Source: Patescibacteria group bacterium (GTDB lineage: Bacteria > Patescibacteriota > Patescibacteriia > Magasanikbacterales > GWA2-37-8). From it: a DNA stretch of 64,000 nucleotides. Below, in pieces: positions 1 to 64,000 of the stretch. The stretch spans positions 704,907-768,906 of the forward strand of contig JBAZUP010000001.1 in NCBI GenBank assembly GCA_041661385.1, read 5' to 3'. The position numbers were made by a program, and so were the translations under genes. Under the pieces are notes generated by a model that was given only the letters and a program-made list of their open reading frames with translations, had not been told where the DNA came from and searched no databases. Within the stretch, counting starts at the first letter, position 1. Each line of letters opens with the position of its first letter.

Positions 1-141
1 ATTATTTGCGACAATTTTATTATGCTTGGTTCTAAGCCAGCTGGTTTTGAACCGAACACTACTCCAATTTCTTCTGAGCGGTCTTCTGGTCCGGCCGAAG
101 TAATTGAAGAAGAAATTAAAGTTGAAGACATTCCATTTTAA
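1..141 (+). CDS. ssb: single-stranded DNA-binding protein, C-terminal fragment (5' end lies outside the window)
   Basis: Frame-1 partial ORF ending ...EEEIKVEDIPF* at 139-141. An acidic tail ending DIPF is the SSB signature, and the position immediately upstream of rpsR matches the common rpsF-ssb-rpsR order. Confidence 0.55.
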   Translation: MICDNFIMLGSKPAGFEPNTTPISSERSSGPAEVIEEEIKVEDIPF

Positions 142-150
142 TTTATATCT

Positions 151-375
151 ATGGTAATGAAGAAAAACAATTTACCCAAAGCTTGTTACTACTGCGTGAA
201 CAATCGGTTAACAGTAGATTATAAAGATATTGGAACTTTGCGCCGCTTCGTATCTTCTTATATGAAGATCGCTCCGCGCCGACGCTCCGGACTTTGTGCC
301 AAGCACCAGCGCCAAGTTGCTCGCGAGATAAAAAAAGCTCGTCAGGCTTCTCTCATGGCTTATGTCAACCGATAA
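151..375 (+). CDS. rpsR: 30S ribosomal protein S18
   Basis: 74 aa, CYYC...DYKD...LRRFVS...KI.PRR.SGL..K.QR.VAREIKKAR; typical S18 length and motifs. Confidence 0.9.
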   Translation: MVMKKNNLPKACYYCVNNRLTVDYKDIGTLRRFVSSYMKIAPRRRSGLCAKHQRQVAREIKKARQASLMAYVNR

Positions 376-444
376 TCTGAAATAAATATCTATGAAAGAG
401 CGTCACATCGGTTTGAAGTGGCGCTTTTTTAAATAATAAATAGT

Positions 445-1485
445 ATGTCCACCTGGCAGGACCTAAAAAATAATGCGCGTCTGAGAAAGATTTACGAAGA
501 ACGCCTCTTGATCACAAAATGTGTTCGCGAATTTTTTTGGTCGCGCGGTTTTGTTGAAGCGGAAACATCAATATCCATGCGGCTTCCAGGCCAAGAGCCG
601 TATTTAAACCCGATAGCGATAAAATTAAATAATGCCGCAAGCGAAAGTCAGGATTTTCATCTTCGTACCTCACCGGAATACGCTTTGAAAAAATTATTAG
701 CATCAGGTTTTCAAAAAGTTTTTGAAATTGGCAAATGTTTTCGAAACAAGGAAGACTTTGGCGGTTCACATCAGCCGGAGTTTACCATGTTAGAGTGGTA
801 TCGCGCTCCGGGCACGCTCGCGGATATTATGGACGACACCGAAAAGTTGTTTAAAGAAGTGATGAAAAAAATTAATAAAAAAGAATTTACTTACCGAGAT
901 AAAAGAATTCCAGTTTTTGTAAACTGGGAGCGAGCGAGCATGAAAGAATTATTTCAAAAATATCTATCGGTAAATTTAGATGACTATCTTGAACCGAAGA
1001 ATATTTTTGAATTAGCAAAAAAATTGAATTACAATGTTGTTGAGGGTGAAGAGTATGAAAATATTTTCTTTAAAATATTTTTAAATGAAATTGAACCGAA
1101 GCTGGGAATTGAAAAACCAATTTTTGTTTACGACTACCCGGCACAGATGTGTTCACTGTCAAAACTTTCTGCTGACTCGCGTTATGCCGAGCGGTTTGAA
1201 TTGTATGTCGGCGGACTCGAAGTCGCGAATGCTTTTGGCGAGCTTACCGATCCGTCCGAGCAAAAAAAGCGCTTGGAAACAGATCGCGACTTGAGGCAGA
1301 AACTTGGCAAAGAAACCTGGCCGGTTGATGAAGATTTTACTCGCGCCCTCGGCGAACTTAAAAGCAGGGGGGCAGAGGCAGGGGGGGTTGCTTTAGGCCT
1401 AGATCGTATGGTAATATTGTGCACTGATGCGAGGGATATAACAGAAACGACTTTCAATTCTGTGAAGGATCAGCTGGATATTTAA
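445..1485 (+). CDS. epmA: EF-P (R)-beta-lysine ligase, a class II lysyl-tRNA synthetase paralog without an anticodon-binding domain (EpmA/PoxA/GenX-like)
   Basis: 346 aa with class II aaRS core motifs (FHLRTSPE, FEIGKCFRNE, GG.E.ANAF.EL.DP.EQ, GLDR). It is too short for LysRS and lies directly upstream of efp. Confidence 0.7.
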   Translation: MSTWQDLKNNARLRKIYEERLLITKCVREFFWSRGFVEAETSISMRLPGQEPYLNPIAIKLNNAASESQDFHLRTSPEYALKKLLASGFQKVFEIGKCFRNKEDFGGSHQPEFTMLEWYRAPGTLADIMDDTEKLFKEVMKKINKKEFTYRDKRIPVFVNWERASMKELFQKYLSVNLDDYLEPKNIFELAKKLNYNVVEGEEYENIFFKIFLNEIEPKLGIEKPIFVYDYPAQMCSLSKLSADSRYAERFELYVGGLEVANAFGELTDPSEQKKRLETDRDLRQKLGKETWPVDEDFTRALGELKSRGAEAGGVALGLDRMVILCTDARDITETTFNSVKDQLDI

Positions 1486-1591
1486 GCTATTATTAGCAGA
1501 TTTACTCATTAAAATCCCAATACCCAAAATCCAATGACCAAACGAACTATATATTTGGGAATTGAGAATTGGAGCTTGGTCATTTTCATCT

Positions 1592-2152
1592 ATGTTATCA
1601 ACATCTGACATTCGAAAAAGAGCTGTAATTAAGCACAATGGCGACCTTTACAGCGTGGTAGAGTTCCAAAATGTGAACCCCGGCAAAGGGGCGGCTTTTA
1701 CTCGTACCCGCATGAAAAATCTGGGAAATGGCAAAGTAATGGAAATTACTTACAAATCTGGTGAAGCCGTGGACATTGTAAATGTGAATTTCTCAACAAT
1801 GCAGTATTTGTACAAATCCGGTGACAACTTTGCTTTCATGAATAATAGCACCTATGAACAGATTGAAATGAATGCCGATCTGATCGGTGATGATGCAAAA
1901 TATTTGAAAGAAGGCATCGAAGTAATTATCGGCACCTATGATGATATGCCAGTTAGTATTGAATTGCCGAAAAAAATTGTTTACAAAGTAAAAGAAGCGC
2001 CTCCAGCCGTAAAAGGTGACAGCGCCGGCGGTAATGTGACCAAAGAAATTATTTTGGAAAATGGCCTGGTGGTTCAAGCGCCGATATTTATAAAAGAAGG
2101 GGAAGATGTATTGGTTAATACCGAAACTGGAGAATATTCCGCCAGAGCATAA
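1592..2152 (+). CDS. efp: elongation factor P
   Basis: Strong EF-P similarity, including the conserved PGKG loop lysine (VNPGKGAAFTRTRMKN). The ORF track starts at a TTG at 1562; the ATG at 1592 (MLSTSDIRK...) gives the canonical length of about 186 aa. Confidence 0.9.
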   Translation: MLSTSDIRKRAVIKHNGDLYSVVEFQNVNPGKGAAFTRTRMKNLGNGKVMEITYKSGEAVDIVNVNFSTMQYLYKSGDNFAFMNNSTYEQIEMNADLIGDDAKYLKEGIEVIIGTYDDMPVSIELPKKIVYKVKEAPPAVKGDSAGGNVTKEIILENGLVVQAPIFIKEGEDVLVNTETGEYSARA

Positions 2153-2173
2153 ATAAATTACAAATTATATTAA

Positions 2174-2198
2174 GCGCGGCCTCAGCCGCGCTTTTTTT
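2174..2198 (+). terminator. rho-independent terminator after efp
   Basis: gcgcggc-ctca-gccgcgc hairpin followed by a 7-T tract. Confidence 0.7.
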
Positions 2199-2209
2199 AT
2201 TTATTTTTT

Positions 2210-2627
2210 TATCTCGCTATCCCCGCCTGCAACGCTTTGCGTAGCAATGCGGGCAGGGCTCAATCAATTCAATCATTTCTCTATAATACTTATTTCCTTA
2301 GCCCTGCCGGCGGCATCACTTTTCATAACTGAAAAGTAATCAAAAGGTTCTGGGGGCCGGCAGAACTCGTCGCGCGAGCTCCTCAAACAGCTGGCGGCCC
2401 CCAAACCCCCGTTGGGTAATTGGTTGGACAACAACTGGTGACCGAGCCTTTGTGTAACGAGAGCGAAATGGCCGGCGAAATTAGATTTTTTCAATACGAT
2501 TATGCACCTTTGAAAAAATCGTTTTGATTTCGACAAGACATTTGCCGAGCGGAACAACTGCGAGGCAATTTTGGGGACACCCCTTTTGTTGCCAAAAGGG
2601 GTGTGAAAGAGTTTTGAGCGATAGCGA
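2210..2627 (+). ncRNA. candidate structured ncRNA or repeat element, copy A (homologous to 21659-21955)
   Basis: Shares several conserved blocks in the same order with copy B: tatctcgctatc, ctcaatcaatt, ttagccctgc, ttcataactgaaa, aaccaaaggtt, ccccaaacccccgttgggtaattg, gaccgagc, and a distal hairpin gacacc..ttttg.tgccaaaagg..gtgtg. The long stem gggggccggcag/ctggcggccccc (2352-2363 with 2391-2402) covaries with the copy B stem. The 5' end (ctcgctatc) and 3' end (gatagcgag) are complementary, forming a closing helix. The element begins right at the efp terminator T-tract. Confidence 0.45.
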
Positions 2628-2700
2628 AATGTATTAATGAAAAAATATGTTAAATTTGTAATCTAGAAATTTATATTCATCTGTGCTAGTGTAAAATGGT

Positions 2701-3258
2701 ATGAAAGAACTGACCGATAATCAACTAATTACGGCATATCGCGAGGGTGATGGCAGTGCTTTTGAAAATTTGGTAAATAGGCATCTAAAATCTGTCTATT
2801 TTTATTGCGTCCGATTGGTCGGTAAAGACGAGGCGAATGACATGACTCAAGAGGTTTTTATTAAAGTTTGGAAACATCTCAATAAGTATGATGTTGAAAA
2901 AAATTTCAAAGTTTGGCTATTTCGAATTGCCCGCAATACCTGTCTCGATTATCTCCGTAAAAAACAACCGATGGTATTTTCGGATTTAAAAAAAGAAGAT
3001 GAAATGTCGGTTGAAGAAAATATTCCTGATCAGCGAAAAGGCGTAGAGGAAAAATTATTTGCTGCCGATCAAAAATCTGAACTTGATACGGCGCTTGCTA
3101 AATTATCAATACCAACTCAAGAAGTATTTGAGTTGTTTTATCGAGATGAATTAACTTTTAATGAAATAGCGGAAACTCTTAAACTATCCGTAAATACGAT
3201 AAAAAGCCGACACCGTCGGGGTATCGTTGAGCTCCAAAAAATATTAAAAGGTCAGTAA
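2701..3258 (+). CDS. ECF-type RNA polymerase sigma factor (sigma-70 family, regions 2 and 4)
   Basis: 185 aa; region 2 (FENLVNRHLKSVYFYCVRLVG...DMTQEVFIKVW..FKVWLFRIARNTCLDYLRK) and region 4 (LTFNEIAETLKLSVNTIKSRHRRG...L). Confidence 0.85.
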   Translation: MKELTDNQLITAYREGDGSAFENLVNRHLKSVYFYCVRLVGKDEANDMTQEVFIKVWKHLNKYDVEKNFKVWLFRIARNTCLDYLRKKQPMVFSDLKKEDEMSVEENIPDQRKGVEEKLFAADQKSELDTALAKLSIPTQEVFELFYRDELTFNEIAETLKLSVNTIKSRHRRGIVELQKILKGQ

Positions 3259-3302
3259 ATGCACCAAAATTGCCGACTGTTGCGTATTATTAATATATAA
3301 AT

Positions 3303-3737
3303 ATGAACCTCGACGAACATCTAAAAAATAGCTATTCACAGGCCCTTTTGACCGAGGTTGATTTAGAAGCGACTAGATCTAAAATTATGATACAGGTTAG
3401 CCGGCTTAACAAGCGCCGCATACTCATTCGCTCCGGTTTTTGGAGTGTGTTTACCTTTGTTTCTACCCTAGGTCTCGTTACTAGCAGTATTGGGTTTTAT
3501 CAACAGTTTATTGGTTCTGGAGCCCGCGAACTTATCGTAGTTGCTATTACAGACACCAGTGTTATTCTGCAGAACGGCACGGCCTTTTTTTATTCTCTCG
3601 CCGAATCCATGCCGGTCGGAAATATTGCCGGAACGCTTGCCGCGACCGCCGCTTTTTTATATTCTTTACAACATTTATCAGAATTATTAATGAATAATTT
3701 ATCAAAAAAAATATATGGACACAAACCAACAAATTAA
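3303..3737 (+). CDS. membrane protein, possible anti-sigma factor partner of the upstream ECF sigma factor
   Basis: 144 aa with a short charged N-terminus and then hydrophobic segments. Assigned only by position immediately downstream of the ECF sigma factor. Confidence 0.35.
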   Translation: MNLDEHLKNSYSQALLTEVDLEATRSKIMIQVSRLNKRRILIRSGFWSVFTFVSTLGLVTSSIGFYQQFIGSGARELIVVAITDTSVILQNGTAFFYSLAESMPVGNIAGTLAATAAFLYSLQHLSELLMNNLSKKIYGHKPTN

Positions 3738-4185
3738 ATCAAAAATGTTGAAGTGGGTTATTTTCGGTATTGCTGAGCTCGCGCTAGTGGCAATTGTTTT
3801 TCGTACTGGCATGATGGTTGGTTTTGCAAAAGCAAACTTTAATTTTAGCTGGGGAGAACAATATCATAATATGTTCGGCGGTCCGCGCGGAGGTTGGATT
3901 GGCGGTCGTGGTGGCATGATGGGCGGCGCCTTTGATCGGGATGATTTTTCCCCAGGGCACAACGTGGTCGGATCGGTAATAAAAGTTTCTTCTTCAACTA
4001 TAATTGTAAAAGGGGCAGACAACACAGAAAAATTATTATCAATTTCAGAGGGAACAACGATTAGAAAAGGCGGAACGAATATTAAAATTTCTGAATTAAA
4101 AGAAAATGATCGAATAGTTGCAATTGGTTCGCCAAGTACTACCGGTCAGATTGAGGCAAGTTTCATCCGTGTCTTTCAGCCATAA
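3715..4185 (+). CDS. membrane-anchored Gly-rich protein, paralog of the 7882-8316 product
   Basis: N-terminal TM segment, a Gly-rich linker (GGPRGGWIGGRGGMMGG), and a C-terminal beta-rich domain that aligns by eye with the 7882 ORF (GSVIKVSSSTIIVKGADNTEKL..ISEGTTIRKGG vs GEILSKTDNTLTIKLRDGGSKI..FSSSTPVRMF). Confidence 0.5.
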   Translation: MDTNQQIKSKMLKWVIFGIAELALVAIVFRTGMMVGFAKANFNFSWGEQYHNMFGGPRGGWIGGRGGMMGGAFDRDDFSPGHNVVGSVIKVSSSTIIVKGADNTEKLLSISEGTTIRKGGTNIKISELKENDRIVAIGSPSTTGQIEASFIRVFQP

Positions 4186-4188
4186 TTT

Positions 4189-5889
4189 ATGAACATTGTT
4201 CAGAGAGTGAAAAAACATCCATACTATACAGCCGCAATTGCAATTACTTTGGTTGGCGGCGGGTGGTATTGGTATAGCCATCGAACGGTTGCGACTATTA
4301 CGCAATATGTAACAGCGACAGTTGAAAAACAAACCATAATTTCTACTGTTAGCGGCAGTGGCCAGGTCAGCACTCTGAAAAGATTAGATTTAAAACCTCA
4401 AACCAGCGGGACTACGAATCAGGTAACCCTTACTTCGATGAATGTTGTTCCCGGTCAAATTGTAAAAGCCGGCCAAGTTATAGCAGTTATAGATAATACT
4501 AGTGCGATGGTTTCGCTCGAACAAGCGCAAGCATCTCTTATTAGTGCGGAAGCGAATTATAAAAAAATATTAGGCGGGACAACTGAAACAGATTTAAAAA
4601 ATGCCAGGCAAGATGTAATTTCCGCTGAGTCGGCTTTGCAAAATGCTAAAACAAGTTTAGATACAGTAACCCAACAGCAAAATACGGCGGTAGCCAATTC
4701 TTACCGCAGTCTTTTGACAAGCGGAATAGCGGCGACTCAATCGCTATGGTCATATACTTCTACGAATGTAACTGAAAGCGACAAGCCGACCATTACCGGT
4801 TCGTACGCGCTTACCGCGTCCGGTACTTTGCAAATTTTTCAACAGGGTGCTTATTTTTATGCTTCCGGAATAGAAACTATTCCAATGCAAAAAATTGATA
4901 CCCGTATTCCGGTTGCGCTTGGTACAACCGGGCTGTATGTTCAGTTTCCAAATGATGCGATTTCTGCCGAATGGGATATTCAAATTCCCAATCCTCAAGC
5001 TAGTAGCTACGTTTCAAATTTAATTTCTTATCAGTCTGCGCTTCTTTCTCAAAAACAGGCTCTTAGTAATGCGCAAAATGCGATTATCACCGCTCAGACG
5101 AATCTTCAAAAAGCACAAGATAATCTTGCTTTGAAAGAACAGCCGCCGGAAGATAGTAGTGTCGCAACCGCGCGAGCCCAGCTTATTAACGCGCAATCGC
5201 AACTGCGAACCGCGCAAAGTAATTATAGTAATACCAGAATAACCGCACCTTTCGCCGGTCAAATTGCCGCTGTAAATTCCCAGCAAGGTGATCAGGTTTC
5301 TGGCTCTACTGTAATCGCGACCCTTATCACCGAACAAAAAATTGTCACCGTCAGTTTAAATGAAGTCGATGCTGCCAAGGTAAAAGTCGGCAATCCGGTT
5401 ACTCTTACCTTTGATGCAATACCAAGTCTTACTTTGACCGGCAAGGTTTCACAAATTGATCTCCTCGGCACAGTAGCTCAAGGGGTAGTTAATTATTCTG
5501 TTCAAATTTCATTTGATACTCAAGATGATCGAGTTCGGCCCAGTATGAGTGCGGCCGCCGCCATTATTACCGAAACCAAAACCGATGTGCTCGCCGTACC
5601 AATTTCTGCAATCAAATCAAACGGCAGCGGCTCTTATGTCGATGTTATTGAAGATAGTAATATTGCTACTAAAAACGGAACGACTGTAACTTTAAAAACC
5701 AGCCCCAAACAGCAAACCGTTCAAGTCGGAGCTTCTGATAATTCATTCACGGAAATAATCAGCGGTCTTACCGAAGGTGAGACAATTGTCTCAAGAACTA
5801 TCACTCAGGCAGCAGCTGCCTCTTCTGCTTCGTCGCTTAGAATTCCAGGTATAACCGGTGGCGGGGGCGGAAATTTCCGCGGAAATTAA
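4189..5889 (+). CDS. periplasmic adaptor or membrane fusion protein of an efflux system (HlyD/MacA family)
   Basis: 566 aa; N-terminal TM, a long coiled-coil-rich middle, and the MFP barrel-sandwich signature NTRITAPFAGQIAAVN..GD.V; Gly-rich C-terminal tail. Confidence 0.7.
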   Translation: MNIVQRVKKHPYYTAAIAITLVGGGWYWYSHRTVATITQYVTATVEKQTIISTVSGSGQVSTLKRLDLKPQTSGTTNQVTLTSMNVVPGQIVKAGQVIAVIDNTSAMVSLEQAQASLISAEANYKKILGGTTETDLKNARQDVISAESALQNAKTSLDTVTQQQNTAVANSYRSLLTSGIAATQSLWSYTSTNVTESDKPTITGSYALTASGTLQIFQQGAYFYASGIETIPMQKIDTRIPVALGTTGLYVQFPNDAISAEWDIQIPNPQASSYVSNLISYQSALLSQKQALSNAQNAIITAQTNLQKAQDNLALKEQPPEDSSVATARAQLINAQSQLRTAQSNYSNTRITAPFAGQIAAVNSQQGDQVSGSTVIATLITEQKIVTVSLNEVDAAKVKVGNPVTLTFDAIPSLTLTGKVSQIDLLGTVAQGVVNYSVQISFDTQDDRVRPSMSAAAAIITETKTDVLAVPISAIKSNGSGSYVDVIEDSNIATKNGTTVTLKTSPKQQTVQVGASDNSFTEIISGLTEGETIVSRTITQAAAASSASSLRIPGITGGGGGNFRGN

Positions 5890-5912
5890 TATTATAGGGG
5901 TGTCGCTAATGT

Positions 5913-6614
5913 ATGATTGAAGTAAAGAATATTGGAAAAACGTATAAAACTGGTGATATTGAATATCAAGCCTTAAAAGGCATTAGCCTCACTATAAAAG
6001 ATGGCGAGTTTCTCGCAATCATGGGCCCCTCTGGGTCCGGCAAATCAACGCTCATGCATATTCTTGGCGCTCTTGATAAACCATCATCCGGAAATTATAT
6101 TTTGGATGGAAAGGATGTCTCAGAATATAGTGAAGATGAACTTGCAAGAATTAGAAAACAAAAAATAGGTTTTGTTTTTCAATCTTTCAATTTATTACCG
6201 CGAACTACCGTACTTCGAAACGTAATGTTGCCGCTCATTTATGCCGGTGTGCCGAAGGGTGAGCGGGAAGAGCGAGCAAAGATGGCGCTAAAAGCCGCCA
6301 GTTTTGAAGAGTCACATTTTTTAAATTTATCTAATCAGCTTTCAGGCGGACAGATTCAGCGCGTTGCCATTGCTAGAGCGCTAGTAAATAATCCGTCATT
6401 AATTTTAGCGGACGAACCGACCGGCAACCTCGATACCAAAACCGGTGAAATTGTTCTCGGCACTTTTCAAAAATTAAACAGTGAAGGACACACGATTGTT
6501 CTAATTACCCATGAGAGAGATGTGGCAGAGCATGCGAGGCGAATTGTATTTTTGCGCGATGGTGTGGTTTTAAGTGATGAACTGAATAAAAATCAGGTAA
6601 TGGCTAAGACGTAA
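5913..6614 (+). CDS. ABC transporter ATP-binding protein (MacB/LolD-like)
   Basis: Walker A GPSGSGKST, Q-loop, signature LSGGQIQRVAIARAL, and Walker B ILADEPTGNLD. Confidence 0.9.
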   Translation: MIEVKNIGKTYKTGDIEYQALKGISLTIKDGEFLAIMGPSGSGKSTLMHILGALDKPSSGNYILDGKDVSEYSEDELARIRKQKIGFVFQSFNLLPRTTVLRNVMLPLIYAGVPKGEREERAKMALKAASFEESHFLNLSNQLSGGQIQRVAIARALVNNPSLILADEPTGNLDTKTGEIVLGTFQKLNSEGHTIVLITHERDVAEHARRIVFLRDGVVLSDELNKNQVMAKT

Positions 6615-6623
6615 AACTATATT

Positions 6624-7853
6624 ATGATGAAAACCGTTGATTTAATTGAAGAAATTTATTGGGGGCTTTCCGCCAACAAGGTCCGGTCTTTTTTAACTAT
6701 TCTCGGTATTGTTATCGGCATTGCTTCGGTAATTGCCCTGCAGGCGATTGGTGCCGGGGCCAAAGGTACCATTGAAGCTAGTATCCAATCGGTAGGATCA
6801 AATTTATTATTTGTTACACCGGGCGCTCAGCGCGGTGTTGGAGTTTCAATAAACGCCGGCCGAGGTTCGTCACAAACTTTAACGAATGAGGATGCTGCAG
6901 CAATTGCTAGCAGTATAAATGGAGTTAAGGCGGTTGTGTCGGAAAAATCTGCCCGCTATCAAGTCAAAGCGGGTGGCCTGAATACAAATACCTCGATTAT
7001 TGGTACAACTTCCGCCTATCCGGGTGTTCGCAATATTCAAATTGATACGGGAACATTTATCAGCGATCAGCAGCAGCAATCGAGCCAGCGGGTCGCGGTA
7101 CTAGGGCCGACCGCCATGGCCGATTTATTCGGTTCGAGCACCACAAATATTATTGGGAAAACCGTAACAATAAAAAACATGCCGTTTATTGTTATTGGTA
7201 CAACGGTGGCAAAAGGCGGTTCCGGTTTCAGCAATTCTGATGACGCAATATATGTTCCTCTATCTACTGCTCAAAAATTTTTAGCTGGTGACGATTTTCT
7301 GGGTACCATTGATGTTCAGGCGGAAGATGCCTCACAAATGACAAACATTAAAAATGATATTACATCTTTATTGCTCGCTCGCCATAAAATTACCGGCACA
7401 AAAACCGCAGATTTTAGTGTGATGAGTCAAACTGATATTCTTGCTACTGCTTCCAGCATTACCGACACCCTAACTTCACTACTCGCCGCTATCGCTGGCA
7501 TATCGCTTTTGGTTGGGGGTATTGGAATTATGAACATGATGTTAACGACCGTAACCGAACGCACTAAAGAAATTGGTCTTCGGCAGGCAATTGGTGCAGA
7601 AAAAGCTGATATTAGCAGACAGTTTTTATTGGAAGCTGTGACGCTCACATTTATTGGCGGAGCGGTCGGAACATTTATCGGTTATCTCGCTTCACTTATC
7701 ATCAGTAAATTTATAAATGTGGCGGGAACGATTACTTTATCTTCAGTCATGCTCGCAATTGGCGTTTCGGCCGGCATCGGAATTGTGTTCGGTTATTATC
7801 CGGCCCGACGTGCGGCAAAACTCAACCCGATTGAAGCGTTAAGATTTGAATGA
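6624..7853 (+). CDS. ABC transporter permease, FtsX/MacB family
   Basis: 409 aa with an N-terminal TM, a large periplasmic domain, then the C-terminal 3-TM FtsX-like domain (GIGIMNMMLTTVTERTKEIGLRQAIGA). Completes MFP-ATPase-permease synteny. Confidence 0.8.
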   Translation: MMKTVDLIEEIYWGLSANKVRSFLTILGIVIGIASVIALQAIGAGAKGTIEASIQSVGSNLLFVTPGAQRGVGVSINAGRGSSQTLTNEDAAAIASSINGVKAVVSEKSARYQVKAGGLNTNTSIIGTTSAYPGVRNIQIDTGTFISDQQQQSSQRVAVLGPTAMADLFGSSTTNIIGKTVTIKNMPFIVIGTTVAKGGSGFSNSDDAIYVPLSTAQKFLAGDDFLGTIDVQAEDASQMTNIKNDITSLLLARHKITGTKTADFSVMSQTDILATASSITDTLTSLLAAIAGISLLVGGIGIMNMMLTTVTERTKEIGLRQAIGAEKADISRQFLLEAVTLTFIGGAVGTFIGYLASLIISKFINVAGTITLSSVMLAIGVSAGIGIVFGYYPARRAAKLNPIEALRFE

Positions 7854-7881
7854 TATAATTAATAAATAATTAAAATAATTT

Positions 7882-8316
7882 ATGAATAGCAAAATTTTAG
7901 GAGGAATATCCGTCGTTTTAATTGGCGCCGCTTTTTATGGCGGTATGATGTACGGAAAAAGTACCGCGACTGCGGCAGCACTTGCTAACCGCAGAAATTT
8001 TCAAGGCGGTAACCAGCAGGGCGGAGGCAGAACAAATGTTGGAAATGCCGGCGTAAATATTACCGGTGAAATCTTGTCAAAAACCGATAATACTTTAACG
8101 ATAAAATTGCGTGATGGCGGTTCAAAGATAGTTGTATTTTCCAGTTCGACACCAGTACGAATGTTTTCTGAGGCATCACGCGATCAAATAGAAGTAGGAA
8201 AAAATATTACCGCGCTTGGGACAGCTAACAGCGACGGATCAATTACCGCGCAGAGTATTCAATTGCGCGAAGTATCATCTACACCCGCCGGTTTTCAGGG
8301 CGGCTCGCCAAGATAA
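7882..8316 (+). CDS. membrane-anchored Gly-rich protein, paralog of the 3715-4185 product
   Basis: TM, a Gly/Gln-rich linker, and a C-terminal beta-rich domain similar to the 3715 ORF. Sits directly after the ABC permease. Confidence 0.5.
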   Translation: MNSKILGGISVVLIGAAFYGGMMYGKSTATAAALANRRNFQGGNQQGGGRTNVGNAGVNITGEILSKTDNTLTIKLRDGGSKIVVFSSSTPVRMFSEASRDQIEVGKNITALGTANSDGSITAQSIQLREVSSTPAGFQGGSPR

Positions 8317-8329
8317 AAAAATAATCAAT

Positions 8330-8358
8330 CCCACCAGCAGTAACTGGTGGGATTTTTT
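8330..8358 (+). terminator. rho-independent terminator
   Basis: cccaccag-cagtaa-ctggtggg followed by atttttt. Confidence 0.65.
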
Positions 8359-8391
8359 ATTTGACAAAATACTTAAAAAGCGGTATTTTAC

Positions 8392-8412
8392 AGATGCAAC
8401 TGAGTTGCATCT
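8392..8412. promoter_or_regulatory. perfect palindrome between the promoter and the znuA start, candidate Zur operator
   Basis: agatgcaac-tga-gttgcatct, 9-bp arms, just downstream of TTGACA-17-TATTTT (8361-8389) and 8 bp before the znuA ATG at 8420. The Fur-family regulator is encoded at the end of the same operon. Confidence 0.45.
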
Positions 8413-8419
8413 AGGTTCT

Positions 8420-9310
8420 ATGAATAACAAGGTTCAGCGAATAATTATTATTTTATTCATTATCGGCGTAGCCGCCCTAATTTTATATTGGCCAAAAAAA
8501 GTTGCCAAATTACCTAGGACAGGCGGTCCGGTTGTTACAACTTCGTTTTATCCAATATTTTTCTTAACTAAAGAAATCATGGGTAGCCGCGGCAGTGTTT
8601 ATAATATTACTCCGGCCGGTGCAGAGCCTCATGATTATGAACTTACCACCAAAGATCGAATGATGCTTGAGAATAGCGATTTGCTTGTTATAAACGGTGG
8701 CAATTTTGAACCGTGGGGCAAAGGCATAGAGGCGCTATTGCCTAAAGTTAAAGTGTTGCGCGCGGGTCAGCAGCTGATGATTGAAAACGATCCTCATGTT
8801 TGGCTTGATCCAATAATGCTCGCGATGGAAGCCGAATCGATAACAGAAATGTTGAAAATTGTTGATCCGGCTGGAACAGAAGTTTATTCAGTTAATTTTG
8901 CGAAACTCCTGAAGCAAATATATTTAATGGATGAATCGTTTAGGAGCGGTCTTAGCCTTTGTGAAAAAAAAGATATTGTCACTGCTCACGCCGCTTTCGC
9001 TTATCTGGCGCGGCGTTATGGGTTTAATCAAATTTCTATTGCCGGACTTTCGCCCGATGCCGAACCAAGTCCGCAGACACTTGCGGAAGTTACAAAATTT
9101 GCCAAAGCAAATGGGATAAAGTATATTTTCTTTGAGAAGCTAGTCAGTCCGAAACTAGCCGAAACAGTAGCGCGGGAGGTGGGCGCGCAAACGCTGGTTT
9201 TGAATCCCTTAGAGGGGCTAAGCGAAAGCGAACTTTCTGCCGGAAATAATTTTTTTACGGAAATGAAAAATAATCTGAATAATTTAAAAACTGCCCTGGT
9301 ATGCCAGTAA
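8420..9310 (+). CDS. znuA: metal (Zn/Mn) ABC transporter substrate-binding protein, ZnuA/TroA family
   Basis: TroA-like cluster A-I SBP motifs (AEPHDYELT, NG...EPW, DPHVWLDP). The ORF track begins at 8216 but overlaps the upstream gene; the ATG at 8420 (MNNKVQR plus signal-like TM) is the likely start. Confidence 0.75.
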   Translation: MNNKVQRIIIILFIIGVAALILYWPKKVAKLPRTGGPVVTTSFYPIFFLTKEIMGSRGSVYNITPAGAEPHDYELTTKDRMMLENSDLLVINGGNFEPWGKGIEALLPKVKVLRAGQQLMIENDPHVWLDPIMLAMEAESITEMLKIVDPAGTEVYSVNFAKLLKQIYLMDESFRSGLSLCEKKDIVTAHAAFAYLARRYGFNQISIAGLSPDAEPSPQTLAEVTKFAKANGIKYIFFEKLVSPKLAETVAREVGAQTLVLNPLEGLSESELSAGNNFFTEMKNNLNNLKTALVCQ

Positions 9311-10062
9311 ATCATCACAAAAATATTATTGAAATAAAAAACCTCTCTTTCGCTTATAGTGGTGAGTTGGTGTTAAAAAATATTTCCTTAAATATTCATG
9401 AGGGTGATTATTTGGGCATCATTGGACCAAATGGCAGCGGCAAATCGACTTTGTTAAAATTAATGCTTGGCTTGCTTAAACCCTCGGCGGGTGAGGTTAA
9501 CTTGTTTGGAAAGCCGGTATCAGAATTTAAAGATTGGTATAAGCTTGGGTATGTTTCGCAAAAGGCGGTAAATTTTGATCCTTTATTTCCGGTAACAGTT
9601 TGGGAGGTGGTCGCCATGGGCCGTCTTGGTCGGCGTGGTCTAGGAAAAAATCTAAGCGATGTGGATGATAAGGCAATTGATAAAGCACTTGTGGAGGTTG
9701 GCATGACTGAATTTCGTGATCGTTTAATTGGCGATTTATCTGGCGGACAACAACAACGGGTTTTTATCGCTCGGGCGCTCGCGGCAGAACCAGCGGTAAT
9801 ATTTTTAGATGAACCGACAACCGGAATTGATGTTGAAACTCAAGAACAGTTTTATTCATTGCTTACGAAATTAAACCGGGAGCGCGACCTCACACTGGTG
9901 CTTATTTCGCACGATATTGATGTCATTGCTCACGAAGCAACCGAGCTCGCCTGTATTAACCAAACGCTTGTTTACCATGGCGAACCCAAGGAATTTGTAA
10001 AAGCAGATTATCTGGAAATGCTTTATGGAAAAAACATTCGTCAAATTTTACATGGTCATTAA
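9301..10062 (+). CDS. znuC: metal ABC transporter ATP-binding protein
   Basis: Walker A GPNGSGKST, signature LSGGQQQRVFIARAL, and Walker B FLDEPTTGID. Confidence 0.85.
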   Translation: MPVNHHKNIIEIKNLSFAYSGELVLKNISLNIHEGDYLGIIGPNGSGKSTLLKLMLGLLKPSAGEVNLFGKPVSEFKDWYKLGYVSQKAVNFDPLFPVTVWEVVAMGRLGRRGLGKNLSDVDDKAIDKALVEVGMTEFRDRLIGDLSGGQQQRVFIARALAAEPAVIFLDEPTTGIDVETQEQFYSLLTKLNRERDLTLVLISHDIDVIAHEATELACINQTLVYHGEPKEFVKADYLEMLYGKNIRQILHGH

Positions 10063-10064
10063 AT

Positions 10065-10883
10065 ATGTTTGAAATTTTTCAATATACATTTGTCGTGAGA
10101 GGACTTGTTGCCGGTCTTATCATCGGTGTGATAGCGCCACTCGTCGGAATTTTTTTGGTACTTCGCCGCTATTCTCTTATTGCCGATACTTTAGCTCATG
10201 TTTCGCTTGCTGGCGTCGCGATTGGTCTTTTGACCGGTTTGAATCCGCTTCTCACCGCGCTCGGCGCTTCGGCCCTGTCTTCACTTGCGATTGAAAGACT
10301 TCGCAATAGTAAAAAGATTTATGGTGAAACAGCGCTTTCAATATTTTTATCAGGTTCTCTAGCGCTTGCGGTAGTTCTAATTGGTCTGTCGCATGGTTTT
10401 AATGTTGATTTGTTTAGTTATTTATTCGGCAGTATTCTTACCGTTCGGCCTCAAGATATTTTTATCATGATTTTGCTTGCTCTAATAATTGGAATTTTAT
10501 TTATTTTATTTTTTAGAGAACTAATTTATTTGTCTTTTGATGAAGACTCGGCCAAAGTCAGTGGTATCCCGGCCTCAATTTTTAATTCCGCCTTTATTCT
10601 ACTTTCTGCCGCAACCATCGCTATCAGCATTCCCATTATTGGCGTGTTGCTTATTTCGGCGTTGTTAGTTTTGCCGGTTATTACCGCACTGCAGTTTAGA
10701 CGCAGTTTTGCTTATACGCTTTTGTACGCGGAAATTATTTCTTTATCTTCAATCATGGTTGGTATTATCGGGTCGTTTTATTTAAATATTCCGTCTGGCG
10801 GTTTTATTGTTCTAGTAATGCTCGCGATATTTATTGTTACATTTCTCATCAAGAAACCGAAATCACGGTTAATGTCCTGGTAA
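10065..10883 (+). CDS. znuB: metal ABC transporter permease (ZnuB family)
   Basis: 272 aa polytopic membrane protein of typical ABC-3 permease length and hydropathy, in znuA-C-B synteny. Confidence 0.75.
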   Translation: MFEIFQYTFVVRGLVAGLIIGVIAPLVGIFLVLRRYSLIADTLAHVSLAGVAIGLLTGLNPLLTALGASALSSLAIERLRNSKKIYGETALSIFLSGSLALAVVLIGLSHGFNVDLFSYLFGSILTVRPQDIFIMILLALIIGILFILFFRELIYLSFDEDSAKVSGIPASIFNSAFILLSAATIAISIPIIGVLLISALLVLPVITALQFRRSFAYTLLYAEIISLSSIMVGIIGSFYLNIPSGGFIVLVMLAIFIVTFLIKKPKSRLMSW

Positions 10884-10886
10884 ATC

Positions 10887-11318
10887 ATGAAAAATAAATC
10901 GCTAGAAATAATTAAACTTCTTCGGGAGCGCGGGGAAAGGATAACTCCCGCTCGTCGTAAAATTGTCGAAATTTTTTTTGATGCTAAGAAACCCCTTACA
11001 GCCGCTGAGTTGGCTTTGAATTTAAAAAAAGCTCGGGTGAAATCTGACAAGACCACGGTCTATCGTCAAATTGAAGATTTGGTTATTCACGGAATATTAG
11101 AGGAAGTGCGGTTTGAAGACCGGGTCAAGCGTTATGAATTATCACTAGGTTGGCACCATCATCATTTGGTTTGTGTGAGTTGTGGCAAGGTGGCAGATGT
11201 TGAACTCGCGGAAGATCTTGGCAAGCAAAAAAATATTATTTTTAAAAAATATAAATTTCAGGTTCTGCGCCATTCGCTGGAATTTTTCGGCCAGTGCCGG
11301 TCTTGCAGTAAAAAATAA
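10887..11318 (+). CDS. zur: Fur family transcriptional regulator, probably Zur
   Basis: 143 aa; N-terminal winged helix, then H.HHH and LVCVSCGKV...C..C metal-binding motifs. Last gene of the znu operon. Confidence 0.75.
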   Translation: MKNKSLEIIKLLRERGERITPARRKIVEIFFDAKKPLTAAELALNLKKARVKSDKTTVYRQIEDLVIHGILEEVRFEDRVKRYELSLGWHHHHLVCVSCGKVADVELAEDLGKQKNIIFKKYKFQVLRHSLEFFGQCRSCSKK

Positions 11319-11329
11319 TATAAATGAAA

Positions 11330-11365
11330 GAGCGGCGACCAGTGGTCGCCGCTCGTTTAATTTTT
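11330..11365. terminator. bidirectional terminator between convergent zur and the aroE-like gene
   Basis: gagcggcgacc-agt-ggtcgccgctc (11-bp stem) with T-rich flanks. Confidence 0.6.
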
Positions 11366-11366
11366 A

Positions 11367-12812
11367 CTATTTTCGGTTTGCAGCCTCCTTCATCGTTTCG
11401 GCCAGTTCTTGTTTAGTAACTCCTTTTTCAATTAGTTCTTTGCTGTGGAGTAGCCAAAAGGCTTCCACGCCTTGGTTTACTACCATCGGTACGCCGTCCA
11501 GGGTTTCGAAGCCAAGCTCGGCGGCCTTTTTGAGGAAGGGAGTGCCTTCCTTGGTGAGCACAATATCGCTCACGACCGCTTTTTTGGGTATGAACTCGAA
11601 CAGGCGCGCCGCGTTTAGGTAATTTTCGGCAAGGTTTTCCGGTGTGGCCGGAAGTCTGGCCGGAGCCAGAGCGCTGTATTCGGCCATTTCACCGGCTGCT
11701 CCCTTGGTGGAAACGTTTATTACCGCATCGGCCGATGTGATCTCGCTAGCGGTCATAAGTTCGCCTCCAAACGAGGCTATTTCCGCGCCGATGTAGCGGT
11801 TGATCCTGGTGGCAAGTTCCTCGGCTTTTTTTTCTGTCCGGTTCAGAATGGTGATTTTCATGCCTTTCTCTGCGAGGGCAAAAGCCACGGCGTTGCCGGT
11901 TCCGCCCGCACCGAGCAGTACGGCTTTTTTGCCGCGAATATCTTCACCCTGAGCCGCAAAGCGTTCGGCCAGGCTCTCTGCGTAGCCGAGACCATCGGTG
12001 TTATAGCCGCGCAGCTTGCCTTCTGGTGTCTTCAGAATGAAGTTAATTGCGCCGATTGCCTCAGCCGCCGGATCAAGTTCAAGGTGCTTTGACGCCTCGT
12101 CCTTGAAGCCGACTCCGGCTCCACCACCCAAATACTTCGGGTCATTTTCAAGAACCGTAAGTATTTCTTTGGCGTGAGTCGGGTCACCAACCAGCATGAT
12201 GTTCCCGGTTTTGAGGCCGAATTTACGGTAAGCCGCATTCCACATCACCGGAGTTTTTGCCGGGTAGTCGTGTTCGATGAGTGGCAGGGTGTAGTGGTCA
12301 AAATCGAGAGAGCTAGGATTGTCAGCCGGAAGTTTCGCGATTTTCATCGCACCGCTTTCAAGTAACTCACCCGCACCTTTGATTTTTTCCGTAAATTCGA
12401 AGTTCATAATCGTAACCATGTCAGCCTCCGTTAGTTTGCGTCCATAGACCTTTTCAAGTTTTGCGATTACTTCGGGCGAGGTGGCGCCGTCTAGCGCCGC
12501 TCCCGCGAGATCGTCCGCTTGAAGGTCGGAGACGATTTTTTTCTGAATATTTTTCACCAAAACTTTTTTGGTGGCATCCTGAAAAGTGTTATCAGGATTT
12601 TGGACCTTTAATTCAATGAACGTACCCGCTTGGTAACCAAGTTTTGGGTCGCTAGTGCGTTCGGTGCGGTCTCCAAGTCGGATGGTCGCATTGACATCGC
12701 AGTTTTCTATAACGTCGATCAGGTGTTTTACTTCCGAATCGCTAGCACCCTTGAACCAGATTTCATTCGCGAGTTTTATCGCGTGATGCTCTCGGCTATT
12801 TTCTTTTTCCAT
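11367..12812 (-). CDS. aroE: shikimate/quinate 5-dehydrogenase (AroE)-like protein with a roughly 160-aa N-terminal extension of unknown function
   Basis: C-terminal 320 aa carry the AroE motifs (V.WNAAYRKFGL, NTDGLGY, KKAVLLGAGGTGNAVAFAL..G..I.ILNRT, VNQGVEAF.LL). The N-terminal 160 aa have no recognisable motif. Confidence 0.55.
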   Translation of the reverse strand: MEKENSREHHAIKLANEIWFKGASDSEVKHLIDVIENCDVNATIRLGDRTERTSDPKLGYQAGTFIELKVQNPDNTFQDATKKVLVKNIQKKIVSDLQADDLAGAALDGATSPEVIAKLEKVYGRKLTEADMVTIMNFEFTEKIKGAGELLESGAMKIAKLPADNPSSLDFDHYTLPLIEHDYPAKTPVMWNAAYRKFGLKTGNIMLVGDPTHAKEILTVLENDPKYLGGGAGVGFKDEASKHLELDPAAEAIGAINFILKTPEGKLRGYNTDGLGYAESLAERFAAQGEDIRGKKAVLLGAGGTGNAVAFALAEKGMKITILNRTEKKAEELATRINRYIGAEIASFGGELMTASEITSADAVINVSTKGAAGEMAEYSALAPARLPATPENLAENYLNAARLFEFIPKKAVVSDIVLTKEGTPFLKKAAELGFETLDGVPMVVNQGVEAFWLLHSKELIEKGVTKQELAETMKEAANRK

Positions 12813-12813
12813 A

Positions 12814-13434
12814 TTATTTCTCCGAAACTTTTTTGCCGAGCGAACCGCCCGGATGTATTTTGGCGAAATGCCTTTTTTGAAAACCCTTTATTTCATGGAG
12901 GGTGTTCGCAATGGCATCGGAAAGAGCAAGGGCCGCGATAACGCTGGTGGTCGGAGCCAGGTTAAAGGTGGTGCAGATAGTGCACGCCTCTTCCTTGACC
13001 CCGGTTTCAAGTGCTACGTCGGCTTTTTTAGCTATACTAGATTTATTATTCCCGGTGATGGCAATAATTTTAATATTAAGGTGGGAAAGGGAATTTACAA
13101 AAGCGATCATTTCTGTGGATTCACCACTGTGTGAATATACAATCACGACGTCTTCGTGAGTGATCATTCCAAGGTCGCCATGCAGCGCCTCAACCGGGTG
13201 GACAAACACACAAAAAGTGCCGGTAGAAGAAAGTGTTGCCGCTAGTTTTCTTGCGACAATTCCCGATTTTCCGATACCAGAAACCACGACTTTTCCTTTC
13301 GAATTTTTAAGTAATTTCAGGGCGGCAATGAATGCCTCGTTATCAAGATTATTTGATAATGCCATGATAGCTTCGGCCTCATTTTTTAGTACATGCCTGC
13401 CAATGGCCGCAAATCGTTCAAACTCTTTTGTCAT
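12814..13434 (-). CDS. SIS-domain sugar-phosphate isomerase (GmhA/KpsF N-terminal domain-like)
   Basis: 206 aa, SIS motifs GKVVVSGIGKSGIVARKLAATLSSTG...VVIVYSHSGESTE. Confidence 0.6.
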   Translation of the reverse strand: MTKEFERFAAIGRHVLKNEAEAIMALSNNLDNEAFIAALKLLKNSKGKVVVSGIGKSGIVARKLAATLSSTGTFCVFVHPVEALHGDLGMITHEDVVIVYSHSGESTEMIAFVNSLSHLNIKIIAITGNNKSSIAKKADVALETGVKEEACTICTTFNLAPTTSVIAALALSDAIANTLHEIKGFQKRHFAKIHPGGSLGKKVSEK

Positions 13435-13535
13435 ATTATGAACTCTAGCACAAAAATTAATACTAATCCAGCTCTTAGGTTAGCAAGTGTATATACCAAA
13501 AAATACCTAAGGATGTTACATAAAGGGTGCGGGAT

Positions 13536-13564
13536 TTGACTAAATATAAGCAATAAGATAATAT
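13536..13564 (+). promoter_or_regulatory. sigma70-like promoter for the ilv leader
   Basis: TTGACT-17 nt-TAATAT; the predicted TSS is a few nt before the leader-peptide ATG, so the leader is nearly leaderless. Confidence 0.5.
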
Positions 13565-13574
13565 TAATTTCAAT

Positions 13575-13634
13575 ATGAAACATTTTATCAACAGCATTAT
13601 CATTATTATTAGCGCCTACCCTCGGGCAGCCTAA
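13575..13634 (+). CDS. Ile-rich leader peptide (MKHFINSIIIIISAYPRAA)
   Basis: 19-codon ORF with five consecutive Ile codons (att atc att att att), seven Ile in total, immediately upstream of the terminator hairpin that precedes ilvA. Confidence 0.6.
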   Translation: MKHFINSIIIIISAYPRAA

Positions 13635-13674
13635 CTTGTTGTTGAAAGTTAGCCGCCCACGAGGGCGGTTTTTT
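13575..13674 (+). promoter_or_regulatory. transcription attenuator (leader peptide plus alternative antiterminator and terminator) controlling ilvA-ridA
   Basis: Terminator ccgccc-acga-gggcgg plus TTTTTT (13653-13674) lies 22 nt before the ilvA ATG. Leader segment ccctcg (13618-13623) is complementary to cgaggg, which overlaps the terminator loop and 3' arm, giving a candidate antiterminator. Confidence 0.55.
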
Positions 13675-13695
13675 AAATAATAAAAATATATTTTT

Positions 13696-14964
13696 ATGAG
13701 CACATCAACCGAACAAAAAAATACCGTTAGTTTGAGAATGATTGAAGAAGCCTCATTACGGCTTGCTGGTGTGGTACAAAGAACACCGCTTCAGCTTTCC
13801 AAACGTCTTTCCGAGCGTTATGGTGCAACCGTTTATTTGAAGCGTGAAGATTTACAGGAAGTACGTTCGTTCAAGATCCGTGGCGCCTACAATAAAATCA
13901 GTTCGTTAACGGATAGTGAAAAAACGCGCGGTGTGGTTTGCGCGAGCGCCGGCAATCATGCACAGGGCGTCGCTTATAGTTGTGCGACTTTAAAAATAAA
14001 TGGCGTAATATTTATGCCGGCCGTAACTCCTAATCAAAAAATTGAAAAAGTTCGTCAGTTTGGAAAATCTTTTGTCGAAGTTAAACTCGTCGGCAATACC
14101 TTTGATGAAGCCTCGGCTGAAGCGCAGAAATATTGTACTGAGAAAAATGCGGTGTTTGTTCATCCATTCAATGACCCGCTCACTATTGCCGGACAAGGAA
14201 CAATCGCAGAGGAGATTGATCAAAAATTAAATGGCGAATTGGATTATTTACTCGCGCCCATCGGCGGCGGCGGGTTGGTTTCCGGCTTAACAGCGTATTA
14301 TAAAGAGAAAAATAATCCGGTAAAAATTATTGGCTGCGAACCAAGCGGCGCGGCGACCATGCATACGGCGCTAAGCAATGGCAAAGTAGTTACTCTCGAC
14401 CAAATTGATACCTTTGTCGATGGTTGCGCGGTAAAAACGGTCGGCGATAAAACATTTAATATTTGTGAACAGTATTTAGACCGCGTAGTGGTAGTTCCGG
14501 AAGGAAAAATTTGCACTACCATGATTGAGCTTTATCAAAATGACGGCATTGTCGCGGAACCGTCCGGCGCTCTGCCGATTTCAGTGTTGGATGAAGTGTC
14601 GGAGGAAATAAAAGGCAAGGTAGTCGTTTGTGTTCTAAGCGGCGGAAATAATGATATTCTTCGTTACCCGGAAATAATGGAGCGGAGTTTGGTTTATCAG
14701 GGCCGCAAACATTATTTTATTATTGAGTTTGCGCAAAAGCCCGGTCAGCTTCGCGACTTCTTAAATCAGGCGCTTGGACCAACCGACGACATCTCCCGCT
14801 TCGAATATATAAAGAAGACCAACAAGGAAAAAGGCCCGGCGTTAATCGGTATTGAACTGAAAGATAAAAAAGATTATGAACCATTGCTCGAAAGAATGCG
14901 GGATATTGAATTAAATTTCAAAGTGATAAATAGCAATGACATGCTTTATCAATATTTAATTTAA
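13696..14964 (+). CDS. ilvA: threonine ammonia-lyase, biosynthetic (threonine dehydratase with C-terminal regulatory domain)
   Basis: PLP site RSFKIRGAYN, G-rich loop PIGGGGL, 422 aa with a C-terminal ACT-like regulatory domain. Confidence 0.85.
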   Translation: MSTSTEQKNTVSLRMIEEASLRLAGVVQRTPLQLSKRLSERYGATVYLKREDLQEVRSFKIRGAYNKISSLTDSEKTRGVVCASAGNHAQGVAYSCATLKINGVIFMPAVTPNQKIEKVRQFGKSFVEVKLVGNTFDEASAEAQKYCTEKNAVFVHPFNDPLTIAGQGTIAEEIDQKLNGELDYLLAPIGGGGLVSGLTAYYKEKNNPVKIIGCEPSGAATMHTALSNGKVVTLDQIDTFVDGCAVKTVGDKTFNICEQYLDRVVVVPEGKICTTMIELYQNDGIVAEPSGALPISVLDEVSEEIKGKVVVCVLSGGNNDILRYPEIMERSLVYQGRKHYFIIEFAQKPGQLRDFLNQALGPTDDISRFEYIKKTNKEKGPALIGIELKDKKDYEPLLERMRDIELNFKVINSNDMLYQYLI

Positions 14965-14967
14965 AAT

Positions 14968-15345
14968 ATGTTTGAAATTATTCAAACCGATAATGCGCCC
15001 AAGGCGGTCGGCCCATATTCACAAGCTGTAGTGAGTGGAGGTTTTGTTTTTTGTTCAGGTCAGATTGGCCTTGAGCCAAAAAGCGGTAATTTGGCAGACG
15101 GGGTAGAGGCTCAAACCAAACAAGTTTTGCAAAATATTGATGCTGTACTTGCGGAAGCTGAGGTAGAAATAAATCAGGTTGTAAAAACAACTATTTATCT
15201 AAAAAACATCAGTGATTTTGCTGTCGTTAATGAAATTTACGGTAAATTTTTCGGCGACCACCGCCCGGCTCGTTCGACAGTAGAAGTTTCAAATTTGCCC
15301 AAAGGGGCACTCGTAGAGATTGAGGTGATAGCTTCACAGAATTAA
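14968..15345 (+). CDS. ridA: RidA family reactive enamine/imine deaminase
   Basis: 125 aa YjgF/RidA fold signature (APKAVGPYSQAV..G..F.SGQIG..P..G...D.V..Q..Q.L.N..A.L..AG...VVK.T.YL). Pairs functionally with ilvA, whose enamine product it deaminates. Confidence 0.85.
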   Translation: MFEIIQTDNAPKAVGPYSQAVVSGGFVFCSGQIGLEPKSGNLADGVEAQTKQVLQNIDAVLAEAEVEINQVVKTTIYLKNISDFAVVNEIYGKFFGDHRPARSTVEVSNLPKGALVEIEVIASQN

Positions 15346-15381
15346 AAAACTCCATGTCAAACGCCGTGTTATTTATCATCA

Positions 15382-15576
15382 TTATTTTTTTGTGCTTATA
15401 CCGAGCAACTTGTAAATCGGACAAAATCCGGTTACCGCAACTGCTGTCATGATGACCGCTATCGCGTATAGCATGTAGCTAACCCATCCTGAAGTTTGAG
15501 CATAACCAGTATATGCGGCAACAAGCGCGACAATCAATCTGATGCTGCGATCTAAATTATTGGTATTTTTTTGCAT
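15382..15576 (-). CDS. small membrane protein, DUF2892/YgaP-like
   Basis: 64 aa; N-terminal basic region, two TM segments and a conserved Cys-Pro (GFCPIYKLLGIST), as in YgaP-type proteins. Confidence 0.5.
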   Translation of the reverse strand: MQKNTNNLDRSIRLIVALVAAYTGYAQTSGWVSYMLYAIAVIMTAVAVTGFCPIYKLLGISTKK

Positions 15577-15617
15577 AACAAAATTATTAATAATTAATAT
15601 TTTTTTTAAATAAATTT

Positions 15618-16895
15618 TTACAAAGCTGTTATCTTTAAATACTTAAAAATATCTTGAGTTGCAATTGCCCCCTCTGAACATGCAGTGACAATTTGCCGGA
15701 AGGAATTTGATCCGGTTGTAATATCGCCAGCCGCCCAAATCCCTTTCTTATTTGTGGTCTGGTCTGCCTTGGTTTTTATATAGCCTTTTTCATCTGTTTT
15801 CAGCTTGAGTTGGTTTATAAGAATCGGATCTGGTTCGGAACCTATTTCAACGAATAATCCGTCCAGAACAATTTTTGATATTTCATTACTTATATTTTTT
15901 ATCTCAATGCTTTCTAATTTTTGATCGCCTTGAATGCTGGTAATATCTGAGTTCAAAATCAGTTTGATTTTGAGGTTATTCTTTACCTGATCAATCCAAG
16001 CCGTTTCACCACGTAATTCTTCACCACGATAAATTTGATAAACATCCTTTGCAATGTCTGCCAAATAAAGAGCCGCCGTGCTAGCACTGTCACTGCCGCC
16101 AATAACCGCTACCGTCTTATTGGTATAAAATGCGGCGTCGCAAGTAGCACAGTAAGAAATACCCCTGCCAATTAGTTTACTTTCATTTTCAATATTCAAA
16201 TGTTTATGTTTGGTGCCAGTTGCGAGTAAAATAGTTTTGGTTAAAATAACTTCTTCGTTTGAAAGGACTAGTTCATAGCCTGCTCGTTTTTTAGAGATTT
16301 GAGTTACGCCGGTATTTTTGAATGGGGTTTGAAGTTGGTTAACATGGTCCCACATTTTCTTGGTTAGATCCATGCCGGATATTTCAATTTCAGAAGGGTA
16401 ATTGCAAATTTTATGTGAGGATGTCATGAGTCCGCCGGTAAGCTCGCCTACAAGTACATGGTCAATTTTATAACGCGAGGCGTACACTGCAGCAGTTAGG
16501 CCCGCGGGTCCGGTACCGATTATGCATAAATCATGAATTTCAGAAGTTGCCTTATTTTTTCTTATTTTTCTTGTAGGTGAAATTTTTTCTAAAATAGCAA
16601 CAAAGTCTGTTTCTGCTATTTCACCTGATAATCTGTTATTTTGAAGTTCTCCATTAATATAAAAGAGTAGGGTTGGTGAACCGCTTACTCCTAATGTTTG
16701 AGCTAGAGGTCGATTTTCCTGACGATGTATTTTAATAAATTGAAAGCCGGTATATTTAATCGCTAGGCGCTCAAAAATTGGCGCCAATTTTTCGCAAGGT
16801 GGGCAATCAGTTGAAAAAAAATCAACAACAACATATTTATTATTTTTAACTATGTCAAAAAAATCCGTTTCAGTTTTAATAACTTTAATTTCCAT
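15618..16895 (-). CDS. thioredoxin domain fused to a thioredoxin-reductase-like flavoprotein
   Basis: N-terminal Trx fold with CPPC (VVVDFFSTDCPPCEKLAPIFE). C-terminal FAD site IIGTGPAGLTAA and redox-active CATCD, the TrxB-type CxxC. The dinucleotide-binding motif is modified (VIGGSDSAST). Confidence 0.65.
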   Translation of the reverse strand: MEIKVIKTETDFFDIVKNNKYVVVDFFSTDCPPCEKLAPIFERLAIKYTGFQFIKIHRQENRPLAQTLGVSGSPTLLFYINGELQNNRLSGEIAETDFVAILEKISPTRKIRKNKATSEIHDLCIIGTGPAGLTAAVYASRYKIDHVLVGELTGGLMTSSHKICNYPSEIEISGMDLTKKMWDHVNQLQTPFKNTGVTQISKKRAGYELVLSNEEVILTKTILLATGTKHKHLNIENESKLIGRGISYCATCDAAFYTNKTVAVIGGSDSASTAALYLADIAKDVYQIYRGEELRGETAWIDQVKNNLKIKLILNSDITSIQGDQKLESIEIKNISNEISKIVLDGLFVEIGSEPDPILINQLKLKTDEKGYIKTKADQTTNKKGIWAAGDITTGSNSFRQIVTACSEGAIATQDIFKYLKITAL

Positions 16896-16898
16896 AAA

Positions 16899-17240
16899 CT
16901 ATTTAACTGATTTAACAGCTTCGTCTATTTCGCGGGCTAGTGTAGCTTTTGGGCGAAAGCCGATAAAGTCCTGAATAATCTTACCCTGATAAAATAATTT
17001 CATATTGGGAATGCTGGCGATTTGGTATTGAATAGCAAGCGGCATGTGTTCAGCTACCTCAGTATCTAGCTTGGCAATTTTTACTTTATCTTTTAATTCG
17101 TCTGATAGCTGGTCAAGAATCGGTGCCATCATTTGGCAGGGTCCGCACCAGGGTGCCCAAAAATCTACCAAAACAGGCAGGGTAGATTTTAATACCTCAG
17201 CTTCAAAAGTTTCGTGAGTTAGGTTTAATGCTTTAGCCAT
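16899..17240 (-). CDS. trxA: thioredoxin
   Basis: 113 aa with the canonical WCGPC active site (VDFWAPWCGPCQMMAPIL). Confidence 0.9.
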   Translation of the reverse strand: MAKALNLTHETFEAEVLKSTLPVLVDFWAPWCGPCQMMAPILDQLSDELKDKVKIAKLDTEVAEHMPLAIQYQIASIPNMKLFYQGKIIQDFIGFRPKATLAREIDEAVKSVK

Positions 17241-17241
17241 A

Positions 17242-17544
17242 TTATTTACATTTGCAAATTAATTTTTTTAAATCTTTAATGAATAAATTTTTGCTAAAAG
17301 AATAGCAGATTTTTTTGCCACTTCTTTTTGGTAGTAGTAATCCGGCCTTCGAAAGAGCTTGGAGATGGTGGGAGACTACCGCGATATGGAGTTTTAGTTC
17401 GCTGGCTATTTCTGAAACGCATATTTCCGGTTGGTTAAAAATTGCGCAAAGGATTTTTAATCGGTTGGCATCACCAACTAAAAGCAGTTGTTTTGCCAAA
17501 GTATCAAGCTGCTTGTTTTGTCTAATTGCGATTTTTGTAGTCAT
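17242..17544 (-). CDS. ArsR/SmtB family transcriptional regulator
   Basis: 100 aa winged-HTH (RLKILCAIF...ICVSEIASELKLHIAVVSHHLQALSKAGLL). Confidence 0.75.
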   Translation of the reverse strand: MTTKIAIRQNKQLDTLAKQLLLVGDANRLKILCAIFNQPEICVSEIASELKLHIAVVSHHLQALSKAGLLLPKRSGKKICYSFSKNLFIKDLKKLICKCK

Positions 17545-17606
17545 AAAACATTCAAATGAACGTTTGAATGATATAACATTAAAAAAAGTTTGTCAAGAGA
17601 AAATAA

Positions 17607-17627
17607 AAACCGCCGTTTGGCGGGGTT
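17607..17627 (-). terminator. rho-independent terminator downstream of mntP (minus strand)
   Basis: aaccccgccaaacggcggtt hairpin followed by T-rich sequence on the minus strand. Confidence 0.55.
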
Positions 17628-17651
17628 AAAATAGAAAAAGATGCTTATTTT

Positions 17652-18206
17652 TTAATAAAGTAGAATTTTAAAGGCGAGGATAATAAGAATAATTGCTCCG
17701 ATAAGTTCAATCTTGTTTCCAAACAAGTGTCTATTTTTTGTGCCGAAGCATATTCCGACGAGGCAGAGAATAAATGTAATCAGTCCGATAATAGAAGATG
17801 CGAGTAAGGTATTTATTTTAATAAAATTGAAGGTTATTCCGACCACCAACGCATCAATACTGGTAGTAATGGCAAGTAAGGTAAGCACCTTTGTTTCGGC
17901 AAGGTGTTTTTCTTTGTTTAATTCATCTTGAGATGTTTTTTTAAAGGATTCGAATGCCATTTTGCAACCAAGTGAAAATAGCATTAAAAAACCGATGATG
18001 TTGCCGTATTTCACTAAATTTGATTTAAAACCGAACCCAAGCGCTAAGCCAATGATTGGCATAAAAAATTGAAAACCGCCAAAAAATAAAGCAATTTTAA
18101 GGGTTTGTTTAAAAGTTAACCGATGTAAAATGCTTGCGGCGATGGAAATAGCTACCGCATCAAGGGAAAGGCTGATTCCCGTCAGAATCATTTCTAATAA
18201 AGACAT
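17652..18206 (-). CDS. mntP: manganese efflux pump MntP (DUF204)
   Basis: Duplicated DUF204 motif (ISLSLDAVAISIA and SIDALVVGITF) with six TMs. The ATG at 18206 is the likely start; the track uses a TTG at 18215. Confidence 0.7.
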   Translation of the reverse strand: MSLLEMILTGISLSLDAVAISIAASILHRLTFKQTLKIALFFGGFQFFMPIIGLALGFGFKSNLVKYGNIIGFLMLFSLGCKMAFESFKKTSQDELNKEKHLAETKVLTLLAITTSIDALVVGITFNFIKINTLLASSIIGLITFILCLVGICFGTKNRHLFGNKIELIGAIILIILAFKILLY

Positions 18207-18321
18207 AGTCAGCAAATTATATCAGTATTTAGACAAATTTAAAACTCGTGTAAGTCTTGCCAATTAAGCCAATAAAATGCTACAATCCTGATGTTAATTC
18301 ATCATATTTTAGAATATAATT

Positions 18322-18588
18322 ATGTCGAATATTAAGAAAATCACAGTAAATCGCGATCTATGTATCGGCGCCGCTTCGTGTATCCTGGCTGCGAATACAG
18401 TGTTTGAGTTCGATGCCGAAAACAAAGCGACAATCATTCTCGGTGATGGAACTAAAGCTGCCGTAACAGAAAAAAGCAAACTTAAAGATCCTTCTGTAAC
18501 CGATGATACGCTTATCAAGGCCGCCCGCTCTTGTCCAACTAAAGCAATAATTTTGGAAGACGAAACCGGCAATCAGGTATACCCGTAA
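18322..18588 (+). CDS. ferredoxin, single-cluster type
   Basis: 88 aa, C..AASC....C...ARSCP Cys pattern typical of small mono-cluster ferredoxins. First gene of the hydrogenase cluster. Confidence 0.65.
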   Translation: MSNIKKITVNRDLCIGAASCILAANTVFEFDAENKATIILGDGTKAAVTEKSKLKDPSVTDDTLIKAARSCPTKAIILEDETGNQVYP

Positions 18589-18594
18589 TCACCA

Positions 18595-19830
18595 ATGAAA
18601 AAAATTGATTTTCTCATTATTGGCGGAGGGGCGGCCGGTACTACGGCCGCTGAAACTTTGCGTCAAAATAATAAAGACGCAAGTATTATTATTGTTTCCG
18701 ATGAACCGTACCGTTTTTATTCGAGAATTTTGATTTCTAAACCTTACTTTTTTTTGGAAAAAATTCCGTTTGAACAGGTGTGGTTGAAAACGGAAGCTTG
18801 GTATAGTGAAAATAAGATCGAGCTTTTGATGGGTCGTTCGGCAATTCATCTTGATCAAAAAAATAAAATTGTAAAATTAGACGACGGCACGGAAATTGTC
18901 TATGGTAAGTTGTTGCTCGCAGTCGGTGGTCATGCCCGCCGCTGGAATGTTTCGGGAGCTGATAAAAAAGGCGTGGGGTATCTGCGCAATTTGGAAGAAG
19001 CAAAAGAGATGATGAAAAATGTAAAAACCGCGAAACGCGCAATCGCGATTGGTTCCGGTTTTGTAAGTTTTGAGATTGCTGAAATTTTACGCAAGGCTGG
19101 TCTTGAAACTAGTATTGTCATGATGGAGCCGTATTATTGGTATCCGGTTTTTGATGAAGAGTTAGGAAAGTTTATTGAAAGAGCCATGGAAAAGGAAGGT
19201 GTAAAACTAATTCGCAAAGCGGAAGTTGCGGAAGTGCTTGGTAAAGATAAGGTAAAAGGCGTCTTATTAAAAGATGGATCTAAATTGGACTGCGAAGTGA
19301 TAGCGTGCGGTATTGGGTTAGATTATAACCTGGGTTGGGTGAAAGAGTCGGGAATTGAAACCAATCGCGGCATTTTAGCCAATGAGTATTTACAAACAAA
19401 TAATCCTGATATTTTTACCGCTGGGGATTGTTCTGAGTTTAATGATATAATTTTAAAAGAACGTATTCAGCTCGCGAATTGGGTAAATGCCCAAAGTCAG
19501 GGTACGGCGGCGGCATTAAACATGCTTGGAAAAAACGAGCCTTTCAAACTAGTATCATTTTATACCGCGCAGGCTTTTGGAATAAATATTTCCATGGTGG
19601 GAGATATTAAGGTCGGAGAGGGTAAGACGGTTATTTCTCGCGGCACACCGGAAGCAAATTCAATTGCCCGCATCATGATTAAGGATAATAAAATTGTCGG
19701 AGCAACGCTTTTAAATCGTACACCGGAATTATTTCAAATTTCAAAATTAATCGAGCAAAGGGTGGATGTTTCCGGACAGGAAAATAATCTTGCTGATGCA
19801 AATTTTAATCTAGCAACACTTATTTCATAA
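18595..19830 (+). CDS. FAD-dependent pyridine nucleotide-disulfide oxidoreductase (NAD(P)H:ferredoxin/rubredoxin reductase-like)
   Basis: GxGxxG FAD site (IIGGGAAGTTAA), a second dinucleotide fold (AIGSGFVSFEIA), and TAGDC near the C-terminal third. Confidence 0.65.
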   Translation: MKKIDFLIIGGGAAGTTAAETLRQNNKDASIIIVSDEPYRFYSRILISKPYFFLEKIPFEQVWLKTEAWYSENKIELLMGRSAIHLDQKNKIVKLDDGTEIVYGKLLLAVGGHARRWNVSGADKKGVGYLRNLEEAKEMMKNVKTAKRAIAIGSGFVSFEIAEILRKAGLETSIVMMEPYYWYPVFDEELGKFIERAMEKEGVKLIRKAEVAEVLGKDKVKGVLLKDGSKLDCEVIACGIGLDYNLGWVKESGIETNRGILANEYLQTNNPDIFTAGDCSEFNDIILKERIQLANWVNAQSQGTAAALNMLGKNEPFKLVSFYTAQAFGINISMVGDIKVGEGKTVISRGTPEANSIARIMIKDNKIVGATLLNRTPELFQISKLIEQRVDVSGQENNLADANFNLATLIS

Positions 19831-19834
19831 ATTT

Positions 19835-20311
19835 ATGCCCGAAGAAAGTAAAAAAATTAAAGTTGGCTGGTTTTCTTTTTCGTGTTGTGAAGATAATCTA
19901 GTAGTATTTACCGAGCTCATGAATGATCACTGGCAAGAATGGAAAAAACTTTTCGATTTTCGCCACGTCCGCGCCTTGCGTTCGGTAAATGTTTTAGATG
20001 AACTCGACATTGCTTTCATTGAAGGAGCGCTCGCTTCGCAAAAGCATGTTGATAAGGTTAAAGAAATTAGGGCCAAATCTAAAACGGTAGTCGCGGTTGG
20101 AGCTTGCGCAGTAACCGGCATGCCGGCCGGCCAACGCAATTATTTTTCCGAGGAACAAAAGAAAAATATTCAGTTTTTGGTGGATAAATTTGAAGCTTTG
20201 CCAAAAGTTTTGAAAGTTTCTGATGTGATTAAGGTAGACGCATCTGTCGGTGGCTGCCCCATGGATCCGAATAAATTTTTGGAGGCGGTTAAATTATTAG
20301 TTAAATCGTAA
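19835..20311 (+). CDS. [NiFe] hydrogenase small subunit, group 3 (NuoB/Oxidored_q6-like)
   Basis: 158 aa; proximal cluster Cys pattern (FSCCED...GACAVTGM...GGCPMDP). Confidence 0.7.
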   Translation: MPEESKKIKVGWFSFSCCEDNLVVFTELMNDHWQEWKKLFDFRHVRALRSVNVLDELDIAFIEGALASQKHVDKVKEIRAKSKTVVAVGACAVTGMPAGQRNYFSEEQKKNIQFLVDKFEALPKVLKVSDVIKVDASVGGCPMDPNKFLEAVKLLVKS

Positions 20312-20315
20312 TTTT

Positions 20316-21620
20316 ATGCATCAAGTTGATTTTGATTTAAATACCGGCGAACTGACTAAGGTTGAAGGTGCAGCAGAGCTTAATTTGCGAGTGCGAAATG
20401 GCAAAGTTGAATATGCCCATTTTGGCATTATTGAATATAAACGATTTTTTACTGAAGCGATGAAGGGCAAGCCGGTTGATGCGATTCCTCAGCTGGTCGC
20501 GCGTATTTGCGGCACTTGTTCAAACGCACACCTCCTTTGTTCAATTGAGGCCTGTGAACACGCTCTAGGAATCGTGCCGACCGAACAGACCAAATTTTTA
20601 CGACTACTTACCATGTACGGTCTAAATATCCGTGATCATGCGCTGCACCTGTATTTGTTCTGCATGCCCGATATTTTTGGTAAAGATTCATTCATGGATT
20701 TTGATGAAAATGATTCATTTCAAGATCAAATGCTTCATGATGCTTTTAATATAAAAGCGGTCGGTAATCAGCTAGCGATAATGGTCGCCGGCAGGTCTGT
20801 TCACGCTACTTACCCGGCGGTGGGTGGGTATTTGCATGTACCAACAAATAAAGAAGTTGAAGAAATAATTAAGAAATTGCGTTCGATTCGTCCGGCGGTA
20901 ATTAGGCTTATTAATTTTTTTGCGGAAAAAAATCCGTTTCACTTTGACCGGAAAACCGATTTTCTCGCTATGATTTCCGATCGTTGTGGTTTTATCGACG
21001 GAGTAATTAAATCGAGCACCGGTGAAGTAATTTCGAAAGAAAATTTTTCTAAACATCTCGAGCACACGGTACTTGAATACTCACAGGCTTCGGCTTATAA
21101 ATATAAGGGTCGACCATATATGGTCGGCGCACTTGGGCGCCTTAATATGGCGAGCGACCGATTGCATCCGAATACGAGAAAAGATGCCGGTTCAGCCATC
21201 AAACAATTTCCTTCTACCGACATATTTAAAAATAACCTTGCTCAGGCCATTGAAATTCTTCATGCAATTGATGATTCTATTGAAATTCTTACTAAGCGTG
21301 AGTTCAAGTTAGAACAGATTCCGGAAATTAAATACCGCGATGCGGTCGGAATTGGCGTCATTGAGGCGCCACGCGGACTTTTGTATCACAAAGTAACCGT
21401 TGGGGCAGATGGCCTTATAAAAGAAGGCGAAGTAGTGGTCCCAACTGGTCAGAACCAAACCAATATTGAAGAAGATATTACAACTTTGGTAAATGAAATG
21501 TTGCCCGACCACCCGTCGATGGAAAAAATAACCTTTGAAATTGAAAAACTTATTCGTGCCTATGACCCGTGTATGTCATGCGGCTCGCACTTCCTGAAGG
21601 TGAATGTAGATAAAGAGTAA
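20316..21620 (+). CDS. [NiFe] hydrogenase large (catalytic) subunit, group 3
   Basis: N-terminal L1 motif RICGTCSNAH and C-terminal L2 motif DPCMSCGSHF, the Ni-Fe ligating Cys pairs. 434 aa. Confidence 0.85.
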   Translation: MHQVDFDLNTGELTKVEGAAELNLRVRNGKVEYAHFGIIEYKRFFTEAMKGKPVDAIPQLVARICGTCSNAHLLCSIEACEHALGIVPTEQTKFLRLLTMYGLNIRDHALHLYLFCMPDIFGKDSFMDFDENDSFQDQMLHDAFNIKAVGNQLAIMVAGRSVHATYPAVGGYLHVPTNKEVEEIIKKLRSIRPAVIRLINFFAEKNPFHFDRKTDFLAMISDRCGFIDGVIKSSTGEVISKENFSKHLEHTVLEYSQASAYKYKGRPYMVGALGRLNMASDRLHPNTRKDAGSAIKQFPSTDIFKNNLAQAIEILHAIDDSIEILTKREFKLEQIPEIKYRDAVGIGVIEAPRGLLYHKVTVGADGLIKEGEVVVPTGQNQTNIEEDITTLVNEMLPDHPSMEKITFEIEKLIRAYDPCMSCGSHFLKVNVDKE

Positions 21621-21635
21621 AAATGAATTTAAAAA

Positions 21636-21659
21636 CCGCCTGAGAGGGCGGTTTTTTTA
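21636..21659 (+). terminator. rho-independent terminator after the hydrogenase large subunit
   Basis: aaaccgcc-tgagag-ggcggttttttt. Confidence 0.7.
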
Positions 21660-21955
21660 TCTCGCTATCGCTCAATCAATTAATTCATTTACTATATTTT
21701 CATTTTCTTTAGCCCTGCGCGGGCAGCGGATACTTTCATAACTGAAAGTAACCAAAGGTTTTGGGGAGATCGTCGATATAACCACTCGTTCGCGAGAACT
21801 CGGGATATCGACTTCCCCAAACCCCCGTTGGGGTAATTGTTTGGCCAACAAATCGTAGACCGAGCGCAAGTGAGCCGACAGGGGAGGCGAACTTCTAGCT
21901 CGGCAGTTTTTGACACCTTTTTGCTGCCAAAAAGGTGTGCCAGCCCGGCGAGGGC
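21659..21955 (+). ncRNA. candidate structured ncRNA or repeat element, copy B (homologous to 2210-2627)
   Basis: Same ordered conserved blocks as copy A. Stem ggggag..gtcgatat/atatcgac.ttcccc (21763-21779 with 21802-21817) covaries with copy A, and includes a plus-strand G.U pair. The distal hairpin gacaccttttt-gctgcc-aaaaaggtgtg covaries with copy A's cccc/gggg. Starts exactly at the upstream terminator T-tract. Confidence 0.45.
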
Positions 21956-21961
21956 AAATCT

Positions 21962-22327
21962 TTATTTTAAATATTTTTTTAGAAAATTCATTGCTTCAGT
22001 TTCAAGTATATTTGGCGGCAGTCCGTAAATTTTAATATCTTTTAGTTTGCCGATTTTTTGCAACCAGCGTAAATTCGCGTAGGCATCAAAATCGTGCATG
22101 GTGACATTGGGCGCTCGTTTGAAAGTTAACAAACTATTAAATATCATCGGCGACTTGATCCCAACCACCGTATCGATAATATATAAATTTTCCGGGACTT
22201 CCCATTCTTCGTTTGGATCAACGGTGATAAAATCAAAATCTTTAAAATGATTTTTAAGTTCGGTAATTATTTTTAGCGGCACTGAATCCATTTTTAAATC
22301 CGGATTGCCAAATACGAATACCTTCAT
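21962..22327 (-). CDS. hydrogenase maturation endopeptidase (HycI/HoxW-like)
   Basis: 121 aa; VFVFGNPDLKMDSVP / IIDTVVG / TMHDFD...IKIYGLPPNI resemble the HycI pattern (GVGN..GDDG.G, IVDA, TH.M, IQP). Confidence 0.55.
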   Translation of the reverse strand: MKVFVFGNPDLKMDSVPLKIITELKNHFKDFDFITVDPNEEWEVPENLYIIDTVVGIKSPMIFNSLLTFKRAPNVTMHDFDAYANLRWLQKIGKLKDIKIYGLPPNILETEAMNFLKKYLK

Positions 22328-23088
22328 ATTCCTTGATTTAAAAAGCCGATATTTTGCAGTGTGTATTTTTTTAGTATGGAGGCTTGTTTTTCGGAAATCA
22401 CCTCACAAGGTACGCTCCAATGGAAGGTTAGAATGTCTCCTATTTTAAGTTGTTCGATTTCTTCAGTCGACTCAAGTTTTCTGGTGAGTTTTTTCTTCTC
22501 CGCTTTGCCAAGGATATATTTATCACCGATTTGAATGAGTGGTTCGCTTTCTACCGTTATCGTTGGGCCGGATACTTCCAAAACTTTTCCCCAACTAATT
22601 CGGCAAGAGTCCAGTGATTCAAGATTATACTCAGTCGACATATTGCCAGTTCCTTTCCAAACATTGAAAACATGAAAGGAGTGGTGAGGTACGGCATGCA
22701 GGCGAATTTTATTTTCTAGCTTAGAAAAAGATTTCAGACCATTTTTTTTCTTTAATTCATGCTCTTCTACTAAGTTGCGATACAGCGCCTGGCGCTCAAC
22801 TTTATCGAGCAGTTCATTTCCTATCCAATAAGCTTCTACCACCCGTTCATCAAAGGGGTCCTTTATGCCGCTGGCATGAGCAATTAGTTCTAGGTACGGG
22901 TAAAGGGTATTAAAAGCCGACAGAATTTTTTCAAGACCTGGATCAGTCGCGCCTTCTTTTATATAGGCAAGCAGTTCGGAATTGGCATCGGGTCCGCAAT
23001 AATGCAAGCGGTTCGGCCCAAAAGCATAACGACTACAGCGCAGGATGCCGTCCATTATTTTTTGCGGATAGTCTAGAGTAAGTACCAT
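22324..23088 (-). CDS. hypothetical protein, co-transcribed with the hydrogenase maturation protease
   Basis: 254 aa, no motif I can assign. Its stop overlaps the downstream start by 4 nt (ATGA). Confidence 0.4.
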   Translation of the reverse strand: MVLTLDYPQKIMDGILRCSRYAFGPNRLHYCGPDANSELLAYIKEGATDPGLEKILSAFNTLYPYLELIAHASGIKDPFDERVVEAYWIGNELLDKVERQALYRNLVEEHELKKKNGLKSFSKLENKIRLHAVPHHSFHVFNVWKGTGNMSTEYNLESLDSCRISWGKVLEVSGPTITVESEPLIQIGDKYILGKAEKKKLTRKLESTEEIEQLKIGDILTFHWSVPCEVISEKQASILKKYTLQNIGFLNQGI

Positions 23089-23148
23089 ATAGCCCGACTA
23101 CTATAACACATTTTTATAAAAGTGAAAGCCACGCGCCGGAGCGCGTGG

Positions 23149-23589
23149 CTAGTTTTCCTCCTTTTCTATCAACACTCGGAAGTGCAGATAGAATCTATCT
23201 CCTGGTGCTACGGCGTGGCCGTAAATGTTGATGACCTTGAAGGCGTCGCCCTTGTCATCGGTCATAATGACGATGATTGGGCTGATTACCTTGAGGGTTT
23301 TGCCGAGAATTACCCGACAGTCGCCCTTGTGGCCATGGTGGTGCCGCCAGAAATCGGCGACAGTCGCTAGTGACCAACGGTCAGCGCCGATTTTGTCGGC
23401 ATATTCCCGTAGCCGGCGAACGGCATGGGGGAAGCAGTAGCGGAGCAATTGGGTGGTGGGTTCTCCACCATTCTTGACCAGCATACAAAGCCGGTCTAAG
23501 TGTTCACGGTCAATGTGACCGCGCATGTGCCTCCCTTCAGCACAGGGGAATGAATACAGCAGGAACAGTCTCTTGCCAGAAATTTCCAT
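23149..23589 (-). CDS. hypothetical protein in a composition-atypical (about 55% GC) islet next to tRNA-Gly
   Basis: 146 aa ORF with GGAGG 11 nt upstream and a plausible promoter. Local GC is well above the window background. His-rich segment WRHHHGHKGD. Confidence 0.4.
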   Translation of the reverse strand: MEISGKRLFLLYSFPCAEGRHMRGHIDREHLDRLCMLVKNGGEPTTQLLRYCFPHAVRRLREYADKIGADRWSLATVADFWRHHHGHKGDCRVILGKTLKVISPIIVIMTDDKGDAFKVINIYGHAVAPGDRFYLHFRVLIEKEEN

Positions 23590-23835
23590 TGTGGTTGTTT
23601 CCTCCCGAGGACTTTTACATCCTATAATATATTGCGTTTTGGTGCAAATTTAAACAACACGAACGAGCGAGCGAGGGAGTCTCACTCGCTCACTTCGTTC
23701 GCTCTCGCGGAAACCTTCGGGTTTCCGCGGGCCTTCCTCAGCAAGAAAGAAACTACGTTTCTTTCCATTTTCCTGTTCGCCTCCCGGTGTACGGTATAAT
23801 AAAATTACCCCCATAAATGGGAGTAATTTTATTAG

Positions 23836-23907
23836 AGCGGGCGACGGGAGTCGAACCCGTGTCACCAGTTTGGAAAACTGGGATAATAGCCGTTATATGA
23901 CGCCCGC
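23836..23907 (-). tRNA. tRNA-Gly (anticodon TCC)
   Basis: Minus-strand cloverleaf: acceptor GCGGGCG/CGCCCGC, anticodon stem CCAGT/ACTGG with loop TTTCCAA (anticodon UCC), T-arm CGGGT-TCGACTC-CCGTC. CCA is not encoded. Followed on the minus strand by a hairpin plus T-run terminator. Confidence 0.85.
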
Positions 23908-23958
23908 GAGGAGTGTCGCGATGAACAAAATTTATTTTGTTCAGCATGACCGACGAGC

Positions 23959-24067
23959 GGCTTCATATATCTCGCGATATATGATTCCGCGTCTCAATCA
24001 ATTTTTCATCTTTTCATTTCCGACGTAGGGCTTCATATATCTCGCGATATATGATTGCCCGCGTCTC
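23959..24067. repeat. two tandem copies (70-bp period) of a 38-bp repeat with an imperfect palindromic core upstream of tRNA-Gly(TCC)
   Basis: ggcttcatatatctcgcgatatatgatt(c/g)cc(c)gcgtctc at 23959-23997 and 24029-24067; core ATATAT-CTCGCG-ATATAT. Confidence 0.6.
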
Positions 24068-24162
24068 TTTCAATGTCGTTAAGTATATGAAAAAAAACTT
24101 AATTAGTCAAGATTATTGGGTTTTAACATTAAATTGAGCGGAAGCTGATTTTATGATAAAAT

Positions 24163-24906
24163 ATGGGTATGAAAATCACTTTTTTAGGTACAAATGGCTG
24201 GTATGATAGCGACACCGGCAATACCCCATCAATATTAATTGATACGAAGGATCATTATATAGTATTAGATGCTGGTTTTGGAATTGCGGATTTAAATACT
24301 TATTTAGTAGAAGATAAGCCGCTTTTTTTGTTTTTGAGTCATTTTCATCTTGATCACACTTGTGGTCTGCACACCCTCGGTAAACTTAAAGTAAAAGAAC
24401 TGACTATATTTGGGCAGAAAACACTGAAAAAATATTTAAAAATTCTTATTAATCATCCTTTTACAGCAACTTTTGATGAACTTGGATATAAAGTAAATTT
24501 GGTAGAACTGGCGCCTGGTAAACACGAGTTGCCGTTTGAGGTGTTTTGTTTGCCGCTTCAACATGTTGATCCGGCCATGGGCTACCGTTTTACTTTAGAA
24601 GGAAAAACAATTACCTATTGCTCAGATACTTCAATTTGTCCAAATGATTTGGAGTTATCACGCGATGTTGATCTTCTTATTCATGAATGTGCCTTTTTAC
24701 CTGGTCATAGCACAGCCTGGGGCCACACCAACCCTGAAGGAGCGGCCGGCATGGCAAAAGAAGCAAAAGTTAAAAAAATGATTCTTACTCATCTTGGAGC
24801 CGATCATTATAATACAATGGAAATGCGAAAAATTGCCGAAACTACCGCCCAAACAATTTTTCCTGAAACCTTGGTAGCGTATGATGGCTTAACGCTAGAG
24901 ATTTAG
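24163..24906 (+). CDS. MBL-fold metallo-hydrolase (RNase Z/beta-lactamase superfamily)
   Basis: HxHxDH motif LSHFHLDHTCGL plus downstream His/Asp ligands. An extended -10 (TGaTAAAAT, 24054-24062 on the local line, equal to 24154-24162) abuts the first ATG, so transcription probably begins at the second ATG (24169, MKITFLG...) as a leaderless mRNA. Confidence 0.7.
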   Translation: MGMKITFLGTNGWYDSDTGNTPSILIDTKDHYIVLDAGFGIADLNTYLVEDKPLFLFLSHFHLDHTCGLHTLGKLKVKELTIFGQKTLKKYLKILINHPFTATFDELGYKVNLVELAPGKHELPFEVFCLPLQHVDPAMGYRFTLEGKTITYCSDTSICPNDLELSRDVDLLIHECAFLPGHSTAWGHTNPEGAAGMAKEAKVKKMILTHLGADHYNTMEMRKIAETTAQTIFPETLVAYDGLTLEI

Positions 24907-24977
24907 CGTTACTTTCTTCCCCGGTTTTCGTATAATATCTTCGAGAGAGAAATTTGATATCAACTTCTCCTTAAAAT

Positions 24978-25550
24978 ATGGATCCTATCAAAGCGGCCGC
25001 CCTCGCGCGTGAATTTGAGGGTGGTAGTAAAGAAGCTTTTGGTGAGCTGTATGAAGCTTATTTAAAGCCGATTTACAATTTCGTCTATTATAAGACGCAT
25101 CACAAAGAAACAGCCGAAGAACTGACCGCTGAGGTTTTTTTAAAAGCCTATCGCTCGGTTAATTCTTATCATTCAGAAAAAGGCACTTTTCAGGCCTGGA
25201 TTTATCAGATTGCTCGCCACGCAATTATCGATCATTACCGTTCTAATAAAACGATTCTTAATATTGATGATGTTTGGGATTTGGGTAGTAAAGAAGATGT
25301 TGCGAAGGATATCGAAAATAAAATTATGTTGGAAAAAGTTCAGAAGTATATACAGGAATTACCATCTGAGCAAAGGGATATTATAATTTTACGAGTATGG
25401 CAGGATTTAAGCTATACAGAAATTGCGGAAATTATTGGAAAAAGCGAGGCAAGTTGTAAGATGACATTTTCGAGGGCCTTAAAAAAATTACGTACCTCTA
25501 TGCCAGAAGCTGCCTTTGCCTTAGTTCTGGCGCTGATTATTAGGAATTAA
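24978..25550 (+). CDS. ECF-type RNA polymerase sigma factor
   Basis: 190 aa; region 2 (YEAYLKPIYNFVYYKT...EELTAEVFLKAYRS...FQAWIYQIARHAIIDHYRS) and region 4 (LSYTEIAEIIGKSEASCKMTFSRALKKLR). Confidence 0.8.
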   Translation: MDPIKAAALAREFEGGSKEAFGELYEAYLKPIYNFVYYKTHHKETAEELTAEVFLKAYRSVNSYHSEKGTFQAWIYQIARHAIIDHYRSNKTILNIDDVWDLGSKEDVAKDIENKIMLEKVQKYIQELPSEQRDIIILRVWQDLSYTEIAEIIGKSEASCKMTFSRALKKLRTSMPEAAFALVLALIIRN

Positions 25551-25555
25551 AATAT

Positions 25556-27088
25556 ATGAAAGAAAATATAAAACAAATTATTGCTGAGCTTTGTGAACTT
25601 GATCCGGAATTAAAAAATCATGAAGATAAATTAATTAAAATTATTGAGAATTTTTTAGCTGCAAAGCCGGATACAAAATTTGATGAAAAATTTGCGCGCA
25701 CTCTTAAAGCAAAAATATTATCAGAATCAATGCCAGAGAAAAAAGTTTTTGGCAGTTCATTTTTATCAGTTTTTTATATGAAAAAATATTTAATTTTATC
25801 AGGAGCGACACTCGCGGTATTGATTATCGCGGTTACGCTTAGGGAAGCATTGCCTACACTCGTTGGGCCTAAACAATTAACCAGCAATAAACCAAATATA
25901 ACCAGAGTTGCTTCCGGTGCTTTTGGTTCGCTAACCGGTCAGCAAACTGGCAGTGAACAAGTTATGCCAAAAGCTACTTCTAATATTGCTCCAATGTACG
26001 GTCGCGGCGGTGGTGGCGGGGGCGTCGCAAGCATGGGGGTTGCTGGATCATCTGGCACTGCTACTCTAGACGCGGCAGTTTCACCTGCGCCAGATGCAAA
26101 AATGATGATTTATCGTCCGTATCAAATTAAGTATGTATATAAGGGGGACAAACTGGAACAAGGCGATAAAAATCTAGATGTTTTACGAAGAGTAAAACCT
26201 GAGCTTAATACTTCGGGCGCAGTAAGCGTCTTGAATAAGTTAAGTTTTGGCGGGCTTAATTTAGGAACTTTTGCCAATACTCAGGTTACAAATTTTGAAT
26301 TAGCGCAGAAGGACAGTAAAGGCTATATCACAAATGTCGATCTAAGAAATGGCAGTATTTCCATTTCACAAAATTATAATGCCAACCCATGTCCAAACGG
26401 TGTTTGTCCGGTTTATCAACCGCTTCGTCCTTCGGAAATGCTCTCTGATGAAACTCTCATTTCGTTAAGCAACGATTTTCTCAAGGGTCACGGTGTTGAT
26501 TTATCTAATTATGGCGAACCAGTAGTTCAAAATGACTGGCGCAAGGGAATGGAAACTGCCGCGTCAGATTTTGCTCCTTATGTCCCAGACATTATCTCGG
26601 TATTATATCCGCAAAAAATAAATGGTACGCTTGTTTACGAATTAGGCGGCGGTGAAAGCGGTCTTACAGTGAATGTCGATGTAAGAAACAAGCAGGTGAG
26701 TGGCGCTTGGAATATTACTAATCAAAATTTTGAAGCCGCGCAATATGAGGCAGAAACTGATACCGCGAGGATTATTAAAATCGCCGAAAACGGCGGAATA
26801 TATGGAAGTGGTTATATGGATCCGAGCGCGGAAATAATTGAGCTTGAGCTAGGTACTCCAACACGCGTTCTTACTAAGACCTGGAAGAATGATGGTTCCG
26901 GAGAAATAATCGTTCCGGCCTTATATTTCCCAATATTAAAAGCGCCAACTGGTAAACAGTTTTATTTCCAAACTGCGCTTGTTGTGCCGCTTATTAAAGA
27001 ATTGTTGCAGGAGCCAAGTGGAGGTCCGATTCAGTTAATGAAAGGGTCAGTCACCCCCGCTTCACCGCCAGAAGTAAAAGGACTATAA
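25556..27088 (+). CDS. membrane-anchored protein, possible anti-sigma factor with a large extracytoplasmic domain
   Basis: 510 aa; roughly 75-aa cytoplasmic N-terminus, a single TM (LILSGATLAVLIIAVTL), Gly-rich linker, and large C-terminal domain. Positioned directly after the ECF sigma factor. Confidence 0.4.
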   Translation: MKENIKQIIAELCELDPELKNHEDKLIKIIENFLAAKPDTKFDEKFARTLKAKILSESMPEKKVFGSSFLSVFYMKKYLILSGATLAVLIIAVTLREALPTLVGPKQLTSNKPNITRVASGAFGSLTGQQTGSEQVMPKATSNIAPMYGRGGGGGGVASMGVAGSSGTATLDAAVSPAPDAKMMIYRPYQIKYVYKGDKLEQGDKNLDVLRRVKPELNTSGAVSVLNKLSFGGLNLGTFANTQVTNFELAQKDSKGYITNVDLRNGSISISQNYNANPCPNGVCPVYQPLRPSEMLSDETLISLSNDFLKGHGVDLSNYGEPVVQNDWRKGMETAASDFAPYVPDIISVLYPQKINGTLVYELGGGESGLTVNVDVRNKQVSGAWNITNQNFEAAQYEAETDTARIIKIAENGGIYGSGYMDPSAEIIELELGTPTRVLTKTWKNDGSGEIIVPALYFPILKAPTGKQFYFQTALVVPLIKELLQEPSGGPIQLMKGSVTPASPPEVKGL

Positions 27089-27093
27089 TAGCG

Positions 27094-29217
27094 TTGTTAT
27101 TAATAACAACCTCTATGTATTCATTTATGAAAAAAGCTCTATTAACTCTGATTATTGGTTCTGCTGTTACGGCTGGGCTGGGAACGATTTTTTTGGTGGA
27201 GGGTTCTTTTGCCGCGGTTAAAATAATTCGTCCTTCGGCAAGCGCGAGCACCGTCCGCAAATTTATTTCGGCCGCCGATTTTAAAAATTATCTCGTCAAA
27301 GCCAGTCAAAAAAATAGCAATCTTTATGGCGGCGGAGTAATGATGAGAAATTTGGCTTTGCCAACGATGGCTTTAGAAAAAAGTTCAGATTCAGCTTCGG
27401 CAAATATCGGACCAACCGCGCAAACCGGTTCATCAGTCGGATCCGAAACTGCCACCGATCGTTATTCTTCAACTAATGTTCAAGTGTTTGGAATTGACGA
27501 ACCGGATATTGTAAAAACCGATGGAACTAATATCTTTCTTTCCACTCAAAATTGGTATCCGATTTATTATGCCAAACCAATGATGTTTCGAGCGGAAACG
27601 GGCGGTGCTTATCGATACCCAAATTATCAGAGTTCGGTTAATGTTATTAAAGCTAACCCGGTAACCGATTTTAAATTACTACGAAAGATTTCAACGGCCG
27701 GAAATTTATTGCTTGATGGTAAGGTGCTCATGGTTTTTAACGGCAACTCTGTGAAAGGATATGATGTGAATGCGAGCGGAACCGATAAGGAATTATGGAA
27801 AATTGAATATGGTCAGAACGATACTTTGGTTGGCGCAAGACTTTATAATGGAAAGCTTTTTCTAGCTACTAAGCAAAATATAAATTATGGCCGCCCCTGT
27901 CCGTATCAACCCTTTACTGCTGGTACTTCGAAAATCATGATTCCTTGTGGAGTTATTTATCATCCGATATCCCCAGTACCGACCGATATTTTATATACTG
28001 TTTCGTCGTTTAACACCAAAACCGGTACGGTCATTAACAACACCTCTTTCACCGGCTCGAATGATTACTCAATTCTTTATATGTCTCCGAACGCCATGTA
28101 TCTGACATATTTCAGCCCCGGTGACATGGTGCGGTTTACATATAATTTCTTTGCGGCCAATAAGGACCTGGTTCCGGCTGAAACTTTAAGTCGACTTGGA
28201 AAACTTATTAGTTATGATATCAGCGACGGAAGCAAACAAAATGAGATGTCGTACATCATTAATCAATGGCAACAAAATATTGATCAGGATGAACGAATGA
28301 AATTGCAAAATGAATTACAGAATCGCATTTCAAAATATTATCCGCTTCATCTGCGCGAACTTGAAAAAACCAGCATTGTTAAAACTTCTTTAACTGATTT
28401 TAAGGTGCTTGGAGTCGGTACGGTGCCGGGGCGAATCTTAAATCAATTTTCAATGGATGAATATAATTATAATTTACGGGTCGCGGTTACGGTTGGCCAG
28501 AGTTGGTTTTCGGCTGGGGGCATCAACGCTTCGGTAAAAAGCGTAAGTGACGTGTATGTTTTAAGCGAAAACATGGCCACCCTCGGCAGTGTTAAGGATC
28601 TGGGTGAGGGCGAACAGATATATTCAGCCCGGTTTATCGGTGAGCGCGGCTATGTGGTTACCTTTAAACAAACCGATCCGTTTTACGTGCTTGATTTAAG
28701 CAAGCCGAACAGTCCAAAATTAGCAGGAGAACTAAAAGTGCCAGGTTATTCTGGATATCTTGAGCCGATCAGCAATAATATTATCCTTGGAGTCGGTAAA
28801 GAGGATAATAAAGTGAAGCTTGCGCTTTATGATGTGTCGAATGCGAACAACCCTACCGAAGTAAGTAAATATATTTTGGATGAATATTGGTCAGACGCTC
28901 TAAACGACCATCACGCCTTTCTTAAAGACGAAAAACACAATTTGTTCTTTATTCCCGGCAGTCAGGGCGGTTATGTGATGTCTTATTCTGGCAATGGGCT
29001 TTCCATGCTAAAGGCGGTAAGTGAACCTGGAATTCAGCGTGCTTTGTATATAAATGATTTAATGTACATTATCAGCCCGAATCGTATAAGTGCCTGGGAT
29101 GAAAATAGCTGGAACAAAGTAAATGAACTTAATTTAACTGAGGCGATTCCGGAAACAATCATTAATCCACCGGTCATAACACCGATGATGAACGTCTCAC
29201 CCGGAGTAATTAGATAA
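27094..29217 (+). CDS. secreted or surface beta-propeller domain protein
   Basis: 707 aa; N-terminal signal/TM (LLTLIIGSAVTAGLGTIFLV) and a C-terminal block (SARFIGERGYVVTFKQTDPFYVLDLSKPNSP...GYSGYLEPI) characteristic of archaeal/CPR beta-propeller domain proteins. Confidence 0.45.
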   Translation: MLLITTSMYSFMKKALLTLIIGSAVTAGLGTIFLVEGSFAAVKIIRPSASASTVRKFISAADFKNYLVKASQKNSNLYGGGVMMRNLALPTMALEKSSDSASANIGPTAQTGSSVGSETATDRYSSTNVQVFGIDEPDIVKTDGTNIFLSTQNWYPIYYAKPMMFRAETGGAYRYPNYQSSVNVIKANPVTDFKLLRKISTAGNLLLDGKVLMVFNGNSVKGYDVNASGTDKELWKIEYGQNDTLVGARLYNGKLFLATKQNINYGRPCPYQPFTAGTSKIMIPCGVIYHPISPVPTDILYTVSSFNTKTGTVINNTSFTGSNDYSILYMSPNAMYLTYFSPGDMVRFTYNFFAANKDLVPAETLSRLGKLISYDISDGSKQNEMSYIINQWQQNIDQDERMKLQNELQNRISKYYPLHLRELEKTSIVKTSLTDFKVLGVGTVPGRILNQFSMDEYNYNLRVAVTVGQSWFSAGGINASVKSVSDVYVLSENMATLGSVKDLGEGEQIYSARFIGERGYVVTFKQTDPFYVLDLSKPNSPKLAGELKVPGYSGYLEPISNNIILGVGKEDNKVKLALYDVSNANNPTEVSKYILDEYWSDALNDHHAFLKDEKHNLFFIPGSQGGYVMSYSGNGLSMLKAVSEPGIQRALYINDLMYIISPNRISAWDENSWNKVNELNLTEAIPETIINPPVITPMMNVSPGVIR

Positions 29218-29227
29218 AAAAATTATA

Positions 29228-29255
29228 ACCCCCGCTAAAAAAGCGGGGGTTTTTG
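29228..29255 (+). terminator. rho-independent terminator
   Basis: cccccgct-aaaaaa-gcgggggtttttg. Confidence 0.7.
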
Positions 29256-29307
29256 TATCTGGACATTTTGCCTGATTTGATATAGAGTACCTTATTATTA
29301 AAATAAT

Positions 29308-29916
29308 ATGTTTAATAAAATTCCTTCTCAGACAACAATTCAGAATACTATCGCGGCCTTGCGCAATAACAATATTGAGGCTTTTTTGGTGCAAAATGGC
29401 GAAGAAGCCAAACGTAAATTTTGGGAGATTGTTCCGGAAGGCGCTGAAGTGATGAATATGACTTCGGTCACTTTGGGTTCAATTGGGCTCGATAAAGAGA
29501 TTGAGGGTTCGACTGATATCAAATCAGTAAGAAGTCAGCTTTTGAAAATGGACCGAAAAACTGAAGGATCACAGATGCAGAAATTAGGCGCTGCTCCGGA
29601 TTTTGTTATTGGCAGTGTTCATGCCGTTACCCAAGATGGTCACGTGCTTATCGCATCCAATACCGGCAGTCAATTACCGGCTTATGCATATGGATCTAGC
29701 CGGGTAATTTGGATTGTTGGGGCGCAGAAAATTGTAAAAGACATTGATGCCGGCACGCGCCGAATTTATGAATATGTTTTACCTCTCGAAAGTGAACGGG
29801 CAAAAGTCGCCTATGGTGCTCCGGGCAGCGCAGTTAACAAAATGCTTATCTTTAGCCGCGAGACCCAACCAGGAAGAGTGACGATGATTTTGGTTAATGA
29901 GGTGCTTGGCTATTAA
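29308..29916 (+). CDS. LUD-domain protein (LutC/YkgG family)
   Basis: 202 aa; pattern ...LIASNTGS....AYGSSRVIWIVGAQKIV.D...A..RI.EYVLPLE matches the lactate-utilisation C family fold. Confidence 0.5.
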   Translation: MFNKIPSQTTIQNTIAALRNNNIEAFLVQNGEEAKRKFWEIVPEGAEVMNMTSVTLGSIGLDKEIEGSTDIKSVRSQLLKMDRKTEGSQMQKLGAAPDFVIGSVHAVTQDGHVLIASNTGSQLPAYAYGSSRVIWIVGAQKIVKDIDAGTRRIYEYVLPLESERAKVAYGAPGSAVNKMLIFSRETQPGRVTMILVNEVLGY

Positions 29917-29996
29917 GATTAAATAAGATTTTTTAAAAGCCCGCTTAATTTGCGGGTTTTTTGTTTCAATAAATTGTTAAAAATGCTACAATATGA

Positions 29997-32495
29997 TTGA
30001 TGTCACGACTTAACTTACAAGGTCTTAGCGAAAAGGAGGCAAAAATTGCCTTGTTTAGATTTGGAAAAAATCAGTTAGTTCAAAAGAAAAAAATTTCTGC
30101 TTGGGTTAGGTATCTTCGTTATTTTAAAAATCCGCTCATTATAATTTTGGTTGTTTGCGCGGTATTATCTACTTTGTTTGGTGAAAGCCGGAGCGCAACG
30201 CTGATTGTGGCCATGATTTTGCTCAGTACACTGCTAAACTATTATCAGGAACAAAAATCCGGCAGTGAAGCGGAAAAACTACAAGAAAAAATTTCGTTAA
30301 TCGCGTCAGTAGTTCGGGGTGGAATAAAAAAAGATATTAGTGCTGAACTTATCGTACCGGGCGATGTTGTTTTTTTGTCAGCCGGAAATATTGTCCCGGC
30401 CGATGGGGGTCTTGTTTCGGCTGAAAGTTTGTTTGTGAATGAGGCGGCTCTCACCGGGGAAAGTTTTCCGGTGGAAAAGGAGGGAAGCGAAGAAAAGGAT
30501 TGTGATAAAAAAAGCTGTTTGGTCCATGCGGGGACTAATGTTGTTTCTGGGTCAGGGTACTTGATTGTCAGGGCAACCGGAAGTAATACTGAGTTTGGGA
30601 AAATCGCTTCTTCAATCGCTGAAGAGTCACCACCGGACGCTTTTGAAAAAGGTATTACAAATTTTGGTTTTCTTATCGTTAAAGCAACGGTTTTCATTGT
30701 GATAACTGTTTTTTTAATTATAGTCTTTAAACCACTTTTAAATCATACTGAGCTTAGCCAAGCTGACCTTGTCCAGTCTTTTTTGTTTGCGCTTGCGATC
30801 GCGGTTGGTCTTACACCGGAACTCTTGCCGATGATCATGAGCCTTAATATGACAAAGGGGTCCCTTCGTATGGCAAAGCACGGTGTGATAGTAAAACGTT
30901 TAAATGCTATTCCAGATTTTGGTAGTATTGATATTTTATGCACGGATAAAACCGGCACTCTTACTGAAGATACTATTACACTGGTTAAATACGTAGATAT
31001 AAAAGGTGCTGAATCCGATTCGGTTTTGCGTTATGCCTATGTAAATAGCGTTCTTCAAACCGGATTAAAAAATCCTCTTGATAATGCAATTTTAAATTTT
31101 AAACATTTATCAGTAAAGAATTTTCACAAGCTTAAAGAAATTCCGTACGATTTTTATCGTAAGCGAATCTCTGTGATTGTTAATCACGAAAATAATCACG
31201 AACTTATAACTAAAGGCCAACCAGAGGAAATAATAAAAATATCCACGCATTTTGAATTAAACGGAGCGGTTCATAAAATTAGCGAAGATTTTTTAAAGGA
31301 CTTTGCAACTCTTTACCGGCAAATGAGCGAGCAGGGTTTTAAAACTCTCGCAGTTGCGAGGCGACATTTTCCGGAAAGAAAACATTCTTATGATAAAAAT
31401 GATGAATGTGAAATGGTTGTTTTAGGTTTTATCGGATTTTTTGATCCTCCAAAACAAACTGCGGCTGAAACTGTAAAAACTCTTTTTGAACATGGAGTAG
31501 AGGTAAAAATTATTACCGGCGATAACGAATGGGTGACAAAAAAGATCTGTACGGAATTAAAAATTGAAATTAAAGGTATTTTGATTGGCGACGAAACATT
31601 AAATATGACTGAAGAAGAGCTTGCGCACCGGGCTGAAAATATCACCATTTTCGCCCGCTTCACTCCCGAGCAGAAGCGCCGCGTTATTGTTGCTTTGCGC
31701 TCACTTCATAAGGTGGTTGGTTATCTTGGAGACGGCATAAATGATGCGCCGTCGCTTAAAGCCGCGGATATTGGAATATCGGTGAGTAATGCCGCCGATG
31801 TTGCCAAGGAAACGGCGGATATTATTCTTAGTCACAAAAGCTTGCATGAGCTCGGGCAGGGTATTATTGAAGGAAGAAAAACATTTGGTAATACTTTGAA
31901 ATATTTAATGATGGGACTTAGTTCAAATTTTGGTAACATGTTCAGCCTTATTGGTGCGGCAATATTTTTACCATTTTTGCCGATTTTGCCTTTTCAAGTT
32001 CTGTTAAACAACTCGCTTTACGATTTGTCGCAAACTACCATTCCATCTGATCATGTCGATGGGGAATATTTAAAAAAACCCAAACACTGGGACGCAAAAT
32101 TTATGCGTAAGTTTATGATCGTGTTCGGGCTCATGAGTTCAATTTTTGATTTCGCTACCTTCTACATGCTATATGGGGTTTTTCATTTGGGAGCCGCTTC
32201 ATTTCATACGGGTTGGTTTATTGAATCGCTTGCAACTCAAACGCTCGTTATTTATATTATTCGGACTCGTAAACTTTTCTTTACTTCGCGGCCGAGCACT
32301 TATTTAATAGTAACAACACTGCTCGTAGTTGGCGCCGGATTTATTTTACCGTACACCTTTATGGGCGCCTATTTCAGCTTTGAACCATTACCGCCTGTGA
32401 TTCTCGGTTCAATAGTTGGACTCGTTACCATGTATTTGGTTTTAGTTGAGGGTGTAAAACATCTTTTTTATCGTTTGGTGCCAACTTCAGATTAA
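29997..32495 (+). CDS. cation-transporting P-type ATPase (MgtA-like, type IIIB or II)
   Basis: 832 aa; phosphorylation site ICTDKTGTLTED, TGES, hinge GDGINDAPSLKAADIGISV, and 10 predicted TMs. Confidence 0.8.
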   Translation: MMSRLNLQGLSEKEAKIALFRFGKNQLVQKKKISAWVRYLRYFKNPLIIILVVCAVLSTLFGESRSATLIVAMILLSTLLNYYQEQKSGSEAEKLQEKISLIASVVRGGIKKDISAELIVPGDVVFLSAGNIVPADGGLVSAESLFVNEAALTGESFPVEKEGSEEKDCDKKSCLVHAGTNVVSGSGYLIVRATGSNTEFGKIASSIAEESPPDAFEKGITNFGFLIVKATVFIVITVFLIIVFKPLLNHTELSQADLVQSFLFALAIAVGLTPELLPMIMSLNMTKGSLRMAKHGVIVKRLNAIPDFGSIDILCTDKTGTLTEDTITLVKYVDIKGAESDSVLRYAYVNSVLQTGLKNPLDNAILNFKHLSVKNFHKLKEIPYDFYRKRISVIVNHENNHELITKGQPEEIIKISTHFELNGAVHKISEDFLKDFATLYRQMSEQGFKTLAVARRHFPERKHSYDKNDECEMVVLGFIGFFDPPKQTAAETVKTLFEHGVEVKIITGDNEWVTKKICTELKIEIKGILIGDETLNMTEEELAHRAENITIFARFTPEQKRRVIVALRSLHKVVGYLGDGINDAPSLKAADIGISVSNAADVAKETADIILSHKSLHELGQGIIEGRKTFGNTLKYLMMGLSSNFGNMFSLIGAAIFLPFLPILPFQVLLNNSLYDLSQTTIPSDHVDGEYLKKPKHWDAKFMRKFMIVFGLMSSIFDFATFYMLYGVFHLGAASFHTGWFIESLATQTLVIYIIRTRKLFFTSRPSTYLIVTTLLVVGAGFILPYTFMGAYFSFEPLPPVILGSIVGLVTMYLVLVEGVKHLFYRLVPTSD

Positions 32496-32506
32496 TAAAG
32501 AGGTCG

Positions 32507-32535
32507 TTGACAAGCAAAGAAAAAAACTGTATAAT
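32507..32535 (+). promoter_or_regulatory. consensus sigma70 promoter for the tRNA-Gly/tRNA-Met pair
   Basis: TTGACA-17 nt-TATAAT exactly, about 50 nt upstream of tRNA-Gly(GCC). Confidence 0.7.
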
Positions 32536-32583
32536 CTCAACTGTCATTTGTTCGTTTGAAGAGCGATGCTACAGGCGAAGAAG

Positions 32584-32657
32584 TGCGGTAGTAGTTCAGT
32601 TGGCTAGAACGTCTCCTTGCCAAGGAGAAGGTCGCCGGTTCGAATCCGGTCTACCGC
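32584..32657 (+). tRNA. tRNA-Gly (anticodon GCC)
   Basis: Acceptor GCGGTAG/CTACCGC, D-arm AGTTCAGTTGGCTAGAAC, anticodon stem TCTCC/GGAGA with loop TTGCCAA, T-arm CCGGTTCGAATCCGG. Confidence 0.9.
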
Positions 32658-32701
32658 TCAGAGAAGCTTCATAATATTGAGGCTTCAACAATTCATATAT
32701 A

Positions 32702-32773
32702 GCGGGGTAGAGCAGCCCGGCAGCTCGCAGCGCTCATAACGCTGAGGTCGCGGGTTCAAATCCCGCCCCCGCA
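32702..32773 (+). tRNA. tRNA-Met (anticodon CAT; elongator Met or lysidine-modified Ile2 cannot be distinguished)
   Basis: Acceptor GCGGGGT/CCCCGC (G1-C72, so not an initiator), anticodon stem CAGCG/CGCTG with loop CTCATAA, T-arm GCGGGTTCAAATCCCGC. Confidence 0.85.
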
Positions 32774-32939
32774 ACAAATTAAACACAGCCCTATCAAGGG
32801 TTGTGTTTAATTTTGTAGGTCGAGGGATTTGAACGGGAAAGGGAGAAAACGGAAGTTTTCTCCTGCTGAGGAAAGTTCACGAAAACCCGAACGGTTTTCG
32901 TGGGAGCGTAGCGACTCTTATCCCGCCCCCGCAACAAAT
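32760..32939 (+). repeat. 20-bp direct repeat: tRNA-Met 3' end (atcccgcccccgcaacaaat) duplicated 160 bp downstream
   Basis: Exact copies at 32760-32779 and 32920-32939 flank 140 bp of hairpin-rich DNA. This is the att-like signature of a tRNA-targeted integration, now reduced to a remnant. Confidence 0.6.
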
Positions 32940-32940
32940 A

Positions 32941-32967
32941 AAAAACCCTCCGCTTGGAGGGTTTTTT
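32941..32967. terminator. bidirectional rho-independent terminator
   Basis: aaaaaccctccgc-ttg-gagggtttttt. Confidence 0.7.
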
Positions 32968-33016
32968 ATTAAGTTTAAATTCAATTCTTCGACAGCTCCG
33001 TTTTATAATAATTTTC

Positions 33017-34060
33017 TTACAGATCCCAGAAGGATTGGCAAAGCGCAGCGATAATTGGACCAAGAACAAAACCAGATAGGCCAAAGACGACTACGCCACC
33101 GAGGGTTGAAAATAAAACAATAACAGGGTGCATTTCTAATTCTTTGCCGACAATGAAAGGTCTTAGGATATTATCAATGGTGCTAACTAATAAAATGCCA
33201 ACAGTCAAAATAATAACTCCTTGAGCCATATGGCCAGTTGCGATTTTGATTAAGCCAGCCGGAAACCAAACCAGAAATGTACCAGTAACCGGTATTGCTC
33301 CAAGCGCCGCCATTATTAGACCCCAAATTAATGGTCCGGGCACGCCGGTAACCCAAAATAATAATCCGCCAAGCACACCCTGAATTAATCCGACTATTAC
33401 TGTGCCTTTTATTGCTGAGCTCGCAGCAGCGGTAAATTTATCATAAAGCAGTTGTTCATAGCGATTTCCAAGGGGGAAAATGTACATTAGTTTCTTCAAA
33501 ATTTTGTCTCCATCGCGAAGAAAAAAGAATAGAGAATATAACATCAAAACAAACAAAGCGATAAATTCAAGTGAGTTTTGAGTTAAAGATTTTACTGAAA
33601 CATAGACAAAAGTGACAACACTGCGGCCAATTTCGTCGAGTCGGCCAGATACAGAAGTATCATTAAGACCCATTTTTTGAATTAATTCATTATTATGTAA
33701 GAAATTATTTACATCTTGAATGACGCCGCCAAGCTGATCGGTTTGGCCATAAGAGTTAAAAATATTTACGATTTCTTTAATGAGAAGCGTTACAATGAGC
33801 GAAAGAGGCAAAAGGACCATTACGGTAACAATAACTAAAGTTAAAGCGGCGCTAATGCTCGGGTTAAGCAGTTTGGTAAAGCGCTTAAAAAGCGGGTAAA
33901 AAAGTGAAGCGATAACTGCTGCCCAGAAAATCGGATAAAAAAACGGATTAATAACGTAGAAAAAAAGCAAACTTACCCCGCCAAGTGTGATTAAAAAAAT
34001 GTAATTTCGCGTTTTGTTCATCTCCATAAAAATATAGCTAAAGTAAGGTAATAATAGCAA
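33017..34060 (-). CDS. AI-2E family transporter (PerM/UPF0118 permease)
   Basis: 347 aa polytopic membrane protein with the typical AI-2E length and topology; Gly-rich C-terminal helices. Confidence 0.5.
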   Translation of the reverse strand: MLLLPYFSYIFMEMNKTRNYIFLITLGGVSLLFFYVINPFFYPIFWAAVIASLFYPLFKRFTKLLNPSISAALTLVIVTVMVLLPLSLIVTLLIKEIVNIFNSYGQTDQLGGVIQDVNNFLHNNELIQKMGLNDTSVSGRLDEIGRSVVTFVYVSVKSLTQNSLEFIALFVLMLYSLFFFLRDGDKILKKLMYIFPLGNRYEQLLYDKFTAAASSAIKGTVIVGLIQGVLGGLLFWVTGVPGPLIWGLIMAALGAIPVTGTFLVWFPAGLIKIATGHMAQGVIILTVGILLVSTIDNILRPFIVGKELEMHPVIVLFSTLGGVVVFGLSGFVLGPIIAALCQSFWDL

Positions 34061-34071
34061 AATCGGGTAAT

Positions 34072-35508
34072 CTACGCAACTTTACTAAAATTAATTATTT
34101 CTTTTAAAGATTGTAATTTAATAATTTTAAATAAAAATATAAGTGCGGTATAAACCAAAATACCAAGCAAGATGGAGGGGATAAGAGGCCAGGAGACGGT
34201 AAAAATTATTGTGCCCATTATAATGCTGGAAAGAAGTATTTTGGCGAGAGTGCCAAATTTTGGCATTATTCCCGAATAAACAACGGCCATAAGAGCAAGA
34301 AAAATACCGGCGTAAATTTCCGAAAATATTGTCACCCAGACTGCTCCCAACCAGCCATATTTTGGGATAAATATCAGATAACCGGTTACGCTAAGTATCG
34401 CGTCAGAGCCATATATCAGCAAAGCTTCTTTTTGGCGATTAATTGCAAGGACCACATGGCCAAAGGTCATGCCAAAGGTCGTGCCAAGAATAGAAATACA
34501 TAACCAGCGGAGCATCGCGCCGGAGCCAGAAAATTCTGAGCCCGCAATAAAATTCATGATTGGACCTGCGAGCACAAATATTCCTGTTACCATTGGAAAA
34601 AGAATTAAAGCGAGCAGGTCAACGCCAATTTGGTAGCGTTTTTTAAATTCATCCAATAGTTTTCTCGACCAGGCAAAAGTTAAGAGCGGCATGACAAGGC
34701 CCATGACAATCGCGGCAATTTGGGTTGTAATGTCTAATACTCGGTAAGCGGCGCCATATAAACCAACTTCTGACTGTGAAACATAAAGAGGCAAAATGAC
34801 ACGATCGGCTTGTAGGTAGAGGGTGTTAAATATAACCGATATGGCAGTCGGCCACATTTTATGGAATATCGCCCGAGAAATTACTTTATCAATTGAAAAT
34901 TTAATTTTACCAAAGTTTTTTATCAAGTAATAAGTACTGCCCAAAGAAGAGAGGGTGATGATTAGCATTAGGGGGATAAAACCGGCCTTGTTTAGAGCCA
35001 GTATCGCAAATCCAATCACGAGAAGCACTCTTCCTATCACTTCGCTCATGGTTGCAATAAACATTGATAATTTTTGGCGATAGAAACCAATAAACACCTG
35101 ATTAATGGTGTTTGCAAAAAAAGATAATGAAGTGACGGCGACGGCAATTTTTATTTCATTTCGATAAGGGAAAAAAAGGAAGATTAGCGGTGCTAAAATA
35201 AAACAAATCGTGGCAGTGATAAATCGCCAAGTAAAAATAGTATTAAAGAGTTGTTCTTTATCGTGTTCGGGTTCGGAGAGTAAATTGGAAGTAGTGACAG
35301 TAAAACCGAAATCAATAAGAATGCCGACAAATTGGAGAAAACCGGTTGCAGTAACATACCAGCCAAATTGTTCGGTTCCTAAATTTCTCGTAAGAATAGC
35401 AACGGCAATAAGGCCAAGAATGGTGCTTACGGCTTTGCCGATAATCTGAACGATGGTATTTTGAGCCAGGGATTTGTTGAGCGTCATACGGAAGTCAGTA
35501 TAACACAA
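34072..35508 (-). CDS. MOP-superfamily flippase (Wzx/MurJ-like oligosaccharide or lipid-linked glycan flippase)
   Basis: 478 aa with 12-14 TMs; N-terminal basic/aromatic pattern typical of polysaccharide biosynthesis and flippase proteins. Confidence 0.5.
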   Translation of the reverse strand: MCYTDFRMTLNKSLAQNTIVQIIGKAVSTILGLIAVAILTRNLGTEQFGWYVTATGFLQFVGILIDFGFTVTTSNLLSEPEHDKEQLFNTIFTWRFITATICFILAPLIFLFFPYRNEIKIAVAVTSLSFFANTINQVFIGFYRQKLSMFIATMSEVIGRVLLVIGFAILALNKAGFIPLMLIITLSSLGSTYYLIKNFGKIKFSIDKVISRAIFHKMWPTAISVIFNTLYLQADRVILPLYVSQSEVGLYGAAYRVLDITTQIAAIVMGLVMPLLTFAWSRKLLDEFKKRYQIGVDLLALILFPMVTGIFVLAGPIMNFIAGSEFSGSGAMLRWLCISILGTTFGMTFGHVVLAINRQKEALLIYGSDAILSVTGYLIFIPKYGWLGAVWVTIFSEIYAGIFLALMAVVYSGIMPKFGTLAKILLSSIIMGTIIFTVSWPLIPSILLGILVYTALIFLFKIIKLQSLKEIINFSKVA

Positions 35509-35613
35509 TAAAAGCCTGATAAAAAGTTTGATAGAGAGAAGGATATTTCTACAGTTCGCAAATATTTGTGAAGTCTAGAAATGGCTCTATACGTAGTATA
35601 GAGCCGCCTCCTA

Positions 35614-35952
35614 CTAGCTTTTCATCTTAATTAGCCTGCCAATCTGGACTCGTTTGAACCAAAAGACGCGTTTGCCTTGTCCTTCGAATTGGGCGATGAT
35701 CCGGATTGGATATTTTATTTTCAGACTGATGTACTCAGTCAGCCAATCTTTGATGATTTCACTTTCGGTGTCATTTTCACCGATCGTGATTCCGAATTCA
35801 TCGTTCCAGCTCACAGTGCCGTCTGAACCAGCGACGCTGGTATCGGGCATTTGCCGGATTTTGAAATCGTGAGAGGAAAAATTTTTGGCAAGTTTTTCAC
35901 GCAACCTTGCTTTTAGCGGGTCGATTGCAGAAGTGGCTTTCTTTTTGCCCAT
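35614..35952 (-). CDS. hypothetical protein
   Basis: 112 aa ORF with no recognisable motif. Confidence 0.3.
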   Translation of the reverse strand: MGKKKATSAIDPLKARLREKLAKNFSSHDFKIRQMPDTSVAGSDGTVSWNDEFGITIGENDTESEIIKDWLTEYISLKIKYPIRIIAQFEGQGKRVFWFKRVQIGRLIKMKS

Positions 35953-36062
35953 GGCTTCCTCCGTGGAAAATGAACTAAGTTTACCCTAGTAGAAAATACG
36001 CAAAAAGTCAATGGTTAGAGGTTGCTGAAGCCGTTAAAAAATGGTAAGATTAAACATGTAAT

Positions 36063-37085
36063 ATGTTTAAAATTTTTGAGGGAAAATTGATAATTTTTTC
36101 TTTTTTTATTGCCATTTTTGGTTTATTTGTTTTTAGCTTAGCTGCGCAGGCTCAGGTTACTGATGTTGTTTCTTCAACAATTGCAACCACAACCACGGAG
36201 GAAGCCACCTCGTCACCCTGGGATGAAGCTCCGGCAGTTGTTGAACCGACCATCAGGGTAGGAATTTATAAAACCGATAAAAAGGTTTTATTCATGTCGC
36301 CTTATTCATATGAGGTGATTTCCAATGAACAAAGTTTGGGGTTAGTTGAAGAAGGAAAGCTTGTTACCCTTTCTTATGATAATGGAGTTTATAGCATTGT
36401 TACGGATTCGTTTAGTACAACTAGTATTTATTTTATAAGATTAATTTCGCATGATGCGGACAGCTATTTTTCAATTATGAACCTGGATCGGCATTTGATT
36501 GGTCGAAGTCAATTGAATTTTGCCACTTTTCGCGGTGATCTTGAATATCGATATGCTCCTAAAAGCGAAATACCATATGTGATAAATGAATTATTACTCG
36601 AAAACTATGTTGCCGGTATAGCTGAAACTTCTAATGGCGCCCCGGATGAATATATAAAGGCTCTCCAAATTGCTGCCCGGACTTATGCCTACATGAATAT
36701 TGGACCAGCACCGAGTGAAAAACGAATGTTTGATGTTTACGCAAGCACAGTAGACCAGCTCTATCTTGGTTATAATTTTGAGCAATTCAGCCCGCGCATC
36801 GCTTTGTTTACGGCGGCAACAAGAGGTCAGATGGTAACATACAGAGATAAGCCGGTTACAACTTATTATTACAGCCGTTCAAATGGAAAAACAAAAACAA
36901 AACCAGGTGTGCCTTGGCTAAAAAGTGTGGCTTGCAAGTATGACAAAGGTTGGCGACAGCTTGGTCACGGCTACGGCATGAGTAATCGTGATGCGGCCGC
37001 GAGAGCAAGGATAGATAAGTGGAAATATGAAAAAATACTGAATTATTATTATTCAGGAACAAAGGTTCAAAAATTATATGAATAA
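36063..37085 (+). CDS. SpoIID/LytB-domain protein (secreted cell-wall remodelling factor)
   Basis: N-terminal signal/TM, then the SpoIID signature (INELLLENYVAGIAETSNGAPDEYIKALQIAARTYAYMNIG) and the distal Y.GH motifs. Confidence 0.6.
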   Translation: MFKIFEGKLIIFSFFIAIFGLFVFSLAAQAQVTDVVSSTIATTTTEEATSSPWDEAPAVVEPTIRVGIYKTDKKVLFMSPYSYEVISNEQSLGLVEEGKLVTLSYDNGVYSIVTDSFSTTSIYFIRLISHDADSYFSIMNLDRHLIGRSQLNFATFRGDLEYRYAPKSEIPYVINELLLENYVAGIAETSNGAPDEYIKALQIAARTYAYMNIGPAPSEKRMFDVYASTVDQLYLGYNFEQFSPRIALFTAATRGQMVTYRDKPVTTYYYSRSNGKTKTKPGVPWLKSVACKYDKGWRQLGHGYGMSNRDAAARARIDKWKYEKILNYYYSGTKVQKLYE

Positions 37086-37111
37086 ACCCGGCCGATTGGC
37101 CGGGTTTATTT
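37085..37111. terminator. bidirectional terminator
   Basis: aacccggcc-gatt-ggccgggtttattt. Confidence 0.6.
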
Positions 37112-37670
37112 AAATGTTCGAAGTAGCGGTGCCGTTGGCATTGTGAAATTTACGATCTTCTTCGGCGAGATCAAGAATATGCTGGCGCAAATGTTCAGGG
37201 TCGGGAACATTGGTAATCATAAATTTTTCAACGGCCCCGGCGGTTTGAATAAGCAAATCGCCAAAATCAAATAGTGATGGAATAAAACCGTTAATTGTTG
37301 AAGTTATATCCTGAATTTTGTATAAGTCAACTTCAGAAATGGTTCTAGAAAATACTCCTTCTTGTTCGATATGAAGCAAGCGGTCGTTTGTGATAACAAG
37401 TAAATCCAAATAAAAATTTACAAAATAGGTAAAGTAAAAAAGTCCGGCGGCGAGATAATATATCCCGGCAAGCAATGTTAAACAGACTATCAATATTTCG
37501 TTTTCAAATATATTTGCAAAATTGTGGGCGGCAAACCAATAAAAAACGGTTGGTAATAAAAGTAAAACTCCAAAAAATAATAAGGAAGGAACGGTGATTA
37601 TCGGGTGCTTACGAAGTTTGTAAACAATTTTCTCGTAAGTTTTTTGGTGGATAAAGGTTGAGAGTAGCAT
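37110..37670 (-). CDS. hypothetical membrane protein
   Basis: 186 aa with three or four TM segments; no assignable motif. Confidence 0.35.
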   Translation of the reverse strand: MLLSTFIHQKTYEKIVYKLRKHPIITVPSLLFFGVLLLLPTVFYWFAAHNFANIFENEILIVCLTLLAGIYYLAAGLFYFTYFVNFYLDLLVITNDRLLHIEQEGVFSRTISEVDLYKIQDITSTINGFIPSLFDFGDLLIQTAGAVEKFMITNVPDPEHLRQHILDLAEEDRKFHNANGTATSNI

Positions 37671-37672
37671 AA

Positions 37673-37984
37673 TTATTGTCCGTTATCGAATGAGCTCGAG
37701 GCATTAATTATGCCGCCTAATTCAAATGAAAAAGGTTGATTCCATGGAAAATCGCTGACTAAATTCCAGGTGATGCTGATAACCGCAAAGGAATAAAATA
37801 AAAAAATGAAAGTAAAAATAAAGCTGGTAAGAGAAACTGCCCCGATTTTAAAAATGTGCCGAATGTTTATAAGGGTTAGTGAAAAGTGTATAAACAAATA
37901 AACACCAAACGGAATGAGAAGTAAGATTGGAGAAAAATTTAGCATAGCGACTCCATTATAACAACAAAACCAAGAAATATGCAA
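37673..37984 (-). CDS. hypothetical small membrane protein
   Basis: 103 aa with three TMs. Confidence 0.3.
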   Translation of the reverse strand: MHISWFCCYNGVAMLNFSPILLLIPFGVYLFIHFSLTLINIRHIFKIGAVSLTSFIFTFIFLFYSFAVISITWNLVSDFPWNQPFSFELGGIINASSSFDNGQ

Positions 37985-37993
37985 AACCGCGCT

Positions 37994-38455
37994 TTAAAGC
38001 GCGGTTTTTTTATAAATATAGACTCCATTTATGAATAATAAGGTGGAGGTTGCGGCAGAAAACAAACAGTATAGGCAAAGCGCTTGGATAACAAAAATTT
38101 GCAGATAAAGAAAATATAATGAAGCAAGAATGCCGATGAAAGTATAGGCGGAAAGAAGGTGTAAGATTTTGATTATTTTAAGATCGAGAAACAACAGTGC
38201 TCCAAAAATAATCACCGAATAATAGGCGACACCTAGTAGTGCTAGCGGAACCGGACCAACAGTTGAATATTTACTAATTAAAACTGTGCCGCAGCCGGTG
38301 ACAACTGTGCAGACCGGAATAATGCCGCGGTAGTGCTCGATGGTAAGGTAGCTAGCGTCGAGAAAGCCGATAATACCGAGCAATAAAAATATTATCGCGC
38401 CAATCTTATCGATTTTCGGTAATGGCGGTGGCGACGTTTGTTTCAAGGTCTCCAT
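37994..38455 (-). CDS. vitamin K epoxide reductase (VKOR) family protein, DsbB-like disulfide-generating membrane enzyme
   Basis: 153 aa; loop Cys pair CTVVTGC and TM4 active site CLYC in VKOR spacing. Confidence 0.55.
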   Translation of the reverse strand: METLKQTSPPPLPKIDKIGAIIFLLLGIIGFLDASYLTIEHYRGIIPVCTVVTGCGTVLISKYSTVGPVPLALLGVAYYSVIIFGALLFLDLKIIKILHLLSAYTFIGILASLYFLYLQIFVIQALCLYCLFSAATSTLLFINGVYIYKKTAL

Positions 38456-39128
38456 AAGTCTGTAAATTTAAAACTTTTCCGTTCAAAAAGAAAGTCGGTG
38501 TTCCTTGAATGCCAGAAGCGGAGCCGCTTGAAATATCTTTTTGAATTCGGTTTTCTACTTCAATACTTTTTAAATCGGAAATAAATTTTTCTTTATTTAA
38601 GCCAAGTTGTACAGCGTAATCAGCAAATATTTTTTCTGGTTCGGGAGCTACAGTCCAAGTCGTTTGATTGTCAAATAACTTATCATGCATTTCCCAGAAT
38701 TTACCTTGAGCTGACGCCGCTTCTGAAGCACGTGCGGCAAGATCGCTTTTGTCATGAGAAGGAAGCGGGAAGTGGCGGTAAACAAGTAAAATATCTTTAC
38801 CGTATTTTTGCTCCACAGTTTTTACTACCGGATAAAACTGTCCACATGCCGGACACTGAAAGTCGCTATATTCAACCAAAACAACTTTGGAGGCGAGGTT
38901 TCCTTTGGTATGGTCTGTTGCTGAAACTGGTTCAGAAAGGGGAGTTGTATTATTGGTAGAAGTTGGGGCTCCAAATTTAGCTAGTCCCCAAACCATGCCG
39001 ACTAAAGCGATTAAAATACCACCCCAGAGACCAAGGCGTTTTAAAAGGATTAGTTGTTTTTCTCGTGATTCTTTTTTCCTTAATTCTTCAATCCGTTTTT
39101 CTTGATCGGTTTTAGTATTATTTTCCAT
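38406..39128 (-). CDS. DsbA-like thiol:disulfide oxidoreductase (thioredoxin fold), membrane-anchored, partner of VKOR
   Basis: TM anchor then Trx fold with CPAC active site (EYSDFQCPACGQFYPV). Start set to the ATG at 39128 (MENNTKT...); the track's 39191 start adds 21 unlikely residues. Confidence 0.6.
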   Translation of the reverse strand: MENNTKTDQEKRIEELRKKESREKQLILLKRLGLWGGILIALVGMVWGLAKFGAPTSTNNTTPLSEPVSATDHTKGNLASKVVLVEYSDFQCPACGQFYPVVKTVEQKYGKDILLVYRHFPLPSHDKSDLAARASEAASAQGKFWEMHDKLFDNQTTWTVAPEPEKIFADYAVQLGLNKEKFISDLKSIEVENRIQKDISSGSASGIQGTPTFFLNGKVLNLQTYGDLETNVATAITENR

Positions 39129-39220
39129 ATAATTACTAATTATTATGACTTTGATATTATACTCTGGGGTACTAAAATAACAACCCCCCACGGAAATTGT
39201 GAGGGGTTGTGAAAATATTT

Positions 39221-40291
39221 TTAAGCTTCTTCCGGTGGCGGTACTGTTTCGTCACCTGCTGGAGATTCTTCTTCCGGTGGTTCACCTTTTTCAACTACTT
39301 CTAGAACTTGCTTGCGAATCTTATCTAATAGTTTGGGGTTGTCTCTTAAATATTTTTTGGCGGTTTCACGACCGACGCCGAGTTTTTCTTCACCATACAG
39401 GTAAGAGTTACCTTTTTTGTCTACTACTTTATAGGTAACGGCCGTATCAAGCGTATCGCCAGAAACCGAAATGCCTTCGTTATACATAATATCAAACTCA
39501 CAAGTGCGGAACGGAGCGGCAACTTTATTTTTAACGATCTTTACTTTTACCCGATTGCCGATAATTTTGTCGCCTTGTTTGATTTGAGCGGCGCGACGGA
39601 TTTCAATTCGAACTGAAGCGTAAAATTTGAGAGCGACGCCACCGGTAGTAGTTTCGGGATTGCCAAAGACAATGCCGATCTTCATGCGGGTCTGGTTAAT
39701 GAATACTACTAAGGTTTTGGATTTACTCACAATGCCGGTGAGCTTGCGGAGCGCCTGGCTCATGAGGCGAGCCTGTAGGCCCATGTGGCTATCACCCATT
39801 TCACCTTCGATTTCTGCTTTTGGTACCAGTGCGGCTACTGAGTCAACCACAATTACATCTACAGCGTTTGATCGAACCAGGGTTTCAACGATTTCAAGAG
39901 CTTGTTCACCGGTATCAGGTTGTGAGATTAAAAGTTCATCAACCTTAACGCCAATTTTGCGAGCATAATCCGGATCAAGCGCGTGTTCAGCATCAACATA
40001 CGCGGCAATGCCGCCCATTTTTTGAACTTCTGAAACGATGTGTTGGGCGAGAGTGCTTTTACCACTGGCTTCCGGTCCATAAATTTCGACAATTCTTCCG
40101 CGTGGTACGCCAAATACCCCTAGGGCAATATCCACAGAGAGGCAGCCGGTTGGCACCACATCTACATCCATGGATCGGTTGTCGCCAAATTTCATTATAG
40201 ATCCTTCGCCAAAACGAGTTCGAATTTGTTCGATCGCGCTTTCAGCCGCTTTTAATTTCTCCTTTACTTCATCACTGATTTGCTTAGCCAT
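39221..40291 (-). CDS. recA: recombinase RecA
   Basis: Walker [12 protein letters not shown]1/L2 loops, VDSVAAL; 356 aa with an acidic/Pro-rich C-terminal tail. Confidence 0.95.
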
Positions 40292-40310
40292 AATATAGTA
40301 TTATCTCCTT

Positions 40311-41012
40311 TTAATTATTTTTTAAAGTTAAGGGTTCGTGTCCGGCAGGTAATTTTACCACAATGTGTCTTGTGATGGTAGAGGTTTTGCCGTGTTTTTT
40401 GGTTGCAGAAATTTGAATAGTATTTACCCCGGCGCTAAGATCGATTTGGGCGGAGAATCTACCTTCTTCGTTGACCATTACTTCGGCGCCATTTATTGTC
40501 AGGCGGGACTCTTTTTCAGTTTCTCCTTCAATAACGGTATGAGCGCTCGTTGCGACCAATCCTTCAATTGGCGAAAAAATTGCTAGCTGGGGCGGTTGTA
40601 AAATTCCGCGTACTTGCCAGATAAGATAGCCGGCAAAGACTATTACCATGGCGAAAGCGGCAAAATTACGGACAAAAATAGAAATGGAAGCAAAAGGAAA
40701 AAGACGAACGCCGCGCCTTGGATGACTTAGGTTTGCGTCGGCTAATCCAAATTCATTTTCAAATTGTTCAGTGCAATCGACGGGAGAAAGTTGAAATATT
40801 TTGGCGACTTCTCGAACATAAGCGAGGCGATGCGCTTTGGCTTCAGGAAGTTTTGAATATTGTCCGTTTTCTAATGCCTCCAAATATTTTAGAGGAATTC
40901 GGGTAAGCTTAGAAACAGAAATTAAATCAAGGCCGCGATCTTCTCGGGTCATTCGTATTTTATCTCCCAATCGTACTGCTGGGGTCATTTTTTTGATGCA
41001 GAAGATTGTCAT
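40311..41012 (-). CDS. RodZ-like cytoskeleton protein (XRE HTH, TM, C-terminal DUF4115-like domain)
   Basis: N-terminal HTH (LGDKIRMTREDRGLDLISVSKLTRIPLKYLEALENG), a TM (FAAFAMVIVFAGYLIW), and a C-terminal beta domain. Confidence 0.55.
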   Translation of the reverse strand: MTIFCIKKMTPAVRLGDKIRMTREDRGLDLISVSKLTRIPLKYLEALENGQYSKLPEAKAHRLAYVREVAKIFQLSPVDCTEQFENEFGLADANLSHPRRGVRLFPFASISIFVRNFAAFAMVIVFAGYLIWQVRGILQPPQLAIFSPIEGLVATSAHTVIEGETEKESRLTINGAEVMVNEEGRFSAQIDLSAGVNTIQISATKKHGKTSTITRHIVVKLPAGHEPLTLKNN

Positions 41013-43300
41013 ATTTTTTCTTCTTCGCTGTCGGATTTTGGTTCAGTGAGAACTACTCCGCCAGAATCTAAAGTTTGTTCGTTGACTGGCATTTCTTCCG
41101 GTGGCGCATCCATTAGGTGTTCGGTAAATACTTCGCGAGGCTTGGCTCCGATGCCTGGACCTACTATACCAGCATCCTCTAATTGGTCAAGGATTTTTGC
41201 CGCTCTCGCATATCCGATACTGAGCCGGCGTTGTAAATAAGTAGCGCTTGCCTTGCCGCTTTCCAATACTTCATTTTTTGCTTCTTCAAACATTGGATCG
41301 TGAGCGTCCGATGGGCCGCCAAATAAATTCATTGTGCCACCGCCGCCAATTTTTTCAACGATAGCTTCGTTGTATTGTGGCGGCTCGTCACCGCGAACAA
41401 ATTTTACAATATCTTTTATTTCATTGACGGTAATAAATGCGCCCTGAAGACGTTTGGGCGCGCTCATATCCGTAGTCTGATAAAGCATATCGCCGTTGCC
41501 AAGAAGTTTGTCGGCACCAGCCGCGTCTAAAATAGTACGTGAATCAATAACAGATTTTAATTTGAAAGAAATACGTCCCGGCATATTGGCCTTCATGAGA
41601 CCGGTAATAACATCCGCGCTTGGCCTTTGAGTCGCTACTACCAAATGAATGCCCGCCGCCCGTCCTTTTTGAGCAAGACGAACGATACTGGATTCAGCAT
41701 CTGCAGCAGTTTGATGCATTAATTCCGCCCATTCATCTACCGCTAGTACAAGGTACGGCATTGTTTCTTGAGATTGTTTGTTAAACTCCTCAATATCTCT
41801 GGTGCCGGAGAGAGCAATCGCGCTAAATCGTCTTTCCATTTCGGTAATTAGCCAGCGTAAAGCATTTACCGCCTTGTTGGCTTCGACTATAACTGGAGTT
41901 AATAAATGTGGAATACCGTTGTACGGAATAAATTCAACTTGTTTCGGATCGATCATAATAAAACGCAAAGTCTCGGGAGTATTTTGAAAAAGTAAACTTG
42001 AAATAATAATATTCATGCAGACCGTTTTGCCAGACCGGGTTGTGCCGGCGACCAAAAGGTGAGGCATTTTTGTTAGATCAACAATATTAACTTTTCCAGC
42101 CACATCTTTTCCGAGCGGTAGCGTCATTTTATTTTCGCGATTTTTAAATTCTTTACTTTCAAGCAGTTCATGAAGAGTGACAGTAGCTTTTTTTTGATTC
42201 GGCACTTCAATACCAACTAAAGATTTACCGGGAATGGGCGCTTCAATGCGAACGGTATCGGCGGCGAGCGCCATCGCAAGATTAGAATTTAAACCGGTGA
42301 TTTTAGACAATTTAATTCCATCGTAAGGTTTTAAAGAATATTGAGTGACGGTAGGTCCGACCTGTACTTCGCCCATTTCCACTTCAATATCGAAGTTCTT
42401 TAAAGTGTTTTTAATTATTTCTGCGTTAGCCGTAATATCTCCAGAAGTTGGTTTGCTTTTTGAAGTTTGTAAAATACCCAAAGGCGGGAGTCGGTAATTT
42501 GAATTTGGTTTGGAAAGAACAATTTTTTCTTGGGGGCTATTTTCTTCTTCAATTTGCTCTTCTTCTTTTTCAATCGTTTCTTCTTCATCTGCATTTTCAA
42601 CGGCACTAATTTTGTGGCGCGCAAATTCTCGTTCTTCCTCTTCAACTTTTTCTTCCTCAACTTCTTTCGGCAAAACTTTTTCATAATCGCCATTGATAGC
42701 GAATTTTACTTTTTCTTTGCGGAACGTTTCAAAAAAAGCAATTATTTGTTTTCCGATCCAACCAAACATCAAAAATACTTTTTTATTTAATTCGACAATT
42801 CTTGCGAGTGAAGTGTTAAAAATAAAAATGATAGAAGCTAACCAAAGACCAAATAAAATAATCGCGGCGCCCCAATAAGATACATAAGTAAGAAGCGGCC
42901 AAGCAAGGGCGAGGCCAACTAAGCCGCCGCCTTCACCTTGAAGGGCTAGATCAACCATTTTGTCTAAGGGCTTTTGTAAATGAACTAAACCATTAAAACT
43001 TAGAAAAAACATTACGCTACCGATAAGGTGAGTGGATCGGTAGGAATATTCCATGTCTTTAATAAGAAGTACACCAACAATAAGTAAAATAAAGGGAAAA
43101 ACATAACGAACCTGGCCAAAGGTAATCGCAAGGAGTGAGTCTAGAAAATGGCCAAGAACACCGGCCAATGAAAAAAAGCTAAGAATTGATAAACCGCCAA
43201 TAATAAAAAGGATAATAGAAATAAGACCGCGGCTAACGTCGGCTTCTAATAAATTTTCTTGTTTTGGTGGCCTGGCCTGGTATTGGCGGTAACGGGTCAT
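41009..43300 (-). CDS. ftsK: DNA translocase FtsK/SpoIIIE
   Basis: N-terminal TMs, an acidic linker, motor Walker A (GTTRSGKTV), Walker B (VLAVDEWAELM), and the C-terminal gamma domain (ATYLQRRLSIGYARAAKILDQLEDAGIVGP). Confidence 0.9.
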   Translation of the reverse strand: MTRYRQYQARPPKQENLLEADVSRGLISIILFIIGGLSILSFFSLAGVLGHFLDSLLAITFGQVRYVFPFILLIVGVLLIKDMEYSYRSTHLIGSVMFFLSFNGLVHLQKPLDKMVDLALQGEGGGLVGLALAWPLLTYVSYWGAAIILFGLWLASIIFIFNTSLARIVELNKKVFLMFGWIGKQIIAFFETFRKEKVKFAINGDYEKVLPKEVEEEKVEEEEREFARHKISAVENADEEETIEKEEEQIEEENSPQEKIVLSKPNSNYRLPPLGILQTSKSKPTSGDITANAEIIKNTLKNFDIEVEMGEVQVGPTVTQYSLKPYDGIKLSKITGLNSNLAMALAADTVRIEAPIPGKSLVGIEVPNQKKATVTLHELLESKEFKNRENKMTLPLGKDVAGKVNIVDLTKMPHLLVAGTTRSGKTVCMNIIISSLLFQNTPETLRFIMIDPKQVEFIPYNGIPHLLTPVIVEANKAVNALRWLITEMERRFSAIALSGTRDIEEFNKQSQETMPYLVLAVDEWAELMHQTAADAESSIVRLAQKGRAAGIHLVVATQRPSADVITGLMKANMPGRISFKLKSVIDSRTILDAAGADKLLGNGDMLYQTTDMSAPKRLQGAFITVNEIKDIVKFVRGDEPPQYNEAIVEKIGGGGTMNLFGGPSDAHDPMFEEAKNEVLESGKASATYLQRRLSIGYARAAKILDQLEDAGIVGPGIGAKPREVFTEHLMDAPPEEMPVNEQTLDSGGVVLTEPKSDSEEEKI

Positions 43301-43330
43301 AGTTTGACTAGTATACCATAAAAATTATCA

Positions 43331-43430
43331 AATCCCAATGACCAATTACCAATAAAAACCGTAATTTCCAATGCCTCATTTTAAAATAGTTTGGGCATTG
43401 AAAATTGGGTATTGGGGTTTAAAAAATTCC
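43331..43430. repeat. CCAAT-rich repeat motifs in inverted arrangement (family shared with 1513-1545)
   Basis: cccaatgaccaattaccaata (43337-43357) and, on the opposite strand, ccccaatacccaattttcaatgcccaa (43399-43425). The latter matches cccaatacccaaaatccaatgaccaa at 1513-1538 (about 23 of 26 nt). Confidence 0.5.
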
Positions 43431-43827
43431 TATCATTAGGAATTTTTGTATTCTTTCCCTGCTACACTGCGAGAAGAGTTGGCTGTCCTAATACGCAAAT
43501 AGAATCTTGAAAACGTTACCTTAACGTATATAAAATAGTTAAAGGCAATAGAGAGGTGTTTTTTTGAAAAAATTTGGATGTGACGGCAACGCTTTCGCAG
43601 TTGAGCAGAGAAAAAATCATTTTTATCTACTACATTTTAGAAGTGAATAATATTACTGTCAACTGTGTATAAGTCGGTCATAATTATTATTTCGGCCGCG
43701 ATGCCAATATTGATAAACGAAGGCCTGTGGATAACATTTATTCAATATAATTGTTATTAGTCCGGATTTGCCTAGTTTTAGCCATAATTAATTAAATTCT
43801 TGACAAGCTTAAGAAGTCGTATATTGC

Positions 43828-43856
43828 TTGACAATAAGCCAAAATAAAGGTAAAAT
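43828..43856 (+). promoter_or_regulatory. strong sigma70-like promoter upstream of rpoBC
   Basis: TTGACA-17 nt-TAAAAT; an overlapping weaker TTGACA-14-TATATT sits at 43800-43825. About 245-nt leader. Confidence 0.55.
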
Positions 43857-44052
43857 GCGGTAAGCTTTTTAAAAATAATTTCGCGGTAGACGAATTTTGG
43901 CTAACATTAGCCTAAATTGTTTACTACGATAAATTCATTTGGTTCGTCACGAAAGGCGGACTGAATGCAAGGTAACCAAAACTTCATGTCCAAGTTGTCG
44001 TCAACCTTGCTCATTTGGCTGAAAATACAGTAAATCTAGGTAGAAATCCGTT

Positions 44053-44070
44053 GCCCACCGGGCTTTTTTT
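44053..44070 (+). promoter_or_regulatory. weak terminator-like hairpin plus T7 in the rpoB leader, possible attenuator
   Basis: gccc-acc-gggc followed by ttttttt, 31 nt before the rpoB ATG. Confidence 0.3.
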
Positions 44071-44101
44071 CGTTATTAATAACCTTTTTTAATAATTTTA
44101 C

Positions 44102-47100
44102 TTGACTATGCCTCCAATTTTTAAACACCGCCGGGTTAAAAATGCTGAGCGCAAATTCTTATCGCCTGTCAGCACCATGCCGACCCCGGATCTCATCGAG
44201 ATCCAAAAAAACTCTTACGACTGGTTTTTGAAATACGGTATCAAGGAACTTTTTGATGAAGTTTCTCCGATTACTGATTTTACCGGCCGCGACCTTGAGC
44301 TTTACATGGAAGATTATTATTTGGACGAACCGCGTTTTGACGAAAAGACTTGCCGCGAACGAAATATTACTTTCGAAGCTCCGCTGCGTGTTACCACCAG
44401 ACTTTCCAACAAACGAACTGCTAAAAGTAAATCACAAGAAATTTATCTTGGTGACGTACCGGTCATGACCGAACGCGGAACTTTTGTTATTAACGGTATC
44501 GAGCGTGTTGTTGTTTCTCAGCTCATCCGCAGTGCCGGTGCTTTCTTCACCGCTGAAAATGTTCGTGGTCGCCGCTACTACGGAGCCAAAATTATTCCGA
44601 ATCGCGGTGCTTGGATCGAAATTGAAACCGACCAGAACAATGTTATCTGGATTAAGGTTGATCGCAAGCGTAAAGTTGCTGCCACTTCACTACTTCGCGC
44701 TTTTGGTCACGAAACCGACGAAAAATTAATGGAACTTTTCAAGGATGTAAACAATCATCCTAATATTGATTTTGTAGATGCGACTATCAAGAAAGATCTC
44801 GCCAAAAATATGGACGAAGGTCTTATTGAAGTTTATAAGAGAATTAGACCTGGCGACCTCGCTACTGCTGATAACGCCAAGAGTCTTATTTACGCCATGT
44901 TTTTCAATTTTGAACGTTATGATCTCGGTCGCGTCGGTGTCTATAAATTCAATACCAAATTTGATTTGAATTATACCGCCGAAGATTACGAGAAAAAAGA
45001 AAATCGCATTTTGTCCGCTGAAAAATTATTGCTTGTTTTGAAAGAAGTTGTTCGTTTGAATATCTCTCAAGATGAACCGGATGATGTTGACCACCTTGGC
45101 AATCGCCGCGTACGCGCCGTGGGTGAGCTTACCCAAAATCGTTTTCGCGTCGGTCTTGCTCGTATGGAGCGTATCATCAAGGACCGCATGAGCACTTATG
45201 AATTAGAACAGCTCACTCCAAACAAGCTTATCAATGCTCGCCCGGTTACTTCGGCCATCCGCGAGTTCTTCATGAGTTCACAACTTTCGCAATTCATGGA
45301 TCAAACCAACCCGCTCGCTGAACTTGAACACAAGCGCCGTCTTTCGGCTCTTGGACCTGGTGGTTTATCTCGTGATCGCGCCGGCTTCGAAGTGCGTGAT
45401 GTGCATACCACTCACTATGGCCGCATTTGCCCGATCGCCACTCCAGAAGGTCCGAATATCGGTCTTGTTAACCATTTATCCAGTTTTGCCCGTATCAATG
45501 AATTTGGTTTTATTGAAACTCCTTACCGCAAAGTTTTGCGCGAAGTAGAAAACAATCCAAAACTTACCGAAGGTGAAATACTTCGCGGTGAAGTTGGCGG
45601 TTTTAAAAATGATACCGAAATTACCAAAGAAGTTGCTGAAAAACTTGGAAAATTAAAACTCAAAACAATTCCAGTAAAACCTCGTCTCACAAGTGAGATA
45701 GTTTACATGAATTCTTTCAAAGAAGAAAAAATTATTTCTTCATCCGCTAGTGTAAAAACAGACGCGAAAGGCTACTTCACACAGGAAAGCGTACCAGCGA
45801 GACGTTTCAGTCATGCTGGCGTTGCCAACACTGTTGATCTTGAATATGTCGACGTTGCTTCCAATCAAATTGTCAGCATCGCGACCTCTTGTATTCCTTT
45901 CCTTGAACACGACGACGCGACCCGCGCTCTCATGGGTACAAACATGCAGCGCCAAGCGGTGCCTTGTATTCGCCCAGAAGCGCCATTTGTCGGTACTGGT
46001 ATGGAACGCGAAGCCGCTTTGTATTCAGGCCACATGGTAGTAGCCGAAGCAGATGGTGAAATTACTGAAGTAGACGGCAGTCATATTGTGCTTACATCTA
46101 AAAAGGGCGACAAGCACACTTATCATTTAAATAAATTCAAACGATCTAATCATTCCACTTGTATCGATCAGCATCCAGTTGTTGATTTGGGAGAAAAAGT
46201 TAAAAAAGGTCAGCCGCTTTCCGATGGTCCTTCCATTCGTGAAGGTGAAGTTGCTCTTGGTCAGAATGTGTTGGTCGCTTATATGGTTTGGGATGGTTTC
46301 AACTACGAAGACGCGGTCATTATTTCCGAACGTCTTGTTCAGGCGAACGGCTACAGCTCAATCCATATTGAAGATTATACAATTGATGTTTCTGAAACTA
46401 AGCTTGGACCGGAAGTAGTAACATCTGACATTCCAAACGTTAGTGAAGAAAAATTAAAGAATCTCGATAGCGAAGGTATTATCCGCATTGGCGCCGAAGT
46501 AAAATCCGGCGACATTTTGGTGGGTAAGATTACTCCTAAAGGTGAAACTGAACTTTCTCCAGAAGAAAGATTACTTCGCGCCATCTTTGGTGACAAAGCC
46601 CGCGATGTTCGCGATTCATCTTTGTATTTAGAACACGGTGAACACGGCAAGGTTATCGATATTAAAATCTTCTCATCAGAAAATGGTGACAAGCTTGAAC
46701 CGGGAGTTATTAAACAAGTTCAAGTAACAGTTGCTGACTTGCGCAAAATTCAAGTTGGCGACAAGATGGCCGGTCGTCATGGAAACAAAGGTGTCGTATC
46801 TAAAGTTGTTCCAGTTGAAGAAATGCCTTTCCTTGAAGACGGTACTCCGGTTGATATCATTCTTTCACCGCTCGGTGTTATTTCCCGTATGAACCTCGGA
46901 CAGCTCCTCGAAACCCACCTTGGGCTTGCAGCGAACGCCCTTGGTTATAAGGCCGCTACTCCGGTTTTGAACGGTATTACCGAAGAACAAATCAAAGAAG
47001 AATTAAAGAAAGCTGGCTTCCCGACCAACGGACAAGTCCAACTTTTTGATGGTCGCACCGGTGAATCATTCGATCACCAGACCACCATCGGCTATAACTA

Positions 47101-47548
47101 CATGCTTAAACTCAACCACATGGTTGAAGACAAGATCCACCAACGCTCTATTGGTCCTTACAGTCTTATTACTCAGCAACCGCTCGGTGGTAAAGCTCAG
47201 TTTGGTGGCCAGCGTTTCGGTGAAATGGAAGTTTGGGCACTTGAAGCTTATGGCGCCGCGCACACTTTGCAAGAAATGATCACTATTAAATCTGATGATG
47301 TCCAAGGCCGCTCTAAAGCTTATGAAGCTATTATTAAGGGTGAAACGGTAAATAAAGTAAATTTGCCGGAATCATTTAATGTATTAGTACGCGAATTAAA
47401 AGGTTTAGGACTTGATGTAGAACTTCTACGCCAGTCTGAATCAGGCGAATATCGCCCCGCAGCAGAAGTCGACGCTGAGGAACAAAAAATGAAGAAAACG
47501 GATGAGATCGTGAGCGAAACGGAAGCCTCCGCAGCAGAACAGAAATAA
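44102..47548 (+). CDS. rpoB: DNA-directed RNA polymerase subunit beta
   Basis: 1148 aa with strong, unambiguous RpoB conservation (for example GNRRVR..GEL, NPLAELEHKRRLSALGPGGL, MGTNMQRQAVP, GDKMAGRHGNKGV). Confidence 0.97.
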   Translation: MTMPPIFKHRRVKNAERKFLSPVSTMPTPDLIEIQKNSYDWFLKYGIKELFDEVSPITDFTGRDLELYMEDYYLDEPRFDEKTCRERNITFEAPLRVTTRLSNKRTAKSKSQEIYLGDVPVMTERGTFVINGIERVVVSQLIRSAGAFFTAENVRGRRYYGAKIIPNRGAWIEIETDQNNVIWIKVDRKRKVAATSLLRAFGHETDEKLMELFKDVNNHPNIDFVDATIKKDLAKNMDEGLIEVYKRIRPGDLATADNAKSLIYAMFFNFERYDLGRVGVYKFNTKFDLNYTAEDYEKKENRILSAEKLLLVLKEVVRLNISQDEPDDVDHLGNRRVRAVGELTQNRFRVGLARMERIIKDRMSTYELEQLTPNKLINARPVTSAIREFFMSSQLSQFMDQTNPLAELEHKRRLSALGPGGLSRDRAGFEVRDVHTTHYGRICPIATPEGPNIGLVNHLSSFARINEFGFIETPYRKVLREVENNPKLTEGEILRGEVGGFKNDTEITKEVAEKLGKLKLKTIPVKPRLTSEIVYMNSFKEEKIISSSASVKTDAKGYFTQESVPARRFSHAGVANTVDLEYVDVASNQIVSIATSCIPFLEHDDATRALMGTNMQRQAVPCIRPEAPFVGTGMEREAALYSGHMVVAEADGEITEVDGSHIVLTSKKGDKHTYHLNKFKRSNHSTCIDQHPVVDLGEKVKKGQPLSDGPSIREGEVALGQNVLVAYMVWDGFNYEDAVIISERLVQANGYSSIHIEDYTIDVSETKLGPEVVTSDIPNVSEEKLKNLDSEGIIRIGAEVKSGDILVGKITPKGETELSPEERLLRAIFGDKARDVRDSSLYLEHGEHGKVIDIKIFSSENGDKLEPGVIKQVQVTVADLRKIQVGDKMAGRHGNKGVVSKVVPVEEMPFLEDGTPVDIILSPLGVISRMNLGQLLETHLGLAANALGYKAATPVLNGITEEQIKEELKKAGFPTNGQVQLFDGRTGESFDHQTTIGYNYMLKLNHMVEDKIHQRSIGPYSLITQQPLGGKAQFGGQRFGEMEVWALEAYGAAHTLQEMITIKSDDVQGRSKAYEAIIKGETVNKVNLPESFNVLVRELKGLGLDVELLRQSESGEYRPAAEVDAEEQKMKKTDEIVSETEASAAEQK

Positions 47549-47559
47549 TTCTTCATCTA

Positions 47560-50500
47560 TTGAAATATAAATATATGTCTCGAGATCAATTACATTCCAT
47601 GGAGTTCGACGCCATTCGCTTGAAACTTGCTTCCCCGGAAATTATCCGCGGCTGGTCATATGGTGAAGTTTCAAAACCAGAAACCATTAACTATCGCACT
47701 CAAAAACCTGAAAAGGGTGGTCTGTTTGCGGAAGAAATTTTTGGACCGGTAAAAGATTGGGAATGCTACTGTGGAAAATATAAAAAGATTCGTTATAAAA
47801 ATATCGTTTGTGACAAATGTGGAGTAGAAGTTACTCATTCTCTCGTACGCCGTGAACGCATGGGCCATATTGAGCTCGTTGCTCCGGCCGCCCACATTTG
47901 GTTCCTCCGCTCAGTGCCTTCCAAAGTTGGTTTGGTTCTCGATCTTTCCGCTCAATCACTTGAAAAAGTTATTTATTTTGCTTCATTCATTATCACTCAT
48001 GTTGATGAAGATGCAAAAAAAGAAACTCATGATTTGCTCCGTCAGGAATATAAGAGCAAGAAAAAGCAAATTGAAAATGAGTATGAGCGCGAAATAAAAG
48101 AAGCCCAGGATAAAAAGGCTGCCCAAGGCGCTCTTGATAAGGTTCGTGAATCTGCCGACGCAAAGCGCGAAGCGCTCGACGCCGATTTTGATTCTGCTGA
48201 AAAAGAATTGAAAGAATTACAAGTGATGCGCATTGTATCTGAAAATCGTTATCAGGAATTGTCACTTCGCTATGGACACCTTTTTGAAGCTTCAATCGGT
48301 GCCGAAGCGATTCACAATTTGCTCAACCGCATCAATTTAGAAGAAACTATTAAAAAATTAAATTTAGAACAGCAAAGTTCTAAAGGTGCAAAACTGGAAC
48401 GCATTATTCGCCGCAAGAAACTTTTGAAGAGTTTAGCGATGAATAAGATTCGCCCGGAATGGATGATCATGAAAAATATTCCGGTTATTCCTCCTGATCT
48501 TCGCCCGATGGTCGCTCTTGATGGTGGACGTTTTGCCACTTCAGATTTAAATGATTTATACCGCCGCGTTATCAACCGCAACAACCGCTTGCGCCGTCTT
48601 CTTGAGCTTGATGCTCCGGAAGTAATTTGCCGCAATGAAAAACGCATGTTGCAGGAAGCGGTCGACGCGCTTATTGATAATAATGCCCGTCACGCCAAAA
48701 CTGTTACTGCTTCTACCGGTCAAAAGCGCCAACTCCGTTCTCTTGCTGACATCCTTAAAGGTAAGCAAGGTCGTTTCCGCCAGAACCTCTTAGGTAAGCG
48801 CGTCGACTATTCCGGTCGTTCCGTTATCGTCGTCGGTCCGCAGCTTAATATTGATGAATGTGGTTTGCCAAAACGCATGGCTCTTGAACTCTTCAAACCA
48901 TTTATCATGAGTCAGATTATCAAGCGTGAACTCGCTCACAATGTCCGCAGTGCGAGCCGCTTTATTGAATCTGAAGCCGATGAAGTTTGGGACATTTTAG
49001 AAGAATTAACCAAAACCACCCGCGTGCTTCTTAACCGCGCTCCGACTTTGCACCGTCTTGGTATCCAAGCTTTCCACCCTCGTCTTGTTGAAGGTAAGGC
49101 TATTCAGCTTCACCCGCTCGTTTGTACCGCGTTTAACGCCGACTTCGACGGTGACCAAATGGCTGTCCACCTGCCGCTGACTGCTGAGGCCCGCGAAGAA
49201 GCTGAGACTCTCATGGCTTCTGAAAAAAATCTCTTGAAACCTGCCACCGGTCAACCAGTAATTACTCCAAAGCAAGATATCGCGCTCGGTTGTTTTTATC
49301 TCACCATGTATAAGATGGATGATAAGGGTGAAGTAAAAAGATTTTTTGGTTCTGAAAAAGAAGCAACCTTTGCTTACAAGAGCCGCCAAATCACTCTTCA
49401 TGAGCGTATCAAGGTGCGATTTACAAATATGGAAAAGTTCCCGGAAGGAACCGACAAGATGATTGAAACATCGGTTGGCCGTATTTTCTTCAATGAAATT
49501 ATTCCTTCTAAACTTCCTTATTACAATGAAACCATCAATGTAAAAAAACTTGGTGCTATCATTCGTCTTTGTCTCGAAATTTACGGACAAGGTGAAACAG
49601 CAACCTACCTTGATGATCTGAAAAATCTTGGTTACCGATATGTTACCAAATCCGGCTTCTCACTCGGTATGGATGATTTCCCAAAGATTGTGGAAAAGCC
49701 AGCTCATATTGCCGATGGTGACATGAAGATTAAAGAAATGGAAGAGCAGTTCGCTGAAGGTTTACTCACTGCGAGCGAACGCCACGCCAGAATTCTTGAA
49801 ATTTGGACTGAAACCAAAGATAAGATTATTGCCAACAACAAAACTATTTTGAATAAAAATGGTCCTGTCTATGCCATGATTGACTCTGGTGCCCGTGGTA
49901 CCTACGGCCAGCTTGGCCAGGTCATGGGTATGAAAGGTTTGGTCGTGTCGCCATCCGGTGACATTATCGAACTTCCGATCAAGGGCAACTTCAAAGAAGG
50001 TTTCGATGTGCTTGAATACTTCATTTCTTCTCACGGTACTCGCAAGGGTCTTTCCGATACGGCTTTGCGTACTGCGAATGCCGGTTATCTTACGCGTCGC
50101 TTGGTTGATGTTTCACAAGACGTTATTATCGTTGAAGAAGATTGTGGAGACGACATTGGTGAAATTATCAACGCCGAGCAATCCAAACAAATGGGTGAAA
50201 AATTGTCTGATCGTGTTTGGAGTCGTTATGTTATTGAACCTATCAAGGTTGGAAATAAAGTTATTGTAAAAGCCGGAGAAGCCGTAGACGACAAGGCTGC
50301 TCGCCTCGTAGAAGAACATGATATTAAAGAAGTAAGAGTACGATCCCTGCTCGCTTGCCGATTACCAAAAGCGGTTTGCCGCAAATGTTACGGTTATGAT
50401 CTCTCAAGTAATGGTGAGGTTGCTATGGGCACGGCAGTTGGTATCATCGCAGCTCAATCCATCGGTGAACCTGGTACTCAGCTTACCCTTCGTACTTTCC

Positions 50501-51453
50501 ATACTGGTGGTGCGGCTGGTGGTGCCGATATTACCCAAGGTTTGCCGCGTGTAGAAGAATTATTTGAAGTTCGCACTCCAAAACACCAAGCGGTATTGTC
50601 GGAGGTCGCCGGTACTCTTGAAATTGAAGATGCGGACGGTAAGATTGTTACTTCGCCGACCGGAAAAAAGATCTTTGAAGGACGCCGCGGTCAAAAGATT
50701 GTTAAGGTGCATTTTGAAGGCATGGATGAAATGAAGATCAAAGTAAAATCTGAAGACGAAATATTGGTAAAAGATGGCGCTGAAGTAAATACCGACGATG
50801 TGCTCGTAGTACGCGGCTCTTCTGGTGAAGAAATCAAAGCCAAATATACCGGCAAGGTTAAAGTCACCAAAACCACCGTCAGTCTTGAATACAACGGTCC
50901 GCGTGTCCGCGAATATATTATTCCGCTGGGTTATAAGATTCTTGCCAAAGCCGGTGAAAAGGTTGAAAAAGGTCAACAACTCACCGACGGCAGTATTAAT
51001 CTCCAGGAGTTATTTGAACTCCGTGGCCGCCCTGCCGTACAGCGCTATGTGCTCGAAGAAGTACAAAGCATATATTCTTCACAAGGTCAGAAAGTTAACG
51101 ACAAGCACGTTGAACTTATTATCCGCCAGATGTTCAGTCGTGTTTATGTTGAAGATGCTTGCGATACCGATCTTCTGCCGGGTGAAATTGTTGAAAAGTC
51201 TCAACTTGAACTGAGTAACCGCCAGGCCAAAAAAGACGGTACCAAGCCGGCGATTGCCCGCGAATTACTTCTTGGTATCAGTAAGGTTGCTCTTTCCACT
51301 CAGAGCTTCCTCTCGGCTGCATCCTTCCAAGAGACTGCTCGCATTCTTATCAATACTGCCTCGACCGGCAAAATTGATTATCTCGAGGGTCTTAAAGAAA
51401 ATGTTATTATCGGCCGCCTCATTCCAGTCGGTACCGGATACAAAAAAGCTTAA
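47560..51453 (+). CDS. rpoC: DNA-directed RNA polymerase subunit beta'
   Basis: 1297 aa; Zn-binding CYCGKY...CDKCGVEV, NADFDGDQMAVH catalytic motif, trigger loop and so on. Alternative start at 47575 (MSRDQL). Confidence 0.97.
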   Translation: MKYKYMSRDQLHSMEFDAIRLKLASPEIIRGWSYGEVSKPETINYRTQKPEKGGLFAEEIFGPVKDWECYCGKYKKIRYKNIVCDKCGVEVTHSLVRRERMGHIELVAPAAHIWFLRSVPSKVGLVLDLSAQSLEKVIYFASFIITHVDEDAKKETHDLLRQEYKSKKKQIENEYEREIKEAQDKKAAQGALDKVRESADAKREALDADFDSAEKELKELQVMRIVSENRYQELSLRYGHLFEASIGAEAIHNLLNRINLEETIKKLNLEQQSSKGAKLERIIRRKKLLKSLAMNKIRPEWMIMKNIPVIPPDLRPMVALDGGRFATSDLNDLYRRVINRNNRLRRLLELDAPEVICRNEKRMLQEAVDALIDNNARHAKTVTASTGQKRQLRSLADILKGKQGRFRQNLLGKRVDYSGRSVIVVGPQLNIDECGLPKRMALELFKPFIMSQIIKRELAHNVRSASRFIESEADEVWDILEELTKTTRVLLNRAPTLHRLGIQAFHPRLVEGKAIQLHPLVCTAFNADFDGDQMAVHLPLTAEAREEAETLMASEKNLLKPATGQPVITPKQDIALGCFYLTMYKMDDKGEVKRFFGSEKEATFAYKSRQITLHERIKVRFTNMEKFPEGTDKMIETSVGRIFFNEIIPSKLPYYNETINVKKLGAIIRLCLEIYGQGETATYLDDLKNLGYRYVTKSGFSLGMDDFPKIVEKPAHIADGDMKIKEMEEQFAEGLLTASERHARILEIWTETKDKIIANNKTILNKNGPVYAMIDSGARGTYGQLGQVMGMKGLVVSPSGDIIELPIKGNFKEGFDVLEYFISSHGTRKGLSDTALRTANAGYLTRRLVDVSQDVIIVEEDCGDDIGEIINAEQSKQMGEKLSDRVWSRYVIEPIKVGNKVIVKAGEAVDDKAARLVEEHDIKEVRVRSLLACRLPKAVCRKCYGYDLSSNGEVAMGTAVGIIAAQSIGEPGTQLTLRTFHTGGAAGGADITQGLPRVEELFEVRTPKHQAVLSEVAGTLEIEDADGKIVTSPTGKKIFEGRRGQKIVKVHFEGMDEMKIKVKSEDEILVKDGAEVNTDDVLVVRGSSGEEIKAKYTGKVKVTKTTVSLEYNGPRVREYIIPLGYKILAKAGEKVEKGQQLTDGSINLQELFELRGRPAVQRYVLEEVQSIYSSQGQKVNDKHVELIIRQMFSRVYVEDACDTDLLPGEIVEKSQLELSNRQAKKDGTKPAIARELLLGISKVALSTQSFLSAASFQETARILINTASTGKIDYLEGLKENVIIGRLIPVGTGYKKA

Positions 51454-51467
51454 AAATTTTGAACAAA

Positions 51468-51496
51468 AACCCCCGCCGCAAGCGGGGGTTTTTTAG
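51468..51496 (+). terminator. rho-independent terminator after rpoC
   Basis: aacccccgc-cgcaa-gcgggggtttttt. Confidence 0.8.
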
Positions 51497-51551
51497 TTGA
51501 CATTACAGTTGGCGCAGGCTATATTTAATTCATAACTTCTAATTATTTTTT

Positions 51552-52130
51552 ATGCCTTACGAACCAAAAAATTATGAACGCCTGCTTGGAACAGCGGGTT
51601 TTAGCGATCAACTCCTGAAAAACCATTTCACGCTTTACGGCGGTTATGTAACAAATGCCAATAAATTGTCAGAAACACTCGCAAATTATGCGAAGGAGGG
51701 CAAGGGCGGAACGCCGGAGTATGCGGAAATGAAACGCCGCTTTGGCTGGGAGTTCGACGGTATGCGCCTTCATGAATTATACTTTGAAAATATGGTGAAA
51801 GACGGCAGTTTGCCGGGAAGCAAATCCGATTTATTCCAAAAAATTGAAAAGGATTTCGGCAGTTTCGAAATGTGGGAAAAAGATTTTCGTGCCACGGGTG
51901 CGATGCGCGGCATCGGCTGGGCGATTTTATATTTTGATGCTGAGGCAGACCGGTTATTTAACGTCTGGATAAACGAGCACGACACCGGACACTTTGCCGG
52001 ATGTAAACCGCTTCTTGTTATGGATGTATTTGAACACGCCTTTATGCTAGATTACGGCACCAAGCGCGCCGATTATATTGAAGCTTTTTTTAAAGCGATA
52101 GATTGGGAAGTAGTGGAAAAAAGAGTATAG
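51552..52130 (+). CDS. sodA: Fe/Mn superoxide dismutase family protein (divergent)
   Basis: C-terminal DVFEHAFMLDYG..RADYIEAFFKAIDWEVV matches the SOD signature D-x-W-E-H-[STA]-[FY]2. N-terminal ligand region present but divergent (NHFTLYGGYVTN lacks the second His pair). Confidence 0.7.
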   Translation: MPYEPKNYERLLGTAGFSDQLLKNHFTLYGGYVTNANKLSETLANYAKEGKGGTPEYAEMKRRFGWEFDGMRLHELYFENMVKDGSLPGSKSDLFQKIEKDFGSFEMWEKDFRATGAMRGIGWAILYFDAEADRLFNVWINEHDTGHFAGCKPLLVMDVFEHAFMLDYGTKRADYIEAFFKAIDWEVVEKRV

Positions 52131-52142
52131 CTTACTAAGTCA

Positions 52143-52170
52143 AAAACCCTTCAGAAATGAAGGGTTTTTT
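52143..52170 (+). terminator. rho-independent terminator after sod
   Basis: aaacccttc-agaaat-gaagggtttttt. Confidence 0.75.
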
Positions 52171-52172
52171 AA

Positions 52173-53303
52173 TTGACCGAAGCGAGTTTTTATAGTAAAT
52201 TAAAGGAAAATACCGTTATGAAAATAAGGAATATATTAATGATATTATCATTTGGGGTGCTGCTTACAGCAGTTGCCACTCTTATTTTTTTTAACGAAAC
52301 CAAAGGAGTTGAGTCAGAACAAAGATCGGCCAGTTCTAAACCAATGATTTCAGAAAAAATAATAGTTCCGGAGACAAAAAAAATAGTTGAAGAGGAACCT
52401 GTTCAAACTCGAGTCAGGTTTTATGGCGATCTCATGATAGATCGGTCGGTCGCTGTGAAAATGGGCTCACGGGGTCTTGATTATATCTTTGAAAAAGTCA
52501 GCTCTACTAAAGATTTTTTTGGCGGTACAGATATTTTGGTGGCGAATTTGGAAGGACCTTTTGCGGAAAAAAGAATCTCTACTTCCAAATCAATTGCCTT
52601 TCGGTTTGATCCCAAATTTGCGGTGGAATTAAAAAAATACGGATTTACGGCCTTCAATTTAGCAAACAATCACAGTTACGACATGGGAAGTAAAAATGTT
52701 GTTTTTACTCGGGACCTGCTAACGAAAAATAATCTTGGTTGGTTTGGTGACGAACTAAACGAGGGACAAGCGTATACTTTTCAAACTACCACCACAGCGG
52801 GTATAAAAATTGCTTTTTTGGGTTTGCATAACACCTATCATAAATTGGATTTAAAAAAAGTTTCGGAAGCATTAGCCGCTGCTAAAAGTTCCGCAGATTA
52901 TGTTATAGTTAATGTTCATTGGGGAGAAGAGTATTGGACAAATTCAAATGCTAAACAACAAAATTTGGCGCACTGGCTTATTGATAATGGCGCCGATGCA
53001 ATTATTGGCCATCATCCCCATGTAATTCAAGAAATTGAAATCTATAAAGATAGGCCAATTTTTTATTCTTTGGGTAATTTATTTTTCGATCAATACTTTT
53101 CAGTTCCGACTCAAAACGGACTAGGTGTGACTTTGGTTTTGTCAGAAGGTAAAATAAAACAAGCTGAAGTAGTTCCATTTGTTGGTGTGAATTCACAATT
53201 AAACCCAATGTCAGACCAGGAAAAAAATAAACTAGAGGACTGGTTAAATAAAAATAGCCGGTTAGGGGAAAGAAAAATTGTTGATTGGAAAATAATATTT
53301 TAA
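52173..53303 (+). CDS. CapA-family metallophosphatase-like protein (poly-gamma-glutamate synthesis or capsule family)
   Basis: N-terminal TM; CapA signatures FYGD.M.DR, GGTDILVANLEGP, FNLANNHSYDMG, and VHWGEEY. Confidence 0.6.
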   Translation: MTEASFYSKLKENTVMKIRNILMILSFGVLLTAVATLIFFNETKGVESEQRSASSKPMISEKIIVPETKKIVEEEPVQTRVRFYGDLMIDRSVAVKMGSRGLDYIFEKVSSTKDFFGGTDILVANLEGPFAEKRISTSKSIAFRFDPKFAVELKKYGFTAFNLANNHSYDMGSKNVVFTRDLLTKNNLGWFGDELNEGQAYTFQTTTTAGIKIAFLGLHNTYHKLDLKKVSEALAAAKSSADYVIVNVHWGEEYWTNSNAKQQNLAHWLIDNGADAIIGHHPHVIQEIEIYKDRPIFYSLGNLFFDQYFSVPTQNGLGVTLVLSEGKIKQAEVVPFVGVNSQLNPMSDQEKNKLEDWLNKNSRLGERKIVDWKIIF

Positions 53304-53304
53304 T

Positions 53305-54039
53305 ATGTCCGGACATTCAAAGTGGCACAATATCCAAGAAAGGAAGGGTAAGCAGGATGCACGGCGGAGCGGTCAGTTTACCAAAATGGCGAAATCTATC
53401 ACGGTAGCCGCCCAAAAGGGCGGCGGAGATATCACCATGAATTTTTCATTGCGCCTTGCGGTTGAAAAATCCAAAGCAGTCGGCATGCCTAAGGAAAATA
53501 TTGAACGCGCAATCAAGCGGGGAACGGGAGAGCTTAAAGACGGAATTCAAATGGAAGAAGCGCTGTACGAGGGGTTTGGTCCCGCCGGAGTCGCTATTCT
53601 TATTAAAGTCGTTACCGACAATAAAAATCGCGCGATATCGGATGTTAAGCATATTTTAAATGAACACGGCGGTAATATGGGAAGCGCGGGGAGTGTACAG
53701 TGGATGTTTCAGCAGTGGGGAATAATTGTTTTAAAAAATGAAGAAATGGCAAAGCTCGGCTTGCGTGATGAAGCTGAACTCGCACTTATCGAGCTAGGGG
53801 CGGAAGATATTCAGAACGGTGAAGAAGGGGAAATAGAAGTTAAGACTAAGGTTGAACACTTTCAGAAGTTGTTACTCGCTCTCAAAGAAAAAAATATTGA
53901 GATTAAAGATTCAGGTCTTAAACTTATTGCGAAAGATCTGATTACGGTTGATGAAGCGACTGAGAAAAAACTTAATGATCTTTTTGGCGCTTTTGAAGAA
54001 AATGATGACGTCGAAGATTATTTTACTAATGCTGCCTAA
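53305..54039 (+). CDS. yebC: YebC/PmpR family DNA-binding transcriptional regulator
   Basis: MSGHSKWHNIQ..KGKQDA.R...F.K....I..AA..GG.D...N..L at the N-terminus is diagnostic; 244 aa. Confidence 0.9.
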   Translation: MSGHSKWHNIQERKGKQDARRSGQFTKMAKSITVAAQKGGGDITMNFSLRLAVEKSKAVGMPKENIERAIKRGTGELKDGIQMEEALYEGFGPAGVAILIKVVTDNKNRAISDVKHILNEHGGNMGSAGSVQWMFQQWGIIVLKNEEMAKLGLRDEAELALIELGAEDIQNGEEGEIEVKTKVEHFQKLLLALKEKNIEIKDSGLKLIAKDLITVDEATEKKLNDLFGAFEENDDVEDYFTNAA

Positions 54040-54535
54040 TGTGAAAGAGAAAATATTGGGAATTGACCCTGGGTTTGGTCGGGTTGGTTACGGAATAATT
54101 GAGCAAAAAAGCAATAATGAATGGGTCGCGGTTGATTTTGGCTGTATAGTCACTTCGCCAAAAACTAGTTTTGTCGAGCGATTATTAGAAGTTAGAAATG
54201 AACTGCAAAAAATAATTATTGAACATCGTCCTACCCGGGTGGCAGTAGAGGAGTTATTTTTTTTCAAAAATGTTAAAACCGCCATTGAGGTTGGACAGGC
54301 GCGCGGGGTAATATTACTTACTGCGGTCGAAAGCGGTCTGCCGATTGATGAATTTACTCCGCTCCAGGTTAAGCAGGCGATGACCGGATATGGGCGCGCC
54401 GAAAAGAAGCAAATGCAGAAAATTGTGGCGGCAATTCTTGGTTTAAAAAAACCGATAAAATCCGATGATGCCGCCGACGCTCTTGCGGTTGCTCTTACTG
54501 CCGGCCAAAGTTTGTGGCACTCTAAATTAAAGTAA
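54029..54535 (+). CDS. ruvC: crossover junction endodeoxyribonuclease RuvC
   Basis: ILGIDPGFGRVGYGII..., catalytic Asp/Glu pattern, ...SDDAADALAVAL. Start taken at the ATG at 54029; the track's 53948 start overlaps yebC by 90 nt. Confidence 0.85.
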   Translation: MLPNVKEKILGIDPGFGRVGYGIIEQKSNNEWVAVDFGCIVTSPKTSFVERLLEVRNELQKIIIEHRPTRVAVEELFFFKNVKTAIEVGQARGVILLTAVESGLPIDEFTPLQVKQAMTGYGRAEKKQMQKIVAAILGLKKPIKSDDAADALAVALTAGQSLWHSKLK

Positions 54536-54536
54536 C

Positions 54537-54995
54537 ATGAAATTTGTTTTAGTTCTTCCTAATATTCGCAGTGCCCACAATGTGGGTGCGATGTTTAGGA
54601 CCGCTGATGGTGCGGGAGTTGATAAAATATTTATCACAGGGTTTACTCCTTGTCCGCCTCACCCCAAAGTTGATAAAGTTTCACTCGGCGCGGAAAAATG
54701 GGTTCCTTCTGAATATAGCAAAACCACCATGCCGCTTTTAAAAAAATTAAAAAAACAAGGTTTTACGGTGGTCGCCTTGGAACAAACCAAGCGGAGTGGT
54801 AGTATATATGCGTGGCAGCCAAAATTTCCGGTCGCACTGGTAGTTGGAAATGAGGTCACCGGAATAACGCCGAATATTTTAAAATATTGTGACGAGGCCG
54901 TTCACCTGCCAATGCGCGGCAAGAAAAAAAGCCTTAATGTCAGTATCGCGGCTGGGGTAGCCATTTATCATTTTGCCGAAAAATTACATCTATGA
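54537..54995 (+). CDS. SpoU/TrmH-class tRNA 2'-O-methyltransferase (TrmL-like)
   Basis: 152 aa, SPOUT knot motifs (NVGAMFRTADGAGV, LVVGNEVTGI, HLPMRG...SLNVSIAAGVAIY). Confidence 0.6.
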   Translation: MKFVLVLPNIRSAHNVGAMFRTADGAGVDKIFITGFTPCPPHPKVDKVSLGAEKWVPSEYSKTTMPLLKKLKKQGFTVVALEQTKRSGSIYAWQPKFPVALVVGNEVTGITPNILKYCDEAVHLPMRGKKKSLNVSIAAGVAIYHFAEKLHL

Positions 54996-55711
54996 AATCA
55001 ACCATATCTTTATTTCGGGATTTATATAATAATTTGCCGCCTTTGTTTCCACCGGAAACAAAGAAGAAAATGCACCATGCTCTTACTCATCTTGAAGGCG
55101 ACAATTCGCTTAGTATCACTGAAATTGAGAAAACAATGGTTGTATTTGGCTACGAAGCCTGGCCTTGGAATCGCGCTTATCGAGAATTTTTTGTTCTTTC
55201 TGAATCGAAAGTGGGTGAACATTTTTTATTGCCAAAATTAACTCCAGAAACAAAAAAGCGCTATCAAGATTTCAAAACTTACGGTGGCACTCTGCGTGAT
55301 TTGCATTCCGGCCGGCCAGCTGAATTTTTTACTTTGGAAGAACGAAAAAATCTTCGTGAAGCGCTAATTGATATTGGTCAGGAACTTCGAGATTTTACCG
55401 ATCGAGAAGTCTTGAGTTCAGAAAAAGTGAAGTATCTGAATAGAGTCGAAGAATTTATTATCATCATGAATTCGATAAAAAAAATACTTCAAGAACTTAA
55501 GCAAGTGGCAAAGAATGAGCAAGACCACCCGGCTCTTGCCGAAGAAATTCGAGCTAGGGTCCATGGTTTTGAATCTGGTTTGTGTCTGCTTGGTCCGGAA
55601 ATAAATTTTGAAGAACTTGTAAATTCAACGGAGTTTTTTAATGGGCGACATCACGAATTGACCCGGTTAAAAGGCATAAACATTCCCGGAACTTTCAGTT
55701 TAGAAGATTAA
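54992..55711 (+). CDS. hypothetical protein
   Basis: 239 aa, predicted largely helical, no assignable motif. Its stop overlaps the start of the next gene. Confidence 0.35.
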   Translation: MKSTISLFRDLYNNLPPLFPPETKKKMHHALTHLEGDNSLSITEIEKTMVVFGYEAWPWNRAYREFFVLSESKVGEHFLLPKLTPETKKRYQDFKTYGGTLRDLHSGRPAEFFTLEERKNLREALIDIGQELRDFTDREVLSSEKVKYLNRVEEFIIIMNSIKKILQELKQVAKNEQDHPALAEEIRARVHGFESGLCLLGPEINFEELVNSTEFFNGRHHELTRLKGINIPGTFSLED

Positions 55712-55713
55712 TT

Positions 55714-56145
55714 ATGGCTATTGAATATGAAAAATCTTGCGGAGTAATACCATTTCGCAAGGAGCTTAAAGGTATTAAATATTTATTGGTTCGCAATATC
55801 GGCGGTCACTGGGAATTTCCCAAGGGACATGTGGAAAAAGGCGAGACCGAACGAGAAACAGCGAAGCGTGAATTTGCGGAAGAAACCGGTTTAAAAGTAA
55901 AAAAATTACTAAAAAAAGCTTATTTGGAGCATTATTTTTTTACTTGGAAAGGAAGAAGGAAATCAAAAACTGTGACTTATTTTTTGGGTCAGATTGAAAA
56001 TGGCGAAGTAAATATTCAAGAAGATGAAATTATTGATCACGTTTGGCTTTCGTATCGCTCGGCGATGAGAAAGCTTACCTTTCGTGAACTCAGAGATATT
56101 TTTAAAGATTGCCGAAGCGAACTTCAGAAGCACTTAAACAGCTAG
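55714..56145 (+). CDS. NUDIX hydrolase
   Basis: Nudix box GHWEFPKGHVEKGETERETAKREFAEETGL. Confidence 0.85.
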   Translation: MAIEYEKSCGVIPFRKELKGIKYLLVRNIGGHWEFPKGHVEKGETERETAKREFAEETGLKVKKLLKKAYLEHYFFTWKGRRKSKTVTYFLGQIENGEVNIQEDEIIDHVWLSYRSAMRKLTFRELRDIFKDCRSELQKHLNS

Positions 56146-57120
56146 TGGCTTAATATTGGGAAAATTTTTAGTTAAATTTTTAATGCCGGCTTCATCGAGC
56201 AATCCGGTATGGCAATCTTCATGTTGAATTACGCTCGCGCTGTTAGTAATGCCCCAAATCAGGGCATTTTTTAAATCGTGCCCTTTGAAACGAGCGGCTA
56301 GATAAGCGGCAGAAAATGCATCACCAGCCCCGGTTTTAGCAACCACGGTAACTGGAAATGAATTAAGATGTAAAACTTCTTCATCATTTCCAACCCAAGC
56401 GCCTTTTTCTGCATCGGTTACTGCGACTTCTTTGGCGCCCCGGCTAATTAGGCCGTGAATTATTGTCCGAACGCTTTTTTCTTTGGCAAGTTTTGTGTTA
56501 AGCAAAGACTCGGCTTCTTCCAGATTAACAATCAGAATATCAGTGCGAGAAATTATTTCCGCGAGGTAGGACCGTCCGAATTTCATGAGATATGAGCCCG
56601 GATTAAAAGCCAGTCGTACGGTGGGGTGGAGAGTAAGATATTTCATCAGGTGTTTATGCATGGTTTCAAAACCGTCGCCGAGACCGGTGTAATAAATCCA
56701 TTCAGTTTCTGGCGCTGGTGTCGGCCAGGCGTAATTTTTTTTGTTTGAATAAGAAAGAATGGTCCGCTCCTTCAAATAATTTAAAACGATTGAATAGCGG
56801 GTTTTGGCGGTGGGATCAATAGTGATTAGTGAGGTGTCTACTCCATAGCGAGCAAGTTCTCGTATGGCAATTTGGCCGCTCACATCTTTTCCAACCGTGC
56901 TAAGCACGGCAGTTTTTAAACCAAGTTTTGTCGCTCCGACGCAAACATTTGGCGCATTACCGCCAAGACTCTGGAAGCTATCAATAATCGGCACTTTGCT
57001 GCCGTAGTCAAAACACAATTTAATATTTCCATGAGGAATAATCCGGCATTCGGCCGAAGAATCATCAATTCGGACATGGGTATCAATAATTGGGTCACCG
57101 ATGGCAATTAGTTGGTACAT
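56134..57120 (-). CDS. PfkB-family carbohydrate/nucleoside kinase (ribokinase-like)
   Basis: N-terminal GG...N and C-terminal TGAGDAFSAAYL anion-hole motif. Confidence 0.75.
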   Translation of the reverse strand: MYQLIAIGDPIIDTHVRIDDSSAECRIIPHGNIKLCFDYGSKVPIIDSFQSLGGNAPNVCVGATKLGLKTAVLSTVGKDVSGQIAIRELARYGVDTSLITIDPTAKTRYSIVLNYLKERTILSYSNKKNYAWPTPAPETEWIYYTGLGDGFETMHKHLMKYLTLHPTVRLAFNPGSYLMKFGRSYLAEIISRTDILIVNLEEAESLLNTKLAKEKSVRTIIHGLISRGAKEVAVTDAEKGAWVGNDEEVLHLNSFPVTVVAKTGAGDAFSAAYLAARFKGHDLKNALIWGITNSASVIQHEDCHTGLLDEAGIKNLTKNFPNIKPLAV

Positions 57121-57122
57121 AA

Positions 57123-57437
57123 TTATTTTTGTTCAGGGTGTTTATATTCCTGAACTAGTTTTTCACTATGATGATGTTTTCCGCCGACAATCAAAATTAA
57201 TTCTCTGGCGCTAACGAGTAGAACTCCAGCCGAAAGGAAAGAAAAAACCGTGTTGCCATAAACAAGCGAATATACTAAAAGAGCAGTTGAACCGACGACA
57301 AATACCGCATCCTGTCTTTTTTCTTCTTCTAGAAGTACCGCGTATATTATGAGTGTTGCCCCCAAAAAACCAACCACTTTGACCAATATATCAAGAGTCG
57401 GCCAGGGCAAAGACGGTAAAAATAATCCGAGTGGCAT
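57123..57437 (-). CDS. hypothetical small membrane protein
   Basis: 104 aa with three TMs. Confidence 0.3.
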   Translation of the reverse strand: MPLGLFLPSLPWPTLDILVKVVGFLGATLIIYAVLLEEEKRQDAVFVVGSTALLVYSLVYGNTVFSFLSAGVLLVSARELILIVGGKHHHSEKLVQEYKHPEQK

Positions 57438-57454
57438 ATATTTTTATAAGTTAG

Positions 57455-58402
57455 TTATTCTTTCCAGTAATTAATATATTCAATCGCCGAAAGCGCCGCA
57501 ATGATGCCTTGGCCGGCGGCAATGCCGATTTGCTTATATGGTACATCAGTCACATCGCCAGCTGCAAAAATTCCCGGTAAATTAGTTCGGCATTTAGTAT
57601 CAATCATTATTTCACCCTGTTTATTTTTATTTACGGAATTTATAAAAGATGAATTGGGGGTCATGCCGATGTGTACCATTATGCCGTTTATTGGCAAGGT
57701 TTGTTTTTTTCCAGCTTGATCTTCGTAGATTACGGTTTCAACTTTATTTTCGCCGGTAATTTCTAAAACCTTCGCGCTATAAATAATTTTTACGTTAGGA
57801 TTAGTTTTAAGTTTATCAATTAGAATTTTTTCTCCCTTTGGAAAACCGCCTTGAGTTTCAGGAGTATCCGCAAATTTAGTAATGATATAAGCGGGTTTTG
57901 CGATTTCAGCCAGCATGAGAGCCGATTCAAGAGCGGCGTTGCCGGCCCCGATAGTCAAAGTAATTTTATTTTTAAATAAAGGGCCGTCACAAACGGTACA
58001 ATAAGTAAGTCCTTTGTGTAAAAATTTTTCTTCACCCGGAATACCTAGGTGCCGAGGGTGGATGCCGGTACCGATAATAACTGCTTTCGTTTTTATTTCT
58101 TCAATTTCTCCGCCCGGTTTTCGGGCAAGAACAACGTGAAAATTTCCTTCGGATCGAATACCTTCCACGCGATAGCCTTCTTCAATATTTACACCGTAAG
58201 ATTTTGCATGGTCTGCAAATTTTTGGGCGAGTTCAAAACCCTGGATATCAATGATGCCCGGCCAGTTGTTTACAGTGCCGGATAACGCGACTTCGCCGCC
58301 GATATTTTCGCTGATAATTCTAAAATTTAATTCCCGGCGAGCCGCGTAAATTGCCGCGCTGCAGCCAACTGCCGCTCCGCCAATAATAACTAGATCTAAC
58401 AT
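57455..58402 (-). CDS. trxB: thioredoxin-disulfide reductase
   Basis: FAD site VIIGGAAVGCSAA, redox-active CTVCDG, second dinucleotide fold GAGNAALE; 315 aa. Confidence 0.85.
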   Translation of the reverse strand: MLDLVIIGGAAVGCSAAIYAARRELNFRIISENIGGEVALSGTVNNWPGIIDIQGFELAQKFADHAKSYGVNIEEGYRVEGIRSEGNFHVVLARKPGGEIEEIKTKAVIIGTGIHPRHLGIPGEEKFLHKGLTYCTVCDGPLFKNKITLTIGAGNAALESALMLAEIAKPAYIITKFADTPETQGGFPKGEKILIDKLKTNPNVKIIYSAKVLEITGENKVETVIYEDQAGKKQTLPINGIMVHIGMTPNSSFINSVNKNKQGEIMIDTKCRTNLPGIFAAGDVTDVPYKQIGIAAGQGIIAALSAIEYINYWKE

Positions 58403-58404
58403 AA

Positions 58405-59040
58405 TTATAATAGTTCGTTTAATTCAAGAAAAGCTTTTTCAAGGTCAGGTGCGAGCATGAGCGCGCTGCCAATGCAAAGCGAATCTACTGATAAGTTTTT
58501 AAAATAATGTATAGTGTCTTTGTTTATTCCGCCGTCGACTTCACATTTTGGTTTTTTTTCTAATTTTAAGTATTGCTCTATTTTTGGTAAAACTTTCGCT
58601 TGAAAAGATGCGCCCTGCCGGCCCGGGTAAACGGTCATAAACATAACTACATCAATACAATCGAGGTGAGGTGTTAATTTTTCGATTGAAGTGTCGGGGT
58701 TGATGGCAATACCGAATTCCCAATTTTGATCCTTCGCAAATTCATAGGCTTTTTCAATTTCACCGGGTGATTCAAGGTGGGCGATTGCGCGAAAAACATT
58801 TTTTACCTTTACCCATTTTTTCATTTCTTCGACTGGGTCGTTTACCATTAGGTGTAGTTCGTACTGAAGGTCAGTTCCGATTTCCGGAATTTTTTCAACA
58901 TTATTAAATGAAATTTTATGAACAAACTTTCCATCCATGATATCGAGTTGAACATAGGGAAACAGTCCGTCGATTTTTCGTATCTGTCTTTGCAAATCTT
59001 CAAAGCTCTCAGTTAAAATAGCAGGAATTATTTTTGTCAT
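58405..59040 (-). CDS. rpe: ribulose-phosphate 3-epimerase
   Basis: IPAILTESFEDL..., DIMDGKFV, and ELHLMV motifs; 211 aa. Confidence 0.8.
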   Translation of the reverse strand: MTKIIPAILTESFEDLQRQIRKIDGLFPYVQLDIMDGKFVHKISFNNVEKIPEIGTDLQYELHLMVNDPVEEMKKWVKVKNVFRAIAHLESPGEIEKAYEFAKDQNWEFGIAINPDTSIEKLTPHLDCIDVVMFMTVYPGRQGASFQAKVLPKIEQYLKLEKKPKCEVDGGINKDTIHYFKNLSVDSLCIGSALMLAPDLEKAFLELNELL

Positions 59041-59042
59041 AA

Positions 59043-59483
59043 TTATTCCAGCTCACTAATTTTTTTTAAACGTCGTAACCGTCTTTCTTGGTTATCAAAT
59101 TCAGTGTCTAAAAAATGTTTAACAATCGCAACCGCGTGTTCGGTTGAGAGGGTGCGGCCGGACAGACAAAGTATATTTGCGTCATTATCACGGCGACCGA
59201 GCTCGGCGCTTTCAATCGATGCGCCAAGAATTGCTCTTATGCCTTTTATTTTATTGGCAGCAATACACATGCCATGGCCGGACCCGCAAATGAGAATGCC
59301 GCGGTTTGCTTTGTCTTTAGCGACTTTTTTCGCGAGGGGAATGGCAAAATCAGGAAAATCATCATCGGCATCAAAATTAACCGGACCCAAATCCTCAAAT
59401 TTTATTTTGAGAACATTTTCGAGTTTATCCGTCAAAAGCTTCTTAAGCTGATAACCGGCGTGATCGGAAGATATATAAAGCAT
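59043..59483 (-). CDS. rpiB: ribose-5-phosphate isomerase B
   Basis: 146 aa; RpiB/LacAB signature SDHAGYQLK...GILICGSGHGMCIAANKIKGIRA. Confidence 0.85.
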   Translation of the reverse strand: MLYISSDHAGYQLKKLLTDKLENVLKIKFEDLGPVNFDADDDFPDFAIPLAKKVAKDKANRGILICGSGHGMCIAANKIKGIRAILGASIESAELGRRDNDANILCLSGRTLSTEHAVAIVKHFLDTEFDNQERRLRRLKKISELE

Positions 59484-59536
59484 AACAGATCAAAAAATAA
59501 GTTGAACTTTGCTTATTATATCGCGTTTTTTCCATC

Positions 59537-59565
59537 TTGACAAACCGAGGTTTTTGTGATATAAT
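59537..59565 (+). promoter_or_regulatory. perfect consensus sigma70 promoter with extended -10 driving the GC-rich gene
   Basis: TTGACA (59537-59542), 17 nt, TGaTATAAT (59557-59565); a roughly 165-nt leader precedes the AAGAGG Shine-Dalgarno and the ATG at 59738. Confidence 0.65.
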
Positions 59566-59737
59566 GTGTCGTTGTTGAATCGATTGATTTTGAATGAAAA
59601 AGGCTTAAATAAGCGAATTTTATAGTTCATTAAAACTTAATTGTTACCGAAAATGTGAGTGGCAAAAAGTGGCTAATATTGGCTGTTTTTTGCCGCCCAT
59701 AAGGACGGTACAACCAAAAAACAAAGAGGTTCACGAA

Positions 59738-60972
59738 ATGACCACCGGAAACATCGGAACTCCCGCCCTCAAGCTGGTGACCACGTCTTCGGAGGTCAAG
59801 CCCTCCGACGAGCAGCTCTTCGCAATCGCCGAGGAAGAGCTGGGAAGCAAGCCCGACCCCGAGATTCTCGCTCAGCCTGGCGTCCGCGTCATGATGATCG
59901 AGATCTGGATGGAGCGGCAGGCCGAGCTCGAGGAGCAGAAGCGCGCCGCCGACAAGCTCGAGGCCGACCAGAAGGAGAAGGAGCGTCAGCGCGTGCTCTC
60001 CGAGCAGGCGAACAAGCTCCGCGAGCGCTCGAACAAGCGCTTCAAGCCCGGCGCCCCCAAGGGCCCGGTCGTCTTCCTCTCGAATGAGGACATCCAGAAG
60101 GCCGTGCAGAACACGGTTCTCGAGGAGGCGAAGAAGTCGCGTCCGGACCTCCTGCCCGACTGGGTCAGGGAGAAGGATGATGTGGCCGCCATCCGCGGCT
60201 ACCTCTGCGGTGAGCGGCGCAACATCATGGAGTACATGCAGGCAAACCCCGCCGAGATGAAGTTCGTCACCTGGGCCACCAAGGCCATCGCCGACATCCA
60301 GGCCGAAATCGTCTTCGTGACGAAGCTCGGCTTCCGTGCCTTCAACAAGGCCGACCTCACCAAGGAGGGGCATTACTGCCCGACGCCGAAGTACCAGCAG
60401 TATATCCTGCCGAGGCTGAAGGCGAGCAGCTTCTATCAGAAGCTGACGAGCCAGGTCGGCGGCACCAACACCGACTCCGCCAAGTCGGTGGAGAAGGAGG
60501 TGCCGGTCGACCACATCGCCGCTGCGAGGAAGCGGACCGAACAGCTCCTCGCGGAGGAGAAGATCCGCCTGGACATCGGAGGTCGTCTGGTCAAAGCCGA
60601 CTGCGACGAGCAGTCGGTGGTGAGCCGGGCCGACCGGATCATGAAGAAGTTCCAGGGCACCGCCGTGGAGCGTCTCACCCAGGCCGCGGTTGGTCAGGGT
60701 GTGCTCGCGAAGACGAGCTCGGATCCGCAGCTGTGCGAGCAGGCGATGCAGAGCGCGGCTCTGTACTCGAAGGCGGCCGATATCGGCACCGACGAGTTCG
60801 CGGCGCTCATCGACGAGCGCATCGCGAACGCCCACTCCGCGGCGGACAAGCCGTACGCCGTGGTGGAGCGGCCCCTCTCTCCACCAACCAGCAGAAGAAG
60901 CAGTCCGAGGCTGCGCGCAGGGCTCGGAACGCGAAGAAGAGCGGTGAGAAGAAGAACAAGAAGAAGCAGTAG
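59738..60972 (+). CDS. high-GC horizontally acquired gene, hypothetical protein with a coiled-coil and charged N-terminus and a Lys-rich C-terminus; apparent -1 frameshift near 60868-60880
   Basis: About 62% GC with GC3 near 90%, against a roughly 38% GC host. SD AAGAGG sits 7 nt before the ATG. Frame 2 (59738 onward) holds the G/C-ending codon bias until the C-run at 60872-60875. From there the bias continues in the neighbouring frame, which ends NQQKKQSEAARRARNAKKSGEKKNKKKQ* at 60972. The in-frame read-through to 61054 uses atypical AGA/AGT codons. The 475-aa antisense ORF (59630-61057) is a GC-composition artefact. Confidence 0.55.
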
Positions 60973-61012
60973 AGTTAGCGACCAACAGGTCGCAAAACTC
61001 TCGCAACAACCA

Positions 61013-61049
61013 GACAGCCAAGGCAATCCCTTGGCTGTCTTTCGTTTTT
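61013..61049 (+). terminator. rho-independent terminator after the GC-rich gene
   Basis: gacagccaagg-caatc-ccttggctgtc followed by tttcgttttt. Confidence 0.7.
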
Positions 61050-61050
61050 G

Positions 61051-61079
61051 TTGACAAATAAAAGATAATCTCATAAAAT
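61051..61079 (+). promoter_or_regulatory. sigma70-like promoter for the ileS leader
   Basis: TTGACA-17 nt-TAAAAT; about 205-nt leader before the ileS ATG. Confidence 0.55.
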
Positions 61080-61085
61080 AGCTTT

Positions 61086-61292
61086 AACGTTCGTACCCGC
61101 TATCAACGGGGAGTTAGGGAAAGAAAGCCGATGATATCGGCAAGTAGAATCCTTCGGGTAAGCCCGCAATAGCTGTAATTGAGGCCACTTAGGCAAAACT
61201 GGGATGGTACCGCCTGTTCGCCAGGCTCCCGGTAACGCGAGTGGTTTTTTTAATTTCACCGGGCGCGGCTCGGCATGATTTCGTCAAATCGT
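61086..61292 (+). promoter_or_regulatory. probable T-box riboswitch leader (tRNA-Ile sensing) upstream of ileS
   Basis: The roughly 205-nt leader contains a T-box-like element AACUGGGAUGGUACCGCC (consensus AGGGUGGNACCGCG with a one-nucleotide insertion) at 61205-61224, followed by nested helices and a U-run (61247-61253). Location upstream of an aaRS gene supports the call. Stem I and the specifier loop are not confidently resolved. Confidence 0.4.
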
Positions 61293-64000
61293 ATGTACAA
61301 TGCAAATCAGGAAGAACAAAAAATCTTAGAGTTTTGGGAAAAGGACAAAACTTTTGAAAAATCCGTAACTGAACGTCCGGAAAAAAAGCGTTATGTTTTT
61401 TATGATGGTCCGCCGTTTGCAACTGGCCTTCCGCACTATGGTCATATTGTGGCGTCACTCATGAAAGATGTAGTGCCAAGATTTTGGACCATGCGTGGTT
61501 TTAGAGTCGAAAGAAAATGGGGTTGGGATTGTCACGGCCTTCCGGTTGAGAATATTATTGAAAAAGATTTGAACCTAGCGAGTAAGAAAGACATTGTAAA
61601 TTTTGGAATTGCAAATTTTAATGAAGCTTGCCGCTCGACTGTTTTGAAATATGCTGAAGAATGGAAAAAAACAATCCGCCGCATGGGTCGGTGGGTTGAT
61701 ATGGAAAACGATTACCGCACCATGGACAAAGATTATATGGAAAGTGTCTGGTGGGTATTTCGCCAACTTTGGGATAAAGAATTAATTTATAAAGGGCACA
61801 AACCCATGCACATTTGTCCGCGTTGTGTTACTCCGCTTTCAAATTTTGAAGTGACGCAGGGTTATAAAGATATTAAAGATCTTTCCGCGGTGGCAAAGTT
61901 TAAAGTTTTGAAAAGTGAACTGTCAGAAAAATTAAAAATTCCGGCCGGTACTTCGATTTTGGCTTGGACCACTACCCCTTGGACATTGCCCGGTAATGTT
62001 TTGCTCGCGGCAAATGCAGATGTTGATTATGATCTCATAAAAGTGGCGCCGTCGGTTGATGGCGAAGAAGTGGCCGGCGAAGCTAGGTATGAAGCGATGG
62101 ATAATTATATTATTGCTCGCGATCGGATTAAAGAAGTGTTCAAGGAAAAAGGTTATTTACGTGAAGCCAGCTTTAGAGGCAGTGATCTTGTGGGTTTAAC
62201 TTACGAACCACTTTTCCCGTATTTTAAAGATACGCCCAATGCTTTTCGGGTTGTCACGGCGGAGTTTGTTTCTACCGCCGAAGGAACCGGTATTGTGCAT
62301 ATTGCTCCAGCTTATGGTGAGGACGATTTTGGAGTAGGAAAACGAGAAAATATTCCTTTGGTTCAGCATGTAACGATGGAAGGAAGGTTTGTCGCAGCGG
62401 TTGGTGAATTTGCGGGCCTCGAAGTAAAACCGATTGATGATGTAATGCGCACCGATATTGAAATGATCAAATGGCTCGCGGCGAATGACAAACTTTTTAG
62501 CAAACAAAAAATTGAACATAGTTACCCACATTGTTGGCGTTGTGATACCCCGCTTTTAAATTATGCGGCAACCAGTTGGTTTGTGCGGGTTAGCGAAATG
62601 AAGGATCAGCTCTTAAAAAATAACGACGCCATAAACTGGATACCAGACCACATCAAAGACGGTCGTTTCGGAAAATGGCTCGAAGGCGCGAGAGATTGGG
62701 CGATTTCACGGAGCCGTTTTTGGGGAACGCCGCTTCCGGTATGGGAAGCCGATGATGGCGATGTGATTTGTGTCGGAAGCGTCGCGGAACTCGAAGAATT
62801 AACCGGAAAGAAAGTCACAGATTTACATATACATAAAATTAGTGATTTGGTTATAACAAAAAATGGTAAAAAATATCGACCGATTAATGAAGTTTTAGAT
62901 TGTTGGTTTGAAAGCGGCAGCATGCCTTATGGAGAAATGCATTATCCGTTTGAGAACAAGAAAAAATTTGAAGAAGCTTTCCCGGCTGAGTTTATTGCCG
63001 AAGGGCAAGACCAGACCAGAGGTTGGTTTTATACCCTGCATATTCTTGCGGCAGCCTTGACCAGCGGTCGGAATCCGGCGATTAGTAAAAAGATTTTGCA
63101 TTCGCTATCTTTTACTAATAATGGAACCCCGGCTTTCAAAAATGTCATTGTAAACGGCATTGTTCTCGCTGAAGATGGAAAAAAGATGAGCAAAAGACTT
63201 AAAAATTATCCGGATCCAGAAGTTGTCATTCAAAAATATGGAGCAGACGCGATGCGTTATTATTTAGTGTCGTCGCCGGTAATGGAAGCGGAATCGCTGA
63301 ATTTTTCTGAAGCCGGAATGCGTGAAATGTATAATAGATTAATTAATACTTGGTACAATGTTCTCGAATTTTATCAGATGTTTTCGGATACGAAACACGG
63401 AGATGCCGCGAAAAGTAAAAATATTTTGGACCGTTGGATTTTGGTAAAACTTCAGAAATTGGTAAATGAAGTAACATTTGCGATGGAAAATTATAAACTT
63501 GCCGACGCGAGCAGACCGATTGTAGAATTCATTACCGAACTTTCGCAATGGTATGTTCGTCGTTCCAGGGATCGTTTTAAGGGTGACAATGTTGAAGATA
63601 AGGCGTTCGCGCTTGGCACGCTACGGGAAGTTTTGTTAGTTTTATCAAAGGTGTCCGCCCCATTTACGCCGTTTATTTCGGAAAAAGTCTATCGCGAGCT
63701 CACCAATAATATTGGCAGCGTACATCTGGAAAAATGGCCAGACACGACTAGAAAAGTTGATGAGAAAGTAATTGATGAAATGAAAGAAATTCGCAAAATT
63801 GTCGAGATGGGTTTGTCGCTGCGCGCTGAATCCGGAATAAAAGTTCGACAAGTACTTAGTGAATTTTCAGTCAGCGGTTATAAGCTCGATGATGGAGCAA
63901 GCGGAATTATCGCGGATGAATTAAATGTCAATAAAGTTATGGCCGGCAATGTCGCTGATCCGCGCTGGATAACCAAGGAAGACGGTAAATTAAAAGTTGC
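61293..64000 (+). CDS. ileS: isoleucine--tRNA ligase (3' end beyond the window)
   Basis: MYNANQEEQKILEFWEKDKTFEKS...YVFYDGPPFATGLPHYGHI (HIGH motif), WDCHGLPVE, and IleRS editing and catalytic domain order. Frame 3, open to the window end. Confidence 0.9.
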   Translation, partial: MYNANQEEQKILEFWEKDKTFEKSVTERPEKKRYVFYDGPPFATGLPHYGHIVASLMKDVVPRFWTMRGFRVERKWGWDCHGLPVENIIEKDLNLASKKDIVNFGIANFNEACRSTVLKYAEEWKKTIRRMGRWVDMENDYRTMDKDYMESVWWVFRQLWDKELIYKGHKPMHICPRCVTPLSNFEVTQGYKDIKDLSAVAKFKVLKSELSEKLKIPAGTSILAWTTTPWTLPGNVLLAANADVDYDLIKVAPSVDGEEVAGEARYEAMDNYIIARDRIKEVFKEKGYLREASFRGSDLVGLTYEPLFPYFKDTPNAFRVVTAEFVSTAEGTGIVHIAPAYGEDDFGVGKRENIPLVQHVTMEGRFVAAVGEFAGLEVKPIDDVMRTDIEMIKWLAANDKLFSKQKIEHSYPHCWRCDTPLLNYAATSWFVRVSEMKDQLLKNNDAINWIPDHIKDGRFGKWLEGARDWAISRSRFWGTPLPVWEADDGDVICVGSVAELEELTGKKVTDLHIHKISDLVITKNGKKYRPINEVLDCWFESGSMPYGEMHYPFENKKKFEEAFPAEFIAEGQDQTRGWFYTLHILAAALTSGRNPAISKKILHSLSFTNNGTPAFKNVIVNGIVLAEDGKKMSKRLKNYPDPEVVIQKYGADAMRYYLVSSPVMEAESLNFSEAGMREMYNRLINTWYNVLEFYQMFSDTKHGDAAKSKNILDRWILVKLQKLVNEVTFAMENYKLADASRPIVEFITELSQWYVRRSRDRFKGDNVEDKAFALGTLREVLLVLSKVSAPFTPFISEKVYRELTNNIGSVHLEKWPDTTRKVDEKVIDEMKEIRKIVEMGLSLRAESGIKVRQVLSEFSVSGYKLDDGASGIIADELNVNKVMAGNVADPRWITKEDGKLKV

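Follow-up and report, generated by a model that had tools for sequence, protein, structure and literature searches.

A structured, modular dispersed repeat, probably MITE-like, located at terminator junctions in a Magasanikbacteria genome

Introduction

We know of few descriptions of mobile repeats in the very small genomes of CPR bacteria. Bacterial class C group II introns insert just 3' of intrinsic terminator stems, and they do so in a fixed orientation. Site-specific insertion with no duplication is found in the IS110/IS1111 and IS200/IS605 families, whose members also carry structured RNAs.

The bacterial MITEs, for instance Correia/NEMIS, QMITE and the 439-bp NFM2, are small, non-coding, multi-copy and intergenic, with terminal inverted repeats and very stable predicted stem-loops, and the site of such an element may be empty in a relative (PMC10969869). 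Members of the Bacillus cereus group carry bcr1, a dispersed repeat of about 155 bp with 5-bp direct repeats, which is known to be transcribed. The predicted RNA structure of this mobile repeat is kept by compensatory changes, its stability varying among copies (PMC3184786). The pneumococcal BOX elements consist of modules variable in number, and the pneumococcal SPRITE elements are biased to the 3' ends of genes and are linked to a terminator-like structure (PMC3184786, PMC10969869).

The locus described here lies in a window of 64,000 nt, by which we mean the whole stretch of DNA that was analysed. The relatives of its EF-P point to a Candidatus Magasanikbacteria (CPR) as the organism. A preliminary description of this window had read two related stretches in it as diverged copies of a novel family of structured non-coding RNAs. 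One part of that reading stands, namely that this is an uncatalogued, non-coding family with compensated hairpins; the other part, an independent RNA gene, is not supported. We lean instead towards a lineage-restricted, MITE-like, non-autonomous, structured and modular dispersed repeat which resides at terminator junctions, and we consider this the probable, if far from certain, nature of the element.

Results

Diverged copies of the element are dispersed in one genome

Copy A (2204-2630, plus strand) has efp (1592-2152) on its left and an ECF sigma gene (2701-3258) on its right. Copy B (21652-21958, plus strand) lies between the gene of the NiFe hydrogenase large subunit (20316-21620) and a convergent gene of 121 aa, and it ends 3 nt short of the stop codon of the latter at 21962. 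The homology of these two stretches, previously put at roughly 65% identity, was confirmed by a blastn comparison of A with the window (71.7% identity over 205 nt, E 1.9e-16), in which the 5' ends of A and B also gave an exact 18-nt match, TTTTTTTATCTCGCTATC, and the distal hairpins a 42-nt match. A central 18-mer, CCCCAAACCCCCGTTGGG, occurs in the window only at A and B, the chance expectation being 0.07 matches.

A third DNA copy (copy C) was located when the ORFs of the copies were used as bait in protein collections. The hit was a spurious ORF, P0121 (E 3.5e-18), which lies on the window's own ENA contig, about 10 kb past the window end, and also on a JGI contig. Copy C occupies positions 5556-5030 of locus L039 on the minus strand, adjoins the rplA terminator in the same orientation as rplA, and starts GGCGG-TTTTTTAT-TTCTCGCTATC. 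Copy D is an ORF trace only (P0123, 75 aa) on a JGI contig of 778,751 nt. Dispersed over the roughly 95 kb sampled of one genome, there are thus three DNA copies and one ORF trace, and the size of the element ranges from about 300 to 530 nt. A covariance-model search for more copies, which the preliminary description had suggested, was run together with a profile HMM over the window, a further 30 kb or so of the same genome and the relatives' loci, and in this DNA it recovered A, B and C and nothing beyond them. The copies are few and rather diverged, which does not resemble a recent burst of MITE spread and counts against the repeat reading.

The upstream neighbours of the sequenced copies are efp (A), the hydrogenase large-subunit gene (B) and rplA (C), and each copy has the orientation of its upstream gene (chance probability 0.125). 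The G+C content of the element is 0.44-0.49, as compared with 0.32-0.38 in RNA-free intergenic DNA and 0.416 in the window. Both the shared orientation and a G+C content above that of other intergenic DNA speak for a multi-copy family of structured ncRNAs, either paralogous RNA genes or RNAs derived from 3'-UTRs, in which inverted ends would act as a closing helix. The co-orientation in three of three copies also fits expression as a read-through RNA.

The copies begin at intrinsic terminators, and A and C are bounded by inverted repeats

The junctions and ends of the two copies in the window are as follows.

2172..2203, plus strand: intrinsic terminator of efp found by the terminator scan, with its stem at 2172-2193 and the T-tract TTTTTTTATTTA; host sequence abutted by copy A
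2204..2211, plus strand: T-run followed by A, TTTTTTTA, the same in A and B and joined directly to the element end
2211..2221, plus strand: outer part of the 5' terminal inverted repeat of A, ATCTCGCTATC, pairing with 2620-2630
2614..2630, plus strand: 3' terminal inverted repeat of A, TTGAGCGATAGCGAAAT, a 16/17 reverse complement of the 5' end of B
21631..21651, plus strand: bidirectional intrinsic terminator stem 3' of the hydrogenase large-subunit gene, followed directly by the T-run of the element
21659..21675, plus strand: unbroken 5' inverted repeat of B, ATCTCGCTATCGCTCAA

The earlier observation that both copies begin at the T-tract of the upstream terminator is correct, and it extends to copy C, which begins likewise at the terminator of rplA; hence all three sequenced copies are found at a terminator stem or T-tract junction. 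On the left side of copy A there are two T-runs in succession, first the host T-tract TTTTTTTATTTA and then TTTTTTTA, which is attached to the element. In copies B and C the T-run of the element comes straight after the terminator stem. This second T-run in A, together with the direct junction of stem and T-run in B and C, suggests that the T-run is the element's own, and in A it probably travels with the element, as far as one can judge from the sequences.

The 5' repeat of B, ATCTCGCTATCGCTCAA at 21659-21675 on the plus strand, matches the minus strand of 2614-2630 at 16 of 17 positions (chance expectation 0.15). In copy A, closure is achieved by TCGCTATC/GATAGCGA plus GCTCAA/TTGAGC. The ends of A had already been said to pair, and they do, but the 3' end reads GATAGCGAaa and not gatagcgag. 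When the terminal arms were compared with shuffled sequences, the native alignment score was reached in 4 of 500 shuffles for copy A; the arms of copy C, with the optional hairpin taken out, align over 50 columns, and none of 500 shuffles was as good. No 3' inverted repeat could be recognised in copy B, where 145 of 500 shuffles scored as well. Copy B may be an old copy that has been truncated at its 3' end. The lack of a closing helix in B counts against the ncRNA family.

A target-site duplication was looked for next to the inverted repeats of A and C, and no identical direct repeat adjoins them. The flanks of copy C bear only a loose T-rich likeness to each other, consisting of the T-runs TTTTTTAT and ATTTTTTGT offset by 4 nt. 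Since target-site duplications are known to fade with age (PMC10969869), a missing duplication is not decisive.

Absence of a duplication is also what one would see if the element were a non-autonomous derivative of a site-specific, duplication-free element of the IS110/IS1111- or IS200/IS605-like kind, with its core serving as a guide or recognition RNA or DNA. Such an origin would explain the precise and orientation-specific insertion beside a hairpin target, and it agrees with the same junction and orientation at the terminator stem/T-tract in all three copies, as well as with the conservation of a multi-hairpin core. We nevertheless judge it quite unlikely. No gene of the DEDD, TnpA, TnpB or IscB type turned up, either in the Pfam scan of the window ORFs or among the genes called in overlapping loci, and Rfam was blank at E-values up to 10, the HEARO and IS605-orfB type families included. 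Moreover, long terminal inverted repeats such as those seen here are foreign to IS200/IS605 elements, and inspection by eye of the conserved loops against the terminators revealed no obvious complementarity.

The orthologous site is empty in a close relative

In the close relative L035, whose EF-P is 87% identical, efp is followed by its terminator, 78 nt and the orthologous ECF sigma gene, and the element is absent. The contig includes 34 residues of the sigma ortholog, at 59% identity, and the sequence just 5' of the start of this gene aligns with the window sequence right of copy A. The element is also absent after efp in other relatives with EF-P 82-94% identical. An empty orthologous site argues against an ncRNA family.

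In the ENA assembly ERZ27249449, made with MEGAHIT, one contig ends at 2397 and the next starts at 2270, both inside copy A, where the two overlap by 128 nt. Contig breaks of this sort are the signature of a repeat or a strain-variable node. The distal hairpins of A and B are also the points at which Logan contigs break off, an effect that may come simply from palindromes in short-k assembly.

Scans with exact seeds returned one chance match for a 20-nt seed in GTDB species genomes (in a Maribacter MAG), 22 matches, all of them chance, for an 18-nt seed in JGI metagenomes, and chance matches or none for two seeds in IMG/VR; such scans are blind to diverged homologues, and copy C, which does not contain the seed, would be missed by them. 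That these scans of the three collections yielded no relatives is a further point against the ncRNA family. The family is uncatalogued and non-coding, and it is new to the collections searched by exact seeds and to a small sample of related genomes.

A search for a phage or plasmid origin (blastn, distant mode) gave no match. Neither a transposase, nor a recombinase, nor a reverse transcriptase was found among 42 window ORFs compared with Pfam and the called genes of overlapping loci, and the sequence covered does not contain a longer element with the same ends. A retron or a diversity-generating retroelement was rejected, there being no reverse transcriptase in the window. We also considered A and B as att-like direct repeats around a 19-kb island. 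This was rejected, because much of the gene content in between (znuABC-fur, mntP, shikimate dehydrogenase, SIS) is native in relatives, and because copy C is not within this stretch.

The copies are mosaics of common and optional parts

The internal parts of copy A and the corresponding parts of copy B are listed below.

2222..2257, plus strand: optional 36-nt hairpin module which splits the 5' inverted repeat; in A and C, where it is 94% identical, absent from B
2258..2317, plus strand: inner 5' arm, in which GCTCAA pairs with 2614-2619, followed by the conserved blocks GCTCAATCAATT and TTAGCCCTG; contains a TATAAT-like box
2318..2337, plus strand: hairpin H2, ACTTTTCA-TAAC-TGAAAAGT, 8 bp in A and one pair shorter in B and C (paired T/A indel)
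2351..2402, plus strand: long stem H3 of A, its outer TGGGG/CCCCA common to the copies
2403..2447, plus strand: best-conserved block between A and B, AAACCCCCGTTGGGTAATTGGTTGG...GACCGAGC; copy C is without 8-9 nt of it (GGGTAATTG)
2448..2540, plus strand: optional 93-nt module with the 11-bp hairpin GATTTTTTCAA/TTGAAAAAATC; in A, C and the ORF trace of D, absent from B
2541..2568, plus strand: small hairpin P6, TTGCC-GA-GCGG / CTGC-GA-GGCAA
2577..2604, plus strand: distal hairpin H5 of A, 12 bp
21652..21958, plus strand: copy B, with the same block order but without both optional modules and the 3' inverted repeat
21762..21818, plus strand: long stem H3 of B, 100% identical to C over 57 nt and 56% identical to A
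21913..21938, plus strand: distal hairpin H5 of B, 11 bp

Read from 5' to 3', the element consists of the T-run with its A, ATCTCGCTATC, the optional 36-nt hairpin, GCTCAATCAATT, an AT-rich stretch, TTAGCCCTG, H2 and H3. After H3 come the block AAACCCCCGTTGGG(G)TAATTG...GACCGAGC, the optional 93-nt module, P6, H5 and the 3' arm. The best-conserved blocks are mostly unpaired and it is the stems that vary, as would be expected of an ncRNA family; on the other hand, such a family is not easily reconciled with the loss from copy C of 8-9 nt of the best-conserved block. Unpaired conserved blocks combined with raised G+C are typical of selected RNAs, and they speak against a repeat.

The two optional modules are 89% and 84% identical between A and C, and the 93-nt module is flanked by CCGAGC repeats. 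Copy C carries, in addition, a 65-nt hairpin insert in the loop of H2, flanked by ATAA repeats. The inner arms of H3 show a different distribution: they are CCGGCAG/CTGGCGG in A and GTCGATAT/ATATCGAC in B and C, wholly different and yet paired in each case. Copy D, as far as its ORF trace goes, joins a B-like distal part to the module of A and C. These incongruent similarities of modules and H3 indicate that the copies have exchanged parts, or gained and lost them. No free-standing repeat corresponding to either optional module occurs elsewhere in the DNA covered. Optional hairpin modules at loops and junctions are known from variable-stem RNAs and in this respect favour an ncRNA family; the exchange among copies which the module pattern implies counts against it.

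Three hairpins keep their pairing through co-ordinated changes

The preliminary description had pointed to compensatory changes in the long stem and the distal hairpin. We assessed the helices by an arm-swap test, in which the 5' arm of one copy is joined to the 3' arm of another and the folding energies are compared with those of the native pairs. For H5 the native pairs gave -19.4, -13.4 and -21.6 kcal/mol and the chimeric ones -7.8 to -15.2 kcal/mol; for H3 the values were -32.8 and -28.1 as against -17.4 and -21.6 kcal/mol, and for H2 -6.5 and -6.1 as against -1.9 and -2.3 kcal/mol. Over these three hairpins, native arm pairs are 4-15 kcal/mol better than cross-copy chimeras. H2, H3 and H5 keep their pairing through co-ordinated changes of the arms, and both of the helices named earlier are real in each copy. 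At one pair position of H5, for example, there is C-G in A, U-A in B and G-U in C; another position shows an exchange between A-U and C-G, and the hairpin of B is shorter by one paired C-G. No clean co-variation was seen in the arms of P6 and in the small core hairpin by the same test.

Pairing kept by co-ordinated changes in three hairpins favours an ncRNA family. The covariation terms given by RNAalifold stand against it, as they are positive, that is penalising, at +1.9 and +0.67, with three double-sided changes each, on sequence-based alignments of three sequences; with only three sequences, there is no formal statistical support for covariation. It had also been argued that covariation of this kind betrays selection on RNA structure rather than the spread of a repeat. 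This argument is not supported here, as the anatomy of the element is that of an inserted dispersed repeat, with its inverted ends, an empty site in a relative, a further copy behind a third terminator, mosaic modules and contigs that break inside copy A. Compensatory changes are documented in mobile repeats such as bcr1 (PMC3184786), and hairpins can also be generated and preserved by template switching, with no need for selection at the RNA level (PMC8794818). Compensated hairpins, which mobile repeats display as well, are not in themselves proof of an RNA gene.

Strand, promoter and coding tests point to a non-coding element and make an RNA gene with a promoter of its own improbable

Folding z-scores came to -6.1 for A and -4.75 for B, and the summed hairpin energies lean slightly to the plus strand (-300 as against -284 kcal/mol on the minus strand); both results are in line with an ncRNA family. 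The minus strand, which would not be expected to do so in such a family, folds almost equally well: copy A gave -159.3 kcal/mol on the plus and -156.5 kcal/mol on the minus strand, and copy B -107.6 and -110.0 kcal/mol, respectively. A single G.U pair in copy B had been taken as a sign of plus-strand transcription. The pair exists, but it says little on the strand, because the number of G-U pairs is 15 on one strand and 16 on the other, so that there is no strand bias overall.

The promoter scan called no promoter-like site on the plus strand inside A or B. The internal TATAAT/TATATT box noticed earlier is indeed present in these two copies; it has no -35 partner, though, and reads CCTTAAT in copy C, where it is not kept. 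Similarly, the terminator scan of A and B found no 3' terminator closing the element and no internal terminator common to the copies. One weak terminator-like pattern is present, in the core of B only. The absence of a promoter-like site and of a 3' terminator counts against the ncRNA family, and it is improbable that the element is an RNA gene with a promoter of its own.

Rfam reported over the whole window three tRNAs only at gathering thresholds, and nothing over A and B; permissive searches gave nothing relevant over A (E up to 10) or C (E up to 1). We thus rule out that the element belongs to a known Rfam RNA family at either the gathering score or permissive E-values, which agrees with the initial statement that A and B are not recognisable as one of the common housekeeping or regulatory RNAs.

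On the minus strand there are ORFs of 94 aa (A), 74 aa (B) and 125 aa (C) which overlap the copies, and P0121 and P0123 are annotated as hypothetical proteins, from which one might assume a gene for a small protein on this strand. The pattern of change between copies makes such a gene scarcely credible. Substitutions are spread evenly over the codon phases (18/17/22 and 14/17/18), with no 3-nt periodicity, and indels are not multiples of three in 14 of 14 cases for A-B and A-C and in 2 of 3 for B-C, so that they break the frame. The start, end and frame of the ORF vary among copies, conservation of the DNA blocks extends to all three codon positions, and Pfam domains are absent. The non-coding reading of the preliminary description, which had set it against 3-nt periodic conservation, is borne out by these even codon phases and frame-breaking indels.

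Discussion

With the evidence from both sides laid out above, we consider a multi-copy family of structured ncRNAs an unlikely explanation of the element, and a MITE-like dispersed repeat at terminator junctions the one that we would, on balance, choose. As neither a target-site duplication nor a helper element was found, we do not file it as a proven MITE.

If the element is such a repeat, it would have been inserted at its sites by a transposase or recombinase acting in trans, and it would either prefer the junction of terminator and T-tract or be tolerated only there. Its own T-run may keep the upstream terminator intact after insertion. The hairpins would be kept because folding matters for the element itself, whether as single-stranded or cruciform DNA in mobilisation or as a stable read-through RNA, and template switching during replication may help to keep them. 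It is also conceivable, but in our opinion very improbable, that the element is a terminator-seeking mobile unit whose conserved hairpin core is a functional RNA or single-stranded DNA that, much like a bridge or guide RNA, directs orientation-specific and duplication-free insertion where a terminator stem meets its T-tract, with a recombinase encoded elsewhere in the genome and provided in trans. A functional-RNA core, were it true, would represent a new RNA class tied to mobility.

As for the MITE-like repeat, a terminator-junction repeat bringing its own T-run would, if this is true, amount to a "safe-harbour" insertion strategy in a gene-dense genome. It could also serve readily as a marker by which strains of Magasanikbacteria are typed. 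In scanning genomes, one should bear in mind that an RNA gene does not follow from compensated hairpins alone when these are seen between two copies of a repeat.

Comparison with known systems. The element shares with class C group II introns its terminator-adjacent insertion in a fixed orientation. It differs from them in having inverted-repeat ends and a 5' end that reads ATCTCGC in place of the intron 5' GUGYG, and an intron of this class was ruled out, as there was no Rfam intron match and no reverse transcriptase nearby. An IS200/IS605-type element (a PATE or a carrier of omega-RNA) was ruled out too, given the long inverted repeats, the lack of a match to a TnpB/IscB RNA family and the lack of such genes in the window.

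The likeness to bacterial MITEs is broader and includes small size, lack of coding capacity, multiple intergenic copies, terminal inverted repeats, very stable predicted stem-loops and a site empty in a relative (PMC10969869). Unlike MITEs, the element has no flanking duplication and no cognate IS found in the DNA covered, its G+C content exceeds that of the surrounding DNA (MITEs, as a rule, are AT-rich), its copies are strongly diverged and modular, and it resides strictly at terminator junctions in one orientation. The optional hairpin modules may be compared with the modules of BOX, and the location at gene 3' ends with that of SPRITE (PMC3184786, PMC10969869). There is no sequence relationship to either of them, and the element abuts a host terminator rather than having a conserved internal terminator-like site. 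In comparison with bcr1 (PMC3184786), the element is longer, has no direct repeats and is known from sequence alone, bcr1 being transcribed. What the two have in common is the fate of their structure, as in the element three hairpins co-vary and others decay, much as RNA structure is kept by compensatory changes and varies in stability among copies of bcr1.

A variable gene block borders copy A

Between efp and znuA, the window carries a block of genes (2701-7853) that consists of a sigma factor gene, two unknown genes, an HlyD-like gene and genes for an ABC ATPase and a MacB/FtsX permease. A relative whose EF-P is 82% identical (L030 10562-10700) lacks the sigma-to-permease block, and there znuA follows efp directly; copy A of the element thus lies on the border of a variable block of genes.

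Assemblies break within copies A and B

In independent metagenome assemblies, breaks were observed inside the element at window positions 2270-2397, 2581 and 21914. In copy A, two MEGAHIT contigs share a 128-nt mutual overlap within the element (2270-2397), and Logan contigs end at the distal hairpins of both copy A and copy B.

The 3' tail of copy B resembles an internal block

The 3' tail of copy B (window 21940-21958, AGCCCGGCGAGGGCAA) is similar, both as a direct and as an inverted repeat, to a near-palindromic block of the same copy (21711-21726, AGCCCTGCGCGGGCAG). In the predicted fold of copy B, this tail takes the place of the missing terminal helix.

Copy C carries an insert and is followed by a promoter-like site and a terminator

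In copy C, which lies about 10 kb beyond the window end, the loop of hairpin H2 contains a 65-nt hairpin-forming insert (L039 5366-5430) with ATAA on either side of it. The arrangement resembles a nested mini-insertion flanked by a 4-bp duplication; no further copies of the insert were found in the DNA examined. Immediately downstream of copy C (L039 4790-4990, minus strand), there is a strong promoter-like site (TTGACA, 17 nt, TAATAT) and, about 170 nt further on, a clear intrinsic terminator (CCCGCCATTGGCGGGTTTTTTG). This stretch is a candidate small RNA or 29-aa ORF, and it had no match in Rfam at E up to 1.

Other features of the window

A 1.4-kb island at window 59650-61060 has 63-68% G+C, compared to 41.6% for the window, and its DNA may be of foreign origin. 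Each strand has a long ORF, of 461 aa on the plus and 475 aa on the minus strand, neither with a Pfam match. The plus-strand product is rich in K/E and looks like a real protein, while the minus-strand ORF has the appearance of an out-of-frame artefact.

Two 47-nt repeats, 85% identical and 70 nt apart, each contain the palindrome TTCATATATCTCGCGATATATGA and look like paired, putative operator sites. They are arranged as follows:

23836-23907, minus strand, tRNA gene, on one flank of the pair
23945-23991, first 47-nt repeat
24015-24061, second 47-nt repeat
24163, metallo-beta-lactamase-fold gene, on the other flank

Follow-up and report, generated by a model that had tools for sequence, protein, structure and literature searches.

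Upstream of the ilvA-ridA gene pair of a patescibacterial (CPR) genome we found a short leader region which most probably functions as an isoleucine-responsive leader-peptide transcription attenuator controlling both genes. Judging from the sequence and from folding models, we would put the probability of this reading at about 0.8. The region combines a promoter-like site, a 19-codon open reading frame with a run of five isoleucine codons, and overlapping RNA hairpins, the last of which is an intrinsic terminator placed directly before ilvA (Table 1). An earlier note on this DNA had described the arrangement as the classic architecture of ribosome-stalling attenuation. In our computational analysis all sequence-level features of such an architecture were present and their geometry was workable. 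Positions throughout refer to the window, i.e. the whole 64-kb stretch of DNA that was analysed.

Table 1. Features of the ilvA-ridA leader region and of the neighbouring genes, with positions in the window.
Feature	Position	Strand	Evidence or remarks
KpsF-like SIS-domain protein gene, upstream neighbour	12814-13434	-	
-35 hexamer TTGACT	13536..13541	+	promoter scan; identical in the relative L082
-10 hexamer TAATAT	13559..13564	+	promoter scan; end 10 nt before leader ATG
Leader peptide ORF	ATG 13575 to TAA 13632-13634	+	19 codons, encodes MKHFINSIIIIISAYPRAA
Segment 1, 5' strand of anti-antiterminator	13588..13617	+	MFE fold of free leader
Regulatory codons, five consecutive Ile	13596..13610	+	ATT ATC ATT ATT ATT
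Antiterminator hairpin (2:3)	13619..13665	+	47 nt, -24.0 kcal/mol
Segment 2	13624..13645	+	pairs with segment 1 (1:2) or segment 3 (antiterminator)
Intrinsic terminator (3:4)	13651..13674	+	stem 13651-13658 with 13663-13670, loop ACGA, T6
ilvA, threonine ammonia-lyase, 422 aa	13696..14964	+	NF006390, TIGR02079
ridA, Rid-family enamine/imine deaminase, 125 aa	14968..15345	+	TIGR00004, 173 bits

The ilvA-ridA gene pair

IlvA catalyzes the committed step towards isoleucine, and RidA is its detoxifier. The assignment of ilvA was reliable, with scores of 635 bits on NF006390 (cutoff 421) and 608 bits on TIGR02079, and the protein showed the Pfam domains PALP and Thr_dehydrat_C with one C-terminal regulatory domain. 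Between the ilvA stop codon and the start of ridA there are 3 nt, and both genes are presumably co-transcribed; the same pair was encoded at the loci of two relatives, L082 and L083. Among the 26 larger ORFs scanned in the 64-kb window no other gene of the isoleucine pathway was detected. The genome had been suspected to be CPR-like, which the protein comparison confirmed: NCBI assigns the identical IlvA (MFA6105647.1) to a Patescibacteria group bacterium, and the nearest named homologues, belonging to Roizmanbacteria, Levyibacteriota and Microgenomates, are likewise CPR.

Promoter and leader peptide

A promoter scan recovered the sigma-70-like site TTGACT-17-TAATAT (13536-13564) that had been claimed for this region. 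With 10 nt between the end of the -10 hexamer and the leader ATG, the predicted 5' UTR would comprise only about 2-4 nt; transcription thus probably starts a few nucleotides before the ATG and the mRNA would be nearly leaderless, as previously proposed. This proposal is plausible. In L082 both hexamers were kept (the -10 box reading TAAGAT) at the same distances from each other and, with 10 nt, from the ATG, and the 17-nt spacer between them had diverged.

No Shine-Dalgarno sequence was found before the leader ATG. Within the window, only 5 of 43 ATG-started genes showed a Shine-Dalgarno-like motif, and the lack of a ribosome-binding site can therefore be regarded as normal for a gene of this genome. 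We infer that translation of the leader would depend on initiation from a 5' UTR of 2-4 nt. Leaderless short ORFs with a sensing function have been documented in mycobacteria (bioRxiv 10.1101/834739; PMC4633059). In roughly 8 of 14 other CPR leaders preceding ilv or leu genes the -10 box ended 6-7 nt before the ATG, so that these leaders, as far as sequence can tell, would be truly leaderless.

The leader ORF has its own start and stop codon and lies between the promoter-like site and ilvA as the first structural gene. Its 19 codons and the five consecutive isoleucine codons were present as described in the earlier note, which had further counted seven isoleucines in the peptide. The correct number is six, the sixth being encoded by codon 5 outside the run. 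All regulatory codons specify isoleucine and the genes downstream are ilvA and ridA, in agreement with the claim that the element is tuned to isoleucine only. In a six-frame translation of the whole 64 kb this was the sole run of five or more isoleucines. Dinucleotide-preserving shuffles of the 261-nt intergenic region yielded an ATG-started ORF of 8-40 codons with at least five consecutive isoleucines in 7 out of 20,000 cases.

The terminator and its alternative structures

The terminator stem comprises 8 bp, including 6 G-C pairs (AGCCGCCC-ACGA-GGGCGGTT, 13651-13670), and its last two pairs are overlapped by the T6 run (13669-13674). For this hairpin alone we calculated -14.7 kcal/mol. An intrinsic terminator with T6 had been claimed at this site with a gap of 22 nt to ilvA; hairpin and T-run are indeed there, and the gap to the ilvA ATG amounts to 21 nt. 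About 20 strong intrinsic terminators were found in the window, where the canonical type is used at gene ends. All of those checked for position followed the 3' end of a gene on the same strand; the terminator of the leader follows nothing but the 19-codon ORF. It does not serve the upstream neighbour, because this KpsF-like gene is divergent and located on the minus strand. Another terminator, before the gene at 445, was considered as a second attenuator and rejected, since it follows a same-strand ORF for a putative ribosomal protein S18.

The 116-nt leader region folded better than 200 of 200 shuffled sequences (z = -3.06). For the folding of its alternative states we used the range 13575-13676 and masked the bases under a simulated ribosome footprint. 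With no ribosome on the RNA, the minimum free energy structure consisted of the 1:2 hairpin (13588-13645, -14.7 kcal/mol) next to the terminator (-14.7 kcal/mol), with a total of -29.4 kcal/mol. The 1:2 hairpin pairs UCAACAGCA with UGUUGUUGA and UUAGCGCC with GGGC.G.CUAA, and the two sub-helix strands of segment 1 (13588-13596 and 13609-13617) flank and overlap the isoleucine run. Segment 2 can instead pair with segment 3 in the antiterminator, and it contains the UAA stop codon of the leader. The antiterminator is composed of a basal helix CCCUC:GAGGG, a core GGGC.GC.UAACUU:AAGUUA.GC.GCCC and an 8-nt loop, and it ties up the 5' arm of the terminator completely; its core (13624-13658) alone reached -16.1 kcal/mol. 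The pairing of ccctcg with cgaggg that had been put forward as antiterminator thus exists, yet it accounts for no more than the basal helix of the antiterminator, which is much longer. This structure is also far from thermodynamically negligible, a possibility which the earlier note had raised against its own proposal, with -24 kcal/mol compared to -14.7 kcal/mol for the terminator.

Constrained folding, suggested previously as a check, gave mutually exclusive terminator and antiterminator structures and a switch that depends on where the ribosome stalls. For a ribosome stalled at isoleucine codons 5 and 8-11 the antiterminator was the minimum free energy structure (-24.0 to -26.5 kcal/mol), while for stalls at codons 8-11 the best fold with a forced terminator amounted to -19.0 kcal/mol. 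A stall at the last isoleucine codon (12) slightly favoured the terminator (-19.5 versus -16.1 kcal/mol for the core antiterminator), which is the one soft spot of the simple equilibrium model. With the ribosome at the stop codon, masked to the stop plus 10 nt, only the terminator was predicted (-14.7 kcal/mol): the UAA is part of the 5' arm of the antiterminator, which a terminating ribosome would therefore block. According to these models all four segments of an attenuator of the trp/thr type are in place.

From these structures the following mechanism can be proposed. Transcription would start a few nucleotides before the leader ATG and leave almost no 5' UTR, and a ribosome would translate the 19-codon leader while RNA polymerase synthesizes the next ~100 nt. 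If charged tRNA-Ile is scarce, the ribosome would stall within the isoleucine run (13596-13610) and cover segment 1 (13588-13617), leaving segment 2 (13624-13645) free to pair with the emerging segment 3. The resulting antiterminator (13619-13665) would engage the terminator's 5' arm, so that polymerase would read through into ilvA-ridA. If isoleucine is plentiful, the ribosome would proceed to the UAA (13632-13634) and obstruct the antiterminator, so that the terminator (13651-13670 plus T6) could form and transcription would cease about 21 nt before ilvA. A leader lacking any ribosome would adopt the 1:2 and 3:4 structures and would be terminated as well.

Conservation in close relatives

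Only two close relatives (L082 and L083) were found among about 5.8 billion protein clusters. The first of them, with an IlvA 91% identical to that of the window, encodes the leader MNLFSNNIIIIISASPGAA with the same 19 codons, frame, stop position and terminator. Its isoleucine run (ATT ATA ATT ATT ATT) differs by one synonymous change, ATC to ATA, and further synonymous changes in the leader were GCC to GCA, CCT to CCC and GCC to GCG. Outside the run the peptide is poorly conserved: its N-terminus (codons 2-7) has diverged, and codons 2, 3, 5, 7, 15 and 17 differ between both leaders at an IlvA divergence of 9%. The AGC and AAC codons preceding the run also differ from those of the window and still pair with the invariant GUUGUUGUUGA. 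This pairing accounts for the persistence of serine and asparagine codons at this place. The same switch was computed for L082, with the same placement of the UAA and an antiterminator of -24.9 kcal/mol.

In the second relative (85% identical) the leader is cut by the contig end; the 3' part is kept, and with it the terminator and an antiterminator hairpin (-20.7 kcal/mol). The search for the isoleucine-run ORF in related genomes which the earlier note had recommended was thus positive for L082, and L083 could contribute the 3' part of the leader only. Across the three sequences the first helix of the antiterminator was 100% paired. Two basal pairs of the antiterminator changed on both sides (U-A, C-G, U-G and C-G, G-U, A-U), a covariation that is not significant with three sequences, as 115 of 500 shuffles reached the observed value. 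The terminator was paired in both relatives with one-sided, wobble-compatible changes only (C-G to U-G and G-C to G-U). The 21 nt between the T-run and the ilvA ATG were not conserved in L082.

Alternative explanations

We considered it improbable that the hairpin is a conditional terminator under the control of an RNA-binding protein, an uncharged tRNA or a small molecule, next to which the isoleucine ORF would be incidental. The absence of a Shine-Dalgarno sequence from the ORF and the weak covariation of the alternative helices would fit such control, and exchanges of the sensing system upstream of one and the same gene have been documented (PMC2965389). Yet searches for known sensing systems gave no support. 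At gathering thresholds, Rfam returned three tRNAs only for the whole window, and neither Thr_leader, His_leader and Trp_leader nor the other amino-acid leaders of Rfam matched at their gathering score. A permissive scan of 13400-13760 listed unrelated sRNAs as best hits (14-21 bits compared to gathering scores of at least 43) and as only leader family Leu_leader (RF00512), on the wrong strand and with 16 bits where its gathering score is 50. The T-box covariance model did not match this range even at E-values up to 10. The element therefore stands outside every curated leader, T-box or riboswitch family of Rfam. Control independent of translation would also not account for the leader of L082, in which isoleucine run, frame, length and stop were kept with synonymous changes while neighbouring codons diverged, nor for the stop codon within segment 2, exactly where a ribosome-based model needs one.

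It appears very improbable that the short ORF is an independent gene for a hydrophobic micropeptide, with the hairpin as its own terminator and a separate promoter for ilvA. Promoter, ORF and terminator do form a complete mini-gene, and leader peptides acting in trans are known, e.g. peTrpL (PMC7298713). On the other hand, no promoter-like site was found within the 21 nt from the end of the T-run to the ilvA ATG, and neither these nucleotides nor the peptide outside the isoleucine run are well conserved in L082, the former not at all. A micropeptide gene would further leave unexplained the mutually exclusive 1:2, 2:3 and 3:4 structures and the recurrence of short ORFs rich in isoleucine, leucine or valine specifically before ilv genes. 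That ATT repeats came to lie beside a hairpin by chance is hardly credible even for an intergenic region with 68% A+T and a window with four-isoleucine runs at 10 other places of its six-frame translation, given the rarity of such runs in the shuffled sequences, the uniqueness of a run of five or more in the window, its conservation in L082 and the fold z-score of -3.06.

Leaders before ilv genes of other CPR

Similar leaders were also seen before ilvA at other loci. Of the 155 ilvA loci whose upstream sequence covered 150 nt or more, 15 showed an isoleucine-rich short ORF and, between it and ilvA, a terminator placed immediately before the gene. In a Microgenomates locus (L011) the leader MKSIFAGIINIITTR and a terminator are situated between ilvC and ilvA-ilvD, and the same switch was computed as for the window. 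A Saccharibacteria locus (L046) encodes the leader MAKGIISIIGIIITSFGGALA with a terminator upstream of ilvA, and a high-GC soil group (L010, L016 and L026) shares leaders of the form M[VMI]T[AV]TRAGASIIGI[TR]. For L046, for this soil group and for L069 the simple footprint model gave no thermodynamic switch, and these loci were counted only as having a leader plus terminator.

Several CPR or CPR-like loci have leaders rich in isoleucine, valine and leucine, each followed by a terminator and then by a large gene. Two of these belong to Levyibacteriota: the leader MIRNQNVIIALIITR (L006) precedes ilvB, and for the leader MLRNQNIIVALIITR (L014) the downstream gene is likely ilvB as well, with an imprecise start coordinate. 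Further leaders were MKNNFVIIALVLIHPV (L003) and MKTRMFLGVVILITR (L020). Searches of 163 ilvA loci with nhmmer and blastn recovered no homologue of the leader of the window beyond L082 and L083. Owing to this lack of sequence similarity, common descent with the other CPR leaders is not shown.

None of the relatives with 60-70% IlvA identity (L002-L008, L012 and L014) carried an isoleucine-rich leader directly upstream of ilvA. At those of their loci that were examined more closely, ilvA forms part of an ilv/leu operon and follows ilvB-ilvN or leuA. Many other CPR relatives have ilvA in the interior of such an operon, e.g. ilvB-ilvN-leuA-ilvA-ilvD in a Roizmanbacteria genome. The ilv/leu operons and the recurrent leaders together indicate that this IlvA clade is biosynthetic in CPR and that leader-peptide attenuation might be recurrent there.

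More generally, Patescibacteria that have kept branched-chain amino acid biosynthesis might regulate it by leader-peptide attenuators on mRNAs which are leaderless or have leaders of 2-4 nt. The element of the window would then represent an isoleucine-only specialisation for IlvA and RidA, set apart from the remaining pathway. We offer this generalisation tentatively and rate its chances at somewhat less than even.

Implications

CPR bacteria are commonly seen as auxotrophic symbionts. If the proposed mechanism operates, some of them not only retain genes of isoleucine biosynthesis but also adjust their expression to the supply of charged tRNA-Ile. This would require that ribosomes trail RNA polymerase at a short distance in these organisms. 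The genome has few Shine-Dalgarno motifs, and the mRNA from which the sensing ORF would be translated is probably nearly leaderless. Should the general reading hold, it would imply tight coupling of transcription and translation together with leaderless initiation of the 70S type in CPR, and it would provide a sequence signature for amino-acid-responsive regulation in uncultured organisms with reduced genomes. The recurrence of leaders before ilvA or ilvB in Microgenomates, Levyibacteriota and Saccharibacteria suggests that this signature could be used for annotation. The mechanism of attenuation itself is textbook knowledge, and the present element leaves views of it unchanged. What the element adds is of taxonomic and practical value, in that attenuation would be extended to CPR.

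Comparison with known attenuators

In Escherichia coli, the leader ilvL of the five-gene operon ilvGMEDA contains a mixture of isoleucine, leucine and valine codons and the leader thrL a mixture of threonine and isoleucine codons, and both are preceded by a normal 5' UTR with a ribosome-binding site. The element of the window resembles these leaders in its tandem codons for the end product, its overlapping 1:2, 2:3 and 3:4 structures and the terminator before the first structural gene. It further shares with them a stop codon placed such that a ribosome would block the antiterminator, as well as the position of ilvA under isoleucine codons. Unlike ilvL and thrL, it is restricted to isoleucine and to ilvA-ridA, it has no Shine-Dalgarno sequence, and its ATG follows the -10 box at a distance of about 10 nt. 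The resemblance is one of architecture, and there is no similarity in sequence, as reflected by the absence of a match to any leader family of Rfam. A comparative-genomics source for such attenuators is Vitreschak et al. 2004, as cited in PMC1262725.

The earlier note had regarded attenuators of this type as documented mostly in Proteobacteria. This view is dated, as they are also described from Actinobacteria (PMC1262725) and, with his leaders (PMC2965389) and ilv-leu leaders (PMC5864092, PMC5794164), from Firmicutes. Rli60 of Listeria monocytogenes is a validated ribosome-mediated attenuator of ilv-leu (PMC5864092), and a leucine-rich ilv attenuator peptide has been validated in Staphylococcus aureus (PMC5794164). 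Both resemble our element in having a leader rich in codons for branched-chain amino acids (theirs on the scale of 13 aa) and antiterminator and terminator hairpins; with -10.3 and -17.1 kcal/mol, the Rli60 hairpins also have similar energies. They differ in controlling whole nine-gene ilv-leu operons, in possessing ribosome-binding sites and in being additionally subject to CodY. Not every in-silico prediction was confirmed by experiment: a similar ilvB attenuator predicted for Streptomyces coelicolor reportedly showed no response to mutation of its regulatory codons (PMC1262725). Among about 8 million papers searched in full text, none treated leader peptides and attenuation together with Patescibacteria, or transcription attenuation together with the candidate phyla radiation.

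The polycysteine attenuators of mycobacteria (bioRxiv 10.1101/834739; PMC4633059) are similar to the element of the window in that a leaderless or nearly leaderless mRNA begins with the sensing ORF and its tandem codons. This status has been measured in mycobacteria, whereas for the window it is predicted from the sequence. The mycobacterial systems further differ in sensing cysteine, in belonging to Actinobacteria and in a described mechanism that does not rely on a canonical intrinsic terminator in the manner of the present element.

Seven CPR leaders upstream of ilvB or ilvA (L003, L006, L011, L014, L020, L024 and L089) have, like the element of the window, a leader of 14-20 codons, a long antiterminator and a G+C-rich terminator. 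Their -10 box lies 6-10 nt before the ATG and their terminator ends in a T7 run. These leaders mix isoleucine, valine and leucine codons and share a signature of ...IITR-stop / CGCGG ... CCCGC-loop-GCGGG, which sets them apart from the isoleucine-only leader of ilvA-ridA.

Leader peptides upstream of genes in other genomes

Among the ilvA loci fetched from other genomes (L-numbers) we found Ile-, Val- and Leu-rich leader peptides, such as MIRNQNVIIALIITR and MINRTQVVVALLLIRS. Behind each comes a G+C-rich terminator that has a T7 run. These elements were located 5' of a large gene, which in the Levyibacteriota locus L006 was ilvB, and their hosts comprised Levyibacteriota, other Patescibacteria and some MAGs with other labels. 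Several of them had the signature ...I(I/L)(T/A)R-stop / CGCGG ... CCCGC-loop-GCGGG in common.

A conserved short ORF, M[VMI]T[AV]TRAGASIIGI[TR], preceded ilvA in high-GC soil lineages (L010, L016, L026, L095, L097, L098, L099, L134, L139 and L148), whose MAG labels include Limnocylindria, Chloroflexi and Eisenbacteria, and was accompanied by the terminator GACCGCCCGGAGGCGGTC plus T6. With a simple footprint model, in which bases covered by a simulated ribosome were masked during folding, a clear antiterminator was not found in these leaders. The free-RNA fold of two of them has the terminator's 3' arm paired to the 5' part of the leader.

Coordinates of leader elements, long ORFs and gene-start examples
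Feature	Locus	Coordinates	Strand
Ile/Val/Leu-rich leader + terminator	L003	731-828	
Same	L006	1955-2049 and 5664-5766	
Same	L014	1947-2044 and 5634-5761	
Same	L020	426-521	
Same	L022	2082-2197	
Same	L024	574-664	
Same	L040	1884-2009	
Same	L089	476-571	
Same	L158	230-357	
M[VMI]T[AV]TRAGASIIGI[TR] ORF + terminator	High-GC soil group	~140-44 nt 5' of ilvA	
Gene-start example	Window	2701-3258	plus
Gene-start example	Window	12814-13434	minus
Gene-start example	Window	41009-43300	minus
Long ORF, 475 aa (G+C-rich island)	Window	59630-61057	minus
Long ORF, 461 aa (G+C-rich island)	Window	59669-61054	plus

Gene starts and leaderless mRNAs

A Shine-Dalgarno-like motif preceded few of the ATG-started ORFs in the window (5 of 43), and several genes carried a -10-like box 6-10 nt before the start, e.g. 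TGCTAGAGT-TCATAAT-ATG. Together, these two features of the sequence suggest that leaderless mRNAs are common in the source Patescibacteria genome.

Other features of the window

A G+C-rich island at 59700-60900 reached 60-67% G+C in 300-nt windows vs about 40% for the genome, and both of its strands carry long open ORFs. The minus-strand ORF had no match in Pfam; on the plus strand, the ORF translates into a non-repetitive sequence that resembles a genuine protein. This may be a gene acquired horizontally.

At 18595-21620 a pyridine-nucleotide-disulphide oxidoreductase adjoins a protein that scores 100 bits against PF00374 (NiFe-hydrogenase large subunit).

Directly downstream of ilvA-ridA lies a redox cluster (15618-16895 and 16899-17240, both minus). 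One of its products, 425 aa long, is a thioredoxin-reductase-like protein with a thioredoxin domain fused N-terminally; its neighbours are a separate thioredoxin gene, an ArsR-type HTH gene and a gene for a small YgaP-like membrane protein. Although, unlike in the window, no reductase was called in the cluster of the close relative L083, that cluster is similar in its thioredoxin, HTH gene and two YgaP-like genes.

Follow-up and report, generated by a model that had tools for sequence, protein, structure and literature searches.

Copy B, a 300-nt sequence between the convergent genes for a NiFe-hydrogenase large subunit and a 121-aa protein, is probably a member of a lineage-specific, non-coding, non-autonomous family of MITE-like mobile repeats of 300-520 nt. 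Full-length copies of this repeat carry an approximately 16-nt sequence, TCTCGCTATCGCTCAA, which recurs inverted at the other end, with a chain of local hairpins between the two. At least four copies are present in one genome. Because copy B is inserted just after a transcription terminator, we read it as an ordinary miniature mobile element and not as a new RNA gene. Coordinates are those of the window, by which we mean the whole 64-kb stretch of DNA that was analyzed, and the features discussed below are collected in Table 1.

Copy B and its insertion site

The closest relatives of the hydrogenase large subunit in the window (P0003, P0004, and P0006, at 78-80% protein identity) are encoded in three related genomes, and in 3/3 of these the gene for the large subunit is followed, convergently, by the 121-aa gene and a DUF6390 gene. 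These genomes (L036/37/38, L039/40, and L042, representing three related species) have the same convergent gene pair and provide the empty site. The distance from the stop codon of the large-subunit gene to that of the 121-aa gene is 341 nt in the window versus 25-34 nt in the relatives, where the gap amounts to one bidirectional terminator. The hairpin and T-tract of the host terminator listed in Table 1 are also present at the empty site of L036, L038, L039, and L042. An earlier note, made from the letters of the window, had the element start at the terminator T-tract; the adjacency stands, but the terminator itself lies outside the element, as it is kept at the empty sites and belongs to the host.

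The empty site of L042 reads GGTTTTTTATTTTAAAT, where the window has GGTTTTTTTAT, the 300-nt insert and TTTATTTTAAAT. Over a longer stretch, L042 reads GGCCGGTTTTTTATTTTAAATATTTG, and the window runs through GGGCGGTTTTTTTAT into the insert (CTCGC to GCAAATC, 300 nt) and out into TTTATTTTAAATATTTT. The pentamer TTTAT occurs once in L042 and in L036, where it carries the other-strand stop codon of the 121-aa gene; in the window it stands at both edges of the insert, and the stop codon is supplied by the right-hand one. Given TTTAT on both flanks and a single TTTAT at the empty sites of L036 and L042, copy B is, by comparison of these sequences, an insertion relative to the related species, and the TTTAT pattern has the signature of insertion with a short target duplication. 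Alternatively, TTT (3 bp) may have been duplicated, with TAT being part of the element. In the 5-bp version, duplication of TTTAT would have moved the stop codon of the 121-aa gene 300 nt away from the terminator that both genes share. Clear direct repeats are found at copy B alone, a matching right-hand repeat being absent at copies A and C.

The 121-aa gene (window 21962-22327, minus strand) gave no match in Pfam, and the label of maturation protease that the earlier note had attached to it is tentative. In the relatives, this gene is invariably paired with the DUF6390 gene beside the hydrogenase.

Table 1. Positions in the window of copies A and B of the repeat, their parts and their flanks
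Feature	Positions	Strand	Remarks
Copy B of the repeat	21661-21960	+	300 nt; chain of hairpin modules (or 21658-21960 with TAT included)
Host bidirectional intrinsic terminator of the NiFe-hydrogenase large-subunit gene	21631-21658		From terminator scan; outside the repeat
Left TTTAT, candidate target-site duplication	21656-21660	+	Single TTTAT at the equivalent position in L036 and L042
Left terminal repeat TCTCGCTATCGCTCAA of copy B	21660-21675	+	Inverted at the right end of full-length copies
Short hairpin ACTTTCA-TAAC-TGAAAGT	21732-21749	+	One extra T:A pair in copy A
Central long hairpin	21757-21823	+	Base GGTTyTGGGG / CCCCAAACC conserved; distal part swappable
Hairpin CGTTGGG paired with GACCGAGC	21826-21865	+	G:T/G:U wobbles on the + strand only
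B-type hairpin CCGAGC...GCTCGG	21858-21904	+	Stands in for the longer right-hand module of A and C
Terminal hairpin GACACCTTTTTG-CTGC-CAAAAAGGTGT	21912-21938	+	Homologous hairpins in A (2576-2604) and C
3' tail GCCAGCCCGGCGAGGGCAAATC	21939-21960	+	Can pair with 21712-21724; no right terminal inverted repeat
Right TTTAT	21961-21965	+	Holds the minus-strand TAA stop (21962-21964) of the 121-aa gene
Copy A of the repeat	2213-2630	+	About 420 nt; 37-nt hairpin insert (2222-2258) within the left repeat
Right terminal inverted repeat of copy A	2614-2629		16 nt, 1 mismatch to inverted TCTCGCTATCGCTCAA

Copies, modules, and distribution of the repeat

Copies A and B are homologous by nhmmer (E = 6e-19 to 2e-19), with a mean column identity of 72% in a MAFFT alignment, and there are exactly two occurrences of the 18-mer CCCCAAACCCCCGTTGGG in the 64-kb window versus an expectation of 0.07. 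All the blocks that the earlier note had listed for the two copies were found in both, in the same order. A search with the minus-strand ORF of copy B returned one protein match, P0001, and the contig that encodes it (L027/L028) carries copy C, a 517-nt sequence on the opposite strand, ∼10 kb beyond the end of the window and directly downstream of the gene for ribosomal protein L1. L027 begins with 270 nt that match window 63731-64000 exactly, which places copy C in the same genome. Copy D is known from one ORF, P0123, which was recovered by a profile search of 1.84 billion representative proteins and is encoded outside the 84 kb read. The contig of P0123 measures 778,751 nt, which is also the length of the longest contig with the hydrogenase of the window, from a Patescibacteria group bacterium MAG (NCBI). 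The readable copies span 300-517 nt. Short-read assemblies from independent samples break inside copy A (L035 ends at window 2240 and an ENA contig starts at 2270) and inside copy B (L163/L164 end near 21760 and L001/L002 start at 21914), which implies further near-identical copies.

In all three readable copies (A, B, and C), the left end directly abuts a TTTAT at an intrinsic-terminator T-tract, and the copy is oriented like the upstream gene, which encodes EF-P at copy A, the hydrogenase large subunit at copy B, and L1 at copy C; three readable copies are too few for a secure boundary rule. At its right end, copy C has a diverged inverted repeat of about 12 nt, AGCGATAACGAGA, with TCTCGYTATCGC in common. 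In copy D, the peptide SRYRSK is the exact translation of the 16-mer TCTCGCTATCGCTCAA plus AA, consistent with a terminal repeat. Copy B lacks the right terminal inverted repeat, and the right-hand third of A and C is missing from it.

The copies differ by whole modules. A 37-nt hairpin insert at the left end is common to A and C (94%) and missing from B, and the long right-hand module is likewise common to A and C (85%), with a short one in its place in B. Copy C has an insert of about 70 nt in the loop of the short hairpin. Copy D pairs the terminal region of B with the right-hand module of A and C, and there the 3' tail module is followed by the terminal repeat. These patterns of presence and exchange indicate that the copies are mosaics. 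The central module is 99% identical between B and C and has a different distal half in A, so that the occurrence there of the same hairpin with a different sequence reflects a module swap and is not independent covariation. Paired changes keep the stem intact in the short hairpin, where A has one extra T:A pair, and in the terminal hairpin, where A has CC/GG, B has T/A and C shows a G:T wobble. The left hairpin insert and the terminal hairpin were not found on their own elsewhere in the window.

Outside this genome, an exact scan of the GTDB representative genomes with an 18-mer gave 23 matches, all of them chance. Two exact patterns searched in JGI metagenomes gave 0 and then 6 matches, the single real one being the contig of copy C itself; four exact patterns in IMG/VR returned nothing real, a blastn search of plasmids and phages gave no match, and 64 kb from three related species contained no copy. 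The repeat appears to be lineage-specific, restricted to one Patescibacteria (CPR) genome among those searched.

Several features of the neighboring DNA were observed in passing. Copy A lies at a synteny break: in L039 (2573-2613) EF-P is followed after 41 nt by a convergent CYTH gene, and window 2153-2700 has EF-P, then the repeat, then a sigma-factor/efflux block. Just to the left of copy A (window 2192-2212), the T-tract plus TTTAT stands in tandem as TTTTTTTAT TTA TTTTTTTAT, which may be the footprint of an earlier insertion or excision, or of slippage. The sequence CTCAATCAATT...TTTTCATTTCC at window 23993-24030 is similar to the AT-rich module at the left of the repeat and holds the one exact CTCAATCAATT that the window has outside the repeat. 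L039 has a diverged counterpart, TTCAATCGC...TTTTTCATTTCCG, at the orthologous position, which points to an old host sequence at 23993-24030.

Folding and a possible RNA role

The predicted folding energy of copy B is -107.6 kcal/mol for the plus strand versus -110.7 kcal/mol for the minus strand (z = -4.6 and -6.1), and that of copy A is -159.3 versus -156.9 kcal/mol. Folded as ssDNA, copy B has a z score of -5.5. The folds are thus much more stable than those of shuffled sequences. That the two strands fold equally well, and ssDNA also, is what palindromic DNA gives. Taken module by module, two favor the plus strand, owing to G:U pairs, and two the minus strand, with no consistent difference. 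At the Rfam gathering threshold, three tRNAs were the only matches in the whole window and no family was detected at the repeat; with the limit relaxed to an E value of 10 for copies A and B, or 1 for copy C, there was again no match, and nothing came near threshold. The earlier note had proposed a mobile or independently maintained functional element, described as structured-RNA-like. Repetition in unrelated contexts and insertion, the latter seen from the empty sites, are upheld; the RNA label in the form in which it was given is not supported, in view of the equal folding of both strands, the lack of an Rfam family and the differing transcript contexts.

We nevertheless weighed whether the copies could be a family of functional structured RNAs, either small RNA genes or cis-acting UTR elements, which was duplicated and retained for an RNA role such as transcript stabilization, insulation between convergent neighbors, or regulation of the sigma-factor gene downstream of copy A. 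This we regard as doubtful, though it has several observations on its side. Folding is strong (z of -4.6 to -6.6 for copies A and B) and hairpins are preserved through paired changes. Several G:U pairs are formed on the plus strand alone, in the 21826-21865 hairpin and in the right-hand module, for which the plus and minus energies are -14.1 versus -5.0 and -68.5 versus -55.4 in copy A. Copy A also contains a perfect TATAAT (2282-2287), and non-coding DNA is unusual in a genome where the median spacer is 10 nt. Against these stand the matching energies of the two strands over the whole element and the Rfam result, as well as a scan of copy B that found no promoter-like site. Transcript context varies by locus: transcription would reach copy B only from the minus-strand 121-aa gene, as its 3' tail, and copies A and C sit between co-directional genes. 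The best conserved block has a 9-nt deletion in copy C, and whole modules come and go. The differing transcript context, the turnover of modules and the deletion in copy C together disfavor one defined RNA product. RNAalifold analysis of three cores gave a positive, unfavorable covariation term (+3.2), in an alignment that is broken by module indels. The repeat is also absent from species whose neighboring proteins are 78-80% identical, and is therefore no long-conserved RNA.

Mechanism, coding potential, and comparison with known elements

On the reading that we prefer, a MITE-like repeat, the element would insert into the T-rich TTTAT that directly follows an intrinsic terminator, oriented like the T-tract, and would be moved in trans by a transposase or recombinase that is encoded elsewhere or has since been lost. 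Gain, loss and exchange of entire modules would account for the differences among copies. Copy B, with no right terminal repeat, would either be a derivative that can no longer move or have arisen in a one-ended or site-specific event. Pfam analysis of 40 proteins of the window identified no transposase, Y1 transposase or TnpB, and neither the window nor L027 contains an autonomous element that shares the termini of the repeat.

Other observations also sit uneasily with the MITE reading. The right junction of copy B resembles an original insertion junction despite the missing right repeat, and the paired changes in the hairpins are not needed by a plain cut-and-paste element; the latter could reflect selection on RNA or ssDNA structure, or templated correction within palindromes. 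In place of a passive MITE, the repeat could be a structure-dependent element that specifically recognizes intrinsic terminators, with the conserved hairpins acting as RNA or ssDNA, whether by transposase-independent or one-ended insertion or as co-opted terminator-proximal regulatory RNAs, in a genome with hardly any other spare DNA. We consider such an element unlikely.

Rather unlikely, too, is a palindrome-associated element moved as ssDNA by an IS200/IS605-type (HUH/Y1) transposase, which would insert 3' of TTTAT with no true duplication and use the hairpins as recognition structures. TTTAT abuts the left end in 3/3 copies with strict orientation to the site, the repeat is rich in hairpins and folds well as ssDNA, and the right end of copy B would on this account itself finish in TTTAT, which would explain how copy B does without a right inverted repeat. 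However, terminal inverted repeats, absent from that family, are present in copies A and C, and neither a Y1 transposase nor TnpB is encoded in the window. The copies also occur in both orientations within 84 kb of uniformly positive GC skew, contrary to the lagging-strand bias of such elements, an argument that is weak with three copies.

A small protein gene family, made up of the minus-strand ORFs or, on the plus strand, of a short hydrophobic peptide resembling type I toxins, is very improbable and has largely been refuted already. In its favor, the minus-strand ORFs of copies A, B, and C keep one frame across PNGGLG...SVMK, and copy A has a hydrophobic 30-aa ORF on the plus strand (2247-2339). 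Yet the minus-strand ORFs (94 aa in A, 74 aa in B, and 125 aa in C, the last by JGI gene call) differ among copies in start, end and length, and the two of copy B (21672-21869 and 21692-21916) lie in different, overlapping frames, as the earlier note had observed. The stretch where A departs from B and C is a DNA palindrome in both versions. A profile of the three ORFs, searched against 5.8 billion proteins and 1.84 billion representatives, recovered only ORFs over other copies. This is the conservation check that the earlier note had suggested, and its argument against a coding function is sustained; as far as these sequences go, there is no conserved protein gene in the repeat. A further profile match among the representatives, P0122, was set aside as an unrelated low-complexity tandem-repeat protein. 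The type I toxin idea was rejected because the frame of the 30-aa peptide has no ATG, GTG, or TTG start in copy B; the C-terminus of the peptide also changes frame in copy A.

Class C group II introns insert right after intrinsic terminators in sense orientation. Descent from such an intron, as an ORF-less derivative, agrees with the position and orientation of 3/3 copies and with the size of copy A (about 420 nt, close to a minimal IIC ribozyme), but fails the defining ribozyme tests and is scarcely credible: there is no Rfam group II match at E values up to 10 (A and B) or 1 (C) and no other ribozyme signature, the 5' end is CTCGC and not GUGYG, there is no domain V-like hairpin, copy B has only 300 nt, and terminal inverted repeats and flanking TTTAT direct repeats are foreign to introns.

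Bacterial MITEs (e.g. Correia/NEMIS, RUP, and Nezha) have been reviewed (PMC3184786). Like them, the repeat is small, non-coding and intergenic, occurs in several copies per genome and in one lineage only, and combines terminal inverted repeats (A and C) and a short flanking direct repeat (B) with long stem-loops on either strand. Unlike them, it has an interior of chained local hairpins in place of one long left-right palindrome, one copy without the terminal repeat, strict placement after a T-tract, and no parent insertion sequence that we could find. The closest described analogues, likened by behavior and not by homology, are the bcr1-bcr18 repeats of the Bacillus cereus group, which are 100-400 bp long, lineage-specific and of predicted secondary structure, have no transposase of their own, and show mobility in association with a TTTAT motif that is possibly duplicated on insertion (PMC6542083, PMC6199540). 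The two differ in copy number, with tens to more than 100 copies per genome for bcr1 and at least four known for the present repeat. The bcr repeats belong to a different phylum, so that no relationship in sequence is expected, and the terminator-adjacent placement is a feature of the present repeat that is not taken from those papers.

The BOX elements of Streptococcus pneumoniae and the enterobacterial BIME/REP mosaics are modular, lie at the 3' ends of genes and form stable hairpins; REP units measure 20-40 nt and are linked to RAYT genes. The repeat resembles both in having modules that are present, absent or repeated between copies, in its location at gene 3' ends, and in its stable hairpins, but has no sequence similarity to either, and no RAYT gene is encoded in the window.

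Genome context

Patescibacteria/CPR genomes are very small and tightly packed. The repeat sits in a 0.78-Mb genome that is itself compact, with a median intergenic gap of 10 nt, and as a multi-copy repeat it would show that selfish DNA is, or was until recently, still active in genomes as reduced as this one. A full-text literature search for MITEs together with CPR returned incidental mention only, and mobile repeats of CPR are little described. The repeat breaks up short-read assemblies, an effect visible in at least three data sets, and it can lengthen the 3' or 5' untranslated regions of its neighbors, namely the 121-aa gene by the hydrogenase and the sigma-factor gene. Beyond these consequences, it is an ordinary kind of object.

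Several other non-coding or unusual stretches of this genome were recorded. Window 23945-24061, upstream of an operon for an MBL-fold (Apyc1-like) protein and an ECF sigma factor, consists of two tandem ∼70-nt units with a perfect hairpin/palindrome, TCATATATC-TCGC-GATATATGA, between CGG and CCG. The motif is kept at the orthologous place in L036 (∼16640), L038 (∼7115 and ∼7170), and L039 (∼18950) and may be an operator or a small cis-RNA. To the right of copy C, L027 ∼9780-10030 (minus orientation) is poor in ORFs and has a TTGACA-like box with a strong terminator, ctcccgccattggcgggtttttt, ∼200 nt further on; this stretch, possibly a small RNA gene, gave no Rfam match at E values up to 1. Window 59630-61057 has a GC content of 0.48 versus a window mean of 0.42, with long ORFs of 475 and 461 aa that overlap on opposite strands; the one on the minus strand has no Pfam match. 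The largest non-coding gap in the window, at 43301-44101 upstream of rpoB, measures 801 nt and has no ORF of at least 40 aa; a 35-nt stretch at 43389-43423 recurs in inverted orientation at 1509-1543, ahead of the EF-P gene.

Follow-up and report, generated by a model that had tools for sequence, protein, structure and literature searches.

Background

The classic marks of integrase-mediated insertion at tRNA genes are direct repeats of the tRNA 3' end, the occurrence of filled and empty sites in relatives, and tandem copies; CIMEs are the cis-mobilizable remnants which keep only the att sites. The tRNA flanks described here resemble attL/attR-bounded insertions and CIMEs in several ways: a direct repeat which runs from the T-loop to the 3' end bounds an insert downstream of an intact tRNA, filled and empty sites as well as tandem copies exist, and an inverted repeat surrounds a 7-nt centre. 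They differ from them in featuring no recombinase in the tested neighbouring ORFs, no full-length relative and no phage match, in having inserts of just 75-190 bp with a conserved core and hairpins that keep their structure, in carrying an extra antisense copy of the T-arm, and in that the copies look old and maintained.

A second group of relevant systems comprises tRNA external transcribed spacers, such as the 3'ETS of Escherichia coli leuZ, which acts as an sRNA sponge. The likeness lies in a conserved, structured leader or trailer distinct from the tRNA itself; unlike the leuZ 3'ETS, the modules reported here consist of sense and antisense copies of the ends of their own tRNA, vary in copy number and place the trailer beyond a terminator-like hairpin. 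Moreover, they recall tRNA-like minihelices. In the trailer hairpin P3, a helix of 9 bp, the acceptor 3' strand with the discriminator base and C74 serves as the 3' strand; the pairs G1:C72, C2:G71 and G3:C70 are retained, and part of the T-loop forms the cap. The leader hairpin HP1 has the acceptor 5' strand. In contrast to the tRNA-like domain of tmRNA, viral tRNA-like structures and mascRNA, the modules have no T-arm stack, encoded CCA or messenger-like frame, and they do not match the tRNA, tmRNA or tRNA-like Rfam models.

Short tandem hairpin units with sense and antisense copies of a target are also reminiscent of TIGR and CRISPR arrays and of MITE and REP elements, and the described TIGR systems likewise occur in bacteria of the Candidate Phyla Radiation. 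TIGR arrays are composed of 5-15 units of 36 nt, with two alternating 8-12-nt repeats and 9-nt spacers, and adjoin a Tas (Nop-domain) gene (PMC12045711). A TIGR or CRISPR array was rejected for the present locus, where the HP1 units measure 53-70 nt, occur in one to three copies and have no Tas neighbour; from MITEs the modules differ in lacking near-identical dispersed copies.

The last comparison concerns a protein of 146 residues encoded beside the tRNA. Its C-terminal 55 residues form the same small OB barrel as HypC/HupF (PF01455), with a conserved Cys opening the first strand and a terminal GD...H...EK motif as further common features, and its gene lies by a [NiFe]-hydrogenase cluster, next to a DUF6390 gene whose product has the same barrel. 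In HypC/HupF, however, the essential Cys is residue 2, the first after removal of Met, whereas that of the 146-aa protein is internal (C91) and stands behind a 90-residue helical domain, and the Pfam match is absent.

The DNA analysed here, referred to as the window, is a stretch of 64,000 nt from Patescibacteria group bacterium GCA_041661385.1 (contig JBAZUP010000001.1, 704,907-768,906). A previous sequence-only reading had interpreted the surroundings of its tRNA-Gly gene as one composition-atypical islet, possibly a decayed or miniature integrated element or a regulatory array for the tRNA. All of the features it listed are present, at the positions given or a few bases off. The region consists of three separate, vertically conserved things and not of one islet. 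The tRNA-Gly gene is conserved and is flanked by hairpin modules made from copies of its own ends.

Results

The GC-richer gene is a core gene of the lineage

The 146-aa gene occupies 23149..23589 on the minus strand. Its GC content, previously put at about 55%, is slightly lower at 53.1%, in comparison to 41.6% for the window, and falls within the top 3.1% of 440-bp windows; the maximum over 200-bp windows is 58%. The ribosome-binding site and promoter noticed earlier were both recovered: GGGAGG precedes the ATG by 11 nt, and motif scoring places a promoter-like site, TTTAAA-17-TATATT, at 23626..23654 (minus strand), overlapped by TTTGCA-16-TATAGG as identified by eye. A similar TTTGCA-16-TATAGT is found before the ortholog at the related locus L002. 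At the other end, a GC-rich hairpin AGCCACGCGC-N4-GCGCGTGGCT (23127..23150), terminator-like on both strands, overlaps the stop codon, and the L002 ortholog is followed by a counterpart, CCACGC-N-GCGTGG with a T-run.

Composition and position together could suggest that all of 23150-24070 is a single acquired or decayed islet with this ORF as cargo: the ORF adjoins a tRNA gene, its GC exceeds that of the window by the margin given above, and its third-position GC reaches 63% as opposed to 29-38% in the neighbours. The orthologs speak against it. The DUF6390 and hydrogenase neighbourhood is kept in L002 and L014, with the tRNA at a distance of 1.5-3.5 kb, and the gene is 7-13 points richer in GC than its surroundings in 6/6 orthologous loci, with host GC of 40-50%. 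In addition, the protein family comprises at least 381 clusters, and the ORF lies outside the repeat-bounded segment, because a pseudo tRNA 3' end sits between it and the tRNA. We regard a single islet as hardly credible; ortholog synteny and GC, the two checks which the sequence-only reading had itself named beforehand, refute it, and they also contradict the suggestion that the ORF is an insertion. The absence from relatives that would be expected of an insert does not apply to the ORF, which is present in them. Foreign composition was rejected, as the GC excess recurs across all orthologs, and recent horizontal transfer is ruled out by synteny and ortholog GC. The high GC is a property of the gene family and not an indication of recent transfer.

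The gene is a core gene in this Patescibacteria (Magasanikbacteria-like) lineage, paired with the DUF6390 gene and adjoining the [NiFe]-hydrogenase cluster. At L014 the ortholog adjoins DUF6390 directly, and at L002 one gene separates the two. The protein had been said to belong to no recognisable family, which holds for Pfam, NCBIfam and PHROGs; sequence searches of these and of the PDB gave no name. A profile search, on the other hand, revealed a large unnamed conserved family, with 198 of the at least 381 representative sequence clusters at E<=1e-10. An AF2 model (pLDDT 91) consists of a five-helix N-terminal domain with a Cys/His motif and the C-terminal HypC-like OB barrel. In Foldseek the HypC chains 3vyt_A and 3vys_A match with a target-normalised TM-score of 0.86-0.88 and an rmsd of 1.4, and the matches of the barrel (3vyt_A, 3vys_A, 2z1c) superpose as a five-strand OB barrel at rmsd 1.2-1.6 across 50-55 columns. 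The conserved Cys of the family, residue 91, is located within the motif HHGHxGDCRV. The HypC/HupF profile gave no hit for the window protein and a weak one (E 0.0016) for 1/48 family members. A metal-handling or chaperone-type protein is the probable role. A strict link to hydrogenase was discarded for the family as a whole, given a distant member in an unrelated neighbourhood devoid of hydrogenase genes, and the hydrogenase association is local only. A literature search on DUF6390 and on HypC in Patescibacteria returned no relevant finding.

Leader hairpins copy the 5' end of tRNA-Gly

The tRNA-Gly gene (anticodon TCC; 23835..23907, minus strand) was detected by ARAGORN and by Rfam (57.4 bits), and its CCA is not encoded. 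Its sequence is identical in L002, L007, L009, L011 and L017. The conserved divergent neighbour is an RNase Z-like gene, and a sigma factor gene is also among the neighbours. Upstream, a promoter-like site TTGACT-17-TATACT (24082..24110, minus strand; motif score 10/12) opens a leader with the order conserved promoter, one to three copies of HP1, AT-rich hairpin and tRNA; the promoter hexamers and their spacing are identical in L002, L013, L014/15 and L017/18.

In the window, HP1 occurs twice on the minus strand. Copy A (24022..24065) has the 5' arm GCGGGCAATCATATAT, resembling tRNA nt 1-15, a GCGA loop and a complementary 3' arm, and folds at -22.6 kcal/mol (z -4.9). Copy B (23949..23998) follows 70 nt downstream: its 51-nt unit folds at -21.1 kcal/mol (z -3.3), and the 54-nt stretch that defines its coordinates at -22.2 kcal/mol. 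The direct repeats with a 70-nt period described earlier are thus these two units, sharing an exact 28-nt core (23959-23986 and 24029-24056) and 47 nt at 85% identity, a match reached by chance in 0/100 shuffles. The 5' arm reproduces approximately nt 1-15 of the tRNA, the 3' arm is the corresponding antisense, and the repeat starts exactly at tRNA position +1; in L014 the 5' arm matches the variant of the tRNA acceptor found there. The sequence-only reading had missed that the repeat units open with a copy of the tRNA 5' end. Between copy B and the tRNA, the palindrome it had reported is real and located at 23922..23943 (minus strand), forming the AT-rich hairpin HP2, TGAACAAAAT-AA-ATTTTGTTCA (z -3.4), which is followed by CACTCCTC and then by the tRNA. 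A hairpin of different sequence takes the position of HP2 in L002 (a weak fold), L005, L011, L014 and L017.

HP1 was found in 11 copies, all of them between the promoter and tRNA-Gly(TCC), at the window, L002, L005, L011, L013, L014/15 and L017/18; five further related genomes have one to three copies downstream of this promoter, and none is present at six loci which share the tRNA. The leader unit is empty in L009 and filled in L011, whose upstream flanks are nearly identical, L009 showing the start of an unrelated gene. No HP1 was located away from tRNA-Gly(TCC) in 229 kb (the window plus the loci), nor any HP1-like copy upstream of the other two tRNAs of the window. This specificity to tRNA-Gly(UCC) disposes of the notion that the repeats are a general tRNA promoter element. 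The proposal of a regulatory array for the tRNA was borne out in part: the 70-bp repeats form a conserved hairpin array which in relatives stands between a conserved promoter and the tRNA, and the proposal fits only these repeats.

Across HP1, pairing covers 91.6% of cells. In 8/11 copies the loop is GCGA, of the GNRA type and invariably in the tRNA-sense orientation, and folding also favours the sense over the antisense strand (summed -226 vs -201 kcal/mol, with 21 vs 6 G-U pairs). As the units are downstream of the conserved tRNA promoter, they would be transcribed. Only two pairs are changed on both sides among the 11 copies, in a comparison with weak shuffle controls, and sequence conservation of the inner stem exceeds covariation; on both of these grounds a DNA-level role of HP1 is conceivable.

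Such a role would be that of operators, in which a dimeric regulator of the divergent RNase Z-like and tRNA promoters would bind to the palindromes TCATATAT-N-ATATATGA. The strong conservation of the 9+9 palindrome across genomes would suit it, as would the divergent intergenic location with one to three copies at 53-70-bp spacing. We nevertheless consider it unlikely. The units are located downstream of the predicted tRNA promoter, their asymmetric GCGA centre has one orientation in 8/11 copies, G-U pairs are tolerated on the sense strand only, the 5' arm tracks the sequence of the tRNA 5' end, and HP1 also accompanies tRNA-Gly genes which have no RNase Z-like neighbour, e.g. L011. Furthermore, the half-site spacing is different by 2 bp in L002 and the stems reach into an imperfect outer helix; the 2-nt difference in stem length favours a hairpin, which tolerates it, over a dimeric operator, which would not.

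A trailer module ends in a copy of the tRNA 3' end

Directly 3' of the tRNA lies the terminator-like hairpin T1, AAAATTACTCCC-ATTTAT-GGGGGTAATTTT followed by ATTATA (23801..23830, minus strand), which corresponds to one of the small hairpins reported earlier (aaaattac...gtaatttt). A T-run hairpin follows the tRNA at every related tRNA-Gly locus, with a different sequence each time. Beyond it is the trailer module, or TM, of about 130 nt (23663..23789, minus strand), whose hairpin block has a folding z-score of -5.4. It starts with the antisense of the tRNA T-loop and T-stem (23775-23787, the left end of the module), continues with hairpin P1 (23745-23765), the motif CTTGCTGAGGAAGG and hairpin P2 (23706-23729), and closes with P3 (23662-23694). 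The perfect hairpins gaaagaaac-tac-gtttctttc and gcggaaacc-ttcg-ggtttccgc of the sequence-only reading are P1 and P2 respectively, and its inverted-repeat block GAGCGAGCGAGG/CTCGCTC is P3, the 3' arm of which is a pseudo tRNA 3' end. This arm belongs to a direct repeat from the T-loop to C74 (23665..23681, minus strand), which reads GACTCCC-TCGCTCGCTC against GACTCCCGTCGCCCGCTC in the tRNA, with one substitution and one deletion; fuzzy search found it to be the sole near-copy of this kind in the window besides the tRNA itself. It had also gone unnoticed before that a copy of the tRNA 3' end closes the hairpin block.

With nhmmer, homologous copies were recovered at E 1e-24 to 7e-32; the window copy at tRNA-Gly scores 7.5e-28 and belongs to the alignment of the model itself. 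Seven copies stand behind two different tRNAs, with ends which match the target tRNA and a common core. Whether the cognate tRNA is Gly or Met, and whether its acceptor type is GCGGGCG or GCGGGTA, is reflected in the pseudo-ends. In older copies a degenerate version of the acceptor 5' strand pairs with the direct repeat, giving an acceptor-like minihelix: P3 pairs AGCGAGUGA with UCGCUCGCU in the window, L017 has UCGCCCGCU like the tRNA itself, and the acceptor-type pairs are kept in 3/4 Gly copies. In L016, window-Met and L007-Met, the copies where the match is best, the left motif forms 10-13 contiguous pairs with the cognate T-arm. No two copies share the sequence of P1, which nevertheless is always a hairpin of 7-10 bp. 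Nine of the ten P2 pairs are changed on both sides in one to three of six copies, and in the MAFFT alignment the two P2 classes are one column out of register. Sense and antisense strands of the module fold about equally well, and the P2 loop of the window is CGAA in the tRNA sense and the very stable UUCG in antisense.

Lacking a separate promoter and preceded by a terminator-like hairpin, the module would be transcribed by read-through only. Two further candidates were examined and dropped: a closing helix between its left and right ends was no better than shuffled controls, and a small ORF measures 28 aa in the window and 11 aa in L017 but is missing from the Met copy, a lack of conservation that speaks against coding.

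The abundance of hairpins exceeds chance, with six terminator-like ones where 1.4 are expected. It might be given a simpler explanation, namely that they are mere stacked terminators or insulators and drift palindromes beside a strongly transcribed tRNA, the likeness to tRNA ends being chance or a functionless leftover of duplication. Several of them score as terminator-like, A-tracts and T-tracts flank T1, and a T-rich tail follows P3. Three observations are at odds with it and make it, in our judgement, very unlikely: the unpaired motifs CTGCTGAGGAA and GCGAACGAAGT and the sequence of P2 are conserved between genomes despite an identity of about 62-66% in the neighbouring proteins, the architecture is repeated at two tRNAs with ends fitted to each, and exact copies of tRNA ends, of 14-18 nt, are present in several genomes.

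A second copy at tRNA-Met and filled and empty sites

A paralogous trailer module is located behind tRNA-Met(CAT) on the plus strand of the window (32815..32935; nhmmer E 8e-7), with an antisense T-arm GAGGGATTTGAAC, P1, CTGCTGAGGAAAG and P2, bounded by the direct repeat ATCCCGCCCCCGCAAC (32920-32935) and with terminator hairpins on either side. Its ortholog is present in L007, and these two are more alike than the two paralogs of the window, which are about 70-75% alike, indicating old, maintained elements that have not been mobile recently. At the Gly locus, L019 is empty and L016 filled, with the common downstream flank AACTTCC; the module is absent from L002, L014 and L007-Gly. Two modules stand in tandem in L017, with 650 bp and a 106-aa ORF between them, and L020 features a pseudo 3' end from a different tRNA-Gly allele. 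In three copies the direct repeat extends 8-10 nt past the tRNA end.

The idea of a miniature integrated element therefore holds in part, as regards the hairpins between the tRNA and the ORF. They form a discrete module of about 130-190 bp which is delimited by a repeat of the tRNA 3' end and has a second copy at tRNA-Met, and whose sites are filled in some relatives and empty in others. "Decayed" is the wrong word, since the module is old and its internal hairpins seem structurally constrained. The two alternatives offered earlier, an integrated element and a regulatory array, each fit a different piece, i.e. the trailer hairpins and the 70-bp repeats.

Pursued further, this idea is the main rival to the reading we favour: the trailer modules, and possibly the leader units, would be miniature non-autonomous integrative elements or CIME-type attL-attR remnants, inserted by a tyrosine recombinase at tRNA ends. 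On this view the att identity block would correspond to the direct repeat and the recombinase core site to P3, with its 9-bp inverted repeat flanking GACTCCC, and the element itself would have brought the first terminator. A repeat from the T-loop to the tRNA end, with the extension seen in three copies, is reportedly the usual geometry of tRNA att sites; the shared flank of L019 and L016, the tandem of L017 and the end of a different allele in L020 also agree with integration, and P3 is shaped like a 9-7-9 core site.

The protein and phage searches, on the contrary, lend it no support. As had been stated before, no integrase remains: Pfam, NCBIfam and PHROGs searches, run on the ORFs to either side of the tRNA in the window and in L002, L014, L016 and L017, found neither integrase nor transposase, and no mobile-element protein was seen among the tested ORFs adjoining any copy. 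Pattern scans of viral contigs and BLAST against phage genomes matched only the tRNA, and a phage or plasmid-borne origin of the modules was rejected on these searches. Moreover, 6/7 copies are equally minimal in size, which random decay would not produce; the hairpins have changed in sequence but not in structure, for which double-stranded att arms would have no reason; the greater likeness of orthologs implies that the copies are old; and the leader repeat opens exactly at tRNA +1. An integrative origin is in our view a possibility of a tentative kind.

Neither the leader hairpin nor the trailer module matches Rfam 15, in which the tRNAs alone exceed the threshold in the window, and permissive scans of the window, L016 and L017 returned nothing credible. 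tmRNA, permuted tmRNA, RNase P RNA, SRP RNA and riboswitch leaders were discarded as they have no Rfam support. A limited literature search, covering miniature elements at tRNA genes and downstream tRNA-like minihelices, found no description of either module.

Discussion

With about even credence, we favour the reading in which the flanks are transcribed modules of the tRNA, originating by duplicative recombination at tRNA ends and with a putative function. HP1 and the trailer module would be transcribed together with the tRNA as external spacers and, as RNAs, may mimic the acceptor arm or compete with it. In this way the CCA-less pre-tRNA could be affected in its stability, its termination or the maturation of its 5' and 3' ends, presumably by way of RNase P and RNase Z; an RNase Z-like gene is the conserved divergent neighbour. 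The modules would have arisen, and sometimes been gained or lost, through duplicative recombination at tRNA ends, which would account for the direct repeats as well as for the filled and empty sites. In its full form the proposal is that HP1 and the trailer module represent an undescribed class of tRNA-flank RNAs in Patescibacteria, acceptor-arm mimics gating the RNase P and RNase Z maturation or the quality control of CCA-less pre-tRNAs and spreading via recombination which copies the target end; in this specific form we put it forward with considerable reserve.

Conclusions

For annotation, the GC-richer gene is not foreign and can be assigned to a large, unnamed family of HypC-like proteins, located in this lineage by DUF6390 and a hydrogenase cluster. 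For RNA biology, two conserved modules made of partial sense and antisense copies of tRNA ends stand without an Rfam family. If they are transcribed, they would constitute a compact natural system of tRNA-end mimicry in organisms whose genomes are very small and whose set of RNases is reduced; should they be miniature site-specific elements, they would document tRNA gene targeting in the Candidate Phyla Radiation without a resident integrase. Under either reading, their defined motifs can be searched for across the Patescibacteria.

A conserved GC-rich gene beside tRNA-Gly(TCC)

The tRNA-Gly(TCC) gene (23835-23907, minus strand) is separated by a spacer of 245 bp from an ORF of 146 aa (23149-23589, minus strand) and by an intergenic region of 255 bp from a divergent gene with a metallo-beta-lactamase fold (24163-24906, plus strand). 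RNase Z models are the best NCBIfam matches of the latter, its homologs are labelled RNase Z or RNase BN in source records, and many relatives likewise keep this RNase Z/BN-like gene next to tRNA-Gly(TCC). Position 24169 is more likely to be its true start, because the homologs measure 245 aa. The comparison loci carrying the same tRNA-Gly derive from Candidatus Magasanikbacteria assemblies. CCA is encoded in none of the three tRNA genes of the window (23835-23907, 32585-32659 and 32701-32775), all of which end at N73-C74.

A sequence-only reading had combined the GC-richer ORF, the hairpins and the repeats into one integrated islet or, alternatively, a regulatory array for the tRNA. All the features it listed are present, and repeats and hairpins exceed chance: no match to the 28-nt repeat core is expected, while the two repeat units fold with z-scores of -4.9 and -3.3 and the hairpin block with one of -5.4. 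Membership of the ORF in such an islet was rejected on the basis of synteny, composition and family size. With a GC content of 53.1% against 41.6% for the window, the ORF falls in the top 3% among windows of the same size, and two other regions are more extreme. The gene exceeds its host locus by 7-13 GC points in all six cases available, namely the window and the orthologs in L001-L004 and L014 (gene/locus 0.53/0.42, 0.51/0.40, 0.59/0.50, 0.61/0.48, 0.51/0.42 and 0.51/0.45), so that the composition belongs to the gene itself; in the window its third-position GC is 0.63 vs 0.29-0.38 in its neighbours. A far stronger composition outlier lies at 59630-61057 (about 1.4 kb, GC up to 68%), where two full-length ORFs of 461 aa (plus strand) and 475 aa (minus strand) overlap, neither with a Pfam family.

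A word-indexed search returned only three homologs of the protein, and a full profile search retrieved 381 representative clusters whose proteins are 140-150 aa long, with 198 clusters at E<=1e-10. The homolog in L002 (47% identity) sits in the order RNase Z-like gene, tRNA-Gly(TCC), three extra genes, 146-aa homolog, EamA, DUF6390, 121-aa gene and [NiFe]-hydrogenase; in L014, as in the window, the homolog directly adjoins DUF6390. The gene is thus conserved and syntenic, not an insert. In the window it forms with DUF6390 and the 121-aa gene a co-oriented set (21962-23589) converging on a [NiFe]-hydrogenase cluster (18595-21620; reductase, small subunit and large subunit), and the 121-aa gene weakly matches a hydrogenase maturation protease (E 0.024). 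A travelling pair of ArsR-type HTH and thioredoxin genes was also observed (window 16899-17544, L002 9266-9911, L017 2939-3584), located between tRNA-Gly and the 146-aa homolog in L002, downstream of the trailer hairpin modules in L017, and about 6 kb off in the window.

The AlphaFold model of the 146-aa protein (pLDDT 91) shows five helices and, after them, a barrel of five strands, which begins at the conserved motif HHGHxGDCRV and matches HypC and the PAN OB domain. The neighbouring DUF6390 protein has the same HypC-like barrel (SCRISWGKVLEV; hhalign E 8e-5, probability 61%). Membership in HypC was rejected, the Cys being internal and the Pfam profile giving no match, and one distant family member is located away from any hydrogenase. 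At most, a metal-handling or chaperone-like role may be proposed.

Leader hairpins upstream of tRNA-Gly(TCC)

In the sense of the tRNA, the leader opens with a promoter-like site (TTGACT-17-TATACT, 24110-24082), followed by two repeat units, each folding as a long imperfect hairpin, HP1. The 5' arm of HP1, GCGGGC(AA)TCATATAT, resembles the start of tRNA-Gly, GCGGGCGTCATATAA; the copy is exact over 15 nt in L002 and 14 nt in L005, and in L014 the variant GCGGGTA appears both in the tRNA and in the nearest HP1, whose 3' arm compensates. After HP1 come an AT-rich hairpin that differs in sequence per genome, the motif CACTC(C/A/G)(T/C)(C/T) and the tRNA. The number of HP1 copies is one in L002, L005 and L011, at least one in L013, two in the window and in L017/18, and three in L014/15. 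Every copy lies between this promoter and tRNA-Gly(TCC), and the 229 kb searched contain none elsewhere. Six loci with the same tRNA miss the array, and L009 (without it) and L011 (with it) have upstream gene and promoter in common. The constant order of promoter, HP1 and tRNA favours the regulatory alternative for these repeats.

Several features favour reading HP1 as a putative hairpin in RNA from the tRNA strand: 8 of the 11 copies have a GCGA loop, in one orientation, G-U pairs number 21 sense vs 6 antisense, the sense strand has the lower energy, and the stem in L002 is 2 nt shorter. Weak covariation counts against this reading, as the inner stem is mostly invariant.

Trailer modules downstream of tRNA genes

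A fuzzy search located a near-copy of the last 18 nt of tRNA-Gly at 23665-23681, and comparable pseudo 3' ends follow tRNA-Gly in L016, L017/18 (two) and L020/21. The sequence between tRNA and pseudo-end is homologous in the window, L016 and L017, and its nhmmer profile also matched 32824-32908, directly behind tRNA-Met(CAT), and the equivalent place in L007. This second module of the window (within 32776-32970) follows a tRNA-Gly(GCC)-tRNA-Met operon with a terminator hairpin on each side, so that both tRNA transcription units carry one.

From the tRNA onwards, the shared order is a terminator-like hairpin; an antisense copy of the T-loop and T-stem of that tRNA (GGGAGTCGAAC-like for Gly, GGGATTTGAAC for Met), ending in GAAC in all copies; hairpin P1, unlike in each copy; a CUGCUGAGGAA-like motif; hairpin P2, in two sequence classes connected by changes on both sides; a motif starting AGCGA(C/G); and a direct repeat of the tRNA from T-loop to C74 (16-22 nt, running 8-10 nt further in three copies). 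A degenerate acceptor 5' strand, AGCGAGUGA, pairs with this repeat in the Gly copies of the window and L016 and in the second of L017, three of the four, and yields a predicted acceptor-like minihelix of 9 bp, P3. In the three copies that pair best, L016, window-Met and L007-Met, 10-13 contiguous pairs form between the left motif and the T-arm of the real tRNA; pairing between the left motif and the right end of the module is no stronger than in shuffled controls. Both strands fold about equally well, and wobble pairs and GGAA loops lean to the tRNA sense. The trailer stretch 23762-23786 resembles, at 72% over 25 nt, the segment 23583-23607 (CGGGAGGAAACAACCACAATGGAAA) where the 146-aa gene has its ribosome-binding site and start, probably by chance since both contain GGGAGG.

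That trailer modules are miniature integrase-type elements is the main rival explanation, possible though rather doubtful. It accounts for the direct repeats, for empty sites (empty L019 and filled L016 have a common flank after the tRNA end) and for tandem copies, as in L017 (3643-4648), where two modules about 650 bp apart follow a single tRNA-Gly. The tRNA 3'-end repeat and the empty and filled sites speak for the miniature element of the sequence-only reading as regards the trailer; the ORF does not fit it. However, apparently structure-conserving hairpins and uniform minimal size are left unaccounted for, as is the age of the copies, which must be old because the two Met orthologs are more similar than the two paralogs within the window. 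Tests of the neighbouring ORFs revealed no recombinase, in agreement with the earlier remark that no integrase remains.

In the gap between the L017 modules, the opposite strand carries an ORF of 106 aa that matches no family. L020 (776-941) and L021 (1420-1585) carry another tRNA-Gly(TCC) allele. Two hairpins (76 nt) come after it, and then a pseudo 3' end that is identical to the L014 and L016 allele, a mismatch which suggests tRNA gene replacement or recombination.

Neither module matched Rfam, viral contigs and phage genomes matched the tRNA alone, and literature searches found no description of either. TIGR arrays, known from Candidate Phyla Radiation bacteria, were rejected as an identity given their different unit anatomy (PMC12045711).

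Conclusions

Both the leader and the trailer modules are conserved; they differ in copy number, are found in some relatives and missing from others, and contain copies of tRNA ends that follow the cognate tRNA. Rather than integrase-type elements, we favour modules transcribed together with the tRNA, which would act as RNA, mimicking the acceptor arm or competing with it in the maturation of CCA-less pre-tRNA, and which may have arisen through duplicative recombination at tRNA ends. In a small sample, these two undescribed modules show an unusual, clear-cut design and lead to a hypothesis that can be tested.
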